Origin: Alphaproteobacteria bacterium
GTDB taxonomy: Bacteria; Pseudomonadota; Alphaproteobacteria; Rs-D84
Assembly (NCBI GenBank): GCA_031549365.1
Contig: JAVBPX010000012.1
Coordinates: forward strand, 1 to 20,782
DNA: 20,782 nt
Reading direction: 5' to 3'
Numbering within the stretch: position 1 is the stretch's first letter; every line of letters starts with the position of its first letter. The position numbers were made by a program, and so were the translations under genes. Below, in pieces: positions 1 through 20,782 of the stretch. Under the pieces are notes generated by a model that worked only from the letters and a program-made list of their open reading frames with translations, had not been told where the DNA came from and did not search any database.

Positions 1-139
1 GCAATCTTTATCTCGGCGAAACAACGTGCAGACGGATCATTGCAATTAAAAACCATCTCGCCCCTCCGGGGAGAGATAATAAAACATATGATCTTCGATC
101 ATCATGTTTTATAGAGAGGGGGAAAATAAACCATTGCAA
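1..139 (+). repeat. REP-like composite repeat cluster (truncated at window start)
   Basis: 1-50 matches 20436-20485. The CCATCTCGCCCCTCCGGGGAGAG..[taaaacatatgatc-ttc-gatcatcatgtttta]..GAGAGGGGG module matches 9195-9263 and, with small changes, 8930-8999 and 20540-20609. Confidence 0.9.
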
Positions 140-164
140 CAAAACCAACCTTCACCAAACAAAA

Positions 165-277
165 AAACAACCCCGGAATAACTTAAATTACAAACGGCAG
201 TACAGTAATTTATAGTATTTCCCGGTCGTTACCGACGGGCAACCGACACAAACACTAATAACAAATTCAGCCTAGTC
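165..277 (+). repeat. Structured motif B, copy 1
   Basis: Aligns with the reverse complement of 15272-15384 (accccggaat..ttaa..ggca..aatttat..ttcccggtNgttaccgacgggcaa). Perfect internal stem taaattac 184-191 / gtaattta 205-212. Confidence 0.8.
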
Positions 278-307
278 TAAACAAAATGCTCTTCCCAACT
301 TTTAAGC

Positions 308-335
308 TTGACAAACAAATTATTCTGTTCATACT
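308..335 (+). promoter_or_regulatory. Putative sigma70 promoter for ORF 357
   Basis: TTGACA (308-313), 16 nt spacer, CATACT (330-335); GAGG upstream of ATG 357. Confidence 0.55.
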
Positions 336-356
336 TATCCCCAGAGGCCAAAACAC

Positions 357-1136
357 ATGAACCCCCTACACGAAATCTTGAACGCAAACCCAATCGACCA
401 TTTGGAATTTTGGAACCACCCAACAATCCTGTCGAATAATAATTGCTATTCATACGCAATCAATGCACCATTTGGCTTCCACGCGTCGGCACCTGTACCA
501 GGCCTATACCGCAATGATAAAATAATATCTTATTTTCAATCATACGATAAATTTCAATTGAACCTTAAATCCGCATTAATCTCTGATGGATGTGAATTTA
601 TAAATTCTAACAATGAAATCCCGGCCACACCAAATGATCATTATCTAATTGGCTGCTTTACGCGACAAATTGCTGGTGACCAGGGATATGATTTTCACTT
701 TATGCGCAATCATAAATCCTCGCAATGGTCGCATAAAAACGGGATCAACGGTCAAACATCTTTCATTGATAAGCCCATTGAATATGCAGACAATCTTATG
801 AAAATCTACGATCCGCGCGGCGATAAAATAGCCCCGGTATTCTTGGGCTGGTTCTCAGTACCGCTAAACGGCCTAGGCATCAGCACAAATGAAATATTTT
901 TCGAAATCAACGATAAAAATCCGAGAGCGCTGCAATACTCATTCTCAGAAAAAATTATCCGCAATAAATTGGAAAACCAAAAACGATACTTGGATCTACA
1001 AAACAATCCAAATACCGCTGATATCGGAAAAATTTTATCAGCCAACGAAAAAATTGCACTATCTGAAATAAAATTGTCAGAACCAAAACATGTAATAATT
1101 TCACTTCGCAAAGCCTATGAAAACATAACACGCTAA
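357..1136 (+). CDS. Hypothetical protein, putative papain-like Cys/His enzyme
   Basis: 259 aa ORF with promoter and downstream hairpin. Motifs NNNCYSYA, YDFHFMR and WSHKNG suggest a Cys-His catalytic fold. Confidence 0.75.
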   Translation: MNPLHEILNANPIDHLEFWNHPTILSNNNCYSYAINAPFGFHASAPVPGLYRNDKIISYFQSYDKFQLNLKSALISDGCEFINSNNEIPATPNDHYLIGCFTRQIAGDQGYDFHFMRNHKSSQWSHKNGINGQTSFIDKPIEYADNLMKIYDPRGDKIAPVFLGWFSVPLNGLGISTNEIFFEINDKNPRALQYSFSEKIIRNKLENQKRYLDLQNNPNTADIGKILSANEKIALSEIKLSEPKHVIISLRKAYENITR

Positions 1137-1144
1137 CCTATAAT

Positions 1145-1210
1145 AAAAAATCCCGCAAACCGGGTCCGAACAAAATAAAATTTTGTTGGGTGGTATTCGC
1201 GGGATTTTTT
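1145..1210. terminator. Bidirectional terminator-like long hairpin between convergent genes
   Basis: aaaaaatcccgc...gcgggatttttt outer stem with inner aacaaaa/ttttgtt stem; A and T tracts on both sides. Confidence 0.7.
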
Positions 1211-1225
1211 ATACGAAATAACCTA

Positions 1226-1432
1226 TTATTTCTTTAACCATTCTGCACATTCTTTTTCAGAACGTCTTTCATTGGTGTAATTGCTTTCGCTGTAACCCGA
1301 AATTGAATTACCTTCTTTGTTCAATGTATATTCACATTTTTTGTTACCTTCTGTCATTGTACGTGTTGTGCTATAACCATAGCATCCACATAACAAAACA
1401 GACAGCACAGATAAAAATAATACTTTTTTCAT
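1226..1432 (-). CDS. Small putative lipoprotein (68 aa)
   Basis: ATG at 1432 with GGGAG 6 nt upstream. MKKVLFLSVLSVLLCGC gives a basic N-terminus, hydrophobic stretch and lipobox-like LCGC. Confidence 0.75.
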   Translation of the reverse strand: MKKVLFLSVLSVLLCGCYGYSTTRTMTEGNKKCEYTLNKEGNSISGYSESNYTNERRSEKECAEWLKK

Positions 1433-1602
1433 AACCAACTCCCTGGGTTTTTAAATTGATTAATCGCACCCAATGTGCAATTACCCAAAATCATAAACAA
1501 ATACAACTTTGTCCGCAAGCAAATAAACACAACTCAACACTTTATTGTCATTCCTCTGTCCTATCCGCCAAATCCCCCCAAAAAAAACAGAAGAGGACAA
1601 AT

Positions 1603-1732
1603 CTCGAACATGGGTGTTTTTTGACTATTTATTACCGAACCAGTCCGAGCAAGCCCAAAGCTAGCACCACCATGAAAAAAAGTCGCCCAAATGGACGACT
1701 TGTAAAACTTGGCTCGGGTGGCTGGACTCGAA
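1603..1732 (-). repeat. Diverged duplicate of the tRNA-Asn 3' end plus ~105 bp of its downstream flank (att-like)
   Basis: 1710-1732 is identical to tRNA 2573-2595 (23 nt). 1667-1709 is near-identical to 2531-2572. Weaker alignment continues over 1603-1666 vs 2467-2530. Confidence 0.9.
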
Positions 1733-1808
1733 ACCGACCCCAGGCAATCTTGGTGACGAGCGTTATTAGCGAGGAACCCCAGATTTTCTCGGTCGTTACC
1801 GAGGGTCG
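1730..1808 (+). repeat. Structured motif B, copy 2
   Basis: Starts GAAACCGACCCC as in copy 3. cgaccc 1735-1740 pairs with gggtcg 1803-1808; tcggt-cgtt-accga hairpin 1789-1802; aatct/agatt inner stem. Confidence 0.65.
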
Positions 1809-1830
1809 CCAATACTCTATCCTCAATCAT

Positions 1831-1868
1831 CAATTAAAAAGACCGCCTTGCGGCGGTATTTTTAATTG
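1831..1868 (-). terminator. Intrinsic terminator directly after a 9-nt copy of the tRNA 3' end
   Basis: Minus strand reads accgcc-GCAA-ggcggt-cttttt; flanked by caattaaaaa/tttttaattg. Confidence 0.75.
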
Positions 1869-1869
1869 A

Positions 1870-1878
1870 TGGCTCGGG
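1870..1878 (-). repeat. 9-bp copy of the tRNA-Asn 3' terminus (CCCGAGCCA), candidate att core
   Basis: tggctcggg is identical to 2573-2581, followed by TCGAACC at 1893-1899 as in the tRNA T-arm. Confidence 0.55.
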
Positions 1879-1952
1879 ATAACATACAATTATCGAACCA
1901 GTGATGCTGCCAGTTTTGATGAATTGGCCGCACAAATTAAACAATTCAAAAA

Positions 1953-2240
1953 TTAACGACTATAGCTACCAGTTTCTCTGAATGTTTCTGAACGTATGTC
2001 GTTAGCTAATTTTATGTCTTTATTAAAATCAACAGCTGCAGTTAAGAAGCCCTTAAATGTTTTCTTTTCATTCAGACGATTTTTTGCTTCAACCCAGTTT
2101 TTGTTGCTTGTGTTTGTGTCTTTGACTCTTAATTCAAGATCGTATACACCGTTTGCCCAAGTTACCAGGTTGGCAAAAAGCGCTAGCGATGCAACGGTAC
2201 TACATAAAACAACACGTTTAATATTTTTATTAATTTTCAT
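1953..2240 (-). CDS. Small hypothetical exported or membrane-anchored protein (95 aa)
   Basis: ATG at 2240 after purine-rich AAAGAGAGAG. Basic N-terminus plus hydrophobic segment (VVLCSTVASLALFANLVTWA); own promoter. Confidence 0.65.
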   Translation of the reverse strand: MKINKNIKRVVLCSTVASLALFANLVTWANGVYDLELRVKDTNTSNKNWVEAKNRLNEKKTFKGFLTAAVDFNKDIKLANDIRSETFRETGSYSR

Positions 2241-2273
2241 AGTCTCTCTCTTTAATGTTAGTATTGTGATGTT

Positions 2274-2301
2274 AATATAATACAATTATTGCATTTGTCA
2301 A
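2274..2301 (-). promoter_or_regulatory. Putative sigma70 promoter with palindromic spacer
   Basis: TTGACA (2301-2296), 16 nt, TATATT (2279-2274). Spacer aatgcaat-a-attgtatt is a near-perfect inverted repeat. Confidence 0.55.
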
Positions 2302-2342
2302 GTATATTTGCAAAAAAACAAACATGTTGGATTCGAACCACA

Positions 2343-2457
2343 CCTTCGCCAAGGCTTTGGGTGGCAAGCCAGGGCGAAAATTTGCTATGGGGCATGGAAA
2401 TCCAATCCTTTTCGCATTCTGGGTTCGACTTGTCCGCCGAAGCAAGCAGTGCGAAGT
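2343..2457. repeat. Degenerate inverted pair of short REP-like units
   Basis: ccttcgccaaggctttgggtggcaag (2343-2368) is approximately the inverse complement of cttgtccgccgaagc..gcgaag (2429-2456). Confidence 0.45.
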
Positions 2458-2538
2458 ATGATAAAGCTCGGACTTTGGTGTTTTGGGACTGTTTATTATC
2501 GAACACGTTCGAACCAGGCGAAAGTCAGCGCCACCATG

Positions 2539-2564
2539 AAAAAAGTCGCCCAGATGGACGACTT
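2539..2564 (-). terminator. Intrinsic terminator downstream of tRNA-Asn
   Basis: Minus strand aagtcgtcc-atct-gggcgactt followed by T-run; a second copy lies at ~1675-1701. Confidence 0.65.
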
Positions 2565-2572
2565 GTAAAACT

Positions 2573-2648
2573 TGGCTCGGGTGGCTGGACTCGAACCAGC
2601 GACATACGGATTAACAGTCCGGTGTTCTACCAACTGAACTACACCCGA
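2573..2648 (-). tRNA. tRNA-Asn (GTT)
   Basis: 76 nt TCGGGTGTAGTTCAGTTGGTAGAACACCGGACTGTTAATCCGTATGTCGCTGGTTCGAGTCCAGCCACCCGAGCCA; full cloverleaf, anticodon GTT at 2615-2613, encoded CCA. Confidence 0.97.
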
Positions 2649-2688
2649 TCAATAGACTTGGCTATATTAACCATGAACAACCCAAATT

Positions 2689-3528
2689 TCAAGCACTTTT
2701 TTTCACAGAATCGAATTTTTTTGAAATTATCTCCTGCAAACGATCCGCCAACTCTTTTCTATTATGAATTTTGGACAAATCCACGACATCCAAAAAATGA
2801 TATTCTGTCAAAAACCCACCTCGCTTCATAACGAACAAAATATGCTCGAACAAACCGCGGTCTTTGTCATTTTTCGGACCAAACTCAACTTTCGCATTAT
2901 CAAACCAAGCATAATCCTTGATTTCATCTTCACTCATTGCACGCCCATCTTTATGACGATAAATAACCACCATCGGCTGAACCGATACAGGTTTTGCCCC
3001 AGGGGTCATATTCCCTTCCAGTTGCGGCTCTAAAAAATTAAACAGCGCAGACTTAAACTCTTTGACATATGTTCCGTTTGTCGTTGTACCCTCTGGATAT
3101 AAACCCATTGGAACCGTTGTTTTTGACATTGTATTCTGAACATTTGCCAACGCTTTTTGAACATGCGACGGCCGACGATCAACAAAAACAATTCCCATGA
3201 TACCAATCGCCCACCCTAAAAAAGGCCATGATTTAATTTCGGCCTTACCAAAAAATGAAATCGGGCGGTATCCACCCAACGCCAACATATCCAAATATGA
3301 AATATGATTCGACACCAACATCAGCGGGCGTTTTTTTGAAACCTTGCCATAAACCTTGGTACGCACGCCGAACAACCAACACGACACTCGCAAAAAAACA
3401 AACAATTGAATTTTTGCGAACCATTTTGACCAACATGAAATTAACAACAATGGAAATTGAAACATCATCCATAAAACCAAACCGACGAATCGGAAATATC
3501 CCAAAATCTTGTTAATAAATTTCATCAT
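2689..3528 (-). CDS. olsA: Lyso-ornithine lipid O-acyltransferase / PlsC-family acyltransferase
   Basis: NHISYLD (HxxxxD), VFVDR and YPEGT motifs; start overlaps the olsB stop (TAATG). Confidence 0.8.
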   Translation of the reverse strand: MMKFINKILGYFRFVGLVLWMMFQFPLLLISCWSKWFAKIQLFVFLRVSCWLFGVRTKVYGKVSKKRPLMLVSNHISYLDMLALGGYRPISFFGKAEIKSWPFLGWAIGIMGIVFVDRRPSHVQKALANVQNTMSKTTVPMGLYPEGTTTNGTYVKEFKSALFNFLEPQLEGNMTPGAKPVSVQPMVVIYRHKDGRAMSEDEIKDYAWFDNAKVEFGPKNDKDRGLFEHILFVMKRGGFLTEYHFLDVVDLSKIHNRKELADRLQEIISKKFDSVKKSA

Positions 3529-4439
3529 TATTCTTTGTCCTTTGGCTCATCTTCATCGACATCTTCGACGATCGCATTGGCCAAAACTTTCAACCCGGTC
3601 AATGGCAATTTTAAAACAGAATAAATATATTTCATCACTCCATCATCTTTGTTCAAATGATCAAAAGCATTGGCGGAACCGGTAATATGTTTTTGATAAT
3701 TTTTATTAACTTTATTTGTTTCAATCAAAACAAAAACATCAACCGCATTGAATGGATAATCGACAAAAACACCCTTTCCAAATTCTGCCCCTAAACGTAA
3801 ATACCCCTTCATAATCGGAGTCAATTCTTCCAAAGCTTTTTTTTCATCAACATATTCTTTTGGTAAAATATTCATACGTGAAAATGGACCAGGCAACACA
3901 GGCACGCGGAATTTCAAAGGCGCCAAATGATTATAATACAAATATGAAATCGCATGTGCAAATTCCACGGGTTTTTGCCCAACAAACGAAGCCACACCAA
4001 ACAATAAATCAATTTTCTTTTTCAAAATATAATCTGCCAATCCCATCCATAACATTTTCATGGCCAACCCATTACGATATTCAATATCAACACATGCGCG
4101 TGACATTTCGGCAATATTTCCACGATGTCGTTTTAATTTTTTTAAATCATATTCAGTTTCGGTGTAAAATCCGCTCATTTTCTCGGCATGCTCGCGCAAA
4201 ATAATTCTGTACGTTGCGACAACACGTGGGGTCTTAAAGCGCGGATTATTATGAATAACAATCATATAATCACAATGAGCATCATATGAATCAAATTCTT
4301 CTTTTAATTTTTTTTCTTCCTCACTTGGAACTTTACCATCTTCTTCGACAAACACCTTCCATCTTAATTGTCGAACTTTTGTTTTTTCTTCTTTTGTACG
4401 CGCAATTCTAACTTCAAACTCGCGCAATTTTATAGCCAT
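3528..4439 (-). CDS. olsB: Ornithine N-acyltransferase (GNAT family)
   Basis: DSYDAHCDY, VATYRI, GFYTETEYDL, EMSRACVDIEYR and KGYLRLGA motifs; AGGAG RBS; paired with a PlsC-type gene. Confidence 0.88.
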   Translation of the reverse strand: MAIKLREFEVRIARTKEEKTKVRQLRWKVFVEEDGKVPSEEEKKLKEEFDSYDAHCDYMIVIHNNPRFKTPRVVATYRIILREHAEKMSGFYTETEYDLKKLKRHRGNIAEMSRACVDIEYRNGLAMKMLWMGLADYILKKKIDLLFGVASFVGQKPVEFAHAISYLYYNHLAPLKFRVPVLPGPFSRMNILPKEYVDEKKALEELTPIMKGYLRLGAEFGKGVFVDYPFNAVDVFVLIETNKVNKNYQKHITGSANAFDHLNKDDGVMKYIYSVLKLPLTGLKVLANAIVEDVDEDEPKDKE

Positions 4440-4541
4440 GATATTTTACTCCTGATTGTTATCCTATCCCTGTAATGATACAAAATTTAATAAAAAACAC
4501 AAGCCCAAAAACCACCTATCATATTATCGCCAACAACAAAC

Positions 4542-4666
4542 AAAACGTTTCAAAATCAGATGATTGGAAAGAATTTTTAAATTTTTTGGCCCGCAGTGTA
4601 TACAGACATACATAAGGGTCGAAAAATTTAAAAACTTGTTTTCAAGGGCTGATTTTCAAACGTTTT
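4542..4666. repeat. Palindromic element E1 (RPE-like), overlapping the surA stop codon
   Basis: 17/18 terminal inverted repeat aaaacgtttCaaaatcag / ctgattttCaaacgtttt; long inner stem; apical tgtat-N6-ataca. Confidence 0.85.
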
Positions 4667-5535
4667 TAATCCAATGCTTTGCGGTATTGTTCATCCTGTA
4701 TCGTAATAACAGCCTTTCTGCGTAACGATTTCAATTGCTGATCACCAATAAACATAGCATTTCTATACATCAATTGATTTTGAATATAATCCCGTAATTT
4801 TGGATATTCTTTCTGATTTTTTTTCTCACAAATATAAATGGATGATTTTGATTTAATCTTTGACATTTCTCCTGCTTTTAATGGGAAAATTTGACGACGA
4901 ATATTTTCATCCAAATCATATTCTGGCGCTGTAATTTCTTGGGCTGAAATTCCATTTTCACGGGCGGACGATTTCATCGTTTTACAACTGGCCTTATCCA
5001 ACTTGGAAACATTTTCATCTGTAACACCGGACAATCTTAAAAACGTAGTATCTATCGGCAATCCGTGCTTGTCTGATAATTTTGCCAATTCTTCATCAAT
5101 TTCTGAATCATTAACAACAATAGTTGGCATAACGGTTTTCATCAAAACATTCTGCCAAGACATCGAAGCGCGCAAAGCAAACATCAATTGATCTTTTTCT
5201 GCCGCCGTTTTTATATTCGCATCAAAAAAGCCTGCTGGCTTTTGCATCTGTTTTTCTGTATTTTTAATCTCGGCCTTAACATCTTTCTCGGACGGGACCA
5301 AACTAAAACTTTTTGCATGCTCAATTTTCAAAGTATCATTAACAATATTGTTTAACGCTCTAAAACGAATATCGGTCGCAGACTGCCCCTGTAACGACAT
5401 TAATTTAACCCGCGCGGTAATATCCAAATCGGTAATTGGATTCCCATTTGCAACAGCAACAATATGGGCTGCAAATGCAGAACATGGCAACATCATCAAA
5501 CTAAAAAGAATCAGCGGGCGAATAAGTTTTATCAT
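4666..5535 (-). CDS. surA: SurA-family periplasmic chaperone
   Basis: Signal peptide, IVAVANGNPITDLDITARVKL N-domain, C-terminal LKSLRRKAVI; directly after lptD. PPIase region looks degenerate. Confidence 0.8.
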   Translation of the reverse strand: MIKLIRPLILFSLMMLPCSAFAAHIVAVANGNPITDLDITARVKLMSLQGQSATDIRFRALNNIVNDTLKIEHAKSFSLVPSEKDVKAEIKNTEKQMQKPAGFFDANIKTAAEKDQLMFALRASMSWQNVLMKTVMPTIVVNDSEIDEELAKLSDKHGLPIDTTFLRLSGVTDENVSKLDKASCKTMKSSARENGISAQEITAPEYDLDENIRRQIFPLKAGEMSKIKSKSSIYICEKKNQKEYPKLRDYIQNQLMYRNAMFIGDQQLKSLRRKAVITIQDEQYRKALD

Positions 5536-7582
5536 TTATATCTCCATTAATTTTCAACGCAAACCGAAATTGGAATGTCTGATTTCCTTTAAAATCTCCC
5601 TTAACGGCGCGATCGTCCTTGTATAATACACCCAATGTATAACAAGGATGGTCGTATTGTACGCCTGAATACATCGTTTGTAAATAGTTATCCGAAATAT
5701 TATACCGCGCCCCTGCATAAACATTCCAACGTTTGGTAACATTCAAACCAAAACCGCCATCAATTTCCTGGGTACTGGTTTCGGTAATATACGCATCATC
5801 AAACTGTTTTGTTGAAATAAATCCAGCGCGAACATAATTTTTTCCATCACCCAACCTTGCTGTTGTTTCATTGTGCTGAACCGAAAAAGTGCTTTGATTT
5901 AATCTGAATCTATCATAAATTTGCAACCATTTTCCTGCGGACAAAACAACTCGCCCAACATAATCTGATGACCCTAAACGGAATCCAGAATTTTTGTCCA
6001 AATCCACCGGTTCATAAAAATCATATGCCTGACCAACAAAAACCTCTATGCTGTTTTTATTTGCATTATCAAAAGCGGTCCAAGAAACACCATAATCCAT
6101 ATACGATCCATGATCCCATAAATCATATCCTGAAAACCGCTGCTCTGAAAATATCGTTGTGTCATTAAATAAAGACCCCATTGAATCCTGATTAATGAAC
6201 GCAGTTTTTGTATTTCGATCAATAAATACAAACCGCGCAATTGGTTCTATCGTCTGTGTAATTTTTTCACCATACTTTACAAAAGGCCATTTCCACATAA
6301 CATACCCAGACGGCAAAAATCTATTCTTGGTCCCAGAATATGGTTCCAAATCATTTAATAAATCGGTCCCATTAAAATAATACATATCATACCGCGCAGC
6401 CGCAGATAATTCAACACGCTGTCCCAAAAATATAGTAAACGGAAACGTATATCTTGCCGACCCAATCGCACGAATGGACGAAGTATCGGAACCATGATAC
6501 GACAAACCTAAAACATCACCAAAAAACGATAAATAAGATTCCATAAACAATGGATCAGTCTGTGCGCGCGCATACACATTTGGAATTATATCCGCACGTG
6601 GAATTGATGCAACATTCATCGTTTTATCTTTAACGCGCAATTCCTGAAACGTATGCGCAGACATCCAAACATACGACCTCTCGGAATAGCCTTCTAACCT
6701 AGCGCTAGTATCCAAATACGGCTGATAATTATAAAATCCATATTCCTGCAAATATGTTTTATCAGATGTTCTATTTAACCCCAATAACAAACGGGAATAA
6801 GAACCCAATTCAATAACATCTGAATTATAAATATGCCACCTGTTTTCATGATCGCGATTATAAGTATACGAACCTGTTGTATTAAAACTTGAATGATCTG
6901 CATTTAATCTATGCTCGATTTGCAACAACGGATTATCTTTTGTGGCAACAGTTGTTGCAATCGTCATATCGTGATAATTTGAAAAATTCAGATATAACGG
7001 GATATCAATATGCGACCCTAATGCACTGGACGAACCAACGGTTGGAAATAATAATCCAGAACGACGCTTCACCGTCGGATCGGGATAAGTAAACCAAGGC
7101 AACCATAAAACCGGAACCTCATAAACATAAAACCAACCATGCGAAAAATACAAAGTTGATAAATCTTGTTCATGCCGAATACGTTTGGCAGAAATGGACC
7201 AAGCCTCAACATTATCACAATTTTTCTTATCCGCACATGCGGTATAGGTCAAATCATTCAATGTTGTACGATTACTCTCTCTAACAATTTCTTCTGCGGT
7301 AATACGAACTTGGGATGATAAATATATTTCAATATCATTAACACTGCCAACTGTTAAATCCCGATTTAAATTTGCATCCATTAATGTCAACGTCTGCCCA
7401 GTCTGTGTTTTAACAACCGTCTTTCCTTCTGTCCTTGCGGTCCCAGTTGTTGTATCAATAATTATTTTATCGGCTGTAACAGTTGACGGGGTTTTCGCAT
7501 TTGGCATAACAGCAAAAACAGGCTGAACAAAACATCCAACCATAAAAACTACCAAAAATAAATTCCACAACTTTGTACGCAT
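5501..7582 (-). CDS. lptD: LPS assembly protein LptD
   Basis: YTAC..C..WSISA, VPVLWLPWFTYPDPTVKRRSGLLFP, RFSGYD, SSDYVG and Y-x-x-x-C-Y motifs; lpt/surA context. Confidence 0.93.
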   Translation of the reverse strand: MRTKLWNLFLVVFMVGCFVQPVFAVMPNAKTPSTVTADKIIIDTTTGTARTEGKTVVKTQTGQTLTLMDANLNRDLTVGSVNDIEIYLSSQVRITAEEIVRESNRTTLNDLTYTACADKKNCDNVEAWSISAKRIRHEQDLSTLYFSHGWFYVYEVPVLWLPWFTYPDPTVKRRSGLLFPTVGSSSALGSHIDIPLYLNFSNYHDMTIATTVATKDNPLLQIEHRLNADHSSFNTTGSYTYNRDHENRWHIYNSDVIELGSYSRLLLGLNRTSDKTYLQEYGFYNYQPYLDTSARLEGYSERSYVWMSAHTFQELRVKDKTMNVASIPRADIIPNVYARAQTDPLFMESYLSFFGDVLGLSYHGSDTSSIRAIGSARYTFPFTIFLGQRVELSAAARYDMYYFNGTDLLNDLEPYSGTKNRFLPSGYVMWKWPFVKYGEKITQTIEPIARFVFIDRNTKTAFINQDSMGSLFNDTTIFSEQRFSGYDLWDHGSYMDYGVSWTAFDNANKNSIEVFVGQAYDFYEPVDLDKNSGFRLGSSDYVGRVVLSAGKWLQIYDRFRLNQSTFSVQHNETTARLGDGKNYVRAGFISTKQFDDAYITETSTQEIDGGFGLNVTKRWNVYAGARYNISDNYLQTMYSGVQYDHPCYTLGVLYKDDRAVKGDFKGNQTFQFRFALKINGDINDKTYSPADSF

Positions 7583-7583
7583 C

Positions 7584-8657
7584 TTATATATTCTTATCTC
7601 TGTATAATATTCCGATTAATCCAAAGAATAATACTAATTGTAAAAACCCGATTAAATATATTATTCGCATATCTCCATGCGCCATATTCAACATTGTCAT
7701 GTAACCCGCTTGAACCAATCCCATAACGCCAATTGTTATCGGAATCGCAATTGAAAAAGAACGCCGCAACGTGGATGTCTTTAATAAACCAATCAATGCA
7801 ACCAATGCTAAAATCACATCCATAAATGGCCCCAAAAATCTGTTACCAATTTCCGCCACAATATCAACTCGACGCTTTAACACCGGATCATTTCTAAATT
7901 CGTCAGAAATTAATAATTTGGTTGGCAGAGTACGAACCTTAAACTTCTTAACTTCGGCATCGCTACCCAAATTTAAATTCATTTCATACTCAGAAAAAGT
8001 CCCCAACGTTAAATTTTCAGTCTTGCTCTGAATTGCGCCGTTTTTCATCTCAATACTAACGCCATTTACTGTATGAACCAATTGCCCAGATTGCGCAGTA
8101 ATAATCGTCTGATTTTTTTTATCGCGCGCATCTTGAATAAATAAATTATATAAATGGTTTCCATTAACCTTTTCAACAAACACCACCATACCATTGCCCA
8201 ATTCAACAAACGAAGCCTCTTGTATTTTTAAATGCGCCAATCCGAAACGCAATTCCCACTGATAAGTATAAAACCGTTCTTGGGACATCGGAATTAACCA
8301 AATCGTCATCAAATAATGAATTATCATTAACGTGGTCGCCATAATAATCCCAGGCTTTGCAATCTGTACAGGCGATAATCCGGACGCCTGTAAAACTGGT
8401 ATCTCGCGGTCCCCAATCATCCGGTTATATACAAACATAATTGCGATAAAAATCAAAAAAGGCATAATAATTGAAACAATAAAAGGAATCATCATACTAG
8501 ACAATTTAACAAAAGCCCATAAACTGACGCCATATTTTATAATCATGTATAATAACGACAAAATTTGGGTCATCCAAGCCAACCCAGTTAAAATCAACGT
8601 CAACATGATAAAAATCAAGAACAATTGCTTTAAAAAATATCGATTTAAAATATTCAT
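7584..8657 (-). CDS. lptF: LPS export permease LptF/LptG family (LptF-like)
   Basis: MNILNRY start, three N-terminal TM helices, RMIGDREIPVLQASGLSP motif, periplasmic domain, three C-terminal TMs. Start placed at 8657 because the upstream in-frame region is the promoter. Confidence 0.85.
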   Translation of the reverse strand: MNILNRYFLKQLFLIFIMLTLILTGLAWMTQILSLLYMIIKYGVSLWAFVKLSSMMIPFIVSIIMPFLIFIAIMFVYNRMIGDREIPVLQASGLSPVQIAKPGIIMATTLMIIHYLMTIWLIPMSQERFYTYQWELRFGLAHLKIQEASFVELGNGMVVFVEKVNGNHLYNLFIQDARDKKNQTIITAQSGQLVHTVNGVSIEMKNGAIQSKTENLTLGTFSEYEMNLNLGSDAEVKKFKVRTLPTKLLISDEFRNDPVLKRRVDIVAEIGNRFLGPFMDVILALVALIGLLKTSTLRRSFSIAIPITIGVMGLVQAGYMTMLNMAHGDMRIIYLIGFLQLVLFFGLIGILYRDKNI

Positions 8658-8664
8658 GAAAAAC

Positions 8665-8692
8665 ATTATAACATGTGATTTTTCACTGTCCA
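8665..8692 (-). promoter_or_regulatory. Promoter implying a leaderless lptF transcript
   Basis: TGGACA, 16 nt, TATAAT with extended TG; 7 nt from the -10 box to ATG; no SD. Confidence 0.6.
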
Positions 8693-8743
8693 CTGTAATT
8701 TGCCCAAAACCCCACCAACATCCACACTAAAACCCCACCCTTC

Positions 8744-9336
8744 GTCCATCCCATGGCATAGCCCAGAGGATCCAGTAATAAACCCATTGCAACGCAATGT
8801 AATTGTCATTGCGAGCGCAGCGCGGCAATCTCATCCGCATAATACCCCATCATCCCTGGGGGCGAGGCAACGAAACCCGACAATTATTTGTCGCTGGTTG
8901 AGTGGTGCAGGGGAAAATAAAAACACTACCCATCTCGCCCCAACGGGGAGAGATAATAAAACATATGATCTTTGATCATCATGTTTTATAGAGAGGGGGA
9001 AATAAAAACAATAACCACAATTAAACCATCCCAAACCCTTGGTCATCCGGATCGCGTAGCCGAAAAAACCATTGCAACGCAATGTATATAGATCACAACA
9101 ATATTAAAAACCTCGCCCCTGGTGGGCGAGGCAACGAAACCCGACAATTATTTGTCGCTGGCTGAGTGGTGCAGGGGAAAATAAAAACACTACCCATCTC
9201 GCCCCTCCGGGGAGAGATAATAAAACATATGATCTTCGATCATCGTGTTTTATAGAGAGGGGGAAATAAAAACAATAACCACAATTAAACCATCCCAAAC
9301 CCTTGGTCATCCTGAGCGTAGCGAGAGGATCCAGTA
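8744..9336 (+). repeat. REP-like composite mosaic with ~264 bp tandem unit
   Basis: 8860-9048 is near-identical to 9124-9312. Modules GTCATTGCGAGCGCAGCGCGGCAATC (8805-8830), GTCATCC..GGATCCAG (9306-9334), CCTCGCCC..GGGCGAGG and CTCGCCCC..GGGGAGAG with inner hairpins. Confidence 0.92.
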
Positions 9337-9458
9337 AAACAAACGTTGCGACAGCAACTAAAATATTGACATGTCATCTCTCTGAATCACAACTCCGCAC
9401 CAATCCAAACAACACAAATAAAAATGCCCAGACATTCATCAGGACATAAACACAATCA

Positions 9459-9584
9459 AAACCATTCAAAACGTGCTGAATGGTCGTGTTTCCGAAATTT
9501 TTTGACCGCGCGCCAGCGTACGTATTGGTACGTGCCGCGGCAAAAAATGAGAAACGCGCCCAGACGGCGCGTTTTCAATGGTTT
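9459..9584. repeat. Palindromic element E2 (RPE-like), overlapping the OMP stop codon
   Basis: Terminal inverted repeat aaaccattCaaaacgtgc / gcgcgttttCaatggttt; apical cgtac-N6-gtacg. Confidence 0.85.
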
Positions 9585-10518
9585 AGAATCTAACTCTTAA
9601 TCCCATCATAAACATATTCGTATCATTCGTTTTCATGCTATAAAAATCCGAAGTATACTTTGGCAAATAAATGTATGAATGTTCAACATATACACCCAAA
9701 TATTTTGTGATGTCATATTCAAATCCCAAAATGGATTTTGCTGAAAATCCTGTTTTATCGGCGTATCCTGCTTCCCAATTTGCGACACCCAAACCAGCAC
9801 CCAAACGTAATGACAAATCGTCAATTACATATAAACCCCATACGAATTGTGCATATGCACCAAACAATGACGCATCTGCTTTTGAATCCTGAATATCAGC
9901 ACTTGCCTGATTCAACATCAATTCAAAATCATAATACCACAATTTTTCACCCAAAATATTGTCTTGGTACAATCTTGTTCCAATACCAGCATGAAAACCC
10001 AATTCTGGTTCAGCACGCAATCTTGTTTTTGTATCTCCAACTTCCTGGCTGAATGATCCTGTTGTTGTGGACAAACCGCCACGCACAAAAAATTTGCTGT
10101 ACAAATCTTTCCAACATGGATTTTTTTCGGATCCACACGTTGGTGCTTTTTCTTTAACAAGAACTGGTTTTGTAACAACTGGTTCTTTAACATAAACCAC
10201 TTTTGGTTCAACAACTGGCTGTGGTTGAACATAAACGATTTCTGGTTCAACTACACGTTCCACAGGTTTTACATAAATAACTTTCTTCGTAACAGGTTTT
10301 GAATAAACAACACGTGTTTCTGGTTTTGCATAAACAATGCGTGTTTCTGGTTGTGTTGAACGAACGCGCTTTGTATATGTTGATCCGTTAACGATATATT
10401 TACCGCCATTGAAATAATCAACCGATTCGTTTCCGCAACCATTGCATGCAACCGCGACATTCATGGCGGAAACGCTGCAAATCGCGCTAATTGCTAATGT
10501 TTTCAATATTTTTTTCAT
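9583..10518 (-). CDS. Outer-membrane beta-barrel protein with Pro/Val/Lys-rich N-terminal stalk
   Basis: Signal peptide, repeated (V/I)(V/I)Y-x-(K/Q)-(P/E) units, amphipathic strands (LGAGLGVA, LGFEYDI, LGVYVEHSY), terminal MGLRVRF; GGGAG RBS. Confidence 0.85.
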   Translation of the reverse strand: MKKILKTLAISAICSVSAMNVAVACNGCGNESVDYFNGGKYIVNGSTYTKRVRSTQPETRIVYAKPETRVVYSKPVTKKVIYVKPVERVVEPEIVYVQPQPVVEPKVVYVKEPVVTKPVLVKEKAPTCGSEKNPCWKDLYSKFFVRGGLSTTTGSFSQEVGDTKTRLRAEPELGFHAGIGTRLYQDNILGEKLWYYDFELMLNQASADIQDSKADASLFGAYAQFVWGLYVIDDLSLRLGAGLGVANWEAGYADKTGFSAKSILGFEYDITKYLGVYVEHSYIYLPKYTSDFYSMKTNDTNMFMMGLRVRF

Positions 10519-10566
10519 AATAAACTCCCTTAACTGATTGTGGGATTTCTCCCGTTGTCAATATTC

Positions 10567-10594
10567 AGATTAAACGATAATTCTCGTTTGTCAA
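10567..10594 (-). promoter_or_regulatory. Putative promoter of the OMP gene with palindromic spacer
   Basis: TTGACA, 16 nt, TAATCT; palindrome aaacga-gaatta-tcgttt (10572-10589); 5' UTR hairpin ggga-GAAA-tccc. Confidence 0.55.
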
Positions 10595-10793
10595 GAACTT
10601 TTAAAAACAAATAATAACAAACTGTCTCGCATACAAATATTTTCCACACCGGACTTAAACAACCTCCATTGCCCCGGCACAGTCTTTGCCCACTTAACGA
10701 ACCTCATTAAATTTATTCCTACATTTTATTTTGAAAAATAAAATACTCGGCAATTCCGCCGGATTAAACACTCCCTTTAAGCACAAAAATTTA

Positions 10794-10845
10794 AAAAACG
10801 TTCAGAATGTGATGAATGTAAAGAAACGCCCAATTTTTCAAGCCC
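10794..10845. repeat. Probable left-arm remnant of the palindromic element family
   Basis: aaaacgttcagaatgtgatgaatgtaaagaa..aattttt..gccc resembles the left arms of E1 and E4; no right arm. Confidence 0.45.
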
Positions 10846-10858
10846 AACCTCGTCCTAC

Positions 10859-10988
10859 AAAAAATAATCAAAACGTAGTAGGCACAAAGAATTTATCCCA
10901 TTTTTAGGACCGCGGTGTACATAGTGGTACATAAGGTTCTAAAAATGGGATGAACTTGTTCATAGATGATGCGTTTTGATTATTTTTT
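10859..10988. repeat. Palindromic element E3 (RPE-like), covering the lipoprotein stop and last codons
   Basis: aaaaaataatcaaaacgta / tgcgttttgattatttttt; inner tttatcccatttttaggacc / ggttctaaaaatgggatgaa; apical tgtac-N6-gtaca. Confidence 0.85.
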
Positions 10989-11345
10989 CACAGATGGCAT
11001 GATTTGTCCGGGCGCAACCGCCAATTTCGAACAATCATAAACATTCGCATTTAAAACATAGGCGCGTTCTGGCCCCAATATTGCCCATTCATTTGGACGT
11101 GTACGTTGTGCAACAATCCAATATGTGTCGCCTGGGTTTGTTTGATTTATAATTTTATTTTCCAAATAACGTTTGGCATCTGTCGAATCATAAACAGAAA
11201 CCTCGGTCTCGATTGAATATAAAAACAAACAGTTTAATGGCTCTCCATCAACCTGATTTAATGTTTCGCTACCATTTTCATTTTTAATTTGCCCCATACA
11301 TGCGGTCAATACCGCAACCATGGATAACGTAATTATTTTTTTCAT
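10980..11345 (-). CDS. Putative lipoprotein (possibly DUF4156-like)
   Basis: AAGGAG 7 nt before ATG 11345; MKKIITLSMVAVLTAC lipobox; paired Cys (NCLFL...VYDC). Confidence 0.8.
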   Translation of the reverse strand: MKKIITLSMVAVLTACMGQIKNENGSETLNQVDGEPLNCLFLYSIETEVSVYDSTDAKRYLENKIINQTNPGDTYWIVAQRTRPNEWAILGPERAYVLNANVYDCSKLAVAPGQIMPSVKK

Positions 11346-11357
11346 GAACATTCTCCT

Positions 11358-12218
11358 TTATTCGACAATTTCATAATTTGATGAATCTTCAAACAATTTT
11401 TTCAAGACTTCGTTATTCAAAGCATGCGATCCTTTGTAACTCTCAACTTTGGCATCCATGAAATACCCGGATGTCAACATATCTCCAACCACATCAATGA
11501 TTTTATGTCGAACAAATTCATCCTTGTAACGCAACCCCCAAGGCTCAGGATTAATAACTTTTTCATCATCAATCGCAATAACATTTGTTTCGTTTGCACC
11601 ACGTGCCATGCCCATTTTTTTCAATTGTTCAAATTCGTCAAAACGTCCAAACGTACGACAATTTGAAATGGCCTCAAAACTTTCTTTATCAATATGTGTT
11701 TCGAACGATTGATCTCCAATTAATGGAAAAGGATAAATCAATCGCGCCATAACATCCAAACCATTTTCATTTGGTAATAATTTAACATACGAATCGCCTG
11801 CCGCAACCATAACTTCTTTCAACACTCTTAATCGCTTGCGCTCTGCTTTTTGCTCAACAGCTTCTGCCTCTTCCAGCATTTCGACAAAACTTTCTGCACA
11901 TCCATCCATAATTGGTGTTTCTGGTCCATCAATTTCAATCGTTGCATTATCAATTCCGACAACATATAACGCAGCCATAATATGCTCTATCGTTTGAACA
12001 TGTTCGCCCTTTAAATCTCCAATAGTAGTGTTTCGCAAATGAGTCCCACCAACATTGTCATATATCGCAGGAATTGGCATTCCATTCATATCCACGCGAT
12101 GAAATATAATCCCATGATTTGCATCGGATGGATTAATAACCATCGTAACATCCGCACCCGAATGCAACGCAACACCTTTGATAACTACTGGTTCTTTTAA
12201 TGTTCTCTGCTTAACCAT
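11358..12218 (-). CDS. lpxC: UDP-3-O-acyl-GlcNAc deacetylase
   Basis: QRTLK, GVALHSG, TIEHIMAAL, EFVRHKIIDVVGD and GSHALN motifs. Confidence 0.96.
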   Translation of the reverse strand: MVKQRTLKEPVVIKGVALHSGADVTMVINPSDANHGIIFHRVDMNGMPIPAIYDNVGGTHLRNTTIGDLKGEHVQTIEHIMAALYVVGIDNATIEIDGPETPIMDGCAESFVEMLEEAEAVEQKAERKRLRVLKEVMVAAGDSYVKLLPNENGLDVMARLIYPFPLIGDQSFETHIDKESFEAISNCRTFGRFDEFEQLKKMGMARGANETNVIAIDDEKVINPEPWGLRYKDEFVRHKIIDVVGDMLTSGYFMDAKVESYKGSHALNNEVLKKLFEDSSNYEIVE

Positions 12219-13347
12219 TTTTTAAAATCCTTTTTCCCCATCTTGTGTGCATCCATAACCATTCGCTTGGGTTTTTTCGAATGACCTGTTCCATAATATC
12301 GTTTACTTCCTGCATTCCGTTAATTTCATCACGTACCGCATCATCGGTGTGTGGAACTTTAACAATCTTATCAAATACAATCTTGTGATAAACTCCGTGC
12401 GTACGCTCAACATGGGCCACCAAAATATCGCAATTAAATTTTCGTGCTAATCTTGTAATGCCGGTCGAAGTCATAGCGGGTTTACCAAAAAACGTTAACT
12501 TTTCGCCTTCATCCGCACGATGATCAGGCGTAATCGCAACAACCCCACCATCCTGTAAACGACGTATAATCATGCGAGCCTGTCCCTTTGGAATAAATTC
12601 AATCTTGGCCAAACCGTCGCCAAAATTTTCCTGCAAAGCTTTGTCCATCAACGGATTATTTGGGAATCTATAAACAATGCCAGACGTCTTTTGAAACTTC
12701 TGAAATGGAATTGCAAACAAACCCATATAACCATTGTGCATCATAGCAACAAAATAAGGAGCACTCTTATTCGCTTCATCCAACAATTTTTTATTTTCAT
12801 ATTTTATATACTTATCTTGATGCTTCATGTACGTTCTGGAATGTAAACCTTCGCCAAATGCACGGCCCCAGTTTTCCCACAAATTTCCTAAAAATTCTTT
12901 GTTGTTTAATTCTGGCATAACATACTCTAAATTTCTCTGTGCAATTTTGTTTGCATTTGCCAGCGGGGCCAAATATCTCATAATCTTTCCAAAAAACCAA
13001 CTGGTCCAAGTTAATGGCAACAACTTAAAAAATCCTGCAAAAACTTTGTATCCAATAAATTCCATTGGATGCATGAACCACTTTTTAAACCAAGTCCTTC
13101 TATGCTTTTCCAAATAAATTCGTTCTGGAATAATGGCAGCCCAAACACCAAAACAAATATACATGACTGCTATTGCTAAAACAATTTTATGCGGGATTGG
13201 AAAAACATAGTCCAAAAAAAACAGAGCCCAAAACGCCAAATCCATCAAAACAATGCGCCTATCTTTTGCAATCATAATCCACAGAGAAACACCCATAGCC
13301 GCCCAAGGCGCAGTTCTCAACAAAAACATAAAAATCACTGAAATCAT
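12211..13347 (-). CDS. lpxL: Lipid A late acyltransferase (LpxL/HtrB family) with N-terminal membrane extension
   Basis: IAQRNL, YRFPNNP, PDH, FFGKPA and PSEWLWMHTRW motifs; follows lpxK. Confidence 0.82.
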   Translation of the reverse strand: MISVIFMFLLRTAPWAAMGVSLWIMIAKDRRIVLMDLAFWALFFLDYVFPIPHKIVLAIAVMYICFGVWAAIIPERIYLEKHRRTWFKKWFMHPMEFIGYKVFAGFFKLLPLTWTSWFFGKIMRYLAPLANANKIAQRNLEYVMPELNNKEFLGNLWENWGRAFGEGLHSRTYMKHQDKYIKYENKKLLDEANKSAPYFVAMMHNGYMGLFAIPFQKFQKTSGIVYRFPNNPLMDKALQENFGDGLAKIEFIPKGQARMIIRRLQDGGVVAITPDHRADEGEKLTFFGKPAMTSTGITRLARKFNCDILVAHVERTHGVYHKIVFDKIVKVPHTDDAVRDEINGMQEVNDIMEQVIRKNPSEWLWMHTRWGKRILKNG

Positions 13348-14291
13348 TTTAAAATCCTATCATCTAACCAAATATAAAATTTATCTTCCAAAATCATTTC
13401 CATCGGGACCATAGTAATTCGCGACTGCCACTCTGGCGACAAACGAACCCAATCCTTTTCGGTTGTAACCAATTCCGCTCCTTGTTCCTTTGCGACCATT
13501 TCCAATGATAACAATTCTGAATCTTTAAACAAATGATGATCCGGAAATCCACGTGTGGTCAAACTGTTAATTTTTTTGGAATCCAACGCGCGAAAAAACT
13601 TATTCGGATATCCAATCCCAGCAAACGCAACCACCGCTCCGGACAATCCTGGATCATCTAATTTCGGAGCCCCCATAAACACAGGTATTTTTTTAATTCT
13701 CTGAATTTGTTTTTTCAAACCATGGCGATCTCGCCCAACTATGATAACGGCATCCGCACGTGAAATTCCATCACTCAACGGCTCGCGCAATGGCCCTGCT
13801 GGCAGCATAAATCCATTCCCCAATCCCATATTTCCATCGAATACCAAAATGGACACATCTTTGTATAATCCAGGATTTTGAAAACCATCATCCATAACAA
13901 TAACCTTGGCGCCACAATTTTTCGCCATTTTCGCGGCTTCTTTTTTAGATCGTCCAACAAATACAGATAACGTACTTGATAACATCTTGGCCTCATCCGA
14001 AGCCTCATCCGCAGTATGATACTGTTCAACTCGACCTGAAATTTTTGCACGATACCCACACGCAACCACAGCAGACCCATAAACATATTTTGAAATTGCC
14101 CGCACAATCGGTGTTTTTCCAACACCTCCTGCAAAAATATTTCCAACACAAATTATTGGAATATTAACACGCTCCATATTTTTTGACTTGGACCAAAAAA
14201 CGATCCTGTGCCCGATATAATATAATATTGAAAACGGCAGCAAGGCCCATGCTTTCAAGGAACGATGTAAAAACCAACTTGGTGTTTTCAT
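13344..14291 (-). CDS. lpxK: Tetraacyldisaccharide 4'-kinase
   Basis: PIICVGNIFAGGVGKTP, VMDDGFQN, LPAGPLREP, FAGIG, FPDHH and TTEKDWVRL motifs. Confidence 0.96.
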   Translation of the reverse strand: MKTPSWFLHRSLKAWALLPFSILYYIGHRIVFWSKSKNMERVNIPIICVGNIFAGGVGKTPIVRAISKYVYGSAVVACGYRAKISGRVEQYHTADEASDEAKMLSSTLSVFVGRSKKEAAKMAKNCGAKVIVMDDGFQNPGLYKDVSILVFDGNMGLGNGFMLPAGPLREPLSDGISRADAVIIVGRDRHGLKKQIQRIKKIPVFMGAPKLDDPGLSGAVVAFAGIGYPNKFFRALDSKKINSLTTRGFPDHHLFKDSELLSLEMVAKEQGAELVTTEKDWVRLSPEWQSRITMVPMEMILEDKFYIWLDDRILK

Positions 14292-15046
14292 TACAAACTC
14301 CTAATCCTCTTGGCGCCAACAGCCGCAGGCTCAATTTTTTCCAACCCGCACTCGGCATCCAAATCCTGCATTTGTTTGATCATATCCGCTTCCAGTTTAT
14401 CATGCAGTTTTTTAATATCCTCTTCGGATACAGAACGATCAACAAACAACGGCGGCAACGCGCGATAAATTAATTTGGAAAACGGCTTTGCAATTAAATA
14501 TCTATCCCATGCCCGCTTCATTTGATTTCCGCGAGTCCCAGAATACGAAACGGCCACAATAGGCGCCCCAGTAATCTTTGCAAAATAAAAAATACTATCG
14601 GACAAACGCATGCGTGGTCCTTTTGGTCCATCGGGCGTCAAACACAGGGTTTCACCCTCGCGCAGAGCCCTAATACCTTGTTTTAACGCATCCAACCCAC
14701 CCTCGGTCGACGAACCATAAATTGGTTTTAATCCAAATAACTTCTGAACCTTTGCCATCAACTGCCCATCTCGATGCTTTGACGCCATGGCATAGCCATA
14801 AAAACCAAACTTAACAACAATCGGGGATAACATCATGGATCTCGAATGCCAAAAAATAATAATTAATGGCTTTCCTTTAAAATCACGAACATAATCCGCG
14901 CCTCGAAATTCTTTTTTGCTTGTATAATAAACCAACCAAATCGCGACATACATAAATGACGCAATAATCCACTGAACGAATGACAATGACGCAACCCGCT
15001 TCATTAACCTAGTCAATGGTTTAAATTTTCTTTTTTTCTTTACCAT
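14291..15046 (-). CDS. DUF374 / lysophospholipid acyltransferase family protein
   Basis: FWH, ASKHRDG, GSSTEGG, TPDGPKGP and WDRYLIAKPF motifs. Start set at ATG 15046 (MVKKKRK), downstream of the -10 box. Confidence 0.88.
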   Translation of the reverse strand: MVKKKRKFKPLTRLMKRVASLSFVQWIIASFMYVAIWLVYYTSKKEFRGADYVRDFKGKPLIIIFWHSRSMMLSPIVVKFGFYGYAMASKHRDGQLMAKVQKLFGLKPIYGSSTEGGLDALKQGIRALREGETLCLTPDGPKGPRMRLSDSIFYFAKITGAPIVAVSYSGTRGNQMKRAWDRYLIAKPFSKLIYRALPPLFVDRSVSEEDIKKLHDKLEADMIKQMQDLDAECGLEKIEPAAVGAKRIRSL

Positions 15047-15052
15047 GCGCCT

Positions 15053-15061
15053 ATTATACCA
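15053..15061 (-). promoter_or_regulatory. Extended -10 promoter implying a leaderless DUF374-lpxK-lpxL-lpxC transcript
   Basis: TGgTATAAT ending 6 nt before ATG 15046; no SD. Confidence 0.6.
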
Positions 15062-15152
15062 ACAATTTTGCAATTTTCCACAAAATCCTGTCCTGGGACA
15101 AACCAACATCCCAATAACCAAAAAAAATCGCGTCAGAATCACACATACACAG

Positions 15153-15278
15153 AAAACATTTCAAAATGCGATGATTGGATGGGTTCTTTTTATTTCCGAG
15201 GGGCCGAGCATATATAAACATACGTAATGTTCCCGATGGAAATGAAAAAACGCGCCCAAGGGCGCATTTTCGACTATG
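15153..15278. repeat. Palindromic element E4 (RPE-like), right end disrupted
   Basis: aaaacatttCaaaatgcg-atga-ttgg ... ccaa-ggg-cgcattttC; same ATGA/GGG internal loop as E1; degenerate apical hairpin. Confidence 0.75.
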
Positions 15279-15384
15279 CCAAATCTGAATTAACGCTTGC
15301 GCCGCTTGCCCGTCGGTAACTACCGGGAACTCATAAATTTTTATCATTGCCATTCAAAAATTAATTCATTCCGGGGTCGGTTTC
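15272..15384 (-). repeat. Structured motif B, copy 3
   Basis: Minus strand gaaaccgaccccggaat..aattttt/aaaaatt..ttcccggtagttaccgacgggcaa; begins 8 nt after the bamA stop. Confidence 0.8.
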
Positions 15385-15392
15385 ACGCGATT

Positions 15393-17657
15393 TTAAAATT
15401 GGGTTTCGAACGAGAGGAGAAATAACTGCTCCCTATCATAATCTTCTTTCGTAATCGGGAATCCCCATGAAAAATTCATTGGTCCCATCGGCGTTTTCCA
15501 ATATACACCCAAACCAACCGATTGACGCAATCTGTCGGAATACAAATTATCAATTCCTGCATATTCCATATCTGATGACGGCGGTTCACCCAAAACTCCA
15601 TAATCATAAAAAACAAATCCTTTAAACTGATATTCATCTGGAATAAATACAGGAAAATTCAATTGGAAAGTTCCGTTAATTTTCCACAATCCACCCAAAG
15701 CATAATCTTGATTTGCCCACAATCTAGCACCAACACCGGCAACTTCAAATCCGCGTAAACTTTCGCCACCCAAAAAGTATCTATAAACCCTGCTAACATA
15801 ATCATCGGAACCCAATGGATCCATTAATCCTGCATTAAATTCAGCTTTTAACTGCCAACGATTATCCCAAAAATTCAACATACCAGTAATTCCAAAATCA
15901 TATTTCATATACGATTCCGTCCCACCAAATCCGGTATACCCGATGTTGATCGTGGATACAACTCCTGTATGCGTATTTTGCACAAAATCCGTATCCAAAT
16001 TATAATATTTGAACTGTGTGGATAACGTATACAATTCCGCAGGCACCCACCCTGTATAAATATTATAATTCTTGTCCCACATAGCATTCATTCGCAACGA
16101 TTGATACCAATGATCTGTCAAATCCCAACCCAAACGACCCGTAACACCGAACGTATCACGATCATATTTATACGAACCCAACGACATATAATCATACGTT
16201 GTATACGAAACATCGATTCCGCCCATCAAAGATCGTCCAAACATATACGGCTCTGTAAAACTAAACGCATATTGTGTCTGGTATTCCGCCAATACGGCAC
16301 GCAAAGACACAATCTGACCACGTCCCATAAAATTCTTTTCGGTAATACCTGCATCAAACATAATTCCATTAATGTTTGACCAACCAATACCACCGGACAA
16401 TTCGCCTGTTGGCTGTTCTTCTACCTTGACATCCAAATTAATTAAATTTGTTCCCTCTAATCTGGACGGCGTCATTTCCACAGTTTTAAAATATTGCGTT
16501 CTCATCAATCTTTGTCGTCCAATTTCTGCCCCTTGCAATGAAAAAGGATCTTTTTCCTGCATCTTCATATTTCGCTCAATCACATAATCAAACGTGCGTA
16601 AATTCCCAGTAATGTTCAAAGCATTAATGTACATCCGATGTGTTTTTTGAATATCGAAAACCAAATCGATTGTGCGTGTATTATCGTGCTTTTCGGGCAT
16701 AACATCGACTTTTACAAACGAATATCCTGAATCTGAAACTTTTTCTCTCAACTTGCTAACAGATTTTTCAACTTCATCCACATTGTAATAATCACCCTTA
16801 TCGACAGTAATTACATCAAATACATCTTTGTCTTTCACATCAGGAAAAGGATTTTTAACTTCAACATTTCCCAACTTATAACGCGGCCCTTCTTCGACAA
16901 TAATTTTGATTGAATAGCTTGCGCGATTTTCGGAAAAGAACCCTTCCGCTTTTTTAATCTGAAAATCAACATACCCATTCTTTAAATAATGCTGACGTAA
17001 TAATTGTTGATCATACATAATGCGATCTTCGTCATAAACGTCAAACGATGTCATGATTTTCCACCAAGCAGTTTCACGGGATAAAATCACACCGCGCAAA
17101 ACAGAATCTGAAAAAATATGATTTCCCTCAAACTCAATTTTATCAATCATTGTCGGCCTACCCTCATTAATTTCATAAACAACATTAACGCGGTTTTCTA
17201 ATAATTGAATCTTCTTTGGTCGAACAACAGTTTCGAAATACCCCTGACGTTGATATAACGTTAAAATTCTCTGAACATCGGCCCCAATTGTGGCTGTATT
17301 GTATGATTGGCGTGCGCCTAAACGAATCTCTTTTTTCAAATCATCTGTTGAAATCGCGTCATTTCCCTCGACCGTAACCATATTCACAGTGGCGGTTTCC
17401 TGAATTTTCACATTAACAACCGACCCATCCAACGAAACCTTAACATCTGAAAATAATTCTGTCTGTTGTAATTTTTTAACACCTGCATTCATGGTCGCGG
17501 ACGACACATCATCACCAACCTTGAACGGCAACATCAACCGCACAGATTCGTCATCCATCCTCTGATTTCCATCAACATTAATCTTGGAAATAACTGTCGC
17601 CCCAGCAATACTGGGCAACAAGGATAAAAATAAAAAAGCAACTGCAATCCTTCTCAT
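15393..17657 (-). CDS. bamA: Outer-membrane protein assembly factor BamA
   Basis: Signal peptide, five POTRA-like repeats (GNQR, GNDA, GNHI, GNV, GNLRT), VEEQPTG, NFMGRGQ, SFTEPY, LRGF loop, TPMGPM, terminal F. Confidence 0.97.
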   Translation of the reverse strand: MRRIAVAFLFLSLLPSIAGATVISKINVDGNQRMDDESVRLMLPFKVGDDVSSATMNAGVKKLQQTELFSDVKVSLDGSVVNVKIQETATVNMVTVEGNDAISTDDLKKEIRLGARQSYNTATIGADVQRILTLYQRQGYFETVVRPKKIQLLENRVNVVYEINEGRPTMIDKIEFEGNHIFSDSVLRGVILSRETAWWKIMTSFDVYDEDRIMYDQQLLRQHYLKNGYVDFQIKKAEGFFSENRASYSIKIIVEEGPRYKLGNVEVKNPFPDVKDKDVFDVITVDKGDYYNVDEVEKSVSKLREKVSDSGYSFVKVDVMPEKHDNTRTIDLVFDIQKTHRMYINALNITGNLRTFDYVIERNMKMQEKDPFSLQGAEIGRQRLMRTQYFKTVEMTPSRLEGTNLINLDVKVEEQPTGELSGGIGWSNINGIMFDAGITEKNFMGRGQIVSLRAVLAEYQTQYAFSFTEPYMFGRSLMGGIDVSYTTYDYMSLGSYKYDRDTFGVTGRLGWDLTDHWYQSLRMNAMWDKNYNIYTGWVPAELYTLSTQFKYYNLDTDFVQNTHTGVVSTINIGYTGFGGTESYMKYDFGITGMLNFWDNRWQLKAEFNAGLMDPLGSDDYVSRVYRYFLGGESLRGFEVAGVGARLWANQDYALGGLWKINGTFQLNFPVFIPDEYQFKGFVFYDYGVLGEPPSSDMEYAGIDNLYSDRLRQSVGLGVYWKTPMGPMNFSWGFPITKEDYDREQLFLLSFETQF

Positions 17658-17808
17658 AACTCCGCTATTCTAAACAGTTTAATTCCAAAAACCAAGCTAT
17701 AATTTAAAAAAATTTTTATCACTAAAAAACAGACAAATCAAACCTGTTCCATCCAACATACCAACATTTTATTTTCCATCCGTTCACCCATCTGAAACCC
17801 AACTCCCA

Positions 17809-17950
17809 ATATCTATTATTTATAATTACAACGCCCATCGCCAATATTTATCATTTATAATTCCAGAGCCAAACCACAAAAATCTCTTGCTTATAACTCC
17901 AGAACCCATATCCAAACATCTCTTATTCATAATTCCAACATTTTATTTTG
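17809..17950. repeat. Degenerate ~36-bp tandem repeat (4 units)
   Basis: T(T/C)ATAA(T/C)T(C/A)CA cores at 17820, 17855, 17891 and 17927 (spacing 35, 36, 36). Confidence 0.65.
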
Positions 17951-17955
17951 CACCA

Positions 17956-17986
17956 CAAAATAAAATGCCCCGACAATCGTCGGGCA
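17956..17986 (-). terminator. Intrinsic terminator downstream of the regulator operon
   Basis: Minus strand cccgac-gatt-gtcggg followed by gcattttattttg; overlaps a 12-bp AT-rich hairpin at 17939-17967. Confidence 0.55.
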
Positions 17987-18122
17987 ATAAATCAAAAACT
18001 GCAAAAAACCAATATGCCCTGGTCCAATGTGTTGACTGGTCAGAATTATTTTATTTTTTGGCCGCACGCCATCGCATCGATTAAATCGTGTCAGAATTAT
18101 CCTGTTTTCAAGAGCGTGATTA

Positions 18123-18476
18123 TCACACAACTTCCACGTTGAATGCTTTCGCAAACTCCCCTACCGTCATCTCTTGTATCGGCTTCTGGCTGACGGTCTT
18201 ATACTTCTCAATATCGGAAAAATCTTTTTTGTATTTTTCAACAGACTTGGCAACACTGCTTTTAAATCCCAATTCCACCGCGGACGCATCAACATTTGGA
18301 ATTTTTACAACTTCATCACCCAAACGAACTAATACTTCCAACACATCGGCTGCAAACTGACGACCAACATAATTTTCTTCGGCGATTCCACCCTTTTGAA
18401 CACGAATCATTGCCATAACACGCAACATTTCTTCGTAAAAATTGGATAACGCAACAAAACGTTTTAAATGTTCCAT
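18123..18476 (-). CDS. Hypothetical protein (117 aa)
   Basis: TAATG overlap with the upstream ORF; protein-like composition. Confidence 0.75.
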   Translation of the reverse strand: MEHLKRFVALSNFYEEMLRVMAMIRVQKGGIAEENYVGRQFAADVLEVLVRLGDEVVKIPNVDASAVELGFKSSVAKSVEKYKKDFSDIEKYKTVSQKPIQEMTVGEFAKAFNVEVV

Positions 18477-19195
18477 TAAAATACCCCCAATTCGGATGTG
18501 TTTGCAATATCTTCGGACGGACCGATTCCAACCATCGTAACCAACGCGCGCACTTTAACCAACAAATCCTGCCCAGCATCACCAAACATAGGCAAATATG
18601 TTTCAAATTCTGGCAAATCCGCCTGAACCTCTGCTCGCAACCTATCTGATTGCGGTGTTGCAATATATTCTTGGGCCTTGTACCACAAACGCACGGCATT
18701 GTGTAATTTTTCAGCCAACTTTAATTTTTCCAAAACAACTTCCTGATATGAACCTTCATTCATATCCATAATTGCACGTAATTGTTGCGGCCAATCCTCA
18801 CCCAATTTTTTAATTGACGAATTTTTTTCCAAATTTTCCAAGCCGGACACATCTGGATTAAATTCCATCAAATCTTTAACAATTGAATCAATTTCTGATT
18901 TTGATAATTTAACACTAATTTCTTTTGCCAAAACTCTGTCATCAACCATCAAACCGCCATATGGCTGTAATTCCGGATCAATAGAATCCATCTTGGTTTT
19001 CCCAGATTTTAAATTGGAAATATGCTCGATAATTTTTTTACCATTCGCCAATTCTGTTAATTCTTCTAAAACATCCTTGGTGGCTTCTTTTAAAAATATT
19101 GGATTTATTACAGCAAACCCACCGTTAATAACGTGGGCTTGCCTGTATAAATTAACCAACCTTTGCGCAATCACATGTGGTTTTTCTGCTACCAT
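18476..19195 (-). CDS. Hypothetical protein (239 aa, likely alpha-helical)
   Basis: GAGGGAG RBS; long ORF in an operon with the regulator; no motif recognised. Confidence 0.85.
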   Translation of the reverse strand: MVAEKPHVIAQRLVNLYRQAHVINGGFAVINPIFLKEATKDVLEELTELANGKKIIEHISNLKSGKTKMDSIDPELQPYGGLMVDDRVLAKEISVKLSKSEIDSIVKDLMEFNPDVSGLENLEKNSSIKKLGEDWPQQLRAIMDMNEGSYQEVVLEKLKLAEKLHNAVRLWYKAQEYIATPQSDRLRAEVQADLPEFETYLPMFGDAGQDLLVKVRALVTMVGIGPSEDIANTSELGVF

Positions 19196-19224
19196 AATAA
19201 ATTCTCCCTCGTGCCTCCAAATTA

Positions 19225-20286
19225 TTAATCCATGGCGATCTGAACAACCTTGTGTAAACGCCCAGTCTTTTTTAAATCCAACGGAATTTTTTCATCCGGA
19301 TTAAATAAAACACCGAACAATTTTCCATCAATGTCTTCGCGCACAGAAACAATTTGTGCAGTTGTTTTTTGATCAACTTTTAATTTTGAAAAATCCTCAT
19401 TGAATAATACAGCCAAATCTCCGGGTTGCACAACAGCTTCTGTATCAATGAATAAATATGAACGTTGTGGCAAAACATTGTTCAACCGACGGGCAACAGG
19501 AATAATTGCATAAACATCACCACGTCCCTCTAATGAACTCGGCGCAACAACCATTTTTTCTTCGGATTTTTTAAAATTAATAACTTTATCGCCCGGCATT
19601 CCAAATATTGGCACTAATTTTTTGCGTGTTAATTCGTAAATTTTCGCACCATATAACGAACCCGACAAATTGATGCCATTCATAGGCGACCCAGGAATCA
19701 ATACGGATTGAACTTTTTCTTCTGATTTATCAATCAATCCTTTTAATTTTCCGCCTTCATACAATTCGTAAATTTCTTTAACCAAAACTTCTGGCTGACG
19801 GTTCACAGCCTTTGCCAAACGCTCTAATTCATCCTCGTAAACATCACGCTGGCCAACTTCAATACGATGATAAACGGACAAAGTCAATTTTGCATCTTTC
19901 GCTGCTTTTGCAATTGTCTTGTGCTCTTTTTTACGAATATAACGCAATCCGGAACCAAATATTTTTAACCCAGCCGATTCATTTTCAACAACACGACGTT
20001 GCATTTCACCTTTCCAAGTATCAGCAATATCCTTGTCATCTTCTTTAATGAAAACATCCGCCAACTTGCAATCTAAAATTTCACATAATGATAACAATTG
20101 CTTTTGATTCATTCTGCGATATCCTTTTTCGATTTTCGACATCGCGGATAATGACAAGCCCGTATGTTTCGCAACAGGCGTCATCTTGATACCCTTTGCC
20201 ATACGAATTTTTCTTATATTATTGGGAAAACAAATTTCTTCCATAGCCATAGCCAACTCCTTAATTAATGGGACTTTTTCAACCAT
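19225..20286 (-). CDS. Transcriptional regulator with two XRE-type HTH domains and a degenerate S24-like C-terminal domain
   Basis: HTH1 NNIRKIRMAKGIKMTPVAKHTGLSLSAMSKIEKG; HTH2 GLRYIRKKEHKTIAKAAKDAKLTLSVYHRIEVG; C-terminal YAI..LFID..VQPGDLAV..NP pattern. Confidence 0.88.
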   Translation of the reverse strand: MVEKVPLIKELAMAMEEICFPNNIRKIRMAKGIKMTPVAKHTGLSLSAMSKIEKGYRRMNQKQLLSLCEILDCKLADVFIKEDDKDIADTWKGEMQRRVVENESAGLKIFGSGLRYIRKKEHKTIAKAAKDAKLTLSVYHRIEVGQRDVYEDELERLAKAVNRQPEVLVKEIYELYEGGKLKGLIDKSEEKVQSVLIPGSPMNGINLSGSLYGAKIYELTRKKLVPIFGMPGDKVINFKKSEEKMVVAPSSLEGRGDVYAIIPVARRLNNVLPQRSYLFIDTEAVVQPGDLAVLFNEDFSKLKVDQKTTAQIVSVREDIDGKLFGVLFNPDEKIPLDLKKTGRLHKVVQIAMD

Positions 20287-20302
20287 GCGCTTTCATGGCT
20301 TT

Positions 20303-20356
20303 TGTCCAGTTTTTCAAACTTGACAGTATTATAGACAACATTTTCCAAACTTTCAA
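20303..20356 (-). promoter_or_regulatory. sigma70 promoter with downstream palindromic operator candidate
   Basis: TTGAAA (20356-20351), 17 nt, TATAAT (20333-20328); inverted repeat tgtc-a-agttt-gaa-aaact-g-gaca (20325-20303). Confidence 0.65.
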
Positions 20357-20381
20357 GCACTTTCAAAAAATAAAAATAATT

Positions 20382-20782
20382 GTCATCCTGAACTTGTTTC
20401 AAGACCTTTTATTACGTCATTGCGAGCGCAGCGCGGCAATCTTTATCTCGGCGAAACAACGTGCAGACGGATCATTGCAATTAAAACCCGACAATTATTT
20501 GTCGTGGTTGAGTGGTGCGGGGGAAAATAAAAACACTACCCATCTCGCCCCAACGGGGAGAGATCATAAAACATATGATCTTCGATCATCATGTTTTATA
20601 GAGAGGGGGAAATAAAAACAATAACCACAATTAAACCATCCCAAACCCTTGGTCATCCGTATCGCATAGCCGAGAGGATCCAGTAAAAAACCATTGCAAC
20701 GCAATGTATATAGATCACAACAATATTAAAAACCTCGCCCCTGGTGGGCGAGGCAACAAAACCCGACAATTATTTGTCGTGG
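20382..20782 (+). repeat. REP-like composite mosaic (~275 bp unit), truncated at window end
   Basis: Same modules and linkers as 8805-9336 and 1-139; cccgacaattatttgtcg at 20487 and 20762; extra GTCATCCTGAACTTGTTTCAAGACCT unit at 20382. Confidence 0.92.

Follow-up and report, generated by a model that had tools for sequence, protein, structure and literature searches.

Copies of the palindromic element in the window

The window, that is, the whole 20,782-nt stretch analysed here, contains four full copies of a long imperfect palindrome, E1 to E4. All of them are on the minus strand and lie where the original prediction had placed them, as found by nhmmer (E from 3e-26 to 2e-17) and by a covariance model (80–121 bits). 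The fold z-scores given below compare the gene-sense strand with shuffles. E1 (4542..4668; nhmmer 4542-4662, E 3e-26; covariance model 121 bits; z -5.8) follows a SurA-like gene (4666-5535; SurA_N Pfam match, under the curated cut-off) and has no GC-rich local terminator. E2 (9458..9585; nhmmer 9458-9581; z -5.9) follows a gene for a beta-barrel OMP (9583-10518; OMP_b-brl Pfam match, likewise under the curated cut-off) and carries in its gene-side arm a local intrinsic-terminator-like hairpin with a T-run (9552..9574, minus strand), detected by a terminator scan and by our own scan about 10 nt past the stop codon. E3 (10860..10988; nhmmer 10860-10979; z -7.9) follows a gene of 123 aa. The claimed overlap with stop codons is seen in all three: the TAA codons at 4666-4668 and 9583-9585 lie inside the gene-side ends of E1 and E2, and the TAA at 10980-10982 lies inside the terminal inverted repeat of E3. 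There the inverted repeat extends by another 6 nt across the gene's last two codons, both for Lys. The mirroring of the last two codons is real in E3 but not general; in most copies the inverted repeat ends 8–10 nt outside the conserved hexamer described below.

E4 (15153..15277; nhmmer 15153-15273) is a full copy of the terminator-carrying type, with a local terminator-like hairpin at 15246..15270 (minus strand) identified by our own scan and by sequence reading. It is undocked: 115 nt separate it from the preceding bamA stop (15393) and 10 nt from the start of the gene that follows (15142). Its fold is weak (z -1.8; 10 of 200 shuffles fold equally well). The half copy of the original prediction (10795..10845, minus strand), distal to E3, gives a weak match to model positions 2-52 (nhmmer E 0.005) and no fold of its own (z +2.0); it is what remains of an older copy's gene-distal half. 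The same layout, a remnant distal to a full copy, recurs at other loci. An uncertain short fragment may be present at 18026..18065 (minus strand), where the match comes from nhmmer alone (E 0.029). A search of the window against Rfam yielded a tRNA match only.

Family size and structure of the element

The family is real and extends far beyond the window. The host is a small uncultured gut alphaproteobacterium represented by a 0.91-Mb MAG (a 15-contig draft, 97.6% complete), in which we found 67 copies at nhmmer E<=1e-5, 52 of them near full length; gene positions rest on our own crude ORF calls. The element is 124–132 bp long. The copies are old (median nearest-neighbour identity 0.80), and pairs of copies up to 95% identical adjoin unrelated genes. 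No plasmid match was found. The family persists across genera, and weak model matches occur in 8 of 150 other alphaproteobacterial families.

Co-variation of the two arms was assessed in 42 aligned copies, the truncated copies L032 and L033 having been excluded beforehand. Both-side changes occur in 42 of 53 pairs, as expected from the original prediction. The alignment contains 362 compensatory cells compared to 145 +/- 11 after shuffling (none of 500 shuffles is as high), and slid registers give 64–140. Paired cells make up 79% versus 65% in shuffled alignments; the structure was drawn from the same sequences, which inflates the percentage paired, not the compensatory counts. In the apical hairpin, compensatory change is also confirmed, with two pairs switching between U-A (24–25 copies) and C-G (16 copies). 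The predicted C.C mismatch corresponds to G.G on the gene strand, and 36 of the 42 copies have G.G there. The other six have A.G, G.A or A.A, never a standard pair, so that the column is purine-purine throughout (42/42).

Read in the sense of the upstream gene, the stop codon or tRNA CCA is immediately followed by an A-run and 3–6 variable bases, and these by the conserved hexamer TGAAAA, whose G opposes another G across the stem. The gene-side arm comes next and, in about four of ten copies, amounts to a whole GC-rich terminator hairpin including its T-run. The apical hairpin, also conserved, follows; beyond it, a degenerate mirror image of the gene-side arm leads to the sequence TTTTGA, and the far end holds the variable bases in complement and a T-run. 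Terminal inverted repeats are present and run through the whole element. A canonical local terminator was found in the sense (gene-side) arm of 18 of 42 copies versus the antisense arm of 2 of 42, while 24 of 42 have none; in every copy the long stem is followed by a terminal T-run. The element thus carries a predicted terminator-like hairpin, which could be active in termination. The antisense strand folds better than the sense strand in 39 of 42 copies (mean -50.4 vs -40.6 kcal/mol).

Location at gene 3' ends

Of the 67 copies, 41 have their fixed end on a stop codon. For 65 copies the genes on either side are known; 39 of these are docked versus 5.6 expected (maximum of 16 in 200,000 simulations), and the opposite end comes within 12 nt of a gene in one. 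Docking on stop codons, originally described for the window, therefore holds for E1–E3 and genome-wide, but not for E4. Four copies are docked on tRNA 3' ends (CCA). In this and related genomes TGA and TAG stops are docked as well, which together with CCA indicates that TAA is not recognized as such. Docking on stop codons is far above chance, but the element docks on gene 3' boundaries in general. Junctions follow TAA, TGA, TAG, CCA or other bases, and we found no target sequence common to stops and CCA. The docked proteins keep normal C-termini. Three of the 67 copies overlap a crude ORF call (at least 100 aa), and none was seen to split a recognizable gene; the neighbours are housekeeping genes and tRNAs at scattered places, with no cassette array.

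Plain terminators of this lineage are also often flush with the stop codon (60 of 239 within 5 nt), as is the L053 hairpin, and a part of the docking is thus the local way of building 3' ends. Elements are docked about three times as frequently as plain terminators. In other genera and a further family, all 25 matches are docked; 23 of these follow the skew.

Orientation relative to replication

The strongest regularity, absent from the original prediction and newly found here, is that the orientation of the element is locked to the replication strand. The direction of replication was inferred from GC skew in the 15-contig draft. The G-rich strand carries the gene-sense form of 63 of the 67 copies. 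With |skew|>0.1 there are no exceptions (61 of 61), and this set includes 23 undocked copies; the four disagreeing copies are all in weak-skew regions. This polarity holds on contigs with genes split about evenly between strands. Docked elements are found at 39 of 439 leading-strand and 2 of 297 lagging-strand genes (Fisher p = 2e-7). Under the usual reading of GC skew, we take the strand that bears the stop and then the element to be the lagging-strand template.

Comparison of orthologous loci

The mobility suggested by the original prediction is borne out by orthologous loci, where sites in relatives are empty or have plain stop-flush terminators. Among 30 rpoD loci the element follows the stop in this genome only; the protein C-terminus is unchanged, and the relatives' plain terminators begin on the stop. 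The spacer between tRNA-Gly and tRNA-Tyr is 2–15 nt long in nine relatives and is filled, flush with CCA, in this genome, G022 and G045. The latter two retain the old spacer on the far side and have different element subfamilies: the same 5-nt spacer was entered independently. Sites are gained lineage by lineage and are not conserved. Mobility is thus seen as gain and loss at orthologous sites and, the copies being old, not as ongoing movement.

No target duplication of at least 3 nt was found, since no offset gave a match in more than 3 of 32 copies; TA is present at both extremes in 11 of 32. Searches of this assembly revealed no Y1/HUH, DDE_Tnp_1 or rve transposases (0 matches to PF01797, RAYT/Y1). 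Y1 transposases are also rare in the order, occurring in 2 of 121 genomes. Three tyrosine recombinases are encoded, two of them XerC/D-sized and the third phage-type-looking by sequence reading.

Possible mechanism and alternative explanations

We consider that E1–E4 may well belong to a mobile DNA element of the non-autonomous kind, an assignment that we hold with about even confidence. The same balanced confidence applies to our best explanation for the family, a non-autonomous, terminator-carrying palindromic element with strand-specific insertion at replication forks. The element would move as folded single-stranded DNA at the fork and enter the lagging-strand template immediately 3' of the last base that is functional in a co-directional gene; the enzyme may have been lost from this genome or may be present but unrecognized. 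The invariant purine-purine mismatch and the maintained hairpin are candidate recognition features. The element would replace a plain stop-flush terminator and be tolerated because it brings its own terminator-like hairpin. Afterwards, copies would decay slowly, swap modules and accumulate in head-to-tail arrays. The single-strand mechanism is weakened by the observation that the better-folding strand is the complement of the presumed active one; the explanation as a whole is weakened by the failure to find a Y1/HUH, DDE_Tnp_1 or rve transposase or a target sequence common to stops and CCA, by the single long palindrome, which differs from the ends of IS200/IS605, and by the age of the copies.

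A quite possible, though on the whole improbable, alternative is that the elements are domesticated 3'-end modules, kept by the host as terminators or mRNA 3' stabilizers. Docking would then be the terminator design of this compact genome, and orientation would result from selection, as hairpin-driven deletion would spare only copies whose weaker-folding strand lies on the lagging-strand template. This explanation agrees with the stop-flush position of many plain terminators (including those at orthologous rpoD and the L053 hairpin), with the canonical terminators in sense arms, with the persistence of the family across genera and with the better-folding strand being on the presumed leading-strand template. 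Placement on the same strand has been interpreted as limiting folding for attC bottom strands of sedentary integrons (PMC5371416). However, lagging-strand genes also need terminators, yet they almost never carry the element; more than half of the aligned copies (24/42) have no canonical terminator, the copy splitting the tRNA-Gly/tRNA-Tyr pair is in a poor place for one, and neither the lineage-by-lineage gain of sites nor the threefold excess of docking over plain terminators fits a domesticated module. It is unlikely that the element is an ordinary MITE that a DDE transposase moves by cut-and-paste (e.g. IS630-like, with a TA target), with docking and orientation arising by later purifying selection. 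Its size and palindromic form would be typical (PMC10969869), and a part of the copies have the terminal inverted repeat TAAAA...TTTTA or TA at both extremes; but target duplications are lacking at the level given above, the empty tRNA-Gly spacer contains no TA, searches with DDE_Tnp_1 and rve revealed neither a DDE transposase nor a parent IS, and double-strand cut-and-paste predicts no replication polarity, whereas 61 of 61 copies agree.

Membership in the Rickettsia palindromic elements (RPE) is very unlikely. The small-genome alphaproteobacterial host, the similar length and palindromic form, the LpxC relatives labelled as Rickettsiales or Alphaproteobacteria MAGs and the weak matches in other families of the class speak for it. 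The RPE hallmark is in-frame insertion inside ORFs (PMC10969869), and no such insertion was seen among the few overlaps with crude ORF calls (3/67). We regard as extremely unlikely an origin as attC-like sites of an integron-type or Xer-type tyrosine recombinase. The structure is conserved while the sequence varies, there is an invariant unpaired position, sites directly follow ORFs, and strand-dependent folding and replication polarity are seen, features that attC sites show as well (PMC5371416); the genome also encodes tyrosine recombinases. Against this, copies are flanked by dispersed genes rather than a cassette array, the recombinases are of XerC/D size or look phage-type, and inspection by eye showed no conserved AAC...GTT core at the ends.

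Beyond our best explanation of fork-associated, strand-specific insertion, we speculate, as a rather improbable extension, that the family represents a new class of single-strand, hairpin-shaped mobile element without its own Y1 transposase. Such elements would be pasted at replication forks, right after the final functional base (stop codon or tRNA CCA) of co-directional genes, a possible cue being forks that pause at transcription complexes at gene ends; the mismatch would be a mark for a host-encoded or novel enzyme. They would have overwritten native terminators across an entire order of gut alphaproteobacteria with small genomes.

The usual explanation for small palindromic repeats close to gene ends is that they are tolerated where they are harmless. 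The family described here is a clean counter-example, its placement being base-exact, one-sided, fully replication-polar and recurring across genera, and it makes site choice by such repeats directly testable. Mobile DNA stands in the terminator position of the core genes rpoD, accB, infB and surA in a reduced genome, and for annotation, about 40 gene ends here have a stop codon fused to a repeat.

Comparison with known repeats

The closest known kinds, compared by description, are SPRITE and REPIN-type repeats; the comparison does not show the element to be an RPE. SPRITE, as described in PMC3049150, is small and AT-rich, has AAAA/TTTT at its ends, shows no detectable target duplication and contains a terminator-like hairpin; it is enriched near CDS 3' ends and has been proposed to be co-opted as a terminator. 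It has 30 copies with 63% on the leading strand (PMC3049150), in contrast to 61 of 61 by skew for our element. The element also differs in that its palindrome spans the full 125 bp and has an apical hairpin and the invariant mismatch, in its base-exact docking that includes tRNA ends, and in its host, an alphaproteobacterium of another phylum than that of the pneumococcal SPRITE.

REPs and REPINs, which RAYT (Y1) transposases mobilize, are extragenic hairpin doublets of about 100 bp located after genes, for which a single-strand HUH mechanism has been proposed. Our genome, in contrast, has no RAYT/Y1 gene, such genes are rare in the order, and no GTAG-type conserved 5' tetranucleotide was seen in the element. 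We know of no report of strict replication polarity of REPINs. Stems of REP elements are kept by compensatory change (see also the abstract of PMC2817692), as in 42 of 53 pairs here.

Members of IS200/IS605 (IS608, ISDra2) and their miniature derivatives insert 3' of the target without duplication, are oriented by the lagging-strand template, and are recognized by hairpins on one strand (PMC5027513); the polarity seen here is that of IS608. They have two separate subterminal hairpins, a fixed 4–5-nt target 5' of the left end and no long terminal inverted repeat, whereas our element is a single long palindrome with no common target word and no TnpA. RPEs are palindromic repeats of 100–150 bp in small alphaproteobacterial genomes but insert in-frame within ORFs (PMC10969869), while our element is outside ORFs, on the 3' boundary. 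Integron attC sites are imperfect palindromes of similar length right after ORFs, recognized by structure with unpaired bases, differing in stability between strands and biased in orientation relative to replication (PMC5371416). Unlike these, the copies here are dispersed behind core genes, with neither a cassette array nor IntI. The element thus represents a known kind of bacterial repeat, selfish and terminator-like, in an unusually strict form.

Palindromic elements in the window

Four full copies of an imperfect palindromic repeat of about 125 bp were found where the original prediction had placed them: E1 (4542–4668), E2 (9458–9585), E3 (10860–10988) and E4 (15153–15277). All four are read on the minus strand, which is also the strand of the neighbouring genes. 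E1 follows a SurA-like gene located after lptD, and E2 follows a β-barrel outer membrane protein gene; the Pfam hits of both genes are below the curated cut-off. E3 follows a gene of 123 aa located after lpxC, and E4 is flanked by bamA and a DUF374 gene. The predicted folding into long hairpins holds for E1–E3, whose gene-strand RNAs fold far better than shuffled sequences (z-scores −5.8, −5.9 and −7.9), and does not hold for E4, whose fold is unremarkable (z −1.8). The half copy (10795–10845) has no fold on its own. Above the Rfam threshold the window contains only a tRNA, and a blastn search of the plasmid collection with E2 as the query gave no match.

The sequencing runs were represented by Logan contigs rather than raw reads, and DNA and RNA contigs alike break inside repeats. 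No joint deleting a whole element was found among them, the uncovered parts being uninformative; a joint at 15178–15252, one side of which is 20 nt, is probably derived from a different copy. A contig from the RNA library (4621–5464) reaches from surA past the stop of this gene and about 45 nt into E1, but we take no reading from it, because assembly breaks at repeats and DNA carry-over is possible.

The window also contains an inverted repeat with 30-nt arms (1818–1881), which overlaps the end of an ORF (1456–1869), with a weak sub-threshold match to Trp_leader at 1745–1866.

Structure and covariation of the element

For structural comparison, copies were aligned in gene orientation, and 42 were counted after exclusion of two truncated ones. 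From 5' to 3', the element opens with an A-run and 3–6 variable bases, followed by the hexamer TGAAAA. A gene-side arm then leads to the conserved apical hairpin and on to a far arm, after which come TTTTGA, bases complementary to the variable ones, and a T-run. On a 53-pair structure derived from single-sequence folds, 79% of cells are paired, and changes on both sides occur at 42 pairs. The predicted covariation is borne out by 362 compensatory cells, compared with 145 ± 11 in shuffles (none of 500 as high) and 64–140 in slid registers. The G of the hexamer stands opposite the G of TTTTGA in 36 of the 42 copies, and this column forms a standard pair in none.

The gene-side arm comes in two types. 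One of them, present in 18 of the 42 copies, is a canonical GC-rich hairpin plus T-run that starts about 10 nt past the stop; only two copies have a canonical terminator site in the antisense orientation. These hairpins come in a few variants repeated at unrelated loci and are therefore part of the element. The modules are mosaic, with outer-stem and interior identities hardly correlated (r 0.03–0.22) and those of the two arms correlated at 0.74. Of the two strands, the one complementary to the gene-sense strand has the better fold with RNA parameters (−50.4 vs −40.6 kcal/mol, 39/42 copies) as well as DNA parameters (−28.9 vs −25.3 kcal/mol, 36/42 copies), and it forms more G-U pairs.

The possibility that the outer stem is an earlier terminator split by insertion was rejected, as the outer variable stems are short, AT-rich and common to copies at unrelated loci. 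Empty mini-hairpins (A-run, TGA, T-run) are not enriched, with four found vs 0–2 in shuffles.

Distribution in the genome

The study genome is a draft assembly (911 kb in 15 contigs, 39% G+C, 97.6% complete, 0.67% contaminated), for which we used our own crude ORF calls. At E ≤ 1e-5, an iterated nhmmer search identified 67 family copies, of which 52 are nearly full-length; at E ≤ 1, the number of non-overlapping hits is 90. The original prediction had proposed a covariance model of E1–E4; one constructed from 42 copies recovers the same set. The elements make up 0.9% of the genome, and their identity to the nearest neighbour reaches at most 0.95, with a median of 0.80. Copies are unevenly distributed, with 10–22 per 100 kb in contigs C3, C4, C8, C10, C11, C12 and C13 (the window) and 0–1.5 per 100 kb in C14, C7, C6, C2 and C9. 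Remnants are mostly far-side halves located beyond a docked full copy, that is, one whose gene-side end lies on the stop codon of a gene.

In one region (C11:38100–38620; positions 1100–1620 of extracted locus L093), a docked full copy is followed by three tandem repeats of a composite unit of 133 nt, which combines one element's far end with the centre-to-far half of a second element. Tandem arrays were considered as serial insertions, which was rejected, the C11 array being a tandem duplication of this composite unit.

The genome has two compartments. Strong-skew contigs (absolute skew 0.17–0.26) hold nearly all the palindromic elements and end in a repeat of about 264 nt, and the weak-skew compartment (C14, C7, C6 and C2, ~380 kb) has 0–1.5 elements per 100 kb. 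The 264-nt repeat is a second, unrelated family, present in the window at 8694–9458, as two tandem units of 96% identity, and also at 53–142 and 20416–20779. It is found at the ends of C3, C4, C5, C8, C9, C10, C11, C12 and C15 (85–99% identity), its depth in the DNA run is elevated, and it is evidently the cause of the assembly breaks.

Docking on gene 3' ends

Copies were counted as docked when an ORF of at least 100 codons reads into them and their gene-side end falls between −30 and +12 nt of its stop. Docking was found for 41 of the 67 copies, one of these ORFs being spurious, over a tRNA-Leu gene. Tabulated distances confirm the predicted association with stop codons: 39 of 65 copies are docked, compared with 5.6 expected (maximum 16 in 200,000 simulations) when each copy is placed and oriented at random inside its own intergenic gap. 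Only one of the 65 has a gene near its far end.

The gene-side end is intact in 54 copies, and in 38 of these a long ORF ends there. The stop is at the terminus, 7–11 nt before the hexamer, in 24 copies (22 TAA, 2 TGA), 3–5 nt before the hexamer in five, the hexamer's own TGA in five, and 14–17 nt inside the element in four. The inverted repeat often takes in the T of TAA (TAAAA...TTTTA) and stops short of the coding sequence; the mirroring of the last codons noted in E3 is not a general feature in this genome. Target duplications of at least 3 nt are absent. Random insertion into ORF ends as the source of the stop was rejected, since the three frames are used unequally (24, 5, 5 and 4 copies at the four stop positions above); the C-terminal residue of RpoD, which is the same as in its orthologues, also argues against it. 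The C-terminus of AccB looks normal in comparison with the E. coli protein.

Plain terminators in this genome are often flush with the stop as well (60/239 within 5 nt). Just beyond the far ends of 38 docked copies, no convincing native terminator was found; with lenient criteria, 18 of these far ends are flagged, but mostly for weak stems of G-T pairs or for fragments of other copies.

Docking also extends to tRNA genes. Four copies are preceded by a tRNA 3' CCA at the position equivalent to the stop, and one directly adjoins the 5' end of a tRNA-Ala gene on the opposite strand. Three tRNA genes (Ala, His, Ala) at C15:76373–77171 have two elements of the opposite strand among them, one flush with the tRNA-Ala 5' end and the other beside an apparent tRNA 5' half that has no ARAGORN or Rfam call.

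Replication polarity

All copies within any one contig share the same orientation. For 63 of the 67 copies, the strand bearing the gene-sense form is the locally G-rich one, and where the absolute skew exceeds 0.1 this is true of 61/61; this agreement includes 23 undocked copies and is also seen in contigs with near-balanced gene strands (C1, 50/50; C11, 26/23). As orientation is locked to the G-rich strand, docked genes are mostly leading-strand: with replication direction inferred from GC skew, 39/439 leading-strand genes carry a docked copy vs 2/297 lagging-strand genes (p = 2e-7). The replication polarity of the family is a new observation.

Orthologous sites in related genomes

By LpxC, the genome falls among uncultured alphaproteobacteria with small genomes; its source run carries the label invertebrate gut metagenome. 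The closest records, all MAGs, share 49–60% identity, so that filled and empty sites are compared above the strain level. The model matches 15 of 40 related genomes (1–13 matches each) and, weakly, 8 of 150 other alphaproteobacterial families. In three genomes from two other genera and one other family, all 25 matches start on the stop of an ORF of at least 80 codons, and 23 match the skew of the surrounding 20 kb, which is weak in two of these genomes.

Empty sites, proposed as a check on mobility, do occur. Among 30 rpoD loci, the stop carries an element in the study genome alone, with the protein end unchanged, and many relatives have a plain terminator (A-run, stem, T-run) beginning on the stop codon. 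In the closest MAG, the TAA of the E3 gene orthologue is fused to a 30-nt terminator. The tRNA-Gly/tRNA-Tyr spacer is empty, 2–15 nt long, in nine relatives and has an element flush with the CCA in the study genome, G022 and G045. The latter two, which retain the former spacer on the far side of the element, carry different subfamilies and belong to one genus that also has empty sites. A fourth genome (G018) has a look-alike hairpin with no HMM match. In four relatives (loci L124, L129, L138 and L142), a different conserved hairpin of ~40 nt directly follows the tRNA-Gly CCA, which suggests that this site attracts several repeat families.

Possible origin and known systems

An explanation has to account jointly for a hairpin that is maintained and has one invariant mismatch, for docking that is one-sided and exact to the base on gene 3' boundaries whatever their sequence, for the complete replication polarity, for gains at orthologous sites, and for the absence of both a duplication and a transposase. 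In the reading we favour, a folded single strand would be inserted strand-specifically, in a process coupled to the replication fork. Such insertion would cover most of these facts, and its polarity would match that of IS608 (PMC5027513). Three points count against it: no enzyme was found, the architecture is palindromic, and the complementary strand folds better. We consider its chances about even. The last of these points, together with the terminator cargo, is accounted for by the main rival reading, in which the host keeps the elements as terminators and palindrome stability acts as a filter on their orientation, an argument made for sedentary integrons (PMC5371416). We consider this rival unlikely; it leaves unaccounted for the sparing of lagging-strand genes and the split tRNA pair.

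As for the enzyme that fork-coupled insertion would need, Y1_Tnp, DDE_Tnp_1 and rve have no hit in the study genome, and of 121 genomes examined in the order, two have Y1 transposases. Three tyrosine recombinases are encoded, two of them Xer-sized. The third (C15:48241–49329; positions 880–1968 of locus L098), a 362-aa protein barely above the Pfam cut-off, looks from its sequence like a phage-type integrase; it is the sole integrase-like gene besides the Xer-sized two.

A full-text literature search, mostly outside subscription journals, gave no description of stop-flush, replication-polar palindromic repeats. Judged by insertion habit (PMC10969869), membership in the Rickettsia palindromic elements, which the original prediction had considered, is unsupported. 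The closest described system is SPRITE (PMC3049150), which shares the AAAA/TTTT ends, the lack of a visible duplication, the terminator-like character and the location near CDS 3' ends. In contrast to the present elements, which follow the skew in 61 of 61 cases, SPRITE is reported there to be only 63% leading-strand.
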